DNA of 64,000 nucleotides from an uncultured bacterium (GCA_963729625.1 CAVSOU010000011.1:736001-800000), one strand, 5' to 3'; numbered from the stretch's first letter, positions 1 to 64,000 are shown. The notes: generated from the letters alone by a model not told the origin. Made by a program: numbers and translations.

Positions 1-1205
<1,205 letters not shown>

Positions 1206-1275
1206 TCATTCCTCCTATTGCAGCGGCACACACGTGCCGGCCATTCCTCATCCTGCTTCAACACAGGGATGCGCC

Positions 1276-1578
1276 TCAGACGATCGCCAGAATGTCCTTC
1301 TCAGACAGGATCAGATACTCTTCACCCTCGAACTTGACTTCGGTGCCGGCATACTTTGCATACAGCACTTCCTCGCCGACGGAGACCTCGGGTACCTGGC
1401 GCGTCCCGTCGTCGAGCACGCGGCCCGGTCCGGCGGCCACGATGGTACCCTTTTGCGGCTTCTCTTTGGCGGTATCTGGCAGGATGACGCCAGCAGCGCT
1501 TACCTCTTCCTTGTTCGCCGGCCTGATCACCACGCGGTCGCCCAGGGGACGGATTCTCAAGGTAATCTGTGTGGACAT
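1276..1578 (-). CDS. groES: Co-chaperonin GroES
   Basis: [10 protein letters not shown]...[15 protein letters not shown]...EKDILAIV; directly upstream of groEL. Confidence 0.98.
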
Positions 1579-1820
1579 AATCTACACCTCCCGTGTTGCG
1601 GATACTCCTGCAAAACGCAAGCTTTGCCGGCACTCATGAACTCGTCGGTCCGCCCGTGCGCGATGCGCAAACCAGTGGTCCATGACACATGGAACGGCGT
1701 ACCGGTGGTTGGTCTTGGCGAGGATTCTGCCGCGGCTGAAATGCGCGCTGACAGCGGGCTCACGTGTTCCTACACGCGCCTCTCGAGCAATCGAACCGGA
1801 CCAACCGTCGACGATCCGAA

Positions 1821-1847
1821 TTAGCACTCTCGCATCGAGATTGCTAC
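1821..1847. promoter_or_regulatory. CIRCE element (HrcA operator) upstream of groESL
   Basis: TTAGCACTC-N9-GATTGCTAC, 2 mismatches to TTAGCACTC-N9-GAGTGCTAA. Confidence 0.9.
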
Positions 1848-1859
1848 TCCCCCACATGC

Positions 1860-1888
1860 ATCATACAGTGTAGAGACGTAGCCGGCAA
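1860..1888 (-). promoter_or_regulatory. Sigma70-type promoter of groESL
   Basis: Minus strand TTGCCG-17bp-TATGAT immediately upstream of the CIRCE. Confidence 0.7.
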
Positions 1889-1906
1889 TGCCGCCCGCCG
1901 CAATGG

Positions 1907-2516
1907 GTGTCCGCCACATTCCACACATTCTTCGGACTGCCGAAGCTGCAGGGGGGTATCGAGCTGTTCTTCGTCTCGGGCGTCTTGCTGGTGACGGGTA
2001 CGGCGTGGACCGTGACGTTCAATGCGGATCTGATCGCCGCGGGATTGATGTGGCTGTTCGGCGCCGCCGGCTCACTCGGATCGGTGATGAAGATGGCCGT
2101 TACGTACCCGATGCGGCACAAGTTTCGCACCGGACTGACACTGGCAATGTTCAGCCTGGTGATCTTCACGCTGATGGTCATGTCCGTGCTGACCCGAAGC
2201 ACCGCGGGTAGTCTCGTCTATGACCGGGATACTGGTGGCTACCAGATCTACGGAAATACCAGCCAGCCCGCATCGGCGGCCAGCAACGCCGCTGCCATTG
2301 CCGCCGATCCTACCCTCCGCACGGCCATCGTGGCCACAGGCGCGATCGGTCAGGAAGGCGCGGGCGTTAGGCAACCCGGCCAGCCGGATCAGTCGTTCAC
2401 GAGCAGCGTCGTGAACGCCCTGGATACTGCATATCTGTCGACCACGCGATTCACTCTCCACGCTCGGGCCGCCGGCTACACGTCGGACATACAAGTGGGG
2501 CAGACCTTGAAAAAGC
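1907..2516 (+). pseudogene. Internal fragment of an FtsX/MacB-like ABC permease
   Basis: TM helices and 'MAVTYPMRHKFRTGLTLAMFSLVIFTL' resemble the second repeat of FtsX-type permeases; no N-terminus; the ORF runs into the convergent gene. Confidence 0.6.
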
Positions 2517-3131
2517 TCAGTTGCCGCTCGGTGCACGGGTCTCGCCGCCAAGCCCTTCGAGTAGCGCGAGCACCCGGCGCCACAGCGTTTCTGTCGCCGC
2601 ACCATCATATTCTGCCGGCAGGCTCGGGTCGGTAAATAGGTGGCCGGCGCCAGCATATTCGAACAACTCGAAAAGCGCTCCAGCCGCACACACGTCCGCC
2701 GCCATACCATCGATCTCCGCTTGATCACGGAATGGGTCATCACGCATGAAATGCACCTGAGCGGGGACCGTAGCCGGCCACGTTTCCAGCCCCATAACGC
2801 GCAAGGGAAGAGCGGCGTGCAGCAGTACACAGGCAAGCGCACCCGGACGCGTGGCCGCCAGCCACTGTGCCGCCGCGCCACCTGCCGAGAAGCCCATGTA
2901 CACGAGCCCTGGCGACAGCGGCGCGACGTCGGCCGCGGCGCGCCGTAGCAGCTCTCGGTAGCCGATACTGTCCTGGTACGCCATTGCCGGGTCGTATGCG
3001 TCAAAGCACGCCTCACCACGGTAGAGGTCGGGCGTATGTACCGCATGGCCGGCAGCCCGCAGGCGGTCGGCGGCGTCCTTCACGCCGGCGCGCGGCCCAA
3101 GTACGGAGTGAAACAACACGATCTCAGCCAT
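2517..3131 (-). CDS. Dienelactone hydrolase family (alpha/beta hydrolase)
   Basis: LFHSVLG...TPDLY...GFSAGG nucleophile elbow...YAGAGHLF. Confidence 0.9.
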   Translation of the reverse strand: MAEIVLFHSVLGPRAGVKDAADRLRAAGHAVHTPDLYRGEACFDAYDPAMAYQDSIGYRELLRRAAADVAPLSPGLVYMGFSAGGAAAQWLAATRPGALACVLLHAALPLRVMGLETWPATVPAQVHFMRDDPFRDQAEIDGMAADVCAAGALFELFEYAGAGHLFTDPSLPAEYDGAATETLWRRVLALLEGLGGETRAPSGN

Positions 3132-3256
3132 TGCACAGTCCTTCCGTATGGGAGATAGCGCCTCGCGTGGCGCCTGCCCCTACCTCCTACGATAGCACGC
3201 TGCCCCTGCCATGATCCGGCACGTTTGAGCCTTCAACAGTGGCAGCCGACATGTGA

Positions 3257-3661
3257 TCAATGAGGATCCGGCAGTGTGTACGAGAATACGTACCGGTGTT
3301 CTCCATCGACGATATCGATCGCCAGGATACCGCTGAGCCCTGTTAGGGCAGCGGTGCCGGAATCGGGAACGACCGTGACAGTCAACTCCGGGGCGCCACG
3401 GGTCATGATCCCACGATGCTGCAAGGCGAATGTGCCGCTGCGACCGTGGAGCGTTCCGGTGACCTGCTCCATCGCGACGTACCCGGCCGAGCCCTGCACG
3501 CCAGTCGTGACGCTGAGCATCTGGCCCCAGCTCGTTGCGTCAAGGTCACCGTGGAACTGCTTTTCCAATGTCATCCTGACGACGGACGCGCGCTCCCCTT
3601 CTTCAGTCGCTGGCTGTGGTGTGATCGCTACGTCAAACGTTCCTCGTGCGTGCGCCGTCAT
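3257..3661 (-). CDS. DUF3224 domain protein
   Basis: MTAHARGTFDV...KQFHGDL...SAGYVAME...GTFALQH...VVPDSGTAALTGLSG; AAGGAGG RBS. Confidence 0.85.
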   Translation of the reverse strand: MTAHARGTFDVAITPQPATEEGERASVVRMTLEKQFHGDLDATSWGQMLSVTTGVQGSAGYVAMEQVTGTLHGRSGTFALQHRGIMTRGAPELTVTVVPDSGTAALTGLSGILAIDIVDGEHRYVFSYTLPDPH

Positions 3662-3840
3662 CAGCCCCTCCTTCCGGTCTCTATCGGTTCCAGTGCGCTG
3701 CGGCAAACGCCTCGAGCTTCGCGTCCTCACCGGGTCGCTGTCGTCAAGGTCCCGCTTTCAAGTATGCCTTGGCGATCCTCGACAAGCCGGTCTGGTTCCA
3801 AAGGACTCAGTTTGAGCCTTTCGCCCCGACTGCCCGCGCC

Positions 3841-4017
3841 TTACAAGTGGGTCAAGTGCCATGCCGGTGGCCGGTCCAATGGCCGGGCCTTTGCCCGCGC
3901 GTTGCCGAGACTGACAGCGACCAGATCGCCTTCCACGAGGCCGAGCCGCCCAGCTTCCTCGCATACAATCGTGATGATGAGCGAGTTGCCGACCTTCCGG
4001 TCCTTCTGCATGGTCAT
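3841..4017 (-). pseudogene. AbrB/MazE-type DNA-binding (antitoxin-like) protein, probably degenerate
   Basis: RKVGNSLIITI..EEAGRLGLVEGDLVAV matches the AbrB swapped-hairpin pattern; conserved Pro lost; no adjacent toxin. Confidence 0.55.
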
Positions 4018-4100
4018 GAAAGGGCGATCGGCACTCTCTTGGTGCCTATGCATCTTGCCGTGTTTCCCGTGGTGCATTGCAGCGCAATCGAATCTCAGTA

Positions 4101-4229
4101 GTGCTATGCTCCATTTCGACCGAAATGCAAGTAGTTGCAGGAAGAGGCCTCGCGTCAGCCAACGGCCGGTGGCAACCTGTGGCGCGCAGGCAGCTGGTCG
4201 CGCGGCCAACGGAGGGCCGGACCGTGCAC
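4101..4229 (+). repeat. Diverged direct-repeat copy of the nikM promoter/operator/5' UTR (partner 7478-7607)
   Basis: First 39 nt are 33/39 identical to 7478-7516; similarity continues through GGAGG and GTG-CAY. Confidence 0.85.
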
Positions 4230-4479
4230 TATCGCGTCACAGTACTGGGGCCGGACACGAGAGCAGCATGACCCGGAGCAACGTCGCGACTACGATGCGT
4301 GACATGGCGGGATCCTCTTCTCATTTCAGCGACACCGCGTACGTTCGGCGTACTGCGTCGAGACAAAATGGGAGCACATGCACAACACAAATGTGAAGCG
4401 CTCCCGCACCACTCGTGCGTCCCTGCTTATTGGGCAGGTACGTTAAGTGCCAAGTTGACCGCTCTCTTTTCCGCCGATC

Positions 4480-7249
<2,770 letters not shown>

Positions 7250-7251
7250 CT

Positions 7252-7284
7252 ATTTAGACTAAATCTCATATGATATTTTGTCAA
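7252..7284 (-). promoter_or_regulatory. Promoter and operator of the fur-katG operon (leaderless-type)
   Basis: Minus strand TTGACA-17bp-TAGTCT, 6 nt before the TTG start; palindrome ATTTAG-A-CTAAAT (7252-7264) overlaps the -10. Confidence 0.75.
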
Positions 7285-7477
7285 GACTCACAGTTCATTG
7301 ACCGCGTGCTTTCATCCGCATCGTGGCGTCGAACGCCGCCGGCTTTGCCGCAGTAGTAGAGGTGTACGGCGTCCTCGACTGTGCGGTGGCCGAAGTCTCC
7401 CGTGCGTCCGCGGCTAGGCTAGTCCAGACCCCGCGTTTCTTGCACACAGCGGATGGCACCGCAAGAACCCCGCGCAG

Positions 7478-7516
7478 GTGCTATACTCCATCTCGAGCGG
7501 AATGAAACTAGTTGCA
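7478..7516 (+). promoter_or_regulatory. Extended -10 promoter and palindromic operator of the nik/cbi operon
   Basis: TGcTATACT followed by near-palindrome TGAAAC-TA-GTTGCA (7503-7516). Confidence 0.65.
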
Positions 7517-7601
7517 AGAGCAGTCTATCGCGTCAGCCTATGGCCATTGGCACGGTGAGCCGCGACAGCAGTTGGTCGGGCGGACAAAGGAGGACGGGAT
7601 C

Positions 7602-8885
7602 GTGCATATACCCGATGGCTATCTAAACCCCGCGTTCTCTCTCGGTCTCGGCGTCGTCACCATTCCCGTCTTGGTCGCCGCGACGCGGAAGGTGCAGGAC
7701 CGGCTCGACGATCGTGCCGTGCCGCTCCTGGCGGTCTCGTCTGCGATGTCGTTCACTATCATGATGTTCAACGTGCCGGTGCCGGGCGGCACCACCGCGC
7801 ACGGCGTGGGTGGCACCCTGATCGCCACGGTGTTGGGTCCGTGGGCGGCGGCGTTGTGCGTCACCGTGGCGCTGATCATTCAGGCACTCTTCTTTGGCGA
7901 CGGGGGTATTCTCGCCTTACCCACCAACGCGCTGAACATGGCGATCATCCTGCCCTTCGTCGGCTATGGTATCTATCGCCTGCTGGCTGGGCGCTCGTCC
8001 ATGCTGTCCACGCGGCGCGTGTGGGCGGCAGGGATCGGCGCCTACGTCGGCATTTCGGTGGCAGCTCTGGCCTGTGGCACGGAGCTGGGAGTGCAGCCGG
8101 ACTGGTTCACCGACCATGGCCGAGCGCTCTATTCTCCCTACGATCTGAGCCAGGCAGTGCCGGCCATGCTTGCGGCCCATATGTTCGGCGCCTCGATCGT
8201 GGAGGCAGTGATCACGGCCCTTGGCTTTGCGTATTTGCAGAAGAACCACCCCGAGTACCTGATGACGTCTCTGGCGCCCGAGGACTGGTCCGCGGCTGCG
8301 ACCAAGGCAGCCGCGCAACCATTCTGGCGAGTGCTGGCCCTTGGTCTCGGCGTCGGCATCCCCGTGTTCTTCGCCGCCGGATTGATGAGCGGGCACGGCA
8401 AGCTCAGCAAGCTCTTCGGCGCGGACTGGTCGCAGGTGTCCTGGTCTGATGTACGCGCCATGCTGCTGTGCACGTTCGTCATCGCGATCGTGGTCCTTCC
8501 GCTGGCCTGGTTCGCGCTGCCGAAGCAGGTCCGACCGGTAGGAACTGCCCTTACCGCGATCGCCATTCTGGCTCCGCTCGGGCTGATCGCGCCCGGATTT
8601 GCCTACGGCGAGGGCAGCGCGGAGGATGTGAAGGCGGCGTTCGGTTACGTGCCCAAGGGCCTGCGCGATCTCTCCGGCCTCATCAGCCATCCCCTGGACG
8701 GCTACAATGTGCAGCTACCGTTCTTCAGCGGTGGCAACGCGCCCCTTTGGCACCAGGCCATCGGCTACGAGATCAGCGGAATGGCGGGGATCTTGCTGCT
8801 GGTCGGTCTGGTCTGGGGCCTGGCGACACTGCTGCGCCGCGGACGCGCACAGCGGGTCGCAGCCGCGGAGATCTCACTGCAGTGA
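7602..8885 (+). CDS. nikMN: ECF Ni/Co transporter substrate component NikM/CbiM fused to a NikN (PDGLE-like) domain
   Basis: GTG start giving the MHIPDGYL metal-binding N-terminus; GGTTAHGVGG; QALFFGDGG; C-terminal LAPLGLIAPG..GE. Confidence 0.9.
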   Translation: MHIPDGYLNPAFSLGLGVVTIPVLVAATRKVQDRLDDRAVPLLAVSSAMSFTIMMFNVPVPGGTTAHGVGGTLIATVLGPWAAALCVTVALIIQALFFGDGGILALPTNALNMAIILPFVGYGIYRLLAGRSSMLSTRRVWAAGIGAYVGISVAALACGTELGVQPDWFTDHGRALYSPYDLSQAVPAMLAAHMFGASIVEAVITALGFAYLQKNHPEYLMTSLAPEDWSAAATKAAAQPFWRVLALGLGVGIPVFFAAGLMSGHGKLSKLFGADWSQVSWSDVRAMLLCTFVIAIVVLPLAWFALPKQVRPVGTALTAIAILAPLGLIAPGFAYGEGSAEDVKAAFGYVPKGLRDLSGLISHPLDGYNVQLPFFSGGNAPLWHQAIGYEISGMAGILLLVGLVWGLATLLRRGRAQRVAAAEISLQ

Positions 8886-9742
8886 CGCTCCTCTGGAACA
8901 GGCGGCGACACGAGCGGATCGGCTGGCTGGAGAAGACCATGGGCGGCATCGCCGTCTCCATCGAGCGAGCAGTCTTCACTGAAGAGTTGGCGCGCCGGCA
9001 GGGTCCGCTACAGCGGCTCGATCCGCGGGCCAAGCTCGGCATGTTCCTGGTGCTGGTGCTGGCCGCCAGTCTCTCGCACGCGCTCGGTGCATTGCTGGCA
9101 CTCTACGCGGTGCTCCTGCTTGTCGCGAGGGTGAGCCGCGTGCCTCTCGATATCCTGGTCGCGCGTGTCTGGCTGGGCATCCCTCTCTTCGCGGGCATCG
9201 TGATCATTCCCTCGATCTTCTTGACCGGCGGGAGCCGGCTCTTCGACCTGTCGCTGGGACCGGTCACGTTCAGCCCGTCGGCACTCGGCGCCTTCGATGC
9301 CCTGATCTTCGTCACGCGGGTCGGCGTTTGCGTCTCGCTGGCCGTCCTCCTGGTAGTGACCACGCCATGGGCTGACGTACTCAAGAGCCTGCAGGCACTG
9401 CGTGTCCCCCAGATCTTCACCCTGATTCTGGCCATGACCTATCGCTACATCTTCCTCTTCCTGCACATGGCCAACGGCATGATGGAAGCGCGCAAGAGCC
9501 GCATGGTGGGCCGCTCCACCGGCAAAGCCGAGCGACGTTGGATCGCCGGCGCCATGGGTACGCTGCTGCATCGTTCATTTGCTATGAGTAGCGACGTGTA
9601 CGCGGCGATGATTGCGCGCGGTTTTCACGGCGAGGTACGGACTTACTCGACCTATCGCATGCAGGTGCGCGATTGGCTGGCCCTGGTGGCGTCGGGCGCT
9701 CTGGCTGTTGGTACGGTCGTGGCAGGGCGGTACATACGATGA
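8882..9742 (+). CDS. cbiQ: ECF transporter transmembrane component CbiQ/NikQ
   Basis: LQRLDPRAKL...MTYRYIFL...ARKSR...AMIARGF; GTGA overlap with upstream gene. Confidence 0.92.
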   Translation: MTLLWNRRRHERIGWLEKTMGGIAVSIERAVFTEELARRQGPLQRLDPRAKLGMFLVLVLAASLSHALGALLALYAVLLLVARVSRVPLDILVARVWLGIPLFAGIVIIPSIFLTGGSRLFDLSLGPVTFSPSALGAFDALIFVTRVGVCVSLAVLLVVTTPWADVLKSLQALRVPQIFTLILAMTYRYIFLFLHMANGMMEARKSRMVGRSTGKAERRWIAGAMGTLLHRSFAMSSDVYAAMIARGFHGEVRTYSTYRMQVRDWLALVASGALAVGTVVAGRYIR

Positions 9743-10527
9743 ACGACGTTAAGGCACCGGTGGCTGGCGCGCCCGTCTTTGAATTGCGCAACGTCCGCTA
9801 CGTGTACGGTGGGCGGCATGTGGCCCTGGACGGGATCGACCTGGTGGTCCAGGCCGGCGAACGGGTGGCCCTGCTGGGCGCCAACGGCTGCGGCAAGTCG
9901 ACGCTGCTCAAGCTCCTCGACGGCATTATCGCGCCCAGTGAGGGCGAGATGCGGGCGCTGGGGCGCGACGTGGCGCGCGTGGCCTCCGGCAAGGATGCGT
10001 TCCGCTTTCATCGGCAAGTCGGGCTGGTCTTCCAGGATCCGGACGTCCAGCTTTTCTGTGCCACCGTCCTTGACGACGTGGCCTTCGGTCCCTTGCAGCT
10101 CGGGCTCAGTAAGGAAGAGGTGGGGCGTTGTTGCGCGGAGGCGCTGGCCCAGATGGAGATCTCCCACCTCGCCCGACGAGCGCCCTTCGAGCTTTCAGGT
10201 GGTGAAAAGAAGCGGGCCGCCATCGCCTGCGTGCTCTCGCTCCGCCCGGAGGTGTTACTGCTGGACGAGCCCACTGCGTCGCTCGACCCCCGCAGCAAGT
10301 GGCTGCTCATCAACCTCATTCGCAAGCTGGGCGAGCAGGGAACGACGATCGTGGTGGCGACGCATGATCTGGATATCGTCCCCGTGCTGGCCACACGGGT
10401 GGTGATTATTGGCGAGCAGCGACGTATCCTTGCAGACGGCACGCCTGAACGCATGCTTGGCGACCGGCGGCTGCTCGTCGACGCCAATCTGATCCACGAG
10501 CAGTTGCACGAATTTAGCTTTGCGTGA
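9739..10527 (+). CDS. cbiO: ECF transporter ATPase CbiO/NikO
   Basis: GANGCGKS, FQDPDVQLF, LSGGEKKR, LLLDEPT. Confidence 0.93.
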   Translation: MNDVKAPVAGAPVFELRNVRYVYGGRHVALDGIDLVVQAGERVALLGANGCGKSTLLKLLDGIIAPSEGEMRALGRDVARVASGKDAFRFHRQVGLVFQDPDVQLFCATVLDDVAFGPLQLGLSKEEVGRCCAEALAQMEISHLARRAPFELSGGEKKRAAIACVLSLRPEVLLLDEPTASLDPRSKWLLINLIRKLGEQGTTIVVATHDLDIVPVLATRVVIIGEQRRILADGTPERMLGDRRLLVDANLIHEQLHEFSFA

Positions 10528-10620
10528 TTGAGCGATGGAGCTGAAGCAGCGGTGCGGCCACGATATCGGCCGGCAGGCCGGGCAGGATCACCAATCTGCC
10601 GCCAGACTACGGAGGGGGAG

Positions 10621-11055
10621 ATGACAGCAGGGCACGATGAGGTCGGTGCCGCTATCGCGGTCCTGCGTGGCCTCGGGCTGCGCGTGACGCCGCAGCGCCA
10701 ACTATTGGTGGAGATATCGCGCGGTTTACCGGGTCATTTCACTGCTGAGGAGGTCTATGAGCGGATGCGGGCTACGCTCCCTGCTGTCAGCAAGGTCAGC
10801 GTGTATCGCGGCCTGGAAACCCTGTGCCAGCACGGACTGGTGAGCTGCACGTCGCTCGGCAGCCACGCCGCCCGCTACGAGTGGGTCGGCGCGTCACCGC
10901 ACCACCACCTGGTCTGTTCGCGGTGTGGCCATGTGGAAGATGTGCTGGACGCCGAGCTGGACCCGCTGCGAGCCCAGCTGGCGGAACAGCACGACTTTCG
11001 AGCCGAGATCGGCCACTTCGCCATCTGGGGTACCTGCCGGCATTGCAGCCGGTAG
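10621..11055 (+). CDS. Fur-family regulator, Nur-like
   Basis: LRVTPQRQL...HHHLVCSRC...HFAIWGTCRHC; at the end of the Ni/Co transporter operon. Confidence 0.9.
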   Translation: MTAGHDEVGAAIAVLRGLGLRVTPQRQLLVEISRGLPGHFTAEEVYERMRATLPAVSKVSVYRGLETLCQHGLVSCTSLGSHAARYEWVGASPHHHLVCSRCGHVEDVLDAELDPLRAQLAEQHDFRAEIGHFAIWGTCRHCSR

Positions 11056-11237
11056 CCTAGCCGGCAGGTTCTTTCCCGTCTCGCGGCGCCCGAGACCGAT
11101 TGCGTGCTCACTGGGCCGGCATAGTAAGGGACTTCTATAGAACCTGAGCTGGCCCTAATGTGCAACTCGTTGTATCTAGTGCCAGCAACATCTGTAGTAC
11201 GGCGCGAGACGTCGTGTGGATCACGATGCTGGCGAGC

Positions 11238-11903
11238 CTAGCGAACGGAGGATGTGGGGCGCTTGCTGCTGGATGCGCTCCCAGCTCCTTCCGACGATCG
11301 CGCGTGGGCATTTCGGGCACCGACGCGTTGGCGCCGGTGAGCACGCGACCCGACGCGCTCCAGAACCAGGAAAGCGGCAATGACTGCCAAAACGGCCCAG
11401 ACGATCGCGCGGAGGATTGCCACAAAGACGTTGCCGGCGTAGTAGCCGAGATTTGTCCACAGCAGGGCGCCCTGCGGCACGATGCGCTGCTCGGCGCTGT
11501 CGAACTCCACCCACTGGTGGTGTGATGGCCAGAAATAGGCCACCGTCAGTCGGTACCGGCCGGTATGCCGATACCGGTGCGTTGCCGTGCGACCGAGGAC
11601 CGTACTGCCATCGCCGAATGACCACCGGAACGGCAGGGATGTAGATTCCTTGGGGATTGAGAGACCGACGTTCGCCATGTCTTCCATATAATGCAGGGTG
11701 TCCCCGGGTGCGGCGGCGAGCAGGCTGAAAGAGGACCAGTAGGCCAGAGAAGACGCGGTAACCTTGTCAGTTGTGATCGCCGCTTTATGGCCGTTCACGG
11801 AGAGGGAGGCAATACCGTCAAGGCTGCAGGCTTTGGCGGTCGACGCCAGTACGCCAAACAGCAGAATTGCCAGCAAGACGGGGAAGAAGCCTCTTCGCTG
11901 CAT
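11238..11903 (-). CDS. Secreted, membrane-anchored PKD-domain protein
   Basis: Signal peptide ending AKA|C; PKD motif FRWSFGDGS..ATHRY..TGRYRLTV; C-terminal TM helix and basic tail. Confidence 0.75.
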   Translation of the reverse strand: MQRRGFFPVLLAILLFGVLASTAKACSLDGIASLSVNGHKAAITTDKVTASSLAYWSSFSLLAAAPGDTLHYMEDMANVGLSIPKESTSLPFRWSFGDGSTVLGRTATHRYRHTGRYRLTVAYFWPSHHQWVEFDSAEQRIVPQGALLWTNLGYYAGNVFVAILRAIVWAVLAVIAAFLVLERVGSRAHRRQRVGARNAHARSSEGAGSASSSKRPTSSVR

Positions 11904-12280
11904 GTGCGTCGGTCGCCGCCTTTCCGCGTGCGGATGCCCACCCGCGTCATCTTCTTTGCCGTAGCTGCGCGATGCGCTTTCCGGGTGTCGTGGCCTGCAC
12001 GTGTCGCCACAAGTAAGACACGAGGAGTTGTCCCTATTTCGTAGTATGCGTGAACAGCAAGAAACTGGCGCACGTCCGGGATTCTTGCAGCGACGGGGGG
12101 AGGGCCATCACGTACCCCACGCGGTCACGCACTCACAGCGACCACCGCTCTCGGCACAGTGCCGCCAGGTTGCGCGCAATCGCGGGATAAGCTGCAGCGC
12201 TCTGAAGAACAGCGGCAGATACCGGCTCGTGCAATACCGGCGCCCAGGTCGCGCGGCTTCATTCTCCTGCGTGAACGCAC

Positions 12281-13762
12281 CTACGCTCTGACGACAACCG
12301 TATTGCTTACCTTGTCGTGCCAGCCTTGTCGTCGCCGGTCCCAGAGTAGCCAGAGCATACTCGGCAATAGCGCCAGGCTCAACACAAGCCCGAGGAGACG
12401 GGCGAAGGACGCACCAGGGCCGACTTTCGCGCCGTCTGCCCGCACGAGCCGCAAGCCCATTGCCCGGTAGCCGAGTGTCTGGCCATGCCAAGCCCAGCAC
12501 GGCACGAAATACAGCGCAGGACTGACCAGCAGCAGCAATCCGACGGGCGTGCTGAGGGATGGCGCCGCCTCAACCAGGCCACCGCCGAGAAGGAAGCATC
12601 CCAGCAGGATCGTGACGTCAACCAGAAAAGCGCCCAGCCGTGGCCCCACCGGTGCCAGCATGAGCTGGTCCGGTGGCAAGGCGCGGGAGAGCTGATCTTG
12701 GGTGTACCCGCTGGAATGCCATAGCTCGACAACCGCGGGCGGCCGAGACGGTATCGTCTTCGACGTGTCGGACCTGGCTACCGGCGATAACCCTGTCGAC
12801 GGCTGCTCCGTCGCGGCTTGGCCGGCGAGAGCGGCGTCAAAAGCCGCGACGGTAAGGAAGCGCTCTTCGATGGACAGACTGAGCGCGCGCTGCAGCGCAG
12901 CAGCGACGTCCGCACTGGTCGTCGGCACCAGGGTGCGCACATCGGGGAAGACAAATGGGGGGAAGGCTGCAGGATCGCGTCCTGTCAACAGGTGGTGCAT
13001 GGTCGCCGCCAGCGCATATTCGTCAGAACGCGCCTCTGCCAATCCCTGATACTGTTCCGGCGGCGCATAGCCGCCGGTGCCGATAGCGGTACCGCCTGCA
13101 GCGCTCCTCCGTCGGGCAATTCCGAAATCAATCAGCGTCAACCTGCCGTCCGGGCGCAGCATGATGTTCTGCGGTTTCAGGTCGCGGAAAATGACGGGCG
13201 GGGTCTGGCTGTGAAGATAGGTCAGTGCTCCAGTGAGGACGGCGGCCCATGACAGCACCTGTGCTTCAGGCAGGCCGGGGTCGCCGCGCTGCGCCAGCTC
13301 AGCTGCCAAGTTGTGGCCTTCGATATACTCCATGACCAGGAAACGCGCGCTGCCTTCCGAGACGACATCGCGGATATCGCAAATCGCGGGGTGCTGCAGC
13401 TGCGCAAGTACCTCGACCTCGCGCGCGAACATGGCCATGGCTTCCTGTGCCTCGGCCGGATCGGCGCTATGCAAGAGAATGGTCTTGATCGCGCACGGCC
13501 GCCCCTGGAGCTTCTCATCCGAGGCGCGCCATACCGCGCCCATGGCGCCTGAGGCGATAGGCGCCTCGACGCGATAGCGACCGCCGACGAGTTCGCCGCT
13601 GTGCAGCACGGGCGCGTCGAATGCAGCAGCATTCGTCGGCGCCGCTGCTCCCACGTTCTGCCGTGCAGGGCTCTCGACGCGCGCGCCACAATTCGGGCAA
13701 TAAACGGTCCCAACCACCACAGGTTGCGAGCATGCAGGGCACACGGTCTCGGCCACGCGCAT
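12281..13762 (-). CDS. Ser/Thr protein kinase with N-terminal zinc ribbon and C-terminal RDD domain
   Basis: CPAC/CPNC ribbon; AIK, FRDLKPQN, DFG, YAPPE; RDD pattern RLGAFLVD...GQTLG...WHDKVSNTVVV. Confidence 0.92.
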   Translation of the reverse strand: MRVAETVCPACSQPVVVGTVYCPNCGARVESPARQNVGAAAPTNAAAFDAPVLHSGELVGGRYRVEAPIASGAMGAVWRASDEKLQGRPCAIKTILLHSADPAEAQEAMAMFAREVEVLAQLQHPAICDIRDVVSEGSARFLVMEYIEGHNLAAELAQRGDPGLPEAQVLSWAAVLTGALTYLHSQTPPVIFRDLKPQNIMLRPDGRLTLIDFGIARRRSAAGGTAIGTGGYAPPEQYQGLAEARSDEYALAATMHHLLTGRDPAAFPPFVFPDVRTLVPTTSADVAAALQRALSLSIEERFLTVAAFDAALAGQAATEQPSTGLSPVARSDTSKTIPSRPPAVVELWHSSGYTQDQLSRALPPDQLMLAPVGPRLGAFLVDVTILLGCFLLGGGLVEAAPSLSTPVGLLLLVSPALYFVPCWAWHGQTLGYRAMGLRLVRADGAKVGPGASFARLLGLVLSLALLPSMLWLLWDRRRQGWHDKVSNTVVVRA

Positions 13763-14177
13763 TCCTCCGGTTTCGGCTCAGGTATATGATGCTGCAGCCG
13801 CTTGCACGAAAGCGACGTCCGCTCCCCACGGCACCAAACAGGCCGAGCTACTGCCGATAAGCTGCAGCGCTTCGGTTGCAGGTGATCCAGCACGTGCCCG
13901 TCATGCTGGCCCGCATCCCACTGGACTTGTCGCGCGAGTTACAAACTACGATACAACCTCAGCGGCTAATGCGCCGCGAGCAGTATCCGTTCGGACGCCG
14001 CCGGCAGCAGGCGGCGGGCGCCCGATGCGTGGCCTGGGCTCGACGCGCGAATGTGATGGCTGTGGGCGCCATCGCCGCTCCCTTACCTCCACGCGCACCA
14101 ATGACCTTCGCCAGGGCGTCTGCCGCGAGCGCGCCGCCGGCACGATTGTCGGTGGAGATAGTCGTTCCACATGAACT

Positions 14178-17100
14178 TCACGGCACATTCGCGCATGCCT
14201 TGCGGTATGGCAGGTCACCGAGGTACTCCTTCCATTCCTGGGCCGTTAGGTTGCGATTGGCGATCGCACAGGCACGTTGTGCCAGGGACGTGGGCCCGAT
14301 GGACCACAGCCGGAGAGGCGCGTCGGACACCCCGGCAGTGCCCGCGGCCAGCAGCCGGCCGTCCGGACTGAAGGCAAGGCTCGTGACCTTATCCCCGTGC
14401 CCGGCCAGAGCCGGGCCGAGTGTCTGCCCGGTCGCCAGGTCCCACAGGTGGATCGTGCCGTCGTCGCCACCGGACGCCAGGGTCTGGCCGTCGGGACTGA
14501 AGGCCACGCTGTACAGCGGGCTGGTGCTCGTGGTGAGGGGCAGACCCAGCGCTCGCCGGTGCCCCACATCCCACAGTCGGACCGCACAGTCGGCGGAGGC
14601 CAGGATCCGGCCATCCGGGCTGAATGCCAGGCTGTTCACCGGGCCGGTGCACCCCGTAAGCGGCCGACCGAGCAGCTGCCGCGTTGCCACACGCCACAGG
14701 CGTATGGTCCCGTCCTGGCCGCCGGAAGCCAGTGTCTGACCGTCCGGACTGAAGGCTACGCTCAGCACGGCACCTGCGTGCCCGGCGAGCGGCGGCCCGA
14801 TCGCTTGCCCGCGTACCGCATCCCACAGCCGGACGTTGCCGTCTCCGCCGCCGGTGGCCTCGATCCTGCCATCGGCACTGTATGCGGCGCTGCTGACGTC
14901 GTACAGTGCGTGGGCTGAGCCGATCGGCCGGCCGTTCCGCACGTCCCACCGGAGGAAGTTCGCGCCCCCGGCGGCCGGATCGGCGCCGGTAGCGGCCAGG
15001 GTGTTGCCGCCGGGACTGAAAGCCAAGCTCAACACTGATCCTGCGTCCCCGGCCAGGGGTGGACCGACCGGTTGGCCAGTCGTCACGCTCCACAAGCGAA
15101 CGGTCGCGTCAGCGCCGCCCGCCGCCAGGGTTGTGCCGTCTGGGCTGAAGGCCTCGCTACTGACCTGACCGACTGGCCCGGCAAGCACCCGGCTGAGGGC
15201 GCCGGCGCCCGTGGCGTCCCAGAGGCGCACCGTGCCGTCATCGCCGGTGGACACGAGCGTTTGGCCGTCGGGGCTGAAGGCGAGACCGTTCACCGGGCCG
15301 GTATGGCCGGTGAGGGGCGGATTGACCGGTTGCCAGGTCGCCGCGTTCCAGAGCCGGATAATCCCAACCTCGCCGCTCGCAGCGAGGAGCGTACCGTCCG
15401 GACTGAAGGCCACGGCATACACCGGGCCGGAGCCCGCGACGAGCACCTGGCGGGATAATCGCCGGCTCACCATATCCCACCGCAGGATCGCGCCCCCCTC
15501 GCTGCCGGCGGCGAGCGTGCGGCCGTCGGGACTGAAGGCCAGGCTTTGCGCGACGAACGTGGTCGCGCCGCGCAAGGGCGCCAAGAGCCTGTGCCGCGCC
15601 ACGTCCCACAGCGCGATAGTGCCGCCTTCGCCGCACGTAGCCAGGATCGTGCCGTCGGGGCTGAAGGCCACGGCATTCACGTACCAGAGCCCCGCGTGCA
15701 GCGGCGTGGCGAGCGCCCGGCGGCCCGCCGCGTCCCAGAGCTGGATCGTGCCGGAACCGTCGCCCGCCGCGAGAATCTTGCCATCCGGGCTGAAGGCCAC
15801 GCTGTTGACGGAACTGCGCTGTCCCGCCGGCAATGTCGCCAGCAGCCGCCGGCTCGCCACATTCCAGAGTTGTACCGTGCCATCGCTGCTCGCGGCGGCA
15901 AGCACCGTGCCGTCCGGGCTGAAGGCGAGGCTGCTCACCGCATCGGTATGGCCGGTGAGCGGCGGGCCGATGGCCTGGCGTTGTGCCAAGTCCCACAGCC
16001 GTACCGTACCGTCTTCGCTGCCGGAGGCGATAATCCCTCCCCTGGGGCTGAAGGCTAGGCTGCGCACGGGGCCGGCCTGCGCCGCGAGAAATGCCAGCAG
16101 GCGCGGATTGTAGTCGATGGCGCGGATCAAGCCGGCATGGGTTTGCGCCGAGCCGTTCAATCGGTCGGCTTCCGTGCTCAGCAGCAGCGCGACCTGCAGG
16201 TTGCTGCCCAGCAACGTGCCGGCCCGCAAATCCAGGTCGCGCACCAGCTCGGCGACCGCCGCATCGCGGGCGGCCACCGCGCGTGTCCGTTCATTCGAAG
16301 CCACCGAGGCGTTGGTGAGGGCCACGATGCCCAAGGCCGCGGCGACCAGCAGGAAGAGGGCCAGCACCGCGGCGAGCAGGCGCAGCCGCGTGCCCGCCAG
16401 GCGCGCGAGCCCCAACTCGCGCGCCTGCCGCGCTTGCTCCCCCGCCGCCTGTTCGTGCTCCGCCCTCTCGGCCGCCGTGAGGAAGGCATGCTCCTCGGCA
16501 CTCGGCGTGTTCCGCGCCGCCCAGGCCCGTGCCTCTACCAGGACGGTGCCGCGATAGAGATGGTCGCTGGGCTGGCCACGCCGGGCCCAGACGGCGGCGT
16601 CGGCGCTGATCGTCTGCTGCAGGCGCACGTCTTCCCGCGCCTCGTGCAGCCAGCCCGACAGCCGCGGCCACTCGCGAATCAGCGCCTCGTGACTGACCTC
16701 CACGCGGCTGGTGCCGCCCTGCTCGCTCGCGGTCAGCAGCCGCGCCAGCACGAAGGCGTCTGCCACCTCGCGCATCAGCGCAGTCTGCCCGGTGTCGGAC
16801 AGGATCAGCTCGCTCACTGCCGCTCGCCGGCGGGTCGTGTCCTGCTCGGTGGCGCCCGGGTCGATCAGCCGCAGGAAAAGCGCCCGCGCCAGATGTCGAT
16901 GATCGTCGGTGGGCAGCGCGGTGTAGGTCGCCTCGGCCTGCCGGCTCATCGCGCCGCGCACGCCGCCCAGCTCCTCGTAGGCGGCCACGGTCAGGGTCGT
17001 TCCCTGGCGGCGCGCGACGAGCTGCTCGAGGGTGAACTCGAGCAGGGGCAGCGCCCCCGCCTGGCCTGCCACCTCTAAAGCAGATCGCCCACCAGGCTGG

Positions 17101-18567
17101 GCTCGAAGCGAGACTGCACGTCGGGCAGGGCAGCAGGCCGCTCGACGGCCTCCCGCAGCTCGGCCACGCTCATCGGCACCACGACCTTGCCGTGCGTCTC
17201 CAGCAGGGCCGCGAGACCGGGATAGGCCAGTGGCCGGTCATAGAAGTCGGCACGCAGGGTGAGGATGGCTAGCAGCGGGCCGCGCGGCTCGCCGACCGCC
17301 GTGAGCAGGAGGTCGATGAATTGCCGGCGTTCCTCCTCATCCGTGGTGAGCGTGAACAGCTCCTCGAGCTGGTCGACCACCAGCACCACCCGCTGGTCGG
17401 GATGAGGGGCCAGTTGCCGCGCCCAGAGGTGCAGGCCACGGGCGTCCTCGGCGCCGAGGTCCTCCCGCAGGGCATGGATGCTGCGCTCACCCTTGCCTGC
17501 CAGGGCCACGGCCAGGGCCTCCAGGGGCCGGGCGCCGGGGAGGACCGGATCGAGGTAGACCCAGCTCTCGCTGCCGGGCAGGGCGCCCGCCTTGAGGCGC
17601 GGGAGGAGCCCGGCGCGCACCAGGCTGGACTTGCCCGAGCCGCTCGGTCCCACCACGGCCAGCAGGCGGGCCGGCGCGGCCTGCGCCGTAGCCAGGATGG
17701 ACGCAACCGCCTCCACCAGCGTCTGCACGAAGGCGGCCCGCCCGAAGAAGTCGCCCGCGTCCTCCTCGCCGAACGCGCGCAGGCCCTTGTACGGGTTGCG
17801 TGGCGCCACCGGCGCGGCCGGTGCGCGCAACGGATTCCTCCAGGCAGGGAGAGTGGCGCGCCTATCGCGGCGACGATGGCGGCGATTGCCTCGGCATAGC
17901 GCGCCCCGCGGGCATCCACGTAGGGCACGCTGGCCAGTCCCACCGGCACACAGTCCTGCCACTCCTCCCCCGCCGACCAGATTGGCACGATGGGGCGGCC
18001 GTACATCTCGGCCAGGCTGAGCTCCCTGAGGACCCAGCGCGATGAGCGGGTAGCGGGCGACGCCACCAGCAGCACAGCCCGGCAGGCGCGCATGGCCGTC
18101 CGCATCGCTTCCGGCCGGCCCGCCCCGGATTGCGGCTGAGAGTGCTCCGACCAGCCTGCGACACCGTTCGCGGCGAGGTCAGCCTGCAGCCGCGCCACAA
18201 AGTCGCCGTCCTCCACCGCATGCGAGAGGACTGCGGAGGGCGTGTCCGCCCCCTTGTGCACGTGCTGGGCGAGCGGCGGCTGGGCCTCGTCGCCGAAGCG
18301 CTCCCACAGTTCCGGCGCGGCTGTAGTCGTCTCCTGCCAGGTACGGGCAGCGGCGAGAAGACGGTCGCCGTCGGCGGCCGGCAGGCCGAGGGCTTTGGCG
18401 AGCCGGTGTACCGTGTCGGGATAGGGGCGGTGCGCGCCCTGCTCCAGGTACTTGAGCGCGCGCGTGCTCAGCTCCGCCCGCTCAGCCAACTCCTCCTGCG
18501 TCAGGTTGGCGGCGCGTCGATACCCCCGAAGGAGCGCTCCAAATACCTGCGCCTGTGTGCCCGCCAT
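14178..18567 (-). CDS. XRE-HTH / TIR / nSTAND1 NTPase / TM / 14xWD40 NLR-like protein, split by two apparent 1-bp deletions (~17850 and ~17075)
   Basis: FGALLRGYRRAANLTQEELAERAEL (HTH); LSHAVEDGDFVARLQADL...SRWVLREL (TIR); NPYKGLRAF...GPSGSGKSS...LVVDQLEELF...LTLRADFY (nSTAND1); hydrophobic helix LRLLAAVLALFLLVAAALGIVAL; 14 AFSP/WD repeats; about 1463 aa if repaired. Confidence 0.88.
18157..18299 (+). repeat. 143-bp segment of linker/TIR-coding DNA, source copy
   Basis: Matches 19772-19914 with 3 substitutions. Confidence 0.95.
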
Positions 18568-18887
18568 CTTCTCGCGCCGTCGCGCCTTCCCCGGTCGCGC
18601 GTTCGCACCGCTTTCCGTCGCTTTCTGCGCACCATCATAGCACAGCCGTCTCACTACTTTTCCCCTAACTTTGCCCGTGCTTTGCCTGGTGTGACGCGCG
18701 CGCAGGGTGCACGCTAGCGGTGTTGATACTCGTGCATCGAGGCCGATCCGATCGGCGTTTCCGGCTACCGGCACGGGGGCATATCGCGATAGTTCGTGCA
18801 GGAGGGGACCGTGCCGATCGTCCCGGCAAACCAGGAGGTCATCGATCAAACGAGCACCCGATGGGACTGAAACAGAAGGAGACGGGA

Positions 18888-19580
18888 ATGAAACGCACTT
18901 GGAAGGTGGTAGCAGTTCTGGCGGTCGCGCTCGCCCTCGCCGCGACTGGACCCATGCGGGCCGCCGAGGCGGGGAGTTCGCAGCCCCATGTGTTCTCGCC
19001 CCAGTTGCGCCCCTACGGTCACTCGTACAGCGAATGGGAAGTCCGGCTCGACCAGTGGCAATTCGCCATACCCGCATCGGAGAACCCCGGTTTGGTCCAT
19101 ACCGGTGCGCACTGCGCCGAGGGTCAGTCCGGCCCGGTCTGGTACCTCATCGCGCCCATGTACGCCACCGATACCCAGACCTGCACGGTGCCTGCCGGCA
19201 AGGCGTTCCTCATTAGTCCGGCTGGCTGGGAGTGTTCGACGGCTGAAGGAGGCGGCGACACCTCTGCGGCACTGCGTGACTGCGCCAGGAAGGACCAGGA
19301 TACGGTGACAATAGCCAACGTCACAATAGATGGGGTGCACCTCACGAACCTGCTCACCCGCTATCGGTTCGTTACCCCCCTGTTCACCTTCAAGTATCCT
19401 GCTGACAACATGCTGCAGCAGGTGCCTGGGCCTGGCACCACCGCGTCGGTCGGTGACGGCATCGTCGTCATGCTGGCTCCGCTGGCCGCGGGACATCACA
19501 CGCTCGAAATGGGCTCCCGGTCTGTCGCTCCTCACTCGATGGCTGGAGGAGTCACCTACCACCTGACGGTTAGCCGCTGA
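18888..19580 (+). CDS. Secreted Cys-containing hypothetical protein, paralogue 1
   Basis: Signal peptide; PYGHSYSEW...W..AIP..NP...TGAHC..GQSGPVWYL...TCTVPAGKA...ECST...YHLTV; AAGGAG RBS. Confidence 0.85.
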   Translation: MKRTWKVVAVLAVALALAATGPMRAAEAGSSQPHVFSPQLRPYGHSYSEWEVRLDQWQFAIPASENPGLVHTGAHCAEGQSGPVWYLIAPMYATDTQTCTVPAGKAFLISPAGWECSTAEGGGDTSAALRDCARKDQDTVTIANVTIDGVHLTNLLTRYRFVTPLFTFKYPADNMLQQVPGPGTTASVGDGIVVMLAPLAAGHHTLEMGSRSVAPHSMAGGVTYHLTVSR

Positions 19581-19702
19581 TCGGCGTGTTCCTGGCGGCA
19601 CCCGCCGACTGCCTCAGGGCCTGCTGCATGACAGGCCCTAACATGCCAGGCAGAAACCGGCCAGTGCAGACAGCGTTCGGGTTGCATCATGATGAGAAGA
19701 CC

Positions 19703-19945
19703 GTGAAACGCATGAAGAAGCTGGGAGCGGTACTGGTGGCCATGCTCACTGTCGTGACCCTGGGATCGGCATGCGACACCGTTCGCGGCGAGGTCAGCCT
19801 GCAGCCGCGCCACAAAGTCGCCGTCCTCCACTGCATGCGAGAGGACGGCGGAGGGCGTGTCCGCCCCCTTGTGCACGTGCTGGGCGAGCGGCGGCTGGGC
19901 CTCATCGCCGAAGCCATCAAGCAAGCCGGCACACGTGCGGGCTGA
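19703..19945 (+). pseudogene. Signal-peptide stub of another paralogue fused to antisense TIR DNA (80-aa chimeric ORF)
   Basis: MKRMKKLGAVLVAMLTVVTLGSA resembles the paralogue signal peptides, then switches at 19772 into the 143-bp repeat. Confidence 0.55.
19772..19914 (+). repeat. Second copy of the 143-bp TIR-coding segment
   Basis: 140/143 identical to 18157-18299, same + orientation. Confidence 0.95.
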
Positions 19946-19962
19946 AACTGAAGGAGATGGAA

Positions 19963-20638
19963 ATGAAAAGCACATGGAGGGTGGTAGCAGTTCTGGCGGT
20001 CGCGCTCAGCCCTCGTCGCAATGGGACCCATGCGGGCCGTCGAGGCGGGGAGTCCGCAGCTTCATGTGTTCTCGCCCCAGTCACGCCCCTACGGCCACAC
20101 GTACAGCGAATGGGCCGTACGGTGGTGGCAGTGGGATCTCGCCATACCTTCTACGAGTAACCCTCTGACCGATGACTCCGGTGCGCATTGCGCCATAGGA
20201 CAGTCCGGTCCCGTCTGGTACCTCAGCGGGACGGCCGCCGGCGGCACCGATTGTGCGGACCTGCACGGTGCCTTCCGGCAAGGCACTACTCATCTTGGCG
20301 GCGGGCTCAGAGTGTTCGACCGTGGAAGGAGCTGGCGACACCTTTGAGGCACTACGTGCCTGCACCAGGAAGTACACCGATGAGAGTGACAGAGAGCTGA
20401 CATCACGGCGGATGGTGTTGACATTTCACACCTGCTCACACGTTACCGGTTCGCGACCTCCATGTTCACCTTTGCATATCCCAAGGACTTCATCTGTGAG
20501 GCAAGCACCTGCGCCGGCGGTGGGACATCGTATATGCTTGCTCCGCTAGCGGCGGGACAGCGCGCAATCGAGTGCGCGGCGGTCTGGCCTCCCGCTCGAT
20601 GGCGGGACAGTAAGATCCATCTGACGATTGGCCGCTGA
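19963..20638 (+). pseudogene. Secreted protein paralogue 2, multiply frameshifted (possibly an assembly artefact)
   Basis: MKSTWRVVAV.../PYGHTYSEWAVRWWQWDLAIP...GQSGPVWYL/RTCTVPSGKA in different frames; 3' part is a deleted version of paralogue 3. Confidence 0.7.
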
Positions 20639-20771
20639 GCAGCGCCAGCGGCGCGCCGTGGTGCCGCTGCAACGGCCTGCATGCAGAAGGCCAAAAAAGA
20701 AAGAGAGTGAAACGCATGAAGGGAGAGGACGAGAAAAGAAAAAGAGGTGAGACAGGGATAGGCACCGAAAT

Positions 20772-20893
20772 CGTTCGCGGCGAGGTCAGCCTGCAGCTGC
20801 AAAAAGCGTCTGCACGCATGCGAGAGGACGGCGGAGGCGTGTCGCCCCCGTGCACGTGCTGGGCGAGCGGCGTCAGGGCGTGATCGGCGAAGC
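20772..20893 (+). repeat. Third, degraded copy of the TIR-coding segment
   Basis: cgttcgcggcgaggtcagcctgcag...catgcgagaggacggcggag...gtgcacgtgctgggcgagcggcg with many small deletions. Confidence 0.8.
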
Positions 20894-20937
20894 TAAGAAG
20901 CCGGTATATGTGCGGGCTGAACTGTAAGGAGAAAGAT

Positions 20938-21642
20938 ATGACAGCACATGGAGGAAGCTAGCAGCGTTGCTGGCAGTCATGCTCGCCATCCTCGCAATGG
21001 GACCGGCGCCTGCCGCCGCGCGCGGCAAGCCGCACCGATTCACGTCTTCCCGCCCCAGGCACGCCCGTACGGCCACACGTACAGCGAATGGGCCGTACGG
21101 TACTGGCAGTGGGATCTGGCCATACCCGTCTACGCAGTAACCCTCTGACTCGATAACTTCGGTGCACACTGCGCCGTAGGACCAGTCCGGTCCCGGTCTG
21201 GTACCTCAGCGGGACGGCCGCCGGCGGCACCATTGTGCGGACCTGCACGGTGCCTTCCGGCAAGGCACTACTCATCTTGGCGGCGGGCTCAGAGTGTTCG
21301 ACCGTGGAAGGAGCTGGCGACACCTTTGAGGCACTACGTGCCTGCGCCAGGAAGTACACCGATGGAGTGACAGAAGCTGACATCACGGCGGATGGTGTTG
21401 ACATTTCACACCTGCTCACACGTTACCGGTTCGCGACCTCCATGTTCACCTTTGCATATCCCAAGGACTTCATCTTTGGCAAGGTCCCTGCGCCCGGGAC
21501 GAGCAAATCGGTGGCTGACATCATGTTCATCATGCTTGCTCCGCTGGCGGCGGGACAGCACGCAATCGAGGTGCGCGGCCGGTCTGGCCCTCCCGCTGCG
21601 ATGGCCTGGGACATTAAGTACCATCTGACGATTGGCCGCTGA
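20938..21642 (+). pseudogene. Secreted protein paralogue 3, frameshifted 5' half and clean 3' half (21235-21642)
   Basis: 5' end is a mosaic of paralogues 2 and 4; 3' ORF RTCTVPSGKA...ECSTVEG...YHLTIGR. Confidence 0.7.
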
Positions 21643-21778
21643 GCAGCGCCAGCCCGGCGCTGCGCACAAAATGTCCCGGTGCCTCGCTGCACGGCCTGCC
21701 GATGCAGGGCCCTGGCGCGGGTCAGGACGCGATCGGCGAAGCTAGCCGGTATTCGGGCTGAACTGTATGGAGAAAGCC

Positions 21779-22498
21779 ATGACACACATGAGGAAGCTCG
21801 CAGCCTTGCTCGCAGTCATGCTCGCCATCCTCGCCTTGGGACCGGCGCCTGCCGCCCGCGCGGCAAGCGCACCGCTTCATGTCTTTCCGCCCCAAGCGCG
21901 CCCCTATGGTCACACGTACACGGAATGGGAAATCCGATTCTGGCAGTGGTTGAATGCGATACCTGTGCCGCAGAACCCCTGGCTGGATAGCACTGGCGCG
22001 CACTGCGCGGTAGGCCAGTCCGGCCCGGCCTGGTACCTCCTCGACAACCTGGGCGTCGCCCATCCCGTTGTCCGCACCTGCACGGTACCGGCCGGCACAG
22101 CGCTGTTCGTCGCGCCGGGCATCGAGGGGTGTGCCACCGCGAATGGGGACGGCGATAGCTACGAGGCATTGCGCAAATGCACCGAAGGTTATGCCGCTAC
22201 GGCGACAGGAGCTGACGTTACGGTGGATGGGATTCACATCCCGAACGTGTTCACCCGCTACTTCTTCATGACCCCCCTCTTCACCTTCAAGTATCCCGCT
22301 CACAGCCTGCTGGACTATCCGAGTGCCTTGGGTCCCAGCGATGTGCCTGCGCCTGGGCCTGGGATCACCAAGTCAGTGGGTGGCGGCAACTTCGTCATGC
22401 TGGCGCCGCTTGCAGCGGGGCGGCACACGCTTGACCTGCGCGCCTGGGGTAGCTCGTGGGCCATAGAAACCACGTACCATCTGACGATCGGCCGCTGA
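21779..22498 (+). CDS. Secreted Cys-containing hypothetical protein, paralogue 4
   Basis: Signal peptide; PYGHTYTEW.IRFWQW..AIP..NP..DSTGAHC..GQSGPAWYL...RTCTVPAG...YHLTIGR. Confidence 0.85.
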   Translation: MTHMRKLAALLAVMLAILALGPAPAARAASAPLHVFPPQARPYGHTYTEWEIRFWQWLNAIPVPQNPWLDSTGAHCAVGQSGPAWYLLDNLGVAHPVVRTCTVPAGTALFVAPGIEGCATANGDGDSYEALRKCTEGYAATATGADVTVDGIHIPNVFTRYFFMTPLFTFKYPAHSLLDYPSALGPSDVPAPGPGITKSVGGGNFVMLAPLAAGRHTLDLRAWGSSWAIETTYHLTIGR

Positions 22499-22528
22499 GT
22501 CACGCGGGCCAGGCGTTGCGCGCAGATC

Positions 22529-22575
22529 GCCCTAGGACCCGCTGCACCGGTGGCCGATGAAGCGGGTCCTAGGGC
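22529..22575. terminator. Strong hairpin between convergent genes
   Basis: 15-bp perfect stem GCCCTAGGACCCGCT / AGCGGGTCCTAGGGC. Confidence 0.75.
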
Positions 22576-22619
22576 AAGTCAACCATATGCTTCGAGGCAG
22601 CGGAAGCCCCGGAGCCGCT

Positions 22620-23819
22620 TCAGTCACGGGCCGACTCATCCTTTACGTAGGCCTCCAGAGCGTCGATCAGCGTATCGAGATCTTCCTCAGAGGTGAAATA
22701 CGGCGTTGAGATGCGGATCCCGTTGTGTTCGGGCACCAATCGGGTGATGATCTGCCGCTGCCAGAGCGCGGTCTGGAGCAGCTTCGCCTCAACTCCTTCG
22801 ATGGAGAACGACGTGATAGCCGACGAGTTCTCCCAAGCGTCGGGCGTGAGCACGGTCGTGCCCGGCACAGTGCGGAGCCGGACTCGAAGGTACCCTGCCA
22901 GCGCGCGCTCGCGCTGCTCGACCCAATCCCAGCCCAGGCTGTCGATCCAGGCGACGGCATCCGCGAGGACGGACACCACGGCGAGATTCTGGGTGCCGGA
23001 CTCAAACATGTGGCGAGCGTCGCGGTGGCTCAGCATGTCCTCAATTGCATCGCCGCCGGGCTCCTCTATGCCGCCGGCCATGTACGGCGGCGACAGCAGA
23101 GGCCACGTCGAGTCGCGTGCAACCACTATGCCGGACCCTTTGGGACCGCCCAACCACTTATGGCCGTTGCTCACGTAGAAATCACAGCCGATCGCCGGTA
23201 CCGAGACTCGCCACTGGCCAAGTTCTTGCGTGCCGTCGACGAGTGTCAACATAGGACGGTTGCGTCCAACCGCATTGAGCGTGTCGATCATCGCGCAGAT
23301 CGCCGCTGCGGGCAGGCGGATACCGGTCTGCGAGCTGACGTGGCTAAAGGCCACCATGCGGGTGTGTTCTGTGATCTGTGCCTCGACATTGCGTATGGTC
23401 ACCGCGGGATCGGTGTCAACCTCAAACGTTCGCTTTGCAAACAGGCCGCGTCGCGATCCGTATTCCCAGGGAAAAGACAGTGCGGGATGCTCCTGATCAG
23501 AAATGACCACCTCGTCGCCGGGCCGCCAGGCGAGGCTGCCAAAAACATAGTTGATTCCGTCGGTGGCATTGCGGCCGAAGGCAAGCCAGCTCGGCGGCAC
23601 GCCGAGAATTCCGGCCACCGCCGGGCGCGCCTTGGCGTATTGGGGAACATCGCGGTCGTCATAGTGTCGATGGCCGTAGTGCGCCGTGAGCGAGATCAGG
23701 TCCAGGTAGCGATCGAGCACCGGCTGCGGGGTCAGGCCGTGAGTGGCTTCGTTGAGGTAGGTCATCGACTGGAGTCCGGGAAAGGCGCCCCGCACGTCGG
23801 CGATAGGGTTCATCTGCAT
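22620..23819 (-). CDS. Class V PLP-dependent aminotransferase/lyase (C-S lyase or CefD-like)
   Basis: YLNEATHG, RNATDGIN, DQEHP, DGTQ, GHKWLGGPKGSG; no desulfurase catalytic Cys loop visible. Confidence 0.88.
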   Translation of the reverse strand: MQMNPIADVRGAFPGLQSMTYLNEATHGLTPQPVLDRYLDLISLTAHYGHRHYDDRDVPQYAKARPAVAGILGVPPSWLAFGRNATDGINYVFGSLAWRPGDEVVISDQEHPALSFPWEYGSRRGLFAKRTFEVDTDPAVTIRNVEAQITEHTRMVAFSHVSSQTGIRLPAAAICAMIDTLNAVGRNRPMLTLVDGTQELGQWRVSVPAIGCDFYVSNGHKWLGGPKGSGIVVARDSTWPLLSPPYMAGGIEEPGGDAIEDMLSHRDARHMFESGTQNLAVVSVLADAVAWIDSLGWDWVEQRERALAGYLRVRLRTVPGTTVLTPDAWENSSAITSFSIEGVEAKLLQTALWQRQIITRLVPEHNGIRISTPYFTSEEDLDTLIDALEAYVKDESARD

Positions 23820-23970
23820 TGTCGACCTTGCATCCTCGTCTGTGCGGCGGATCAATATCATGTCACATTCATGTATGTGCAACTCAGCACGACCGGCGCG
23901 AAATGTGGGTCGCACACTGCGACCCACATGTATGCTTCGGGATCGTTACCCATACACGACGCAGGATACT

Positions 23971-24170
23971 CTATTTCTTGACGTACGCGTTCAGCATCCA
24001 GTCGTCTGCCTGCTGCGGACACGTGAATGGATTGGCGAACGTGGGGTTCCACAGGTTGCTGTACACCGGGACGAACAAGAACGAGGCGCACCTGCGCGGC
24101 CATGATCTTCTGAGCCTTCTCGTAGAGCGCCGATCGGGTCGCCGCATCGAAAGAGTGATCCGCCGCAGCT
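23971..24170 (-). pseudogene. C-terminal remnant of a family-5 ABC solute-binding protein
   Basis: Manual minus-strand translation AAADHSFDAATRSALYEKAQKIMAAQV / FLFVPVYSNLWNP...MLNAYVKK*, parallel to the C-terminus of the intact SBP; frameshifted. Confidence 0.6.
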
Positions 24171-24265
24171 ACGGTACGGCACGGGCTATCGCCCTCGCCC
24201 TTGCCGATCCCGCACGTCCCACTCAGGTATAAGCGCTGGAGATATGGAGAACCTCAGAACCGCTC

Positions 24266-24294
24266 TTGACAAGGTACGGAGGGGTGCGTACTGT
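24266..24294 (+). promoter_or_regulatory. Sigma70-type promoter of the Opp-like operon
   Basis: TTGACA-17bp-TACTGT, about 300 nt upstream of the SBP start. Confidence 0.65.
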
Positions 24295-24595
24295 AGTGAT
24301 ATTCTCGCGTGCACCGAGCCACCACCCCGGAGCGAGAGGCATGGATGCTTTCCCGCCCGAGCCCTTGCAACTCGTGGAGAGCTAGGGTGTCCATAGGCCG
24401 CGAAGCAGGGTCTGCAACGCTCCAGCGAACACGGTGTAGCAGGACTCGACGGGCGCGACCTGCAGTGCATAGCGCTCGGAAAGGAGGGTCATCGACGCAC
24501 GGTCCTTTCAGCACGCGACACGTCAGCAGATCAGCCACCATCCTCCAGGGTACGTCGTTTTTGGTTTTTTGCTTTGCCGAGTTAGGGGATAGCGG

Positions 24596-26440
24596 ATGAA
24601 TAATAGCAAGGGTGATTCAAATTCCTACCTGCCTGACCTGAGCCGGCGTGGGTTCTTGGCCGCCGGTGCTGCCGGTGCGACAAGCCTGTACCTCGCCAAG
24701 AGTGCGCGCGCCGAAAGCATGCTGCGTGGGGCGGGCGCCATGTCGGGAGCGGTAAAATCGACCACTGGCGCGATCCTGCCGGCAAACGCCGCGCCCAAGT
24801 CCCAGCAGTTCCTGGTCGACTACCGCAACCCCGTGGGGGCCACATTCAAGTGCCTCGACTTCTATGAGAGTGTCTACGCACGCGCTCCCCTGGCCGACAA
24901 CTTCTCGACCCCCCTGGTGCGCATCAACAACGCCTACCAGATCGTCCCGGGCGTCGCGCGCAGCTGGAAACAAACGTCGCCGACGACCTGGGAGTTCTAC
25001 ATCACGCCGGGGATCATGTGGACCGACGGCAACGAGCTCACCGCCACCGACTTCGTGGAGACGTTCCGCTACTCCGCCGATCCCAAGCACGCCTGGGACT
25101 TCACCTGGTACTGGACGGCCATTGGGCTCAAGAACTATGCCAGCGCGGTGGCGGGGAAGGCGCCCCTCAACTCGATCGGAGTGGCCCAGGGCAAGGACAA
25201 GTACACCTTCGTGGTCACCACGGAGGCGCCTGTGGCTTTCATACCGTACGCCATGCTCTACTCGATGCCGCTCTCGGCGGCGGGTCTGGCCAAGTACGGG
25301 AACGGGCTGTACAACGTCAATCCGGCGACTGCCATCTCCATGGGTCCCTACATCCTCAAGTCGTTCAACCCGACGACGGAGGTCGTTCTCGGGCCGAACA
25401 CGAAGTACAACGCCGGGTTCGGCTCGCCCATCGAGTGGCAGATTGGCAAGATCTCCACGTCACCCTACCTGCCGCTCCTGGCGACCGGCGCGGTCGACGA
25501 GAACTCGGACATAGCGATGTCCAAGGCCGACATCCAGATCGCCAGGGCCACCCCGAAGGTCAGCTCGCTCACGCCGTACCTGAACCCGATCGACTTCCGC
25601 GTCTACTATGTGTTCTTCAAGACGAAGGCCAAGCCGTTCGACAACCTGAAGGTGCGCCAGGCCTTTGCCCACGCCGCCGACCGGGACTCCATTATCAGCG
25701 CCCTGCTGGCGCCGCTGGCCAGACCCGCGTACGGCTACCTCATGCCGGGCTTCCCCTTCGCGGTCGGCGATCCGCTGAAGAAGTACACTAATTACAGCAC
25801 CACGCTGGCTCAGAGCCTCCTGTCCCAGGCCGGCTACCCGAACGGGAAGGGCTTCCCGGAGGTGACGTTCAGCTATCCGGCCGCCGTCGGCGCGATCGGC
25901 CCCACCACGACTGGCCTGGTCGTGCAGGCCCTGGCGGCGAACTGGAATCAGGTGCTCTTCGGCGGGTCCAGCACGATCCTGCTGCAGGAGCTTGATGTCG
26001 CCACGTTCTACAAGCAGATGGAGGCCCAGCCCGAAACGCAGATCGAGATGGGCTTCATCTCCTACGGCATGGACTACTTCGACGCCTCGAACATGCTGAG
26101 CGTCTACCAGTCCGGCGGGCGGCACGACTGGAACAACAAGCAGTACGACCACCTGCTCGCGGAGGGTGCGGCTGTCGCCGACCACAACAAGCGCCAGGAG
26201 ATATACACTGAGGCCCAGGTCCTCCAAACCTCGCAGGCCCCGGCGGTGTTCCTCTTCTTCGGCCTGGGCGGCTACCTCATGTGGCCGTACGTCCAGGGGC
26301 CGACGCTGGCGAAGAACTACCTCGGGTACAACGGCATCCAGTGGCCGGGCTTCTACCCGCACTCCACCAATCAGCAGGGGCTCTACATCGCGAACAACGT
26401 CGGCCAGTTCCCGCGCCAGAGCGAGAGCGGAATGTCGTAG
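24596..26440 (+). CDS. Opp/Dpp family-5 ABC solute-binding protein, Tat-exported
   Basis: SRRGFL twin-arginine motif; PGVARSW, WTDGNELTATDF, GPYIL, PFDNLKVRQAF, LLSQAGYPNGKGFP. Confidence 0.93.
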   Translation: MNNSKGDSNSYLPDLSRRGFLAAGAAGATSLYLAKSARAESMLRGAGAMSGAVKSTTGAILPANAAPKSQQFLVDYRNPVGATFKCLDFYESVYARAPLADNFSTPLVRINNAYQIVPGVARSWKQTSPTTWEFYITPGIMWTDGNELTATDFVETFRYSADPKHAWDFTWYWTAIGLKNYASAVAGKAPLNSIGVAQGKDKYTFVVTTEAPVAFIPYAMLYSMPLSAAGLAKYGNGLYNVNPATAISMGPYILKSFNPTTEVVLGPNTKYNAGFGSPIEWQIGKISTSPYLPLLATGAVDENSDIAMSKADIQIARATPKVSSLTPYLNPIDFRVYYVFFKTKAKPFDNLKVRQAFAHAADRDSIISALLAPLARPAYGYLMPGFPFAVGDPLKKYTNYSTTLAQSLLSQAGYPNGKGFPEVTFSYPAAVGAIGPTTTGLVVQALAANWNQVLFGGSSTILLQELDVATFYKQMEAQPETQIEMGFISYGMDYFDASNMLSVYQSGGRHDWNNKQYDHLLAEGAAVADHNKRQEIYTEAQVLQTSQAPAVFLFFGLGGYLMWPYVQGPTLAKNYLGYNGIQWPGFYPHSTNQQGLYIANNVGQFPRQSESGMS

Positions 26441-26605
26441 TAAGCTAACTGCATAGGATGTGATGGGCGCTGCCGGGAGTGTTCCCGGCAGCGCCCGTCG
26501 GCGCCACAGCGTGAGGTGCTCGGCGCCTGCCCTGTGCCGGGAGCGAGCCGACGGCGACGGCTAGCTTGAGGCGTACCTCGAACCCGACACGAAGGGAGCA
26601 AACCG

Positions 26606-27542
26606 GTGGTTGCCTATCTCGTCCAGCGGCTCCTGTCGCTGCTCTTTACGTTGTTCCTGGCCACGATCGCCATCTTCGCCATGATGCATGCCGTCCCCGG
26701 CGGCCCCTTCACCTTCACCCAGGGGGTCATGACGCCCCGAGGCCATGCACAACATCATGGTGCGGTACGGCCTGGCCGACCCAGTCTGGAAGCAGTACCT
26801 CAACTGGGTCTGGCAGCTCCTGCACGGCTATCTCGGCATCCCCTTCGAGGAGCCGACCATGACGGTGAACCAGCTCATCGCCTCGGCCTGGCCGATCACG
26901 CTGGTCGTGGGAGGCCTCACCATCGCCGTCTCCTATACCCTCGGGCTGCTGCTCGGCTGCATCGCCGCCATCAAGCACAACACCTGGATTGACTTCCTGA
27001 TCACTGCCGTCGTCTCGACCATCGGCGTGGCATTGCCGAACTACGTCATCGGTTTCCTGATGATCGAGGTCTTTGCCGTGCGGCTTGGCTGGCTGCCCGT
27101 CGGCGGGTGGGGCACGGCGCAGGACGTGATCATGCCCGTGATAGCCTTCTCGCTCTACCCAATGGCCCTCATGGAGCGCTACACCCGGGCCAGCACGCTC
27201 GAGGTCACCTACGCCGACTACGTGCGTATGGGCCGGGCGCGGGGGTTGTCGGAGCGGCACATCCTGTGGAAGTACATCCTGCGCACGTCGCTGATCCCCC
27301 TGATCACGATCATGGGACCCTGGATTCCCAACATCCTCACCGGCTCCATCTTCATCGAGGCGACCTTCGCCCTGCCCGGCCTCGGCGCCTACTTCACCAC
27401 CGCCAGCCTGCGCCGTGACTATCCCTTGATCATGGCGCTGGTGCTGATCGTGGCAGTGTTGTGGGGCGTCTGCTACATCCTCTCGGACATCGCCTACGTC
27501 ATCGTCGACCCGCGGGTGCGCCTCGAGGGGATGTCGCGATGA
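26606..27542 (+). CDS. oppB: Opp/Dpp permease B, with one extra C at 26735-26738
   Basis: YLVQRLL...VPGGP then YGLADPVWKQYLNW...YVRMGRARGL...DPRVR; removing one C from the CCCC run joins the frames. Confidence 0.88.
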
Positions 27543-28426
27543 GCAGCGTACCGGTTGCCGGCGTGGCGCCGGCCAGGCGCCGGGCGAACGCCAGCTTCTG
27601 GCACGCCGCCTGGTATCGCTACCGCCGCAACCGTTTGGCCCTGGTCGCCGGTGTGATCGCCGTCCTTATCCTCCTGGTGGGGATCCTGGCCCCCTATATC
27701 GCCCCCTATGACGAGGCCTCAATCGACTTGACGGCTGTGATGGGGGGTGCCAGCTGGCATCACTGGCTCGGCACGGATCAGATCGGCCGGGACACGCTGA
27801 CCAGGGCCATCTGGGGTGACCGGACGTCGATGACCGTGGCCATCGGGGCACCATTGATCGGCCTCGCCATCGGGCTGCCTATCGGCATTATCGCCGGCTG
27901 GTTTGGCGGCATATTCGACTGGCTGACACTACGGCTCTTCGAGTTGTTCCAGATGGTCCCGACGATCCTCGCCGCGTTGCTGTTCATCACCGTGTTCGGG
28001 GTCGATGTGGGGAAGCTGGCCCTCTTCATCGGCGTTACCCTCTGGGTCGGCTTCGCCCGCCTGGCACGGGCGCAGTATCTGGCCCTTCGGGAGCGGGACT
28101 TCGTGCAGGCGGCGCAAGCCATGGGGGTGCCTTCCTGGCGCATCATCATCATGCACATCCTGCCCAATGCGTCAGGGCCGATCATCGTATTCTTCGTCCA
28201 GCAGATCCCCTACGTGATCTTCACTGCTGCCGGGTTCAGTTTTCTGGGCCTCGGCATCGAGGACCCACTGGCCGACTGGGGCAAGATGATCAACGACAGC
28301 GTGTCCTACCTCCCGATTGACGCGCTCCTCGTGCTTGTCCCCATCGGTTGCATCGGACTCGCCTGCCTCTCTTTCAGCTTCCTGGGCGACGGCCTGCGCG
28401 ACGCGCTGGACCCGACGTCGCGGTAA
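27539..28426 (+). CDS. oppC: Opp/Dpp permease C
   Basis: HWLGTDQIGRD, RDFVQAAQAMG, HILPN, LGDGLRDALDP. Confidence 0.93.
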   Translation: MSSVPVAGVAPARRRANASFWHAAWYRYRRNRLALVAGVIAVLILLVGILAPYIAPYDEASIDLTAVMGGASWHHWLGTDQIGRDTLTRAIWGDRTSMTVAIGAPLIGLAIGLPIGIIAGWFGGIFDWLTLRLFELFQMVPTILAALLFITVFGVDVGKLALFIGVTLWVGFARLARAQYLALRERDFVQAAQAMGVPSWRIIIMHILPNASGPIIVFFVQQIPYVIFTAAGFSFLGLGIEDPLADWGKMINDSVSYLPIDALLVLVPIGCIGLACLSFSFLGDGLRDALDPTSR

Positions 28427-28449
28427 TTGCAGTAACCTCCGAGGAGCTC

Positions 28450-29502
28450 ATGACCGTGACAAAGGCACTGGCGCCCCTCCCCAGCCAAGCGCAGGTCCCC
28501 GGCGGGACACCTGAGACCGCCTTGCTGGAGGTCCGGGACCTCAGCGTCTCGTTCCGTCTGGAGCGCAGCACGATCTACGCCGTGCAAGGGTTGAGCCTCG
28601 ACGTGCGGGCCGGAGAGCGTGTTGGGCTTGTCGGTGAAAGCGGGTCGGGGAAGACCGTCTCCGCACTGTCAGTGATGCGGATGGTGCCGTCGCCGGGGAA
28701 GATCTCCGGCGGCCAGATCATCTTCGAGGGCCAGAACCTGCTCCGGCTCTCGCCGGCGGCTATGCGGGACGTCCGCGGGGGCCAGATCGGCATGATCCCG
28801 CAGAACCCCCTTAGCTCGCTCAACCCGGTCATCACAATCGAGTCACACTTCCTGGAGGTGCTGTCGCTGCACCTCGGGCTGGGCAAGAAACAAGCCAGCG
28901 AGCGGGCCGTCGACGTGCTGCGGTCGGTGGGTATCCCGGACCCAGCGACGCGCATCCATGAGTACCCGCACCGCCTGAGCGGCGGCCAACGCCAGCGGGT
29001 GATGATCGCCCTGGCCATGGCTTGCCAACCCAGGCTGCTGATCGCCGACGAGCCGACGACCGCCCTCGACGTCACGATTCAGGCCCAGATCCTGGAGCTA
29101 CTTGATGACCTTGTAGATCGCTCGAACCTCGGGGCCATCCTGATCACCCACAATCTCGGCATCGTCGCCGGCCACTGTGACCGGGTCGTGGTGATGTACG
29201 CCGGACGCGTGATGGAGACCGCCGGCGTGTTCGACCTTTTCGACCGGCCGTCCCATCCCTACACCGTCGGCCTGCTCAAGTGTGTGCCACGGCTGACTGC
29301 CAAGCGGTCGCGGGTATTCGAGTCCATCCCCGGCCTTCCCCCTGAGGTGACTCAGCTCCGCGCTGGATGCCCCTTCGCCCCCCGCTGTGAGCGCGCCACC
29401 GACCAGTGCCGCATAGAGACGCCGCCGCTTCACGAGATCGCTCCTGCTCACGCGGTGGCGTGCTGGGACCCGGTCAAGAGCGCTCCGGGGATGACCTCGT
29501 GA
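28450..29502 (+). CDS. oppD: Opp/Dpp ATP-binding protein D
   Basis: GESGSGKT, YPHRLSGGQRQR, ADEPTTALD, HPYT, GCPFAPRC. Confidence 0.93.
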   Translation: MTVTKALAPLPSQAQVPGGTPETALLEVRDLSVSFRLERSTIYAVQGLSLDVRAGERVGLVGESGSGKTVSALSVMRMVPSPGKISGGQIIFEGQNLLRLSPAAMRDVRGGQIGMIPQNPLSSLNPVITIESHFLEVLSLHLGLGKKQASERAVDVLRSVGIPDPATRIHEYPHRLSGGQRQRVMIALAMACQPRLLIADEPTTALDVTIQAQILELLDDLVDRSNLGAILITHNLGIVAGHCDRVVVMYAGRVMETAGVFDLFDRPSHPYTVGLLKCVPRLTAKRSRVFESIPGLPPEVTQLRAGCPFAPRCERATDQCRIETPPLHEIAPAHAVACWDPVKSAPGMTS

Positions 29503-30584
29503 GAACCGACACCATCCGAACGACCGAGGCCCCGACGGAGGCGGCTGGGGCTCCGCTGCTCCAGGTAGAGGGGCTCGTGGTGCACTACCACATTCGCGGC
29601 CCAGGCAAGATCTTCCGCAGCCGCGAAACAGTCCACGCTGTCGACGGCGTCAGCTTCGTGCTCGAAAATCACAAGACCCTCGGCCTCGTCGGAGAAAGCG
29701 GGTGCGGCAAGTCGACCACCGGGCGGGCGGTGCTCCATCTCAACCGGCCGACTGCTGGTAAGGTCCGTTTTGAGGGACGTGACCTGTCGCGGCTCGACCA
29801 CCGCTCGCTGACCGACCTGCGGCGGAAGATGCAGATCGTCTTCCAGGACCCGGTCGGCGCGCTGAACCCGCGGCATACCGTGGGCCAGCTCATCGGCGAG
29901 CCGCTCACAGTCCACAACATCATGCCGCGCAACAAGCGCCGCCGGCGGGTGGAGGAGCTGCTTGAGTTGGTGGGTCTCCCGACTGATGCCGTTTCGCGTT
30001 TTCCCCACGAGTTCAGCGGCGGGCAGTGCCAACGGATCGGGATCGCCCGGGCGCTGGCCGGAGAGCCGAGCCTGATCGTGCTGGACGAGCCGGTCTCCGC
30101 TCTTGACGTGTCGATCCAGGCCCAGATCCTCCAGCTGTTGACCGACCTTCAGACCCGCTTTGGCCTCTCCTACCTGTTCATTGCCCACGACCTCGCCGTC
30201 GTAGGCGCGATGAGCGACCGCGTGGCCATCATGTACCTGGGCAAGATCGCCGAAATCGCCGATCGCGACGCGCTCTACACCCGCCCCCACCACCCGTACA
30301 CTCAGGCTCTTTTCTCGGCTGTCCCCATCCCTGACCCGGCACTCAGCCGCGGCAAGCGTCGGACGGTGGTCTCTGGGGAAGTACCGAGCTCACTGGCGCC
30401 GCCTCCGGGGTGCCGGTTCCACACTCGCTGCCCGCTCGCCCAAGAAGTCTGCCGCACACAAGAGCCGCTCCTCCGGCGAGTCGCTGAGGGCCACGAAGTG
30501 GCTTGCCACTTCGCCGAAGAGGCGGCCCGCAACAACCCGTTCGGGCCTTCCGTGGAGGTGGGTCCCATCGTCGCGCAACCTTAG
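29499..30584 (+). CDS. oppF: Opp/Dpp ATP-binding protein F
   Basis: AVDGVS, GESGCGKST, FPHEFSGGQ, GCRFHTRC, VACH. Confidence 0.93.
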   Translation: MRTDTIRTTEAPTEAAGAPLLQVEGLVVHYHIRGPGKIFRSRETVHAVDGVSFVLENHKTLGLVGESGCGKSTTGRAVLHLNRPTAGKVRFEGRDLSRLDHRSLTDLRRKMQIVFQDPVGALNPRHTVGQLIGEPLTVHNIMPRNKRRRRVEELLELVGLPTDAVSRFPHEFSGGQCQRIGIARALAGEPSLIVLDEPVSALDVSIQAQILQLLTDLQTRFGLSYLFIAHDLAVVGAMSDRVAIMYLGKIAEIADRDALYTRPHHPYTQALFSAVPIPDPALSRGKRRTVVSGEVPSSLAPPPGCRFHTRCPLAQEVCRTQEPLLRRVAEGHEVACHFAEEAARNNPFGPSVEVGPIVAQP

Positions 30585-30594
30585 CGCACACGGC

Positions 30595-31758
30595 TCAGTA
30601 CTGGTAGACGCCAGCCTCCTTGACCGCCCGATACATCGCGGCCAAGTTTTCGGGTGGGGTCATGGGCGGGAGATTGTTCGCTTCTTTCAAGATGAACCTA
30701 CCGCCGCGCATGATGCCGCTTTGCAAAATGGCGACGCTCTGCGCGTAGACCTGGTCCGGTGTATCGGAGAGCAGGTTGGCCACCTGCACGCCACCCTGGA
30801 TCTCCACATCTTCGCCCACTTCGTCGCGCAGCGTCGCGAAGTTGATCGGATAGCCGGTGTCAAACGACTTGATATTCAGCTCCCTGACCAAAGTGCGGAA
30901 ATGCCGCTGCACGTGGCCGCAAAGGTGGATGCTGTGCGGCCCACCCTGAGCCAGGGCGGTGAAGAACCTGCGATGGTAAGGGAGCACCTTCTCTCGATAG
31001 GTGCCCACGGAAATGTGCTGGATGGCATCGTCGGCAAACGCGAGCAACTGTGGCCGAGGGTCCAGACCCAGATAGGCGCGCCAGGCTTTGATCCGCTCAA
31101 TCGTGGCAGTGGTGACCAAATCCATCACCCGGTGATAGTAGTCTTCATTCACCAGCATATCGGCTAGTAGCTCAGGACCACAGATGCCGACGGCTGCCGT
31201 CAGCGGTCCTTGCGGGCAGACGGGATTGGCTGGATAGACCGCGACAGGCCGGCCGCAGAACTCGTAGTTGCGCGCCTTGTCCACGAAGTACTCATGAAAC
31301 TCGCGGTGCTTGCCCATGAAACCCTCGAACGGCCCGGGGATGCTGCGGTCGAAGAGTGCCTCCTTGTGTTTGCCAGTATAGCGGGGCGTGGTAGAGGGGA
31401 GCTGGTCGTCCGGGAACTGCACAGGGCAGCCAAACCAGGCCTCTTCCGCCACGTTGCTGAACCATACGTAGATCCCCCACTCCTTTTCGGGGATACCCAT
31501 CTCGATGTCGTGGACCACGTTGTGCACGACGTAGTGGGACCAGGCCAGCATCGAGTTGAACATCAGCTCGGGATCGTCGAAAAATGCCCTCCATGTGATA
31601 CCGGTCGAATTCAGGCGAGGATCCTGCATCCAGATGCGTGGCTCCAGCGTGAAGCGTCCAAACGGGACACGGATTGGCCGGCCGGCATTATAGGTCTCCC
31701 AGACCAGCCGGACCTCCGCGTTATGACGCGCGAAATCGATGGGGCATGCACTGTTCAT
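30595..31758 (-). CDS. Uroporphyrinogen decarboxylase / MtaA-fold family protein 1
   Basis: ADDAIQHIS..YREKVLPYHRR, IHLCG, IQGGV, TPPENLAAM; GGAGG RBS. Confidence 0.82.
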   Translation of the reverse strand: MNSACPIDFARHNAEVRLVWETYNAGRPIRVPFGRFTLEPRIWMQDPRLNSTGITWRAFFDDPELMFNSMLAWSHYVVHNVVHDIEMGIPEKEWGIYVWFSNVAEEAWFGCPVQFPDDQLPSTTPRYTGKHKEALFDRSIPGPFEGFMGKHREFHEYFVDKARNYEFCGRPVAVYPANPVCPQGPLTAAVGICGPELLADMLVNEDYYHRVMDLVTTATIERIKAWRAYLGLDPRPQLLAFADDAIQHISVGTYREKVLPYHRRFFTALAQGGPHSIHLCGHVQRHFRTLVRELNIKSFDTGYPINFATLRDEVGEDVEIQGGVQVANLLSDTPDQVYAQSVAILQSGIMRGGRFILKEANNLPPMTPPENLAAMYRAVKEAGVYQY

Positions 31759-32418
31759 GAAATTGACCTCCACGATCGAGGGCAGAGGCGACTCTCTCCC
31801 GCTGTTTCATGCTTCTTTCACATCCTGCACATGCCTAGCGCCCTGATGTCCGCCCCTTGCTCGCTAGGAGCGAGCACGGCGCGAACCTAGCCAAGGGAGC
31901 GGCGCCGGCGCGGCGGATGCGGCGTCCGCGCTCGATCCGTGGGCAGCGCCGTCGCCATCGCCTGCCGCCACCCGTGGTTGTTTGCCCAGCACAGCTGCGC
32001 GCCTTACTTCACTTGACGCCTGACGTGCGCGGTTCGCGAAGTCCTTGGCCCTGCCGCGAATCCCGGTGCATTGCAGAAATCCACCACATCGCTTGGCAGC
32101 GTCCGTGCATGTCCGCGGTGCCGCGCCCACACGACATGGGCACCGATCTCAGGAGAGGTTGAGGGCACTGGGATTCCACCTAGGACGCCTTGGTAAAGAG
32201 GATATCCGATACACCCTGGCGTGAGGGGAGCGGGATCGCATGATCCGATGGGTATGCGCGAAGCCGGCCGGGGTGCATGGAGGGTGGCGACGGTTGCCGG
32301 CATACGACGCCTTCGCAACGCACGCCCGATCGCATTACACTTGGTCATGACGGACCTTGAGATGAAGTCGTGACGCGACTGCGTATGGCCGGCAGGTTTT
32401 CGGAAGGAGAATGGACCG

Positions 32419-34845
32419 ATGAGCCAACCACGCCTGCATATGGTTGGGAACGCCCATTTGGACCCCGTCTGGCTCTGGCGATGGTCCGAGGGTTGTGCCG
32501 AGGCCATCGGCACCTGCTGGGCGGCCGTCGAGTTGCTGGCAGACTACCCGGGCGTGATCTTTACACGTGGAGAAGCCGTCATATACCGGTGGATCGAGGA
32601 TCTGGATCCCGAGCTCTTTAGCCGGATTCGCGAGCTGGTGCAGGCCGGACGCTGGGCTGTCGTAGGCGGCTGGTGGCTGCAACCCGACTGTAACTTACCT
32701 GGTGGCGAGTCGTTCATTCGACAAGCGCTCTATGGCAAGCGCTACATCGCCGACAGGCTTGGGATCGACGTGACGATTGGCTACAACGTGGACAGCTTCG
32801 GTCACGCGGCCACCCTGCCGATGCTTCTGCGTCACACGGGGTTGTCCCACTACGTGTTCATGCGGCCCAAGGAGCACGAACACCCGTTGCCCGCGTCGCT
32901 CTTCGACTGGGTAGCGCCCGATGGCTCGGCGGTCACCGCCTTTCGCATACCGGTTAGCTACCACACCGCTGCCGGCACGGCGCCTTCGACACAACGCAAG
33001 ATTGAGCTGATGGAAGAGTGGGCGGAACGCGAGCGACTGCCGTTGATGTGCTTCTACGGGATCGGCAACCACGGCGGCGGCCCCACGCGCCTGGATGTGG
33101 CAGTGATCGCCGAGATGCAGGCCGCAGGGCACAACCTCCTATTCAGCGATCCGCACTGCTATTTCGACGAGGTGGATGCCATGCCGCGCCCTGCCGTGCA
33201 GGAGGAGCTGCAGATACACGCGATAGGCTGCTATTCTGCGGTTTCATCGCTCAAGCGGCTGAATCGACACGCTGAGGCTGCTCTCGGCCGAGCCGAGGCG
33301 TCGTGTACGCTTGCGCGGCTTCACGCTAGTACGCCATATCCTCATGAACAGATTCGCCGGCTATGGGAGACCTTGCTGTTTAACCAATTTCACGACATCC
33401 TGTGCGGCACGAGCGTGCCAAGCGCAACGCTCGACTCAGAGCAACAGCTCGGAGGAGTCATCCAGGATGCCGAGCAACTGACCACGTACGCGCTGAGACA
33501 CCTGGCGGCGACCGTTGCGCCCGCGCCTTATCCGGCAGACTCAACGTTTCTGGTCTTCAACCTGGCCGGCGCGGCTCAGGACATGCCTATCGAATATGAG
33601 CCGTGGACCAGCTGGAAGGAGACTGAAACGTACCGACTGCTCGACGACACGGACGCGGAAGTCGTGTACCAAGATGTGCAGCCTGAGAATTACGCGCATC
33701 CGGGTCTGCACCGCATCCTCTTCGCGCCACGAGTGCCGGCATTCAGTTATCGGCTGTTTCGCTTCGCGGAAGGGGCCACGGAACGCAGGCTTCCGGCGAG
33801 CCTTCGCGTGACGCCAAACTGCCTAGAAAACTCACGCTGGCGCGTAGAGATCGATCCGGCCACAGGTGGCATCGCCTCCATGTACGACAAGCAGGTGGGG
33901 CGAGCGCTGTTTTCCTCTGTCGCGCACCTACCAGTCGTGGTCGACGACCATTCGGACACCTGGGGTCACGATATCGACCATTTTGCCCTAACCGGCGAGG
34001 CTTTTCAGTGCGAACAAGTGGGCACACTGGAAGAGGGCGCGCTGCGCGGCGCCATTCGGGCGCGCAGCCAATGCGCCGCGTCTACCATCACGAGCATATA
34101 TCTCCTGTACGACGACCCCGAGCTCCCCCTGGAGATTCGCGTCACCGTCGACTGGCATCAGCGACACCAGCTGCTGAGGCTGTGCTATCCGTTTGCGCTC
34201 GGCTCGCCTGTGTTCCGCTACGAGGTTCCGTACGGCTCGGTATGCCGCTCAGACGACGGACGCGAATATCCCGGCCAGCGCTGGGTACTCGTGTCCGGCG
34301 ACGGCGAGTACGGCGCGGCGCTTGCCAACGACGCCAAGTACTCCTACGCAGCGGCAAACGGCACTCTCTACGTTACGGCCCTGCGCTCGCCCATCTTCAC
34401 GCACCACGTTCCCTATGCACTCGATCCGGCCGGCGACTACCCATACGTGGATCAAGGCGAGCAGAGCTTCACGCTGAGGCTCCTGGCCGGCAAGCAGATC
34501 GGGGCCTCTGCCGCACACCGGCTGGCCGACGAGCTGCTGAGCTCGCCCGTGGCCACGCCGCACGTTGCGCGCATGGGCATCGGGCCTTTCCGGGCGAGTC
34601 TGCTCGAGATGGGCTCCGGCTCGTCCACGGTCACCTGGCTCAAAATAGCGGAAGACGGATCGGGCGCCATCCTGCGCATTGTCGAGCACGAAGGTTGCGC
34701 GGACACGGTGGTACTGCAGCCGTCCGGCGACCGCTTCACCGTACAGCCCCATGGCGTGCTCACGCTCTGGCGCGACGGCAAAGGGCATTGGCAACAACGT
34801 GATGGCATGGAGGCACAACTCGTAGCGCCGGCGTCAAATCCGTAA
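32419..34845 (+). CDS. Alpha-mannosidase, GH38
   Basis: GNAHLDPVWLW, PDCNLPGGESFIRQ, VDSFGH, YGIGNHGGGPT, NQFHDILCGT. Confidence 0.95.
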   Translation: MSQPRLHMVGNAHLDPVWLWRWSEGCAEAIGTCWAAVELLADYPGVIFTRGEAVIYRWIEDLDPELFSRIRELVQAGRWAVVGGWWLQPDCNLPGGESFIRQALYGKRYIADRLGIDVTIGYNVDSFGHAATLPMLLRHTGLSHYVFMRPKEHEHPLPASLFDWVAPDGSAVTAFRIPVSYHTAAGTAPSTQRKIELMEEWAERERLPLMCFYGIGNHGGGPTRLDVAVIAEMQAAGHNLLFSDPHCYFDEVDAMPRPAVQEELQIHAIGCYSAVSSLKRLNRHAEAALGRAEASCTLARLHASTPYPHEQIRRLWETLLFNQFHDILCGTSVPSATLDSEQQLGGVIQDAEQLTTYALRHLAATVAPAPYPADSTFLVFNLAGAAQDMPIEYEPWTSWKETETYRLLDDTDAEVVYQDVQPENYAHPGLHRILFAPRVPAFSYRLFRFAEGATERRLPASLRVTPNCLENSRWRVEIDPATGGIASMYDKQVGRALFSSVAHLPVVVDDHSDTWGHDIDHFALTGEAFQCEQVGTLEEGALRGAIRARSQCAASTITSIYLLYDDPELPLEIRVTVDWHQRHQLLRLCYPFALGSPVFRYEVPYGSVCRSDDGREYPGQRWVLVSGDGEYGAALANDAKYSYAAANGTLYVTALRSPIFTHHVPYALDPAGDYPYVDQGEQSFTLRLLAGKQIGASAAHRLADELLSSPVATPHVARMGIGPFRASLLEMGSGSSTVTWLKIAEDGSGAILRIVEHEGCADTVVLQPSGDRFTVQPHGVLTLWRDGKGHWQQRDGMEAQLVAPASNP

Positions 34846-34903
34846 GAACTCTATTCATCGCTCATGCCAGTAGCAGGGGTTCCATTCGCCGCTGCGCCCG
34901 GGC

Positions 34904-37900
34904 TCAGGCAGAGTCTTCGATAAGCAGCTGCGGTGCCGTAAGGATGCCCGACGGCTTCAACTGGTACTCATAGGCCCATTGGTCACCGCTCGTGCGCCAG
35001 GCGTTGGGACCGAACCAGGTCCAACGGCGGTCAGCGTTGTGGACCGGGCCGAACGCGTTGACCCGGTTGCCGTAGACCGTCACGTCTAGTGTGTGCGAAC
35101 CCGCGGCAAGCAGGCCGAGCTCCAGGCTGTACGGGGCAAACGCGATCTTGCCGGCTTGCTTCCCATCCAACGCGACGGAGAGGAGCGGGGCCTTGAAGTC
35201 CGGGACGTGCAGCACCAGAGCGCGATCCGCGGCCTCGAACGAGCAATGGTAGACGACGTTCCCGGCGTAGAATGGCAGTCCCTGCGACGTCCAGTCGCCG
35301 AAAGCCAGCTCCCGTGGAGGTGCCACGATGCGGGCGTGCCGTCCGTGCTGGACGACCCCGAAGTCTCCGAGCAGATAGCACCACTCGACGTTGCTGCGCC
35401 GGCCAAAGGGCAGGCGCAATGTCAGCGCGTGGCTGCCGGCGCGCAGGGTCGGAAGCGGCACCGTCGTTATCGCTTCGTCCACGAACCACCCGCTGACGTT
35501 GTTGGACACCGTCGCTCCGTCGATCGCGATGGCGATCTCGGCAGCGTTCTCGAGCGCAAGCAGCGGTCGCTCGACATCTATGTCGCATGCGACGGCAAAG
35601 CGTAGGTCGAGCGTGTGCGGAGCGCTCGGAACGTCGGCCTCCGACCACGGCTGAGCAATGGCGTCCATCTTGAGCGGATACCCGAGCTGCGTACGCAGCA
35701 GGTTGTCGACGCGAAGCACCTCCTCCGCAGGTTGCCAGGCGCCATCATCGAAGCGGAATTCGGCCTGATCGAACAACAGCACGTTCGGCTCGGACAGCGA
35801 GATCGGGACCGGATCGGCGATCAACCTATACTGCGACGTGTTGACGCCGGCAGGCGAGGGCTGCAGGCCGGGTATGTCGGCCGCCTGGGAGGGATCGAGA
35901 TAGACGAGCAGGCTGCCCTGGGCATAGAAGTCCCAGACGAACCGGGTCCAGCCATCGTGGATGGTGGCTGGGAGCGGACGGCTGGTGCCAGCCAGAGTGT
36001 CGAAGTGCGTCACCGCCCAGGCGCCGCGCAACGAGACACGGGCTCCCGTGCAGTTCTCGTCCCGGCTCGGATTGCAGACAAACACGGCGCGGCGGTCGCC
36101 GTCGTCTCGAACCTGGTGCAGGAGCAGATCGGCAAGCCGGCCATCGGAGCGTCTTACCTCAACCTCGCGCACCGCTGCCAGCGCCTGCAGCAGCTGCCCC
36201 CGCGTGGCGGCGATGCGGGTACAGCGCTCCGCAAGCGCAGACGCACGGTCGGACGGCATGGCATCGACAAGTGAAGGCACCTCTCCAGCAAAGATCAACG
36301 TGCCGCCGGCGGCGGAAAAACGCTCCAGCCTGTCGAGAGAAGATGAACGAATCGTGCGCAGGCCGGGCACTATCACCCTCTCATACTGCATCTGTCCGAC
36401 CGGAAGCAACGCTTGATCCGCCTTCTCGAGAGGGCACAGGGATGGGAGCAGCGACTCGGCAATGAAATCGAAATCGATCAGCCCGTGCAGCAGCCAGGAG
36501 GTCAGATCCGCGAACGCTTGCTCTCGCTCGTCTCGTTCCACAGCACTCTGGTCGAGTGGGCCAAAGCAGAGCCAATAGGACTCTATGGGATGGATCACGC
36601 CGACGTGAACGCGCGCCACGCCACGCGTCAGCACCGTGTTGAGGCGTGCGAAATGGTCCTCGATCAGCGGGTACTCGCGGTACCACGGCGATTGATAGTG
36701 GATGGAAGCAGGGTAGTCCCTCTTCGCCTCTCCCGCCATAGAAACCCACGAGAGATGCGGCACGCGCACGGTAACGCCGAGCGCAGCCTGCCAATCGCCC
36801 TGCGCCTTGTGTCCCGCGAAGTCAAAATCCCAATTAGTAACGCCGTAGAGCTCGCTAAGCACGCCTGGCCGGCCGTACTGGCGCGCCGCACTCTGCGCCT
36901 GCTTCGCCGTCGTGTATTCATGCCAGTCGCAGAGCATGTCTATACCCGGTATGTGGAATGAACGGTACGAGCGCATCGCCTCGCTCAGCGTGGCGGTCTG
37001 CGACTCGAGAAGCGGCTCCTCCATCATGTGACCGGTCAGGGCGAGGCCATGCTCGCCGCACCAGGTGCCAATGGTGTCCGCGAACGCTTGGGCGAAGCAC
37101 TCGGCCACATGATCGTGGTACTGGTAACGGGCCAACGATGGACGCCCCGCAGGAAGATCCCACACCAGCTCGGGCAGCCGGTCGAGCAGGTCGTACGCGT
37201 GTGTGCTCTGAAAGCTTTCGGCAAATGCCGACGTCCACGGTAGCAGCACGTCGATCGCATCCTCAGCCCGCGGGAGCGAAGTCTTGCGCACGAACTGCGG
37301 CTCGTCGGTGAAGATGGCCGGGACGAGCGTGCCGAAGTCTGCGCCGAGTAGCGCTGCATAGCGCTCGTGCGTGATCTCGACGAAGCGCTCGATGGCAGCC
37401 TTGTCCAGCGTGTCGACATACGTCTGGTTGTTCCACCAGGGAGACGGTGTAGCGGTCTCAAGATAGGCGTACCAGACACGACCGGCGGCGGGCGGCGCCT
37501 GGCCCTCGGTCAGCCGGCGGTAGGCAGCCAGGGCGGCGGCTTCGAGCAGGACGTGATAGCGAGCGACCAGAATCCCATTTTCGGCGTGGTTCGATCGCTC
37601 CAACCCTGCAAACCGCTGGGGGCCGACCAAGCCGCTGTAAGGCTGTGTCGTCAGGCGGAGAAACTTGGCGCGAAACCGTGGGTCCTGGGTGACCAGGCCG
37701 CCTGCGAATCCGGAGGGCCAGCGGTCCTCATCGTATAGCCAGCAGAGCATGCCCTCGGATCTTGCTTTCTCAGCACACGCCTTCACATGGCCCATGAACT
37801 CCTCGCCCAGATAAGGGGTCGCCAGGCCGGTGCGTGCGTGGATGTGGAAGCCGCCAAAACCAGCTTCCTTCAGCCAGTCGATCTGGCGCAGCAGCTGATC

Positions 37901-38062
37901 GCGGTCCAGAAGTGTGTTCCAGGACCAAAAGGGCGTCCCGCGGTACTCGGCCGTGGGGTGACGGAACAGCTCGTCGTCGAGTCGGGGCGTGCCGCTGCGC
38001 GGGTAGAGCGCATGTGGGAGTTGAGTCACGCGCGCGTCTTGCCGGTGGGGTATGATCGCCAT
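34904..38062 (-). CDS. Large glycoside hydrolase, GH106 (alpha-L-rhamnosidase)-like
   Basis: PFWSWN, GGFHIHARTGL, WLYDEDRWPSGFAGG, IFTDEP, PGIDML, SELYGVTNW, KRDYPASI. Confidence 0.8.
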   Translation of the reverse strand: MAIIPHRQDARVTQLPHALYPRSGTPRLDDELFRHPTAEYRGTPFWSWNTLLDRDQLLRQIDWLKEAGFGGFHIHARTGLATPYLGEEFMGHVKACAEKARSEGMLCWLYDEDRWPSGFAGGLVTQDPRFRAKFLRLTTQPYSGLVGPQRFAGLERSNHAENGILVARYHVLLEAAALAAYRRLTEGQAPPAAGRVWYAYLETATPSPWWNNQTYVDTLDKAAIERFVEITHERYAALLGADFGTLVPAIFTDEPQFVRKTSLPRAEDAIDVLLPWTSAFAESFQSTHAYDLLDRLPELVWDLPAGRPSLARYQYHDHVAECFAQAFADTIGTWCGEHGLALTGHMMEEPLLESQTATLSEAMRSYRSFHIPGIDMLCDWHEYTTAKQAQSAARQYGRPGVLSELYGVTNWDFDFAGHKAQGDWQAALGVTVRVPHLSWVSMAGEAKRDYPASIHYQSPWYREYPLIEDHFARLNTVLTRGVARVHVGVIHPIESYWLCFGPLDQSAVERDEREQAFADLTSWLLHGLIDFDFIAESLLPSLCPLEKADQALLPVGQMQYERVIVPGLRTIRSSSLDRLERFSAAGGTLIFAGEVPSLVDAMPSDRASALAERCTRIAATRGQLLQALAAVREVEVRRSDGRLADLLLHQVRDDGDRRAVFVCNPSRDENCTGARVSLRGAWAVTHFDTLAGTSRPLPATIHDGWTRFVWDFYAQGSLLVYLDPSQAADIPGLQPSPAGVNTSQYRLIADPVPISLSEPNVLLFDQAEFRFDDGAWQPAEEVLRVDNLLRTQLGYPLKMDAIAQPWSEADVPSAPHTLDLRFAVACDIDVERPLLALENAAEIAIAIDGATVSNNVSGWFVDEAITTVPLPTLRAGSHALTLRLPFGRRSNVEWCYLLGDFGVVQHGRHARIVAPPRELAFGDWTSQGLPFYAGNVVYHCSFEAADRALVLHVPDFKAPLLSVALDGKQAGKIAFAPYSLELGLLAAGSHTLDVTVYGNRVNAFGPVHNADRRWTWFGPNAWRTSGDQWAYEYQLKPSGILTAPQLLIEDSA

Positions 38063-38165
38063 CTTTTCACCGCACCTCTGCTGCATGCGCAGCTCGCAGA
38101 CCTCGCGCATGCCGATGTCGCGCCAGCCCGCTATGCAGCCGCAGGAAGGCGAGCCATGCCAGATG

Positions 38166-38194
38166 TTGACAGACGCCTGTCACAGGTCTACTAT
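38166..38194 (+). promoter_or_regulatory. Promoter with overlapping inverted-repeat operator
   Basis: TTGACA-17bp-TACTAT; palindrome TGACAG-ACGC-CTGTCA at 38167-38182. Confidence 0.7.
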
Positions 38195-38236
38195 CTGCTA
38201 AGTCTCTATCATACCGGATAGCAGGTGGGAAGCCCG

Positions 38237-38590
38237 ATGAGCCGAGCTGTGCTGTTCGAGCAGCTTCCGCGCGAGCACTCCCGGCACGCACCGGTGTGCA
38301 ACTCAGAATCTCGCCGCCGTTTCCATACTGGCATCGGCGATCGACCGGATCGAGCACCTTGGATGGGGCTGGGCCGAACAGCGCGAGTGGACACTTGGGG
38401 CGTACCTGCACCGGCAATTGCGGGTCTTCCCAGGCACCACGGTGCTGACTCCCGACGACTGGCAGTTGTCGTCGGCCATCACAGCCTTTTCGATCGCGGC
38501 GTCGAAGCCCTGCGCTTGCACACGTTCGGGACGACGTGGCGTTTCGCTGTCCATCCCTTTCCGGACCGTCGGGGAGACCGGCGCGTCGTA
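38237..38590 (+). pseudogene. Degenerate C-terminal fragment of a paralogue of the class V PLP enzyme at 22620-23819
   Basis: TQNLAAVSILASAIDRIEHLGWGWAEQRE..LGAYL..LRVFPGTTVLTPDDWQLSSAITAFSI aligns with TQNLAVVSVLADAVAWIDSLGWDWVEQRE...VPGTTVLTPDAWENSSAITSFSI. Confidence 0.8.
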
Positions 38591-38672
38591 TGAGCGGCAC
38601 AGGTGCCCGCTGGGCGACTGTCGCGTCCGGCGGTCTCTTCAGCTCGTGATGGAAGGTTGGGAGGGTTGTCTT

Positions 38673-39854
38673 GTGGAAGACTCGCGCACCGTCGTCGATG
38701 CATTGATGCGTGGCGGGAAGCCCGGACGCGTGGGATTGGTGGACGGCCCGTGGCCGGAAACCGTGCTCGCCTGGATCGAGCAGGGCTATCCCATGCGGGA
38801 TCGGAAGATCCATAAAGAGGTGGGCGAGCACTATTGGCGACCAGAGGACGGCAGGTGGGAGGAGGTCGAGCGGAGCGGCGACTACGAAGAGCCACAACCG
38901 ATCTGGGAGCACTTTGACTACGACATGGTCGGCGTGGGCGGTTGGTTCGATTGGCATCCTTTGCGCGACTGCGACGAGCTTGTCGAGGAGCACGGCGACT
39001 GGGAGGTACGGCGCAACGGCTCGGGCGCCTCGCTCAAGTTCTGGAAACACCGGTCAGGCACCCCCGAGCACATCGGCTTCCGCATGACCAGCCGCGACGT
39101 CTGGGAGCGCGATTACCGCCCGCGGCTGCTGGAATGGGATGTCGAACGGTTCGGGAATCTGGACGAGACGCGCAAGGCCCTTGCCGAGGCCAGGGCGGCC
39201 GGCAAGTGGACGCACTACGGGCATCAGTTCATCTGGGAGAATATGCGGCAAAGCCTGGGTGATATCACACTGTATGAGAGCTTGCTGCTCGATCCCGCGT
39301 GGATTCATGATTATTGCCGGGTGTACACCGACATGTACAAGCGCTATTTCGGCTACCTCATCGCGAACGTGGGCAAGCCCGACGGCATCTGGCTGTACGA
39401 AGACCTAGGCTACAAGAACGGACTGTTCGCCTCGCCAAAGGTGCTGGGCGAGCTGATCTTTCCGTATTTTCACGAGCTGGTGGAGTTCTTCCATAGCTTC
39501 GACCTGCCGGTGGTGCTGCACAGCTGCGGAAGCACGGCGCAGGCCTTGCCGCTGATCGTGGACGCCGGCTTTGACGCCCTCAACCCGATGGAACGCAAGG
39601 CGAAGGGTAACGATCCTTTAGCGTTCGCCGCGCAGTATGGCGATGAGCTGGCGTTCATCGGCGGGCTGGATGTCCGCGTCTTCGAGACCAACGACCGGGA
39701 GATTATCAAGCGCGAGGTCACCACGTACATCGAAGGCATGAAGGCGCGCGGTGCCCGCCTGGTGTTCGCGTCAGATCACTCAATCCCGCCTACTGTGACT
39801 TACGCGACGTACAAGTACATTGTCGACACGTACCGGGACCTGATGGCATATTGA
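38673..39854 (+). CDS. Uroporphyrinogen decarboxylase / MtaA-fold family protein 2
   Basis: GIWLYEDLGYKNGLFASP, VVLHSCG, GFDALNPME, FIGGLD, FASDHSIPP; GTG after GGAGG. Confidence 0.88.
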   Translation: MEDSRTVVDALMRGGKPGRVGLVDGPWPETVLAWIEQGYPMRDRKIHKEVGEHYWRPEDGRWEEVERSGDYEEPQPIWEHFDYDMVGVGGWFDWHPLRDCDELVEEHGDWEVRRNGSGASLKFWKHRSGTPEHIGFRMTSRDVWERDYRPRLLEWDVERFGNLDETRKALAEARAAGKWTHYGHQFIWENMRQSLGDITLYESLLLDPAWIHDYCRVYTDMYKRYFGYLIANVGKPDGIWLYEDLGYKNGLFASPKVLGELIFPYFHELVEFFHSFDLPVVLHSCGSTAQALPLIVDAGFDALNPMERKAKGNDPLAFAAQYGDELAFIGGLDVRVFETNDREIIKREVTTYIEGMKARGARLVFASDHSIPPTVTYATYKYIVDTYRDLMAY

Positions 39855-39890
39855 GCGGCCCGCGGCAGCTTTCCCGCACTCACCGGTGTG

Positions 39891-40090
39891 CTAGCGCAGG
39901 AACAGCTGTACGACTGGCACGACGACATCCGGCCTGCGAACCGGCAGCTTGAGCAGCGCCGTGTCCCCGCAGGGCTTGCCGGGATCCAGATACGCGATTT
40001 GCTGCGGCCGCGCGCTCGACGTGCTGAAACCGACCTCGCTGCCATCAAGCAGTAGCTGCGCGTATTCGATGCGGCCCGCCAGGCTGCACT
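39891..40090 (-). pseudogene. C-terminal remnant resembling a GH29 alpha-L-fucosidase
   Basis: LAGRIEYAQLLLDGSEV...LKLPVRRPDVVVPVVQLFL* resembles GH29 C-termini as recalled; no catalytic domain. Confidence 0.5.
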
Positions 40091-40292
40091 CAGGATGCGT
40101 GGGCGGTAGCAGCTTCAACGCCACGTCACGTCCGAGTAATGGCAGCGGTTTCAGCAGCTTCTCGCGTGAACCAGGAGTTGGCAAGAGCGTTCCACAGCAT
40201 CCCGACGCGCCAACTGCCCATCGGCCCAGCGCAGGTCGGCGCACTCCTGCGCCCGCAGGCCGGCATGCGCACCGAGCAGCACCAGCACGCGA

Positions 40293-40508
40293 TCAGGGCA
40301 GGGGATCACGCGCTGGGTGCATGACCCAGCTCAGACCCATCGCCTGTGCACCCCGGTAGAAACGTCCGTCCACGGTCCAGAGCGTCGTGCCTGCCTGCTC
40401 CGCCAGCGCGGCATACGCCATGTCAAAGAGCGAACCTCGACGGCTGCGATAGCTCAACTCAATGCCCCGCGCGTAGATATCACTGCGATAGTCGCGCACG
40501 CTGCCCAT
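40293..40508 (-). pseudogene. C-terminal half of a VapC/PIN toxin
   Basis: SLFDMAYAALAEQAGTTLWTVDGRF matches the PIN C-terminal motif; N-terminal D-x-S/N motif and antitoxin absent. Confidence 0.65.
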
Positions 40509-41037
40509 CAGGCAGCTGTTCCCACTGCGGGGTCAGCGATATAGTGCTGGTCCCAGTTTGATGCACGCGGTCGACCAGCGCAATGTCGTAGGCTGCGACC
40601 GCCTGCACCAACTCAATGGCTTCCGTCGGCAAGAGCGTTGGCAACGGTGGATGGGCCAGACACAGCCGGTAGAGCGCGTTGGCCTTCGGGCTTGCGTGGT
40701 AGCTGGTGCTCAAACGGTCGGCAAGTCCATCCGGCCCGCATCTGCGTGGTTCCCGGCCAACACCGCTCGCCAAGCGGCCGGCTGCGACTGCGCGGTCCAA
40801 GGAAACTGCTCCGCAGGCTAGCGATGTGCTATATCCTGCAACCAGGCTGAAGGTTGCCGGACTGGCTACCTCAGATCGGTTCATTTCCGTCGGTTCCGTC
40901 ATGTGCCCCTCTGGCGATACTTGGCGGGCGAGGATATTGTCAGAGGTACTGGGCACGAAGAGCGGTGCCACGCTGGCGGCCCGAAGCACGGCACGATCCG
41001 CGGCAGCGCAGAAGAGAGGAAAACGAGGACTGAAGCC

Positions 41038-42558
41038 ATGAGCGCGACGATGCAGGTCCATCTGGACGTTGACCGCACGGCCGGGACACGCGATCCCGCC
41101 TTCTTCGGCCATTTCCTCGAGCACTTCCACCGCCAGATCTACGGCGGCATCTTCGAGCCGGGCTCGCCGCTTGCCGACGAGCAGGGCTTGCGCACGGACG
41201 TCATCGAGGCGCTCCGGCACATCCAGCCGGCGGTGATCCGCTGGCCCGGTGGCTGCTTCGTCTCCGCGTACCACTGGCGGGACGGCGTGGGACCGGATCG
41301 CCAGCCAACCTTCGACAAGGCCTGGCGAGTCGAAGAGCCGAACACCTTCGGCACCGACGAGTTCATCGCCTTCTGCCGGGCGGTCGGCGCCGAGCCGTAT
41401 CTGTGCACCAACGCCGGCACGGGGACGCCTGAGGAGATGAGCGACTGGGTGGAGTACTGCAACCTCGAGAGCGAGGGCCGCTGGGCCGCGCGGCGCCGTG
41501 CCAACGGGCACGCGGCGCCGCACGCCGTGCGCTACTGGAGCATCGGCAACGAGAACTACGGCTGGTGGGAGATCGGGGCCAAGGACTCCGAGGAGTGGGC
41601 ACGCTACGTTCTCGAAGCGGCCAAGATGATGAAGCGGGTGGACGACACCATTCAGGTATGCGCGGCGGCCACCTCCGACCGGGCCTGGAGCATGCGGCTG
41701 CTCGAGCGGGCCGGCCGCTACCTCGACCTGATCGCGCTGCACGACTACCCGGCCCGTGGCGATACCCCGTACCTGACCTGCATGAGCGCCATACGAGACG
41801 CGGAAGCGAAGGTCGTCGCCATGGAGCAGATGCTGGGCCTCCTGCAGTTGTCTGATCGGGTTCGCATCGCCTTCGACGAGTGGAATCCCCGCGGCTGGCA
41901 TCATCCTGGTCACGCCGATGTGGCGCCGCGAGCGATTGAGGAGTGGCGGCGGAACGACGACAACAGCGTCTACACCATGGCCGACGCGCTCCTCTACGCC
42001 GGCTTCCTGAACACCTGCCTGCGCCACTGCCGCAGCGTGGCCATGACCAACCTCTCGCCGGTCGTGAACACGCGGGGCGCGATCTACGTCCACCCGGAGG
42101 GACTGGTTCTGCGGCCCACCTACCACGTGTGCGACCTGTACGCCAACCACACCTACCCGGAGGTGCTCGACGCCCACGTCGCTTCGCCCGCCTTCGAGGC
42201 GTCGCGGCTGGACGGGACTGCCACGATGGTGGCCTACGGGGACGTGTGCGCGACGATCGACCGCCGGCAGCGGCGGCTGGCCGTCGCCGTGTGCAACACG
42301 CACCCGGAGGAGGAGCTGACCTGCCGTATCTGGGTACCGGGGGTGACGCTAGCTGCGCGGGGCACCGTGCGCACGCTGACCGGACCCACGTTGGAGGCGT
42401 ACAACGATCGCGATCGGCCAACCGACGTGCAGATTGCCATCAGCTCCTTACGCAGCGAGACTGACACCTGCACGCTCCACCTGGATCCGCACTCGGTGAG
42501 CGTCACTACGCTCAGTCTCGATCCAGATTCAGCGCCTGCCAGCTGCCCAGCAGGATAG
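41038..42558 (+). CDS. Alpha-L-arabinofuranosidase, GH51
   Basis: GHFLEH, RWPGGCF, FGTDEF, WVEYCN, WSIGNE, FDEWN. Confidence 0.95.
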   Translation: MSATMQVHLDVDRTAGTRDPAFFGHFLEHFHRQIYGGIFEPGSPLADEQGLRTDVIEALRHIQPAVIRWPGGCFVSAYHWRDGVGPDRQPTFDKAWRVEEPNTFGTDEFIAFCRAVGAEPYLCTNAGTGTPEEMSDWVEYCNLESEGRWAARRRANGHAAPHAVRYWSIGNENYGWWEIGAKDSEEWARYVLEAAKMMKRVDDTIQVCAAATSDRAWSMRLLERAGRYLDLIALHDYPARGDTPYLTCMSAIRDAEAKVVAMEQMLGLLQLSDRVRIAFDEWNPRGWHHPGHADVAPRAIEEWRRNDDNSVYTMADALLYAGFLNTCLRHCRSVAMTNLSPVVNTRGAIYVHPEGLVLRPTYHVCDLYANHTYPEVLDAHVASPAFEASRLDGTATMVAYGDVCATIDRRQRRLAVAVCNTHPEEELTCRIWVPGVTLAARGTVRTLTGPTLEAYNDRDRPTDVQIAISSLRSETDTCTLHLDPHSVSVTTLSLDPDSAPASCPAG

Positions 42559-42958
42559 TGTGGACAGCCACGGACATCGAGTTCACCAGCCGACCTCGCA
42601 TTCAGCCACTCACTGATTGTCCGTTCCTTGCATGGCGAGCGTGCCGTGGGCGCGCTTATCCAGCCCAACCAGATGCAATACCAGCAACCCAGAGCGCTTC
42701 CCCTGCCATATCTGTGCACAGAAACGAGTCCACCAAGTGACCGCCGAGATCACGTCATGCTGTTGCCGGCCGGTCCGTCACGTTTGTGGCGTCCTGACGC
42801 TGGTGTTCGGTGGCGCCGATGGGAAGACGTACGAGTGGGCAGCGCTGTTCCTCGGGGCGGCGGCGCTGGCATGCGCGGCCGGCTACTGGGAGCTGACCAT
42901 TGCCCGCTCAGCATGTCCCAGAACCAGAGCTTGCGCTGTAACTCGACAGGAGATTGAA

Positions 42959-43132
42959 ATGCCAAAGCAGATACCAATTGTACTGTACGTTGTGGTGATG
43001 ATTGCCGTCGTCGTGAGTGTCGATATATTGTTCTTGAGGCAGCACTTCTGGGCACGGCTGCTCGTGAACATCGGCATTGTCGGGGTGTTTGGAGCCTTCT
43101 ATTTGAGATTCCTGAAGAACTCGGGGGCGTGA
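42959..43132 (+). CDS. Small two-TM membrane protein (57 aa)
   Basis: AGGAG RBS; MPKQIPIVLYVVVMIAVVVSVDILFLRQHFWARLLVNIGIVGVFGAFYLRF. Confidence 0.7.
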   Translation: MPKQIPIVLYVVVMIAVVVSVDILFLRQHFWARLLVNIGIVGVFGAFYLRFLKNSGA

Positions 43133-43251
43133 TAACGATTCTTCACGTACCTGGCCATGTGCCGTGTTTCACGCGTTGCCATGGGCAGTTCCTAATTGCA
43201 CTGCTACACAGGCGTGGGTGGCACCACATGTAAACTTCGACACATAATCCA

Positions 43252-43289
43252 TGCAAGTACTTGCACGCATCTCCCACCTGCGCTAGGAT
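43252..43289 (+). promoter_or_regulatory. Promoter and operator of tetR-mmpL
   Basis: Perfect palindrome TGCAAGTACTTGCA (43252-43265) overlapping TTGCAC-17bp-TAGGAT. Confidence 0.7.
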
Positions 43290-43346
43290 TATGCCTGGCT
43301 CAGCAGTTCGCTGGCCGCCACGCACCAGCTCAGCGACGTGAGAACA

Positions 43347-43937
43347 ATGCCCGCCAACAAGACAACTAAGGATAGGCTTCTGCACGCGTTTCTCGACCTC
43401 GTTGTCGAGCATGGCTATGAAGGTTCGACCACACGCGCAGTGGCCGATGCCGCCGGGGTCAACGAGGTCACGCTCTTCCGTCACTTCGGTGACAAGGCGT
43501 CCCTGGCACGGGCGGCCTTCAAGGTGATCTCGCCCGATGCCGCATTGATCAGCTACGATCCCAAAGTCGATGCATCCGATCCAGCCAGGGCGGCAGCCGA
43601 CCTGGCTGCCTGCCTGCTCTTCTTGCGCGACCGCCTGCGCGAGTATCCCTTGATGGTCAATCCGGTGCTGCGTGAGCTGGCGCACCGGATAGGCCGCGGC
43701 TACGACAGGGAAGCCGTCCCAGGACCCGCGTTTGCCATCATTCAGCGGGCGCTGACGAAAGCGAAGCCCGTATTGCGCCCGGAAGTCGATATTACCGCCG
43801 CGACCCTGAGTCTTCTCGGTCTCACGGTGATCTACCTCATGGAGGAGCGATATTCGCAGAGTGTGGACATCGCCAGGGGCGATGCGCTGTTCGCCGCTGC
43901 CCTTCGACCATTGATTTGCTGGAATCCCGGCGTCTGA
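43347..43937 (+). CDS. TetR/AcrR family regulator
   Basis: TKDRLLHAF...GYEGSTTRAVADAAGVNEVTLFRHFGDK. Confidence 0.92.
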   Translation: MPANKTTKDRLLHAFLDLVVEHGYEGSTTRAVADAAGVNEVTLFRHFGDKASLARAAFKVISPDAALISYDPKVDASDPARAAADLAACLLFLRDRLREYPLMVNPVLRELAHRIGRGYDREAVPGPAFAIIQRALTKAKPVLRPEVDITAATLSLLGLTVIYLMEERYSQSVDIARGDALFAAALRPLICWNPGV

Positions 43938-43962
43938 TTCGCTGGATTCCTCAGGAGGTGAT

Positions 43963-46278
43963 ATGGAGCCCTTTTTCACGGCACTGGCTCGCTTCTGCGT
44001 CCGCTTCAAGTACCCGATAGCAGTTCTCTGGATCGTGATCACGTTCGCGAGCGTCTCCTTGTTTCCCGGACTCGCGAGCGTGACCAAGGACCAAAACAGC
44101 AGCTTCTTGCCTTCGAGCGCGCCCTCTATGCAGGCGGCTCAGCTTGCCTCGCCCTGGCAGAACGTCGACTACATTTCCGGGGATATCGTCGCCGCCCGCT
44201 CCGTCGGACCCCTGACCAGGACAGACCAGACTGCCATCGACCGCCTTACGGTAATCCTGAAGACGGTGCCGCACGTCAAATCCGTGCAGGACCAGGGAGT
44301 CTCGGCCGATGGGAAGGCACGTGAGATAGCCATTCAGGCGGACGTCAACTTCAGCGGTACCGGTACGGACAAGACGCTCGTGGACACGATCCGCCACGAC
44401 TTCACCACGGTGGGCGCGCCGCCCGGCCTGCAGATGCACCTAGCCGGCGAACTGGGCATCATCGTCGACCAAGCGCAGGCGCAGTCGAGCTCGCAGGACA
44501 CGACGAGGTACCTGTCATATCTGTTCATCATCGTGCTGCTGCTCATCGCCTTCCGCGCCCTGCTGGCCCCGCTCGTCACGCTCCTGCCGGCCGCGCTCGT
44601 GCTGGCGCTCTCCGGCCCGGTGATCGCTGCCTCTACCCACCTGGGCGTGCAAGTGGGCAGCATCACGCAGGTCATCCTGATCGTGCTCATACTCGGCGCC
44701 GGTACCGACTACGGGCTCTTCCTGGTGTTTCGGGTGCGCGAGGAGCTGCGTCGCGGCCGCACGACCAGCGACGCGGTCATACACGCGCTGACCAACGTAG
44801 GCGAGACGATCAGCTTCTCCGCCTTCACCGTGATCGCCGCTATGCTCAGCCTGCTGCTCTCACAGTTCGGCTTCTATCAGGGGATGGGGCCGGCGCTGGC
44901 CATCGGCATCGGCCTGACGCTCCTTGCCGGCCTGACCTTCTTGCCGGCTGTCCTGGCCATTTTCGGTCGCGCGGTCTTCTGGCCCTCGAGCTCGAAGGCG
45001 ATATCAGGCGACAAGATCGGTCTCTGGGGCTCCGTGGCCGTGCGGGCGGTGCGCCGGCCGGTGATCACCCTCGCGGCATTGATCACAGCCTTCGTGCTGC
45101 TCGCGTGCGGCCTGGTCAACTCCCCAACCACAGGTTTTGGCGACACGGTAACCGGCCCCTCCGGCAGCGACTCCGCTGCCGGCCAGGCTCTGATCGCCGC
45201 GCACTACCCACAGACCGGCAACAGCATCTACCAGACGCTTATTCTGTTCCATTTCGATACGCCGATCTGGGGCCACCTGAACACGCTCGACGCCGTTCAG
45301 GCCGCGCTGGAGCGCAACCAGGCCTTCGCCACGCACAGCCTGAGCGGTCCGCTCAGCCCCTACGGAGCCAGGTTGACGGATAGCAAGCTGGCATCATTGC
45401 ACCGGCAACTTGGCACGGCGCAGAAGCTGCCGCCGGTGCAACCCGCCGGACTCAACAACGTCTCGCCGTTCGACTACCGGGCCTATCGCGCTACCTTCCT
45501 GTACATCAGCGCCGACGGCAGAACGGTCCAGTGGATAGGCTTGCTCAAGTACAACAACACCGGCAGCAGCCACGATCTGAACCAGGTGCCGGTGGTTCGG
45601 GACAGTGTGAGCGGGCTCGGGCGGCAGGTCGGAGCTACGCAGACAGGTATCTTCAGCCAGATGTCGTTCTCCTATGACGTCAGCTCGCTTTCCAACGAGG
45701 ATCTCCACCACATCATTCCTTTCGTGGCGGTGGTCATCGCCATACTGCTCTCAGTCGTCCTGCGCAGCCTGCTGGCCCCGCTCTACCTGGTGGTCAGCGT
45801 CGTGCTGTCGTATCTGGCGGCGCTCGGCTTGTCCGCCTATGTCTTCGTGCATCTCGGTCCCGATTCCGGACTCAACTTCGTGCTGCCGTTCCTGATGTTC
45901 ATCTTCCTCACGGCGTTGGGGTCGGACTACAACATTCTGGTTATGACGCGCATCCGCGAGGAGGCAAGGAAGCGGCCGCTTCGCCAGGCGGTCTGGTACG
46001 CGGTCGGCGTCAGCGGCGGCACGATCACCACGGCCGGCGCCATCCTCGCCGGAACGTTTGCCGTGTTTGCCTTTGCCGCCGGCAACCAGAGCGGCGCCGA
46101 CATGCTTCATCAGATCGGCTACGGCATCGCGGCCGGCGTGCTGATGGACACGTTCCTGATCAGGACGCTGCTCGTGCCGGCGTTCGCGAGCCTGCTCGGC
46201 CGCTGGAACTGGTGGCCATCGGCGCTCTACCACCATCAGGTGGACGACGAGCCCGAGCAGGCGGAAGGAGTCGCCTAG
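43963..46278 (+). CDS. MMPL family (RND) transporter
   Basis: Two repeats with GAGTDYGLFL..R.REE and ALGSDYNILVMTRIREE; GRWNWWPS. Confidence 0.94.
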   Translation: MEPFFTALARFCVRFKYPIAVLWIVITFASVSLFPGLASVTKDQNSSFLPSSAPSMQAAQLASPWQNVDYISGDIVAARSVGPLTRTDQTAIDRLTVILKTVPHVKSVQDQGVSADGKAREIAIQADVNFSGTGTDKTLVDTIRHDFTTVGAPPGLQMHLAGELGIIVDQAQAQSSSQDTTRYLSYLFIIVLLLIAFRALLAPLVTLLPAALVLALSGPVIAASTHLGVQVGSITQVILIVLILGAGTDYGLFLVFRVREELRRGRTTSDAVIHALTNVGETISFSAFTVIAAMLSLLLSQFGFYQGMGPALAIGIGLTLLAGLTFLPAVLAIFGRAVFWPSSSKAISGDKIGLWGSVAVRAVRRPVITLAALITAFVLLACGLVNSPTTGFGDTVTGPSGSDSAAGQALIAAHYPQTGNSIYQTLILFHFDTPIWGHLNTLDAVQAALERNQAFATHSLSGPLSPYGARLTDSKLASLHRQLGTAQKLPPVQPAGLNNVSPFDYRAYRATFLYISADGRTVQWIGLLKYNNTGSSHDLNQVPVVRDSVSGLGRQVGATQTGIFSQMSFSYDVSSLSNEDLHHIIPFVAVVIAILLSVVLRSLLAPLYLVVSVVLSYLAALGLSAYVFVHLGPDSGLNFVLPFLMFIFLTALGSDYNILVMTRIREEARKRPLRQAVWYAVGVSGGTITTAGAILAGTFAVFAFAAGNQSGADMLHQIGYGIAAGVLMDTFLIRTLLVPAFASLLGRWNWWPSALYHHQVDDEPEQAEGVA

Positions 46279-46282
46279 CGAG

Positions 46283-48904
46283 CTACGCGTCGAGTGCCGC
46301 GGGTTCCGCCTGCTCGCGTCGATGCAAGAATACGAGGCGTCCGGCCTCGACATCTACCAGCACGGTCTCTCCGCCGGCGAATTCGCCGCGAAGAACGGCC
46401 GAGGCCAGCGGATCGAGGACGCGACGCTGCAGCGCCCGCTTGAGCGGACGAGCGCCGTATATTGGATCGTAGCCTTCGTCGGCAATCAGATCCTTTGCCG
46501 CGGCTGTCAACTCCAGGCTCAGATGCCGCTCGGCCAGACGCGGCCGCAGCGTTCTGAGCTGAATCTCCACGATCTCGCCGATCTGGTCGCGCGTGAGGCT
46601 GCTAAATGTGACGACGTCGTCCACACGGTTCAGGAACTCGGGTCGGAAGTGCACACGCAGCGCGTCGTTGACGCGCCGCCGCATCTCCTCTTGGTCGAAC
46701 GTGCCAAGCTCCGCGATGTACTGGCTCCCGATATTGCTCGTCATCACGATAATGGTGTTCGTGAAATCGACCGTTCTGCCCTGACCGTCCGTGAGGCGGC
46801 CATCATCCAGCACCTGAAGGAGGACGTTGAAGACATCGGCATGCGCCTTCTCGATTTCGTCGAGAAGCAGCACACAGTAGGGCCGGCGTCGCACGGCCTC
46901 GGTAAGCTGGCCGCCTTCATCGTAACCGACGTAGCCGGGCGGGGCGCCGACGAGTCGCGACACGCTGTGCCGCTCCATGTACTCACTCATATCGATGCGG
47001 ATCATCGCGCGTTCATCGTCGAAGAGGAACTCGGCAAGCGCGCGCGCCAACTCCGTCTTGCCCACGCCAGTTGGTCCAAGGAAGATGAAGGAGCCCAGCG
47101 GCCGGTTGGGATCCTGCAGGCCGGCTCGGGCACGGCGAATGGCATTGGAGACCACGGCAATCGCCTCGTCCTGGCCCACGACGCGAAGGTGCAACTTCTC
47201 CTCCATGCCCAGGAGTTTCTGCAGCTCTGCCTCCAGGAGGCGCGTGACTGGAATGCCGGTCCAGCGGCTGACTACCGTGGCGATGTCTTCCTCGTCGACC
47301 ACTTCTTTCAGCAGGCGCTGGCCATCTCCTTCCGCGTCCACCGTGGCCTGCTTCTCGCGCAGCTCTCGCTCGAGCGCGGGAAGCACGCCATAGCGCAACT
47401 CCGCAGCCCGGTTGAGATCGTATGCGCGTTCGGCTTGCTCCATCTGCAGCTTGTTGGCCTCAATCTTCTCGCGCAGATCGCGAACTGCGGTGAGAGCGGC
47501 CTTCTCCTGCTGCCACTTCGCCTTCAGAGTGCTGCCCTCTTCGCGCAACTGCGCGAGCTCTACCTCGAGGCGCTGCAAGCGGTCGCGCGATCCGCTATCA
47601 ACTTCCTTTTGCAAGGCCTGGCGCTCGATTTCTAGCTGCATGCGCCGCCGCTCGATCTCGTCGAGCTCGATGGGCATGGAATCGATCTCCATGCGCAAGC
47701 TTGCCGCGGCTTCGTCAATCAAGTCGATGGCCTTATCGGGCAGGAATCGATCGGCAATGTAGCGGTTGGAAAGCACGGCGGCGGCCACCAGCGCCGCGTC
47801 CTTGATCTGCACGCCGTGGTGCACCTCGTACCTCTCACGGAGACCGCGCAGAATGCTGATCGTGTCCTCCACGGTTGGTTCAGTCACCAGTACCTGCTGG
47901 AAGCGCCGTTCAAGCGCGGCGTCCTGTTCGATGTTCTTCCGGTATTCGTCGAGCGTGGTCGCCCCGATGCAGTGCAGCTCGCCTCTGGCAAGCATCGGCT
48001 TGAGCAAATTGCTGGCGTCCATGGAGCCTTCCGCTTTGCCCGCGCCGACGACGGTGTGGATCTCGTCGATAAACAGGATGATGCCACCCGCGGCCTTCTG
48101 CACCTCCTGCAGCACGGCTTTGAGGCGTTCCTCGAATTCGCCCCGATACTTAGCGCCCGCGATCAGGGCGCCCATGTCCAGGGCGACGAGGCGACGATCC
48201 TTGAGGCTCTCCGGCACGTCGCCGCGGACGATTCGGGTCGCGAGTCCCTCGGCAATAGCTGTTTTGCCCACGCCGGGCTCGCCGATCAACACGGGGTTGT
48301 TCTTCGTACGCCTGGAGAGGATCTGCATGACGCGCCGGATCTCGTCGTCACGCCCGATCACCGGATCGAGCTTGCCCTCACGGGCCAGGGCCGTGAGGTC
48401 GCGCCCGTAACGATCGAGCGCCTGGTACGTTTCCTCCGCGCTGGCCGAGGCCGCGCGCTTGCCGCCACGAATGCTTTCGGCGGCTGCACGGATACGGCCG
48501 GCATCCCCGCCCGCCTGGCGCAGCAGGTCGCCGGCACGATCGCCCCGGGCCGCGCCGGCCAACGCCAGAAGCAGATGCTCCACGGCAATGTATTGGTCGC
48601 CCATCGCCCCGGCCTCGCGGTGTGCCCGCGGAAGGAGCGACCTGAAGCCGGGCGAGTAGCCAATCTGGGCGTCACCGCCGACGCGCGGCAGCCTGCCGAT
48701 TTCTTGATCGGTGCGCTTGAGCAGTCCGGCGGGATCGACGTTGGCCAGGCGGAGGATGGAGGCTGCTGGACCATCCGGCTGCGCCAGCAGCGCGCTCAGC
48801 AGGTGCAGCGTCTCTATCTCCGGATTGCCGCTCGCCGTGGCCCGATTCTGAGCGGTCAGGATCGCTTCCTGGGTCTTCTCGGTCAGTTGGTACTCATTCA
48901 TCAT
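46283..48904 (-). CDS. clpB: ATP-dependent chaperone ClpB
   Basis: [21 protein letters not shown], coiled-coil M domain, [15 protein letters not shown]. Confidence 0.98.
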
Positions 48905-48947
48905 TCGACATCCGTACGGCGTGTATTGTATGCCGACAACTAAGCTT

Positions 48948-48999
48948 ACTTGATAATCTATCTATCAAGTATTCTACACCCTGGCGGGGCGCGGATCAA
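48948..48999 (-). promoter_or_regulatory. clpB promoter with HAIR-like inverted repeat
   Basis: Minus strand TTGATC-17bp-TAGAAT followed by perfect ACTTGATA-N7-TATCAAGT (48948-48970). Confidence 0.75.
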
Positions 49000-49009
49000 G
49001 GGGCGGTAT

Positions 49010-50272
49010 TCAGCCGGCGGCGGCCTGGCGATACCTTCCGATGACGGCGGCACCGAGAGTGGCGAACTCCCTGATCCGTTCCTCACCGCTGGCATAGGCC
49101 GCGTTTGGCTGTCCGTCGTCGCCCACGAAGCCTGTCTGCCCGTGCGCGGCCAGGAACTGATGGGCGGCCACCACGCAGGCGCCTTCCCAGAATATGTCCT
49201 TGAGATAATCGGGGATCGGCGTCCCGCCGGCACAGGTCGGCTCCATCGGTACCATGTCCAGCGTGTTGTGCTCTGTTCCTGCCAGCACGATCATTCCGGC
49301 CGCCCGCAGTGCCGCGGTATAGCGTTCCACTACCTCCGGCGTGTTCCGATTCGGCACCAGCTCCGTGCAGAAGATCTGCCGTGCTTGCACCGATTCGATC
49401 AGCCGGCCCACCGAACACTCGAATTCGGACATCGGTTCCATGCCGTCGGCTACGATCGTATAGCAGGGGATGCCGCCCAGTGCGAGCACCAGGTCGTATA
49501 CGTGCTGGAAGCCCACGTAGGTCTCCTGCACGAAGCCGGGCTTGCCGGCCTTGATCAGCTGTGCCCGCAGCTCGTGCTGGATGGCATTGGCATCGTCGGG
49601 CCGGGCGCTGGACGCGGCGCCAAGCACACTGGTAAGCGCGTCAGCTCGCCTGTCCACCGGCACGCGGGCGAATAGTGCTTGCTGGAAGGCCTGGGCCACG
49701 TGTCGTTCCTGCAGATACACAGGGCTGTCCGCCGACAGACCATGCCGGAGCCTGACCATGTTCTTGACCGACTCCTCGCCGATGTCGACCGCGATGCCTC
49801 CCCGCCTGAATACGGTGCTGACCATGTCAATCATGGTCGTCATGCGGGCTGCGTCGTTCCCGCGAATCACGTCGATGCGCTGCCGCGCCGCGACACTCAT
49901 CGGCTCGAATGCCGACAAGCCCTTCGCGCACAGGTACATCTTCCCTGGGTTGCCCGGATCGTTGAGTCGCACGCCGGCCTCGCGCAGATCGTCAATCATG
50001 CAAATCACTTCCAAGCCGAACAGTGGGAAGATGCCTCTATTCCTGGCCAACCGTGCGAACGGCGTGTAGACGCTCCAGTCGTAGTAGTTGCTGGCGCCGA
50101 GCACCCCTATGTCCTGCGCAGCCGATCGGTCGACAAGCTCGGCAATTGTAGCGAAGGCCGAGAAGTTTGGCGGCAGGTGAACGTGCGAGTTCACCTTCAG
50201 GCGGGGCCAGGCCCCGGAGCCCCGCGCCGCCCGCAAGTCGGCCTCGGGACCCAGTTCTCTCAGCGCGTTCAT
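49010..50272 (-). CDS. PHP-domain-like metal-binding hypothetical protein
   Basis: VNSHVH, FGLE, LAGTEHNT motifs of the PHP barrel. Confidence 0.7.
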   Translation of the reverse strand: MNALRELGPEADLRAARGSGAWPRLKVNSHVHLPPNFSAFATIAELVDRSAAQDIGVLGASNYYDWSVYTPFARLARNRGIFPLFGLEVICMIDDLREAGVRLNDPGNPGKMYLCAKGLSAFEPMSVAARQRIDVIRGNDAARMTTMIDMVSTVFRRGGIAVDIGEESVKNMVRLRHGLSADSPVYLQERHVAQAFQQALFARVPVDRRADALTSVLGAASSARPDDANAIQHELRAQLIKAGKPGFVQETYVGFQHVYDLVLALGGIPCYTIVADGMEPMSEFECSVGRLIESVQARQIFCTELVPNRNTPEVVERYTAALRAAGMIVLAGTEHNTLDMVPMEPTCAGGTPIPDYLKDIFWEGACVVAAHQFLAAHGQTGFVGDDGQPNAAYASGEERIREFATLGAAVIGRYRQAAAG

Positions 50273-50803
50273 CTTGGCTGCTCCGTTCCTGCAAGTGACG
50301 TCCGTTTCGCGGCCCAATGCTCATAGGCAGGGAATCGAGCGGATGCGCGCATCTTTCCCCTGGCCTTGGCGTCATCGTGCCTGGAGGGGGGGGGTGCCTC
50401 CAGCATGACAGGATCGCATGATGGCACGTGCAGCACCGTGATGTTTCAACCGGTCGACAATCCTATCGTAACGTTCTCACGCCACGATCGATGCGACGTG
50501 GCTGTGAGCAGGCGGTGGGCCGATCCCGCTGACGCTGCCGATGGAGCCTGCCAACCGGCTACGGAGTGCAAATATCGAGGGAACCTCCGCTTGAAAGCGG
50601 ATGGCAGGGCTCTCGCCGGATGAGTCAGGCCGCGATGGTAGCCGCCCGCGCCCGGATCTATCCGGTCGTCGCTTCCATCTAGATGTATCCAGAGGCTTCC
50701 TGGCACTCTGTGCAGACTTCGTGAAGCCGGCTGAGCCAGGGTGTGAGTACAGACACCGGGTGCTATACTAGGTGTTGGACCAACACGATGCGAAGGTCCG
50801 CCG

Positions 50804-50888
50804 CTAGGGGTGCGCGCAGGCGCTGAGAGGTGGCTATAAGCCATCAACCCTCTGAACCTGATCCGGCTAGTACCGGCGAAGGGAAGCC
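50804..50888 (+). ncRNA. TPP riboswitch
   Basis: GGGGTG...GCTGAGA...AACCC..TGAACCTGATCCGGCTAGTACCGGCGAAGGGA; extended -10 TGCTATACT at 50761; upstream of a thiamine-precursor ABC system. Confidence 0.96.
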
Positions 50889-50910
50889 GCAACGGCGCTC
50901 AAGGAGGATG

Positions 50911-50952
50911 GGCCGCCGGCTCCCAGCAACGGGAACCGGCGGCCTTCGTGTT
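50911..50952 (+). terminator. Hairpin in the riboswitch expression platform
   Basis: GGCCGCCGG.TCCC...GGGA.CCGGCGGCC followed by a weak U tail TTCGTGTT. Confidence 0.5.
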
Positions 50953-50993
50953 GCAGCAGACTCATCTGCTGCCGCCGAAAGGAGCGCCGGTCA

Positions 50994-51794
50994 ATGGCCA
51001 CGCCGTATGTCCGTGTCGAACACGTCAGCCACGCCTTCGCGCGAAGCCGGGATCCGGCCGTCGAGGCGCTGCGGGATATCTCATTCTCCGTCGAACCAGG
51101 CGAGTTCGTCAGCCTCGTAGGGCCGAGCGGCTGCGGCAAAAGCACACTCTTGCGCCTGCTGGCCGGACTTCTGCGCCCTACCGGCGGTGCTGTCGCCGTT
51201 GAGGGTGCGCCGCCCGGAGGCCTCCTCGGCGCCGCCGGTTACATGCCGCAACGCGACCTGCTTATGCCCTGGCGCTCGGTCATCGACAACGCAACCGTCG
51301 CCCTGGAGTTCGCCGGTGTTCCGCGTCGCGCGGCGCGCGAACGCGCCCGCGCGCTGCTGCCCACCTTCGGCCTCGAGGGATTCGAGCGGATGCGCCCGTC
51401 CGCTCTCTCCGGTGGCATGCGCCAACGCGTGTCGCTTCTCCGTACTGTCCTGGCCGGCCACCGTTTGCTGCTGCTCGACGAGCCCTTCGGCGCCCTCGAC
51501 GCTATCACCCGGGCCGATCTGCACGAATGGCTGGCCGGTGTTTTGGCCCAGATCGAAGCAACGGTGATTTTGGTAACACATGACCTGGAGGAGGCGGCAT
51601 ACCTCTCCGATCGCGTGTACGTGATGACCGATCGCCCGGGACGGATAGCCGCCACCGTGGCCGTGCCGATCCGCCGTCCCCGCGCCTACGAAACAACCGC
51701 CGGCAGCGAGTATGTCGACATAAAGCGGGAGCTGCTCGTGGCACTGCGCGCGTCGCGCCGGCCGCACGCCCCGGCGACTGGAGGCACCCCATGA
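50994..51794 (+). CDS. thiZ: Thiamine/HMP ABC transporter ATP-binding protein (ThiZ-like)
   Basis: GPSGCGKS, LSGGMRQR, LLLDEPFGALD; under the TPP riboswitch. Confidence 0.88.
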   Translation: MATPYVRVEHVSHAFARSRDPAVEALRDISFSVEPGEFVSLVGPSGCGKSTLLRLLAGLLRPTGGAVAVEGAPPGGLLGAAGYMPQRDLLMPWRSVIDNATVALEFAGVPRRAARERARALLPTFGLEGFERMRPSALSGGMRQRVSLLRTVLAGHRLLLLDEPFGALDAITRADLHEWLAGVLAQIEATVILVTHDLEEAAYLSDRVYVMTDRPGRIAATVAVPIRRPRAYETTAGSEYVDIKRELLVALRASRRPHAPATGGTP

Positions 51795-52654
51795 GGCAGC
51801 AGGCCCGATCCCAGCCGCTGGTGGCGCCGCGGCTCAGCCGGGATTCCGCTGCCGCGCCATCGCCGAGGCCTCGCGGCGCATGGATCCGGCAGCACGGGGC
51901 CGGGTGGTTGCTTTCCGCACTGATCGTCGCCGGGTTGCTGCTCTGCTGGCAAGCGGCAATCTGGCTCGGGCATCTTGAAGAGTACATCTTGCCCACACCG
52001 TTGCAGGTAGTGCAGGCATTCGGCGAGAGCGATACGCGCAACTTGATCCTCGACAACCTTGGCCCAACGTTGACCGAGGCCGTGGCAGGCTTCGTGTTGT
52101 GCCTGGTGATCGGCGCGCTGCTCGCCGTCGCCATGTTCGCCTCGCGCGTCGTTCGCGACGGGCTCTACCCACTCCTGATTGCCTCGCAGGCAATTCCCAC
52201 CATCGCGATCGGAGCCATCCTGCTCGTTGCCCTCGGCTACGGCCCACAGCCAAAGATTGCGGTGGTCGTGCTGTACTCATTCTTCGCGGTGAGTGTCAAC
52301 GTCTACGACAGTCTGCAGTCACTCGACCCCGAGCTTCCGGCGCTGCTCCGCACGTTGGGCGCCTCGCCCTGGCAAGTGCTGTGGACCGCGCGCGTCCCGG
52401 CCGCCTTGCCAGGCTTCTTCACCGGCGCCAAGCTGGCCGCCACCTACAGCGTCTCGGGCGCGATCTACGGTGAGTGGGTGGGCGCCACCGGCGGTTTGGG
52501 ATACGCCCTGCAGATGGCAGCCAATCAGAATCATTCGCCCACGGTGCTGGCCATCGTCGTTGTGATGGCCATGCTCGGCATACTGGCATTCTCTCTTGTC
52601 GCCGTCCTCGAGCGACTGTTTGTTCCCTGGTGTCACGGAGGTTTGGATCGATGA
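51791..52654 (+). CDS. thiX: Thiamine/HMP ABC transporter permease (ThiX-like)
   Basis: YILPTP, LIASQAIP, GAIYGEWVGA. Confidence 0.88.
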   Translation: MRQQARSQPLVAPRLSRDSAAAPSPRPRGAWIRQHGAGWLLSALIVAGLLLCWQAAIWLGHLEEYILPTPLQVVQAFGESDTRNLILDNLGPTLTEAVAGFVLCLVIGALLAVAMFASRVVRDGLYPLLIASQAIPTIAIGAILLVALGYGPQPKIAVVVLYSFFAVSVNVYDSLQSLDPELPALLRTLGASPWQVLWTARVPAALPGFFTGAKLAATYSVSGAIYGEWVGATGGLGYALQMAANQNHSPTVLAIVVVMAMLGILAFSLVAVLERLFVPWCHGGLDR

Positions 52655-53691
52655 ACCAGAGAGTTAGCTTGAATCCAGCACGTCAGTGCAGTAAGAAGAG
52701 CGCGGCCGCGCTCCGCGTCCTGAGCATCGTTGCCCTGTGTGTCGCGGTGCTCGGTGCGGCCTCCGCCCCCGCCAGGGCCGCCACCGGCCGGCACAACGTG
52801 ACCGTGTGGCTCGACTGGTACCCCAATACGGACCACGCCGGCATCTACGTGGCCCTGGCCAGGGGCTACTACGCAGCGGCTGGGATGAACGTCAAGGCGC
52901 AGGTGCCGTCGGGCGCCGCGGACGCCGTCAAGCTCGTGGCGCACGGCACCGGTGATATTGCCATATCCTACGAGCCGACGGTCTTGCTCTCGCGCCAGGA
53001 GGGCATTCCGGTGCTCGCGGTTGCCGCAATCGTGCAGAAGCCCCTCAACGCGGTGCTGGCTTTGAAGAGCACCGGCATCACCCGCCCGAGGCAGCTGGAA
53101 GGGCGCACGGTCGGCATGGCGGGCGATCCGAGCGACTACACCGACCTCGCGGTCCTGCTCAAGAATGACGGTGGCAACGCGAGTAAGGTGCATCAGGTCA
53201 ACGTCGGCTACAATCTCTTGCCGGCGCTCCTTAGCCACCGCGTCGACGCCGTGATCGGCGTCTACTGGACCTGGGAGGCACTGCAAGCGGAGGCTGCCGG
53301 CAAGCCCGTGAACGTCATGCGGCTCGATCGATTCGGCGTGCCGACCTATGATGAGCTGGTCTTCATCACCGGTCGGAATCAGCTTTCCAGCGAGCCTGGC
53401 GTCCTGCGTGCATTCCTGAAGGCCACGTTCGAAGGATACGCCTATGCGGCGGCTCACCCGGCAGAAGCAACGAGCATCCTGCTCAAGGTGCCGGGCGTGC
53501 TCTCCACCAGCCGTGGGCTTATCCAGCAAAGCCTCACGCTCCTGTCGCCGCTCTTCAGAGACGGGACGGGACGGTATGGCACCATGGACATGCACACGTG
53601 GCAGACCTATGCTGACTGGATGACTGCCAACAAGCTCATGCCGGGCCACCTAAACGTTGCCGAGTCCTTGACGAACGCGCTCCTGCCATAA
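52651..53691 (+). CDS. thiY: Thiamine/HMP ABC substrate-binding protein (ThiY, NMT1/THI5 family)
   Basis: Signal peptide; LDWYPNTDHAGIYVA..GYY; GVPTYDELV. Confidence 0.9.
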   Translation: MNQRVSLNPARQCSKKSAAALRVLSIVALCVAVLGAASAPARAATGRHNVTVWLDWYPNTDHAGIYVALARGYYAAAGMNVKAQVPSGAADAVKLVAHGTGDIAISYEPTVLLSRQEGIPVLAVAAIVQKPLNAVLALKSTGITRPRQLEGRTVGMAGDPSDYTDLAVLLKNDGGNASKVHQVNVGYNLLPALLSHRVDAVIGVYWTWEALQAEAAGKPVNVMRLDRFGVPTYDELVFITGRNQLSSEPGVLRAFLKATFEGYAYAAAHPAEATSILLKVPGVLSTSRGLIQQSLTLLSPLFRDGTGRYGTMDMHTWQTYADWMTANKLMPGHLNVAESLTNALLP

Positions 53692-53712
53692 GGCAAGAAC
53701 AGGTCTGACTCC

Positions 53713-53761
53713 CGGTGGTCTTCACGCCGTCTTCCTACTGAAGGCGGCGCGAAGACCACCG
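53713..53761. terminator. Bidirectional hairpin between convergent operons
   Basis: CGGTGGTCTTC.CGCCG.CTTC / GAAG.CGGCG.GAAGACCACCG long stem. Confidence 0.75.
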
Positions 53762-54265
53762 CTAGGCCGGCGCGGACTCGTATGCCTGCAGACTATCTGC
53801 TGGGATCGGGCACGGTCCCTGAGAAGCGACCATCTTTAGGAGAAGACCGCTGAACTGTTTCTGTTCGGCGGTGGACAGGGCATCGACCATCGGCTGCGCT
53901 GCGCGCGCCACCTTTGCCTCGAACTGATCCATCAGGGACTGCCCAACCGGCGTCAGCGTGAGCTGTTTCTGGCGCCGGTCGGCGGGGTTCTCCTGGCGCT
54001 CCATGTAGCCGTCGCGCACGAGTCGATCGACCACCCTGCTGGCCGCGGACTGCGTGATGGAGATACTCATCGCCACGTCGGCCACGCTCAGTGGAGCGCG
54101 CCGCAACATGCGCAGCACGATCAGCTCCGGAAAGGTGAGATCGGCGTGCACCATCTCCTCGAAAGTGGGCCGAATGCTGCCCCACGTTACGATGTTGATC
54201 CAGAGCTCCAGCAGTTGATCGAGCCGTAGCTCCTCCAGCTGCGGATGTCCATATTCGGCGATCAT
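53762..54265 (-). CDS. MarR family regulator
   Basis: ASRVVDRLVRDGYMERQENPADRRQKQLTLT; GGAGG RBS. Confidence 0.92.
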   Translation of the reverse strand: MIAEYGHPQLEELRLDQLLELWINIVTWGSIRPTFEEMVHADLTFPELIVLRMLRRAPLSVADVAMSISITQSAASRVVDRLVRDGYMERQENPADRRQKQLTLTPVGQSLMDQFEAKVARAAQPMVDALSTAEQKQFSGLLLKMVASQGPCPIPADSLQAYESAPA

Positions 54266-54308
54266 CGCAATACATACCTCCTCAGCCCGCGGGCGGCCCA
54301 GCCCAATC

Positions 54309-55853
54309 CTACGCAACCTGCTGCACCGCCGGCCGCGCAGCTTGGGCGGCATGATTGCGCCGCAGGACGACGCCCATCACGGTCGCCACGACCGCCATCA
54401 CCACCGCCACCTTGAACGTATCCGAGAAAGACGCAGCCGCGGCTCTATAGGAAGCGTATTGCAGCTGATGGTTCATAGCGGCTCTCGCGCTCGCCGAAAG
54501 ATGCTTGAGATTGTGGTACTGCGCCATCACCGACGCCTGGGCGTTGGCGATGTCTGTATTTCTGCGCGACACCAGAATCGTCGCCAGGCAGGCCACGGTT
54601 ATCGAATTGACAACCTGCGACAGGGCGTTGGTGAGCGACGTCACCCGGCTCACCAGACTGCGCGGCGCGGCATTGATCAGGTGCGTGTTCAGCGGCATCA
54701 TGATCAGGCCCATGCCCACTCCGTAGAGGGCCAGAGGCAGGATCAGGCCGGGTCCGGTGGTGGAGAGGTTGACTCCGGTGAGAATGAACGCGCCGACGGC
54801 GAGGATCGCGCCGCCGCTCAACACGAGTGGGCGCGCCCCCAGCCTATCGAATAGCGCACCGCCGATGGGCATCGCCAGGCCCGCCCCGATTGCTTGCGGC
54901 AGGAGGCTGAGGCCGGTGTCGAATGCGCCGTACCCGCGCACTCCCTGCAAGAAGAGCGGCACCAGGAGGAGGGCCCCGAACATGGCAAACTGCGCGATCC
55001 ATTGCACGGGGATGCCCAGGCTGAAGTCAAGTGACTTGAAGACGCGCAGCTCAAGCAGAGGAGACTCGACCCGCAGCTCAACCACGATGAATAGCGCCAG
55101 CGCGACAACACCCACCACGATACCGCCAATCGTGTTGCCTGAAGTCCAGCTCGTGCTTCCCTCGCTGATGCCATAACACAGGGCGGCAAACGCCAGCGGC
55201 GCCAGGATAAAGCCCGGAATGTCGAGCGCGGCCACGGCCTGCCGGTCGATCTTGGGCAGGCTACGGATGCCGAAGACCACGCCGATGATGCCGATGGGAA
55301 GATTGAGCAGGAAGATCCAGCGCCACGTGTGGTACTGCACAAGCCATCCCGCCAGCACGGGGCCGATGGCGGGAGCGAAAAGAATCGGCACGCCCATCAT
55401 GCCCATCAGAATGCCGACCTTGTCGGGCGGGCTAAGGCGATAGGTGTACGCCATGGCAATCGGGATGACGCAGCCGCCTCCAAGACCCTGCAGGACGCGG
55501 AAAGCGATCAGCGTGTTGGCAGTCGGAGCGGTCGCACAGAGAACCGAGCCAACGGTGAATAGGGCCACGGAAATCAGGAAGATGGACTTGGCGCCAAAGC
55601 GGTCTGACAACCAACCGGCAAGCGGAATGACCGCGGCCTGTGCCAGCGCGTAGCCGGTGACGGTCCACTGAATGGTCGTGAGCGGCGTCTTGAAATCGAC
55701 GACGAGCTTCTGCAGCGCGACGTTCACCGCCGTACCGTCGAGCACGACCATAAAGATGCCGACGATTATCGTGATCAGTGGCACGAGCACCGAGCTGATT
55801 GCGAACGGAGTCTCTTGGGCCTCGGAGTACTCCCCACTAACTGCGACTGCCAC
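54309..55853 (-). CDS. DHA2 (EmrB/QacA) MFS drug-resistance transporter
   Basis: VLDGTAVNVAL, GWLSDRFG, RVLQGLGGG, APAIGPVLAG, WRWIFLLNLPIG. Confidence 0.93.
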   Translation of the reverse strand: MAVAVSGEYSEAQETPFAISSVLVPLITIIVGIFMVVLDGTAVNVALQKLVVDFKTPLTTIQWTVTGYALAQAAVIPLAGWLSDRFGAKSIFLISVALFTVGSVLCATAPTANTLIAFRVLQGLGGGCVIPIAMAYTYRLSPPDKVGILMGMMGVPILFAPAIGPVLAGWLVQYHTWRWIFLLNLPIGIIGVVFGIRSLPKIDRQAVAALDIPGFILAPLAFAALCYGISEGSTSWTSGNTIGGIVVGVVALALFIVVELRVESPLLELRVFKSLDFSLGIPVQWIAQFAMFGALLLVPLFLQGVRGYGAFDTGLSLLPQAIGAGLAMPIGGALFDRLGARPLVLSGGAILAVGAFILTGVNLSTTGPGLILPLALYGVGMGLIMMPLNTHLINAAPRSLVSRVTSLTNALSQVVNSITVACLATILVSRRNTDIANAQASVMAQYHNLKHLSASARAAMNHQLQYASYRAAAASFSDTFKVAVVMAVVATVMGVVLRRNHAAQAARPAVQQVA

Positions 55854-56045
55854 AGTGGATAACCCTTCTGCTTCGCGGACACGGTTTGTATACAAATCGC
55901 GGGGTACGCGCCCACGCGAGGACACGGCGTCCTGAGCCGGCGTGCCCGAACGGGCGATCACCGGCGATCAGCGCCTTGAGAAATTATATGCATATCGACA
56001 TATTCTGCGCAAACGCATGTAAAGCACTAGACATGTGTCCGCTTG

Positions 56046-56400
56046 ATGAAGAATCTGGATGGAAAGGTCGCCCTGGTTACCGGCGGCGGACGCGGCATCG
56101 GGCGGGCAACAGCCCCGGAGCAGGCACGATGTGGTGCCGATGTGGCCGTCGTGGTTCGGAACTCCGGTGAGATTTCCACGGTTGCCGCCGCCGTGGAGGA
56201 GCTTGGACGTCGGGCGCATGCCCAAGTCGCCGACCTTTCCGGTAGCACAGCCGCGGCGGCGGCGGTGCCGGCGGTGGCGCGGGCATTGGAGCCGATCGGC
56301 ATTCTGGTCAACAACGCGGGGTTGTCGGGCCATTCGGGCTGACCTGGGAACTCGACCCGACCGAGTGGGAAAAGGAAATGGGCGCAGAGCGAGATCGCCC
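56046..56400 (+). pseudogene. Truncated SDR oxidoreductase
   Basis: GKVALVTGGGRGIG...LVNNAG, then a stop at 56342; no YxxxK. Confidence 0.8.
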
Positions 56401-56613
56401 ATGATGGGTACGACGTGCGGCCGCTGAAGCTGGACGTCAATCCACGGGCTGCAACGCGCTTGGCTCAGCGACCAAGCTAACCAGCAGGGCATCGCCGAAC
56501 GTGTACACTTGCACGAAGCGCTTGCGGCCGTCGATCAACGTACCCCCATCGAAGCCGCGGTCGCCACAGGCTTCGGACCTTTTGATGGCTAGCTCACTTG
56601 TCGAGCAACGATC

Positions 56614-57222
56614 GTGCAATTCATCAGCGGGTTGATCCTTGGGCTCACGATGATCCTGCCGATCGGCCCTCAGAACATGTTCGTCCTCAACAGCAGCATC
56701 TTGTACGGCGCTCGCTATGGTCTGGTGGCCGCGCTGATCGCCGGGACGTGCGATAGTGCCCTCATCCTCGCCGGTGCAGCGGGACTGTCCACCTTGACCG
56801 GCAGTATCCATTGGTTGCACCTGGCTCTCGTATATGCTGGTGTCGTCTTCCTCCTCTATTTGGGCATCACATCTCTCAGGATGGACGTGCCCGATGGCGC
56901 GGTGCCGGCCTCAGGCGGCATAGCTGCACCGGTGCCACGGAAACATGTCGTGAGTGGGGTCGGTGTATCGTGGGGCAATCCGCACGCCGTCATCGACACG
57001 GTGGTCATCCTCGGGGCGGCTATCGCGGCGCAACAAACCGCCGGGCGCTGGCTCTTTACTGCGGGCGCCGTGGCGGCTTCCTGGTTGTTCTTCGGTTGCC
57101 TGGTACTGGCAGGTCTGACCCTAAGACGCGCGCTTCCGCCCGGCGCTCATCGATGGATCCGGCGAGTTTCAGGTGTCATCATGGTACTCTTCGCTGTCCT
57201 CCTCGTGCGCAACTCCCTCTGA
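56614..57222 (+). CDS. LysE/ArgO family exporter
   Basis: ILPIGPQNMFVL, CDSALI, WGNPHAVIDT, SWLFF. Confidence 0.9.
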   Translation: MQFISGLILGLTMILPIGPQNMFVLNSSILYGARYGLVAALIAGTCDSALILAGAAGLSTLTGSIHWLHLALVYAGVVFLLYLGITSLRMDVPDGAVPASGGIAAPVPRKHVVSGVGVSWGNPHAVIDTVVILGAAIAAQQTAGRWLFTAGAVAASWLFFGCLVLAGLTLRRALPPGAHRWIRRVSGVIMVLFAVLLVRNSL

Positions 57223-57483
57223 CGGGTAGCATTCAGAGGGCCGGGCGCCACCTCCAACACTGTACACTTGCCACCGGGAGCGGCGAGCGGGCCCAAGTAG
57301 CCCACTCGTTCTGTCTGTACAACTAGTGGGGCCTCGCCCCAGCCCGCCGAGGCATGTGTCTGGAGTCGGCAGCCCCTGGTTGCTGGCACAGACGAGGTAG
57401 CATAGAGCCACTCGTAAATATGAACCGTCAAGCGGTTAGGTGCCGTAAGGCAACGTGCTCCACAGCCAGGGGCCAGTGATAAA

Positions 57484-57613
57484 GACACCCAATCAGTCGG
57501 AGCTATCCTGCGGGACCATGTGACATTGGTGGTGGAAAGTCTCGACCGTGTGTACCTGAACGTCCATGTGTCTCAACTGCAATACGAGGGACGAGTCCTC
57601 CCCACCCGCTAAC
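57484..57613 (+). pseudogene. N-terminal stub of a putative mobile-element protein
   Basis: QSVGAILRDHVTLVVESLDRVYLNVHVSQLQYEG* resembles, from memory, the N-terminus of a widespread ~500-aa uncharacterised mobile-element-associated family. Confidence 0.4.
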
Positions 57614-57861
57614 ATCCGACACACCCAACAGGCAACCAACCGCCACGCCGCACAACCGCAGCCGTTCGGCAGCCGAGTCCGAACGAGCACTCCGGACCGC
57701 CCGGGCAGTGGCATAGAGCAGCGCGGATCCCGCCCAGTTTATTTCCGCGCGTGATGCCCGATCATCGTACTTTTTCTGCGCTTGGACCGAGCATCATTCT
57801 ACGCTGAGCGCGACAGAAGAGCCGGGACCGTGCTCATTCTATTCCACGGGAGAAGTGGTGA

Positions 57862-58065
57862 TCACATCACGCCTCCGCCTGCCAACGATGGTGGTGGGAC
57901 GGGCACCGGCACCGCGTAGGTATGGCTGGTCGTCCCCGACGGCGCCGGCGAGAACGTGAACGGCGTGATGCCAGTGGGCGGCGAACCGTTACTGACCTGG
58001 ATGGTGAAATCGAAGGACCCGGCAGCGGTGGGACTGCCGCTGAGCACGCCGGCCACCGGATCGCG
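57862..58065 (-). pseudogene. Putative Ig (He_PIG-like) domain fragment
   Basis: DPVAGVLSGSPTAAGSFDFTIQVSNG. Confidence 0.5.
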
Positions 58066-58141
58066 CAACAGCCCTCGGTAGGAGCGAAGAGTTATCACCT
58101 CTAGCCCACTTCGATGGCGCGGTGCCGGCGACGCTGGCTGC

Positions 58142-58987
58142 TCAGTTGGTGGTGCGGCGGCGGTAGAGCATGGAGGCCAGGGGCACGCTGACCACGAGGA
58201 TACCGATGGGCCAGGCGATCGCGGTCCAAACTGGGTGCTGCATGGACCAAGCCGAGCTCATTGCCGAGGGGTTCGGATTGCCCCAAAGATCCCGGCAGGC
58301 GCTGGTCACAGCGCTGACCGGATTCCAGTCGGCGATCGTGCGCAGCCAGCCCGGCATGCCTCGGGTCGGAACCATCGCGTTGGAGATGAACGAGAGCGGA
58401 AAGAGGACCAGGAAGCCAAAGCTCTGGGCTGTTTCCGCGCCCTTGGCCCAGAGGCCAACGCAAGCGGCGAGCCAGGAGAGAGCGTACGCGAAGAGCAGGG
58501 CGACCGCGACGCCGGCGACGAGATGCGCGGCGCCAGTCTCCGGGCGCCAGCCGACGAGAAGCCCGCTGCAGGCGACGATCAGCGTGCAGAGGGAGGCTGT
58601 CAGGATATCGGTGAGCGAGCGGCCGACGAGCACAGCTGCCGGCCACATGGGCATGGTGCGGAAGCGGTCGACGATTCCGGTGCTGAGGTCGACGGTCAGG
58701 CCAACCGCGGTACCCATGCTCGACGTCGTGAGGTTGAGGAGCAGCAGGCCCGCGATGGCAAAGCTCGCGTACGTACCGCCGGGCACGGAGATGCCGGAAC
58801 CGAAGACGTAGACGAACAGCAGGGTGAAGAGCACCGGCTGGATGGTCACGTCGGAGAGCTGCATCGGTTCCCGAGAAATGTGGATCAGGTTGCGCTTCGT
58901 GACGACGAAAACGTCATGCAGCGCCCCGGCCACGCGTGCCGGTACGGACGGTTGTTCGGCCAGGACTATCGGGTGTGCGTGGTTCAT
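58142..58987 (-). CDS. ABC-2 type permease (DrrB-like)
   Basis: IQPVLFTLLFVYVFG, GIVDRFRTMPM, SNAMVPT..MPGWL...WNPVSAV. Confidence 0.92.
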   Translation of the reverse strand: MNHAHPIVLAEQPSVPARVAGALHDVFVVTKRNLIHISREPMQLSDVTIQPVLFTLLFVYVFGSGISVPGGTYASFAIAGLLLLNLTTSSMGTAVGLTVDLSTGIVDRFRTMPMWPAAVLVGRSLTDILTASLCTLIVACSGLLVGWRPETGAAHLVAGVAVALLFAYALSWLAACVGLWAKGAETAQSFGFLVLFPLSFISNAMVPTRGMPGWLRTIADWNPVSAVTSACRDLWGNPNPSAMSSAWSMQHPVWTAIAWPIGILVVSVPLASMLYRRRTTN

Positions 58988-59967
58988 CAGGCTACTTCCT
59001 CGGCCGCCAGCTTCTCGGCCTCTTCATCATCTGCCGGCGCCACGCCGGTCAGCCTCAGGAACACGTCGTCGAGCGAAGGCTGGTGGACTGCCACATCCTC
59101 CAGGTCGATACCGACTTCGTCGAGCACCCGTACCACGCGCGCCACGAGGCCCACCGCGTTGCGCACCGGCGCCCCCAGGTGCCGCCCGTCCTCATCGGCC
59201 CGGAAAGGGCCGTCGACGAGCGGGCGCAGCGCGTCCAGCGCAGCGGAATTGGGGGAGCTCAGCGTCACCTCGAGCCGTGCCCCGCCGGTCACACGCTTCA
59301 GCTCCGTCGACGTGCCCTCGGCAACGACGCGGCCATGATCGATGACGACAATGCGGTCGGCAAGCTGGTCCGCCTCGTCCAGGTATTGCGTCGTCAGGAG
59401 CACGGTGACTCCATCCTTGACGAGATCGCGGATCACCGACCAGACCCGGAAGCGGCTCGTGGGGTCGAGTCCGGTCGTCGGCTCGTCCAGGAACAGTACC
59501 GGGGGGCGGGTCATCAGGCTCGCCGCGAGGTCGAGGCGACGCCGCATGCCGCCCGAATACCCCTTCAGAACCCGGCCGGCGGCATCGGTCAGCTCGAAGG
59601 TGCCCAGCAACTCCTCGGCTCGCGCCCGCGCGTCCCGTCCCCGCATCCGGCTCAGCTCGCCGACCATGCGCAGGTTCTCCCGCCCGGTCAGCCTCTCGTC
59701 GAGCGTAGCGGCTTGCGCCGTGACGCCGATGTTGCGACGCACCGCCGCGGGATCGCGGACCACGTCGAACCCGGCGACGCGGGCGTGCCCGCTGTCCGGT
59801 AGCGTGAGCGTGGTCAGGATGCGCACGGCCGTCGTCTTGCCCGCCCCATTCGGGCCGAGCACACCAAGGACGGAGCCGGTGCGCACCGCCAGATCGACGC
59901 CAGCCAGGGCCTGTGTCGATCCGAACCGTTTCGTCAGGCCCTCGGCCTCCAGCATGTTCTCTCTCAT
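58987..59967 (-). CDS. DrrA-family ABC ATP-binding protein
   Basis: GPNGAGKTT, YSGGMRRRLDLA, TTQYLDEAD, PSLDDVFL. Confidence 0.94.
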   Translation of the reverse strand: MRENMLEAEGLTKRFGSTQALAGVDLAVRTGSVLGVLGPNGAGKTTAVRILTTLTLPDSGHARVAGFDVVRDPAAVRRNIGVTAQAATLDERLTGRENLRMVGELSRMRGRDARARAEELLGTFELTDAAGRVLKGYSGGMRRRLDLAASLMTRPPVLFLDEPTTGLDPTSRFRVWSVIRDLVKDGVTVLLTTQYLDEADQLADRIVVIDHGRVVAEGTSTELKRVTGGARLEVTLSSPNSAALDALRPLVDGPFRADEDGRHLGAPVRNAVGLVARVVRVLDEVGIDLEDVAVHQPSLDDVFLRLTGVAPADDEEAEKLAAEEVA

Positions 59968-60009
59968 CGGTACCTCTTCTTCGTCGACGACCGCCAGGCT
60001 ATTCGTAGA

Positions 60010-60072
60010 TTACCGTCCGGTAAGTAAGTGACACTGTCAAGCATACGTTGCCTACTTACCTGCTGTCAAGTA
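60010..60072. promoter_or_regulatory. Two candidate TetR operators in the divergent drrA-tetR spacer
   Basis: TTACC-GTCC-GGTAA (60010-60023) and TACTT-N10-AAGTA (60053-60072). Confidence 0.6.
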
Positions 60073-60083
60073 AAATAGAATAC

Positions 60084-60743
60084 ATGGCACGTCAAGCAGC
60101 TCACTCCATCGGGGCTGGAAGTCAGGTGGCATCACAGCCCGCCTCGCCCGCCGAAGCCGGGAGCACGCAGTCGACTCGCGAGCGGATCCTCGATATTGCC
60201 CTCGACCTCTTTGTACGCAAGGGCTACGCGGAGACCTCGCTGCGCGAGATCGCCGCGGAGCTGGGCTTCTCAAAAGCAGCGCTCTACTACCATTTCGAGA
60301 GCAAGCAGGACATCCTCCTTGCCCTGCACATGCGGCTGCATAGCCTCGCGGATGGCGTGCTGCCGCTGCTCGATGTGGATGCCATCGCCGGCGACACCTG
60401 GGAGCGACTGATCGACCGGCTGATCGGGTTTGCCCTGCGGAACCGGCGGCTGATCGAGCTGCATCTGCGCAACCGGGAAGCGACCGCGGACCTGCACCGC
60501 GACGTCGCGCTGCAGAACCACGGCGAGCTACACCACCGCGACGATGATCTGGAAAACCGCTTCCAGACCCTGCTCAGGGACCCTGCAGTGCCGACCGAGC
60601 GGCGCGTCCGCATGATGGCTTCCATGGGTGCGGTCGCGGGAACGCTGCTCGGGGCCAGCGCTTTCGCGGACGTGCCGGACGCCGAGCTCGAGTCCGCGCT
60701 CCGCAGCGTGGTGCACGACGTGCTCGGAGGCCGCGGCGGCTAG
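60084..60743 (+). CDS. TetR family regulator
   Basis: TRERILDIALDLF..KGYAETSLREIAAELGFSKAALYYHF. Confidence 0.93.
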   Translation: MARQAAHSIGAGSQVASQPASPAEAGSTQSTRERILDIALDLFVRKGYAETSLREIAAELGFSKAALYYHFESKQDILLALHMRLHSLADGVLPLLDVDAIAGDTWERLIDRLIGFALRNRRLIELHLRNREATADLHRDVALQNHGELHHRDDDLENRFQTLLRDPAVPTERRVRMMASMGAVAGTLLGASAFADVPDAELESALRSVVHDVLGGRGG

Positions 60744-61087
60744 AGTGGAAGCGTCAAATCTCAGAACAACAACTTGATCGTCGCTGCGTCCAAAGACAGA
60801 CCGATCTTCAGGCGACGGTCGTCGTGTGGTCGCTGTGCTACCATCGTTCGTGCCTTTGGTAGTACGTTTCCTGCTCCCAGTCAGACTGTATGATGCACGC
60901 CGAAGAGGTGTCGAGGTGCTTGCCAGGCGCCGCACGAGTCAGCTGCTGGGTCAGACCATGATCCAGCGGTGCGTCCCCGAACCTCCGGCAACGGCAAGCT
61001 GTGCAACGTCACCCTGAGGCGGCCTGTGGGCAGCGCCAGGCGCCGCCCAAGGAAGGCTCATTCTTTCAAGGGGACAGGTGTGAGATG

Positions 61088-62104
61088 TTATGCGGGATCT
61101 TCGCTGTGGCCATCCGGGTGGCGCGCAAAGCGGCCGGCAGCAGGCGGATGCACGGGATCATCAGTTGCCCACGGCCACCCGCCGAAACCCGAGCGCCGAT
61201 AATCGGTAAACGCCTGCTCGATACCGGCCCGGTCGTTCATGACAAAAGGCCCGTACTGGACGATCGGTTCCCCGATCGGTCTCCCCTGTAGCACGAGCGC
61301 CTCGGCACCTCGACCCCCTGCCGCTAGAGCGAGAGGCTCATTCGACTGCAGCACCACACCCAGCGGTGCCTGCACGACTCGCTCCCCGATGCGGAGAGAT
61401 CCTGCGAACACGTACATGGTCCGTATCGTGTCCGATTGGACTGCAGGCGGTAGCGTCCACCGCGCGGAAGGCTGCAAGACCATCTGCCAGATAGCGAGAT
61501 CCGCCTGCGGACGCGAGGCCCAGGAATCCGGTGGGGCCGCCAACGGCTGCAATCCCTCCAGCGCTCCCGCGACCACGGTCACCTCGGTCACTTGCCCGCT
61601 GTCGTCCGTGGTGACCAGGCGAGGTATCGCCTTGCTCCAAAGCATCGTGAAGTACGGCTCCACCATTTTGTCGGCGGCCGGCAAGTTCAGCCAGATCTGG
61701 AACAGCTCCAACGGGTTGGCGCCGGCGCGGTCGAGCAGCGGGAACATCTCGCTGTGCACGATGCCTCGGCCTGCCGTGAGCCATTGTGCATCACCGCTCC
61801 CGAACCGTGCCGTAGCACCGAGGGAATCGGAGTGATCGATGAACCCTTGGCGCACGAAGGTCACGGTCTCAAAGCCCCGATGGGGATGTTGCGGGAACCC
61901 CGGGATAGTGCTGCCATGGTACATGCTCCAGCCTTCGGCGCCGGAGAAGTCCATCCCGATGTCGCGCGCCGCCAGAGAGGCCGCCGGCCCCATGTGCTCG
62001 TTGGCGGCTGGGTACCGGTCGCGGTGGTGGACGCAGAACAAGAACGGGTCCAACGTTACCCACGGAACTCCAAGTGACAGTGTCTGGCGTACCGGATCGT
62101 TCAT
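61088..62104 (-). CDS. Pirin family protein
   Basis: DPFLFCVHH, PGFPQHPHRGFETVT, GIVHSEMFP, FQIWLNLP, YGPFVMN. Confidence 0.95.
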   Translation of the reverse strand: MNDPVRQTLSLGVPWVTLDPFLFCVHHRDRYPAANEHMGPAASLAARDIGMDFSGAEGWSMYHGSTIPGFPQHPHRGFETVTFVRQGFIDHSDSLGATARFGSGDAQWLTAGRGIVHSEMFPLLDRAGANPLELFQIWLNLPAADKMVEPYFTMLWSKAIPRLVTTDDSGQVTEVTVVAGALEGLQPLAAPPDSWASRPQADLAIWQMVLQPSARWTLPPAVQSDTIRTMYVFAGSLRIGERVVQAPLGVVLQSNEPLALAAGGRGAEALVLQGRPIGEPIVQYGPFVMNDRAGIEQAFTDYRRSGFGGWPWATDDPVHPPAAGRFARHPDGHSEDPA

Positions 62105-62428
62105 GTGCAGCTCCTTCAGTTCAGGGTCACCGCGCCCCGGCTCAATAGCGGACAGATTGGCCTGCATCAGCGATCAGCGCAAACGTGCCAGCGCTTGCGA
62201 GAAGCGCTCCAGGCTGTACTCAGTGTAGTCGTCATGCAGCAGCTCTGATAGCCTCGAGTGCGGTAAGGACATTGTCTCAGAGTCGCTCGTGTCCGTCACG
62301 CCGCGTTGCGCGATCGTGTCCGCGATGCGGGAGCCGCATCATCTCAGGGACGACTGCGGTACACTGGGGCTACCAGCGGAGGCCGCCGCTGCAGACCCAC
62401 ACTGCCCAGCGTCAGGAGCCGCCACCAC

Positions 62429-63442
62429 ATGACCGACGACGATCTGCTGCCCGGCGCGCGCACCGCTGTCGTGCAATGCCTGGCCGTCACGCACGTGGAC
62501 CGCGTCTACATCATCGCCGACGACGCGACCCTGCCTATTGGTGAGGCGCTGCGCGCAGCAGCGGGCGAGCAGGGCGCCACTTGCCGGCTCACACGCCTCG
62601 AGGACCTGGGGCCGCGTCCACTGCTCCATCTCCCGGAAGCCCTGGTCGCGGACATGCGCGCTTTCGCGCCGACTGCCAGCTTCTTCGCTGCCCAGGGCCA
62701 GCCGGGCGAAATCGGTTTCCGCATTCCGCTCGGCCAATTCCTCCGCAGCCAATTGCAGGTGCGCCACGGCCACATGATTGGCATCACCCCGCAGCTGATG
62801 CGCACCGGCATGCGTGTCGACTATGAGCATGTCGCGGACCTGACTCTGCGTGTCAACGCGCTGGTGGAGCGCTGCCACACGATACGGGTGCAGAACGACG
62901 ATGGCACGAACGTCACCGCCACCTTCGATCCGGACCGGCTGCGCTGGGTGCCCTGCCCCGGCCTCTACCACCACCCGGGCGATTGGGGGAATCTCCCTGA
63001 GGGGGAGACCTTTACCTCGCCTGCCAGCCTGGAGGGCACGCTTACCGCGCGGCTGGTCGGCGACTACTTCAGCGACAAGTACGGGATGCTCGACATCCCG
63101 CTGGTGTTCCATGTGGAGCAGAGCCAGGTAGTCTCGGTGAACCATCCGGACCAGACCCTGGCCGGCGAGGTCTGGGACTATCTGCGCGCCTCGCCCAATG
63201 GGCGGCGCGCCGGCGAGTTCGCCATTGGCACCAATGACCTGCTGACGGAACTGACCGGCAATCTCCTGCAGGACGAGAAGTTCCCCGGCCTGCACGTGGC
63301 ATTCGGCAATCCGTACCCGGACCTCACGGGCGCCAACTGGTCCAGCGAGACCCATGTGGATGTGATCCCCCTGCGGACCAGCATCTGGGTGGATGGCCGC
63401 CGGATCATGGACCTGGGCCGCTTCACGCTGCCACCTGCCTGA
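62429..63442 (+). CDS. Aminopeptidase, M29 family
   Basis: GNLPEGE, AGEFAIGTN, QDEKFPGLHVAFG, THVD. Confidence 0.9.
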   Translation: MTDDDLLPGARTAVVQCLAVTHVDRVYIIADDATLPIGEALRAAAGEQGATCRLTRLEDLGPRPLLHLPEALVADMRAFAPTASFFAAQGQPGEIGFRIPLGQFLRSQLQVRHGHMIGITPQLMRTGMRVDYEHVADLTLRVNALVERCHTIRVQNDDGTNVTATFDPDRLRWVPCPGLYHHPGDWGNLPEGETFTSPASLEGTLTARLVGDYFSDKYGMLDIPLVFHVEQSQVVSVNHPDQTLAGEVWDYLRASPNGRRAGEFAIGTNDLLTELTGNLLQDEKFPGLHVAFGNPYPDLTGANWSSETHVDVIPLRTSIWVDGRRIMDLGRFTLPPA

Positions 63443-63697
63443 ACCACTGACGATGACCCTTGGGACGGCAGATCGCGGCTACGCTGCCCCGTCTGCCGCT
63501 CTGCGAGAGTGGGCGCCAGGGCCGCGGGTGACCCGCTCGGCGTCCATGGCACGTACCGGCAGCGCGCACCGCTGGGTTCGGAGCTGACGGCAGGATCAAG
63601 CCAAGATCCTCACGGCGCTGGCAAAGCCGGTGTTCAGCGAGGACTGAAGCGTGATATGCAGCAGCCCGACCTGTTAACTCAAGGTGCAGCTTTTTAG

Positions 63698-63726
63698 TTG
63701 ACTAGTCAATAGATGCGCAGTAAGAT
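63698..63726 (+). promoter_or_regulatory. Leaderless promoter with palindromic operator
   Basis: TTGACT-17bp-TAAGAT, 6 nt before GTG; perfect palindrome TTGACTAGTCAA over the -35. Confidence 0.7.
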
Positions 63727-63732
63727 ATTTGC

Positions 63733-64000
63733 GTGAAAGAGACACGACTGATCGACGACGAGCGTATCACCACCTTCGGTCGTCTGCTCGAGACTCACGC
63801 CCTCCTCGCCCGGCGGCTCGACGACGATCTGCAAAAGGCCGTGGGCATGCCGCTGCTGTGGTACGGAGTCCTCTTGCTCATCGGCCGGAGCCCGAATGGA
63901 CCGTTACCAATGCGCGAATTGCTCAGTGCCACCGCCTTCACGACCGGCGGGGTCACCAGGCTGGTTGATCGCATGGAACAGGCCGGGTATGTACGACGGC
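63733..64000 (+). CDS. MarR family regulator (runs off window)
   Basis: Manual translation MKETRLIDDERITTFGRLLETH...TTGGVTRLVDRMEQAGYVRR. Confidence 0.88.
   Translation, partial: MKETRLIDDERITTFGRLLETHALLARRLDDDLQKAVGMPLLWYGVLLLIGRSPNGPLPMRELLSATAFTTGGVTRLVDRMEQAGYVRR

Follow-up and report, generated by a model that had tools for sequence, protein, structure and literature searches.

Results

Domain architecture of the STAND gene

The locus occupies positions 14178 to 22575 of the window (the whole stretch of 64,000 nucleotides that was analysed) and comprises a large STAND gene on the minus strand, a divergent spacer, a tandem array of secreted-protein genes on the plus strand and a hairpin. 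The STAND gene (14178–18570), read by translation, Pfam and paralogue alignment, encodes HTH, TIR, nSTAND1, transmembrane and WD40 parts in three frames and is a probable pseudogene.

Counted from the ATG at 18570, residues 10–68 form an XRE-type HTH (HTH_31, PF13560; 18367–18543; 51.3 bits, Pfam cut-off 27), which a second XRE-family profile also matches (HTH_3, PF01381; 36 bits, cut-off 23), and residues 115–231 form a TIR domain (TIR_2, PF13676; 17878–18228; 54.9 bits, cut-off 28), both inside the frame 17269–18570. The nSTAND1 profile (PF20703, 379 positions) is covered over the whole domain and split between two frames, with both parts above the cut-off of 27.1: positions 1–215 match at 17081–17794 (208.7 bits, frame 17075–17962) and positions 220–378 at 16566–17069 (158.8 bits, frame 14178–17072). 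The latter frame also holds the WD40 region (14298–16103), to which Pfam gives 414.9 bits over 12 stretches and in whose translation we counted 14 AFSPDG-type blades, arranged in two propellers. A conserved C-terminal tail with two Cys follows (RACAIANRNLT..EW..YLGDLPY...C; 14181–14297), in which C935 and P955 are invariant across the eight sequences aligned.

Between the nSTAND1 and WD40 parts lies a single hydrophobic helix (16311–16379), a predicted membrane span whose 19-residue window LLAAVLALFLLVAAALGIV reaches a Kyte–Doolittle value of 2.99; Arg residues flank it N-terminally. An equivalent helix (2.5–3.0) was found in all eight relatives examined, Frankia among them, suggesting that the propellers may be extracytoplasmic. 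The NTPase contains the P-loop GPSGSGKSS (Walker A) and the acidic Walker B motif VVLVVDQLEELF. In the TIR domain, a Glu lies four residues after the conserved Trp (WVLRE), as in four of six relatives with a TIR; the relative at L038 has Asp and that at C9 has Val. By comparison with SARM1 and plant TIR motifs, this position may be that of the catalytic Glu of NAD-cleaving TIRs. No defence STAND family in the PADLOC 2.0 models (Avs, bNACHT and others) was matched by the NTPase or the sensor; the matches obtained were to HTH, to a ThsB-like TIR, at P-loop level only, and of the WD40 part to a HEAT-ARM_XIII model. The initial annotation, which had read an XRE-HTH, a TIR, an nSTAND1, a transmembrane-like helix and 14 WD40 repeats in one gene, is borne out in every element by Pfam, hydropathy and the blade count, though the gene spans three frames.

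Spacer, secreted-protein array and hairpin

The divergent spacer, previously put at about 320 bp, measures 317 bp (18571–18887). Within it, a block on the plus strand (18768–18810), whose sequence is conserved across four paralogous spacers, ends in AGGAGG about 85 nt ahead of the start of the first secreted-protein gene and is a candidate promoter, operator or leader. A sigma-70 scan of 18400–22700 yielded no promoter-like site, no palindromic operator common to all four spacers was seen, and a GCACG...CGTGC pair is present in the window spacer only, of the four compared. Rfam gave no match at E ≤ 1 over 13500–23500.

Across the spacer from the STAND gene, four copies of the secreted family stand in tandem about 1 kb apart, all on the plus strand. 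The first (c1, 18888–19580) is intact and encodes 230 aa with a signal peptide; the last (c4, 21767–22498) is also intact, with 243 aa from 21767 or 239 aa from the likely start at 21779. Copy alignment showed that c2 (19963–20638) is a pseudogene with several frameshifts and a 19-nt deletion, and that c3 (20938–21642), also a pseudogene, is disrupted in its first half and open over the last 135 codons; each carries at least four frameshifting indels. The three or four paralogous signal-peptide proteins first proposed here are thus four copies, two of them dead, and the motifs picked out for them (PYG..Y.EW, GAHC..GQSGP.WYL and others) equal the conserved columns of the family alignment.

A repeat scan revealed further remnants between the copies. 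At 19697–19780 (plus strand), the start and signal peptide of another copy (MKKLGAVLVAMLTVVTLGSAC) is joined to a TIR fragment; at 19764–19922 (minus strand), the STAND gene's TIR-coding 5' part recurs with 96% identity to 18149–18299; and a second, more decayed TIR-coding fragment is found at 20766–20901 (minus strand). Because TIR-coding 5' fragments and signal-peptide remnants sit between the copies, the array arose by duplication of the whole STAND/secreted pair as a unit.

A hairpin with 22-nt arms (22529–22575), located by repeat scan and folding, separates the array from a convergent aminotransferase gene. It folds at −51.2 kcal/mol in a 106-nt context (z = −3.3); the single strong hairpin first noted at the end of the array is present. 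It lacks a U tract, and a terminator scan passed over it, returning one chance-level site, inside c4.

Frame interruptions

We placed the frame breaks by comparing the STAND gene with three paralogues. The gene has no uninterrupted reading frame: the first break is a 4-nt gap in the variable TIR–nSTAND1 linker (17850–17862; the Pfam frame change falls between 17877 and 17794), and the second a 1-nt deletion (about 17076, within 17075–17077) in the conserved LLYEV motif, leading to a TAG. As far as the sequence can tell, the gene is a probable pseudogene and, with two of the four secreted copies also lost, the system in the window is probably dead.

That the breaks are instead assembly errors, and that the STAND gene, perhaps together with c2 and c3, is intact in the organism, seems unlikely to us. 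The assembly is incomplete (21 contigs, 87% complete, 5% contamination), each break in the STAND gene amounts to one small indel, and cross-mapping of reads among paralogues during polishing is conceivable, since the paralogue at C10:42k, 96% identical in the N-terminal part of nSTAND1, likewise carries two single-base insertions. Against this, 25 other large ORFs scanned in the window have no signs of breakage, and among the eight STAND paralogues of about 4.4 kb, five are free of breaks. The many indels of c2 and c3, the 19-nt deletion and the decay of the intergenic remnants make real decay a better fit than random error. Three sequencing runs were found, each with a 0.05 share of words, and none contained the locus.

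The secreted family

The secreted domain has about 200 residues, four conserved Cys and an Ig-like sandwich under a Trp-rich cap. The family is very large, with 9,095 clusters at 50% identity. Its domain occurs singly or as 2–6 repeats; it also forms part of large surface proteins and of fusions with lipase, phytase-like, PAP2, dockerin, collagen and Ig modules. The family is a general extracellular one and not a dedicated effector set. Its description as uncharacterised agrees with our searches, in which Pfam, NCBIfam and PADLOC contained no catalogued family for it and the best PDB sequence had an E-value of 0.46; its database clusters are named only 'hypothetical' and 'lipoprotein family', and the fold searches (Foldseek, VIA) gave nothing more specific than an Ig-like sandwich.

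The top Foldseek rows were chagasin-family (I42) inhibitors (E 2.4e-4, prob 0.99; TM-scores 0.22 on the query and 0.45 on the target), which share the Ig-like sandwich and have no counterpart of the conserved N-terminal cap. A profile match to a Leishmania inhibitor was weak (E 0.48), and Pfam Inhibitor_I42 did not match the protein. The VIA Z for chagasin (5.6) was no better than that for generic Ig/FnIII domains (best 6.0), so a specific chagasin identity is at best tentative.

Pairing within the genus

In this genome (G000), an HTH-TIR-nSTAND1 paralogue adjoins the secreted family at four of the six places with full-length copies; with about ten nSTAND1 loci in 5.4 Mb, one would be expected by chance within 5 kb of roughly 2% of places. 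The pairs include divergent ones with an intact (C11:370082-375507, with a spacer of about 335 bp) and a broken STAND (C11:513-522k) and an intact convergent one (C17:187-194k). In the sister genome (G001), nSTAND1 is a neighbour at two of five places, in intact pairs that are divergent at L038 and convergent at L039, and other XRE-HTH regulators adjoin the family at two more. Intact STAND paralogues encode 1355–1545 aa. Each gene is also found alone: STAND paralogues lack the secreted family at C10:42k, C14:190k, C8 and C10:984k of G000 and at C12:983k and C10:54k of G001, and secreted-family copies lack a STAND at C7:192k and C11:205k of G000 and at L037 of G001. The window locus is not syntenic with the sister genome, in which the orthologue of the flanking aminotransferase lies at C9:14.6k; no secreted-family match was reported on that contig.

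In the trees, the STANDs of divergent pairs group in one shallow clade and those of convergent pairs in another. As the pairs within the genus are paralogues in these two clades, there may have been only two independent pairing events. The secreted copies sit on branches of 0.3–1.0, against 0.02–0.11 for the nSTAND1 parts of their neighbours. Resolution in the trees is too low to judge co-divergence, with 12 of the 21 inner branches of the secreted tree left open. Among the pairs, the secreted proteins have diverged to about 50–60% identity and the HTH-TIR parts to 44–66%.

A rival view sees no functional tie between the two genes: they would be unrelated residents of a variable region that segmental duplication multiplied jointly, the secreted protein being a general extracellular binding module and the STAND a self-contained sensor-effector. 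We regard this as possible, if rather doubtful. It agrees with the small number of paired clades, with the lack of synteny, with remnants that look like messy duplication and deletion, and with a family that is mostly unlinked to STAND genes and resides in large surface proteins or in fusions to extracellular enzymes. It accords less well with pairs that are still adjacent after so much divergence in both partners, and with the existence of both divergent and convergent arrangements.

Neighbourhoods outside the genus

Of 41 related genomes, only two carry the secreted family. Beyond the genus, none of 80 metagenome loci, of which only 23 are longer than 6 kb, had nSTAND1 near the family; among 28 genome loci a single one did, and there an integrase separates the two genes. 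The secreted family is absent from ten genomes that have TIR-nSTAND1 homologues, which again suits mere linkage, as these homologues work without it.

At some distant loci, the family is divergent from other large DNA-binding sensor regulators, a category that was drawn up after the data were seen and whose background rate is uncontrolled. The neighbours include wHTH-TM-TPR proteins, divergent from the family (L078, with L080 the same, and L098), a wHTH-AAA_35 together with an AAA_35-TM-WD40 protein (L057), AAA_16-TPR-GerE proteins (L075, L067), an XRE-HTH with a TPR protein (L010) and, in some distant loci, BTAD-AAA_16-TPR proteins; an XRE-NB-ARC-TPR protein is a neighbour in the sister genome (L041). 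The presence of such proteins beside the family in unrelated taxa argues against linkage without function.

The initial annotation had proposed an HTH-STAND system controlling the secreted set, and had held that a lack of enrichment of the family near STAND genes would speak against it. Outside the genus, such enrichment was largely lacking by the counts above. The proposal has partial support: the recurrence of the pair in both genomes, the shared spacer block and the DNA-binding sensors at distant loci favour it; the generality of the family, the broken STAND copy and the loss of half of the array weigh against it. With its recurrence confined to two related bacteria of soil type, the pairing is a lineage-specific association and not a general system.

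Discussion

The window gene resembles the nSTAND1 NLR-like 'conflict systems' of multicellular bacteria (PF20703), as they are described in passages of Kaur et al. 2020 (PMC7159879) and Dore et al. 2024 (PMC10907252), in its central nSTAND1 NTPase, an N-terminal output such as TIR and a C-terminal WD40 sensor, as well as in the many paralogues per genome and the swapping of N-terminal modules among relatives, of which a Pkinase-TIR-nSTAND1 relative that we found is an example. Unlike the systems in those passages, it has an XRE-HTH ahead of the TIR, and its NTPase and propellers are separated by a membrane helix that is strongly predicted; the pairing with a secreted array does not appear in the same passages. 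Databases already name the architecture automatically, as 'TIR domain-containing protein [Chloroflexota bacterium]' and 'WD40 repeat protein/transcriptional regulator with XRE-family HTH domain', and a search of the literature for STAND, TIR domain, WD40, XRE and transmembrane in combination returned no paper.

Avs and bNACHT proteins likewise join a STAND NTPase to a repeat sensor and, at the N-terminus, to an effector, of which TIR is one known kind, but they are cytoplasmic sensors of phage proteins, whereas the sensor of the window gene is predicted to be external. As in MalT, AfsR and LAL-type regulators, to which the AAA_16-TPR-GerE and BTAD-AAA_16-TPR neighbours at distant loci also conform, the gene unites DNA-binding, STAND NTPase and repeat-sensor parts in one polypeptide; it differs from them in that the DNA-binding domain is XRE-type and N-terminal, a TIR and a membrane helix are added, and the sensor is WD40 and not TPR. 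An N-terminal DNA-binding domain, a single membrane span and an external sensor, the last if our predicted topology holds, recall ToxR and CadC, whose layout is also that of the wHTH-TM-TPR proteins mentioned above. The transmembrane helix of those regulators is present in the window gene; their OmpR-type winged HTH is absent, an XRE-type taking its place, and the TIR and NTPase insert some 700 additional residues on the cytoplasmic side.

Our tentative reading, which we rate at a little under even, is that the locus is a decaying copy of a Chloroflexota-lineage pair made up of an NLR-like STAND and a secreted Ig-like protein, the link between them being most likely regulatory. The XRE-HTH, TIR and NTPase parts would be cytoplasmic, and the single helix would place the 14 blades outside the cell. 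The membrane-tethered HTH would bind the shared spacer and control both the divergent secreted-protein promoter and its own, and sensing of a ligand by the propellers would lead to NTP-dependent assembly and TIR activity. Divergent regulator–target pairs are common among XRE-type regulators.

A more direct partnership, in which the secreted Ig-like protein acts as a bound co-receptor, bait or ligand of the external WD40 part and the paralogue arrays provide alternative specificities, strikes us as improbable. Both products are predicted to lie outside the cytoplasm, by the hydrophobic helix and the signal peptides respectively; the secreted copies have much longer branches than the neighbouring nSTAND1 parts; some distant regulators (wHTH-TM-TPR, AAA_35-TM-WD40) combine a transmembrane helix with an external repeat sensor; and ToxR-type regulators have periplasmic partners. 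Most family members have no such regulator as neighbour, however, and some associated regulators have no transmembrane helix (that of L075 peaks at a 19-residue Kyte–Doolittle value of 1.58) and therefore cannot meet the secreted protein outside.

More speculatively, and with little expectation that it will hold, we consider an outside-in NLR, whose external WD40 part would read a cue with or through the secreted Ig-like proteins, the arrays again giving alternative specificities, and which would answer simultaneously by transcription through the tethered XRE-HTH and by TIR NAD signalling or depletion. To our knowledge, the bacterial NLR-like STAND proteins studied to date sense phage proteins in the cytoplasm. 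An outside-in NLR, if true, would differ from these, and the combination of a DNA-binding head, a TIR and an external propeller would, if true, extend NLR-like STANDs to surface sensing with a transcriptional output. The window locus is a degraded example, and other places in the genome offer intact pairs that are better suited to study. The secreted family is among the larger extracellular domain families still without a catalogue entry; once modelled and named, it would provide annotation for thousands of 'hypothetical' proteins.

The STAND Gene

The initial annotation had described an HTH-TIR-nSTAND1-TM-WD40 gene set opposite an array of secreted proteins, and this observation was borne out by the Pfam domains, the four copies of the array and the 317-bp spacer between them. 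The gene (14178-18570, minus strand) has its domains spread across three successive open frames, at 17269-19077 (with the true start at the ATG at 18570), 17075-17962 and 14178-17072. Along it, Pfam placed HTH_31 (51.3 bits), TIR_2 (54.9 bits), an nSTAND1 profile matched in two pieces (positions 1-215, 208.7 bits, and 220-378, 158.8 bits) and WD40 repeats (414.9 bits), with 14 AFSPDG-type blades counted in the translation. The NTPase is set apart from the propellers by a single strongly hydrophobic stretch (19-residue Kyte-Doolittle value 2.99) that is flanked N-terminally by Arg residues, and an equivalent helix (2.5-3.0) was present in all eight relatives examined, including a Frankia protein. 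Since a protein that crosses the membrane once has one half on each side, and its HTH and NTPase have to be in the cytoplasm, the WD40 repeats are predicted to lie outside. The G+C content is 70.7-73.1% in the gene (14001-18000) versus about 60-66% elsewhere in the window, the array included; either the Ala/Gly/Pro-rich WD40 repeats or a foreign origin may account for this.

Alignment to three paralogues revealed two non-triplet gaps peculiar to the window copy: one of 4 nt near 17856, within the variable TIR-nSTAND1 linker, and one of 1 nt at about 17076, in the conserved LLYEV motif, which yields a TAG. Five of the eight STAND paralogues of the source genome and its sister genome, G001, have unbroken ORFs of 1355-1545 aa, and the nSTAND1 match was full-length in the four uninterrupted paralogues submitted to Pfam. 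The remaining 25 large ORFs scanned in the window appear whole, and none of the public sequencing runs searched contains the locus (best share 0.05). The breaks are likely real decay, an assembly error being improbable, and the STAND gene in the window is probably dead.

The Pfam nSTAND1 family derives from a survey of conflict systems (Kaur et al. 2020, PMC7159879). Proteins with nSTAND1 or NACHT and TIR or peptidase heads are among those treated by Dore et al. (2024, PMC10907252), with periplasmic sensor domains predicted for some; in related systems, HTH domains can occupy the output position (Kaur et al. 2021, PMC8195603), and WD40 is listed among STAND sensors in a 2026 preprint (10.64898/2026.01.04.697583). 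Our search found no publication uniting STAND, TIR domain, WD40, XRE and transmembrane; supplementary tables of the papers cited may list the architecture. A protein database search gave 33 proteins at E <= 1e-10, and close homologues go by automatic names: 'TIR domain-containing protein [Chloroflexota bacterium]' and 'WD40 repeat protein/transcriptional regulator with XRE-family HTH domain'. The gene departs from the known kind by its HTH head and its membrane span.

The Secreted Array and Its Pairing

Beyond the spacer, the four secreted copies follow at intervals of about 1 kb on the plus strand. The first (18888-19580) and fourth (21767/21779-22498) are intact; the second (19963-20638) and third (20938-21642) each contain four or more frameshifting indels, to which the second adds a 19-nt deletion. 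Between the first and second copies lies a duplicate, 96% identical, of the STAND gene's TIR-coding 5' region (18149-18299 corresponds to 19764-19914). Ahead of this duplicate stand the beginning and signal peptide of one more secreted copy, and a more decayed duplicate lies between the second and third. Judging from these remnants, the simplest history would be a tandem duplication of the whole pair, after which the extra STAND copies would have been mostly deleted. A hairpin with 22-nt arms (-51.2 kcal/mol in context, z -3.3) closes the array, before a convergent aminotransferase gene. The left neighbour of the STAND gene (12281-13762, minus strand) encodes a Ser/Thr kinase fused to an RDD membrane domain, with 15 matches in G001 (best 59% identity).

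Full-length secreted copies occur at six places in the source genome, and an HTH-TIR-nSTAND1 paralogue adjoins four of them: the window, C11:370-375k (divergent, both genes intact), C11:513-522k (divergent, STAND broken) and C17:187-194k (convergent, all intact). G001 has a STAND neighbour at two of five places (L038, divergent and intact; L039, convergent), and at two others different XRE-HTH proteins lie upstream (an 826-aa XRE-NB-ARC-TPR and a 327-aa HTH_31 protein). With about 10 nSTAND1 loci in 5.4 Mb, a given place would have one within 5 kb by chance in about 2% of cases. The pairs are paralogous rather than independent: in the tree, divergently paired STANDs fall into one shallow clade and convergently paired ones into a second. 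Quite possibly, and most simply, the pairing represents a regulator and its divergent target, duplicated together; the main rival, a co-duplication of the two genes without function, is somewhat less likely.

The window locus is not syntenic with G001. At C10:42660-47074 in the source genome, a paralogue that shares 96% identity with the window copy over the N-terminal part of nSTAND1 lacks an adjacent secreted gene and bears two single-base insertions of its own. Some HTH-nSTAND1-TM-WD40 paralogues adjoin different secreted-looking proteins: a FecR-domain protein (source genome, C9:26558-27760; L125:7558-8760), a 433-aa protein without family (source genome, C14; L126:7201-8499) and a 465-aa FG-GAP propeller (G001; L133:5435-6829).

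A block common to the divergent spacers of four paralogous pairs (18768-18810 in the window) runs from about 130 to about 85 nt before the secreted gene, with AGGAGG as its last bases. No palindrome common to the four was seen, the scan called no sigma-70-like promoter, and Rfam gave no match. Between AGGAGG and the secreted gene, a short open frame (5-19 codons) occurs in every paralogue (18800-18887 in the window; L123, L127, L038), with MPWQAKQ common to those of C11:516k and L038; it may encode a leader peptide or be there by chance.

The Pairing outside the Genus

The secreted family was found in only two of 41 related genomes, the source genome and G001, and in none of ten further genomes with TIR-nSTAND1 homologues. 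An nSTAND1-TM-WD40 gene lay near the family at one of 28 genome loci (Frankia), with an integrase in between, and two short contigs among these loci terminate in WD40 repeats. None of 80 metagenome loci had nSTAND1 and one had a WD40 protein, but many could not reveal a neighbour, as only 23 exceed 6 kb. The link to the nSTAND1 family vanishes outside the genus. No enrichment of the family near STAND genes was an outcome that the initial annotation had itself named as refuting its proposal of HTH-STAND control over the secreted array, and beyond the genus this is largely what was seen; overall, its interpretation is partly supported. The pairing is real and restricted to this lineage. In another family of the phylum, a Pkinase-TIR-nSTAND1 gene (G328:C65:4710-6998) was found; the module ahead of TIR has therefore been swapped between HTH and protein kinase.

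For 72 of 108 loci, those with at least 600 nt upstream, the nearest divergent ORF was scanned and regulators were compared by BLAST. Large proteins joining DNA-binding domains to NTPase or repeat-sensor domains lie upstream at a few distant loci: XRE-HTH plus TPR (L010); wHTH-AAA_35 followed by AAA_35-TM-WD40 (L057); AAA_16-TPR-GerE (L075 and its orthologue L067); wHTH-TM-TPR (L078 and L098, which share 48% identity, L080 being identical to L078); and possibly L009, from BLAST similarity only. Other signalling genes were found at L035, L036, L060, L073, L088 and L108, and at the other surveyed loci there was nothing of the kind (ORFs lacking a Pfam match, unrelated enzymes, a transposase, integrases). 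Such variety of regulators, at least one without a membrane helix, fits a regulator and its target better than an extracellular partnership. We treat this pattern as a lead rather than a result, its category having been set post hoc. At L010, from a Chloroflexia MAG, two secreted copies alternate with two nearly identical methyltransferase genes (9896-13500), flanked by the XRE-HTH/TPR gene and a BTAD-AAA_16-TPR gene.

The Secreted Family

None of the Pfam, NCBIfam and PADLOC models matched the secreted family. When 1.84 billion representatives were searched by profile, 9,095 clusters scored E <= 0.001 and 2,610 reached E <= 1e-30, many of their proteins with 2-6 domain copies. The loci of the family span many phyla and archaea. 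Among 24 longer members scanned with Pfam, the partner domains were Ig, HYR, Big_7, DUF5122, Phytase-like esterase, GDSL lipase, PAP2, dockerin and collagen repeats. Individual members (P0127, P0128, P0148, P0204, P0259, P0123, P0124) are giant Ig/HYR surface proteins with 2-6 domains or enzyme and module fusions (Phytase-like, GDSL lipase, PAP2, dockerin, collagen), and a 965-aa protein has two Cys-free copies behind a PAP2-like part.

In the AlphaFold2 model (42-sequence alignment, pLDDT 90.9), a beta sandwich comes after an N-terminal helix/loop region that holds the conserved motifs of Trp, Pro and Cys. The top Foldseek rows were chagasin-type peptidase inhibitors (E 2.4e-4, with TM-scores of only 0.22 and 0.45), and the top VIA-align Z of 6.0 fell among generic Ig and FnIII domains. 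We interpret the family as a putative modular extracellular binding domain. This very large, uncatalogued, extracellular family deserves a family model of its own.
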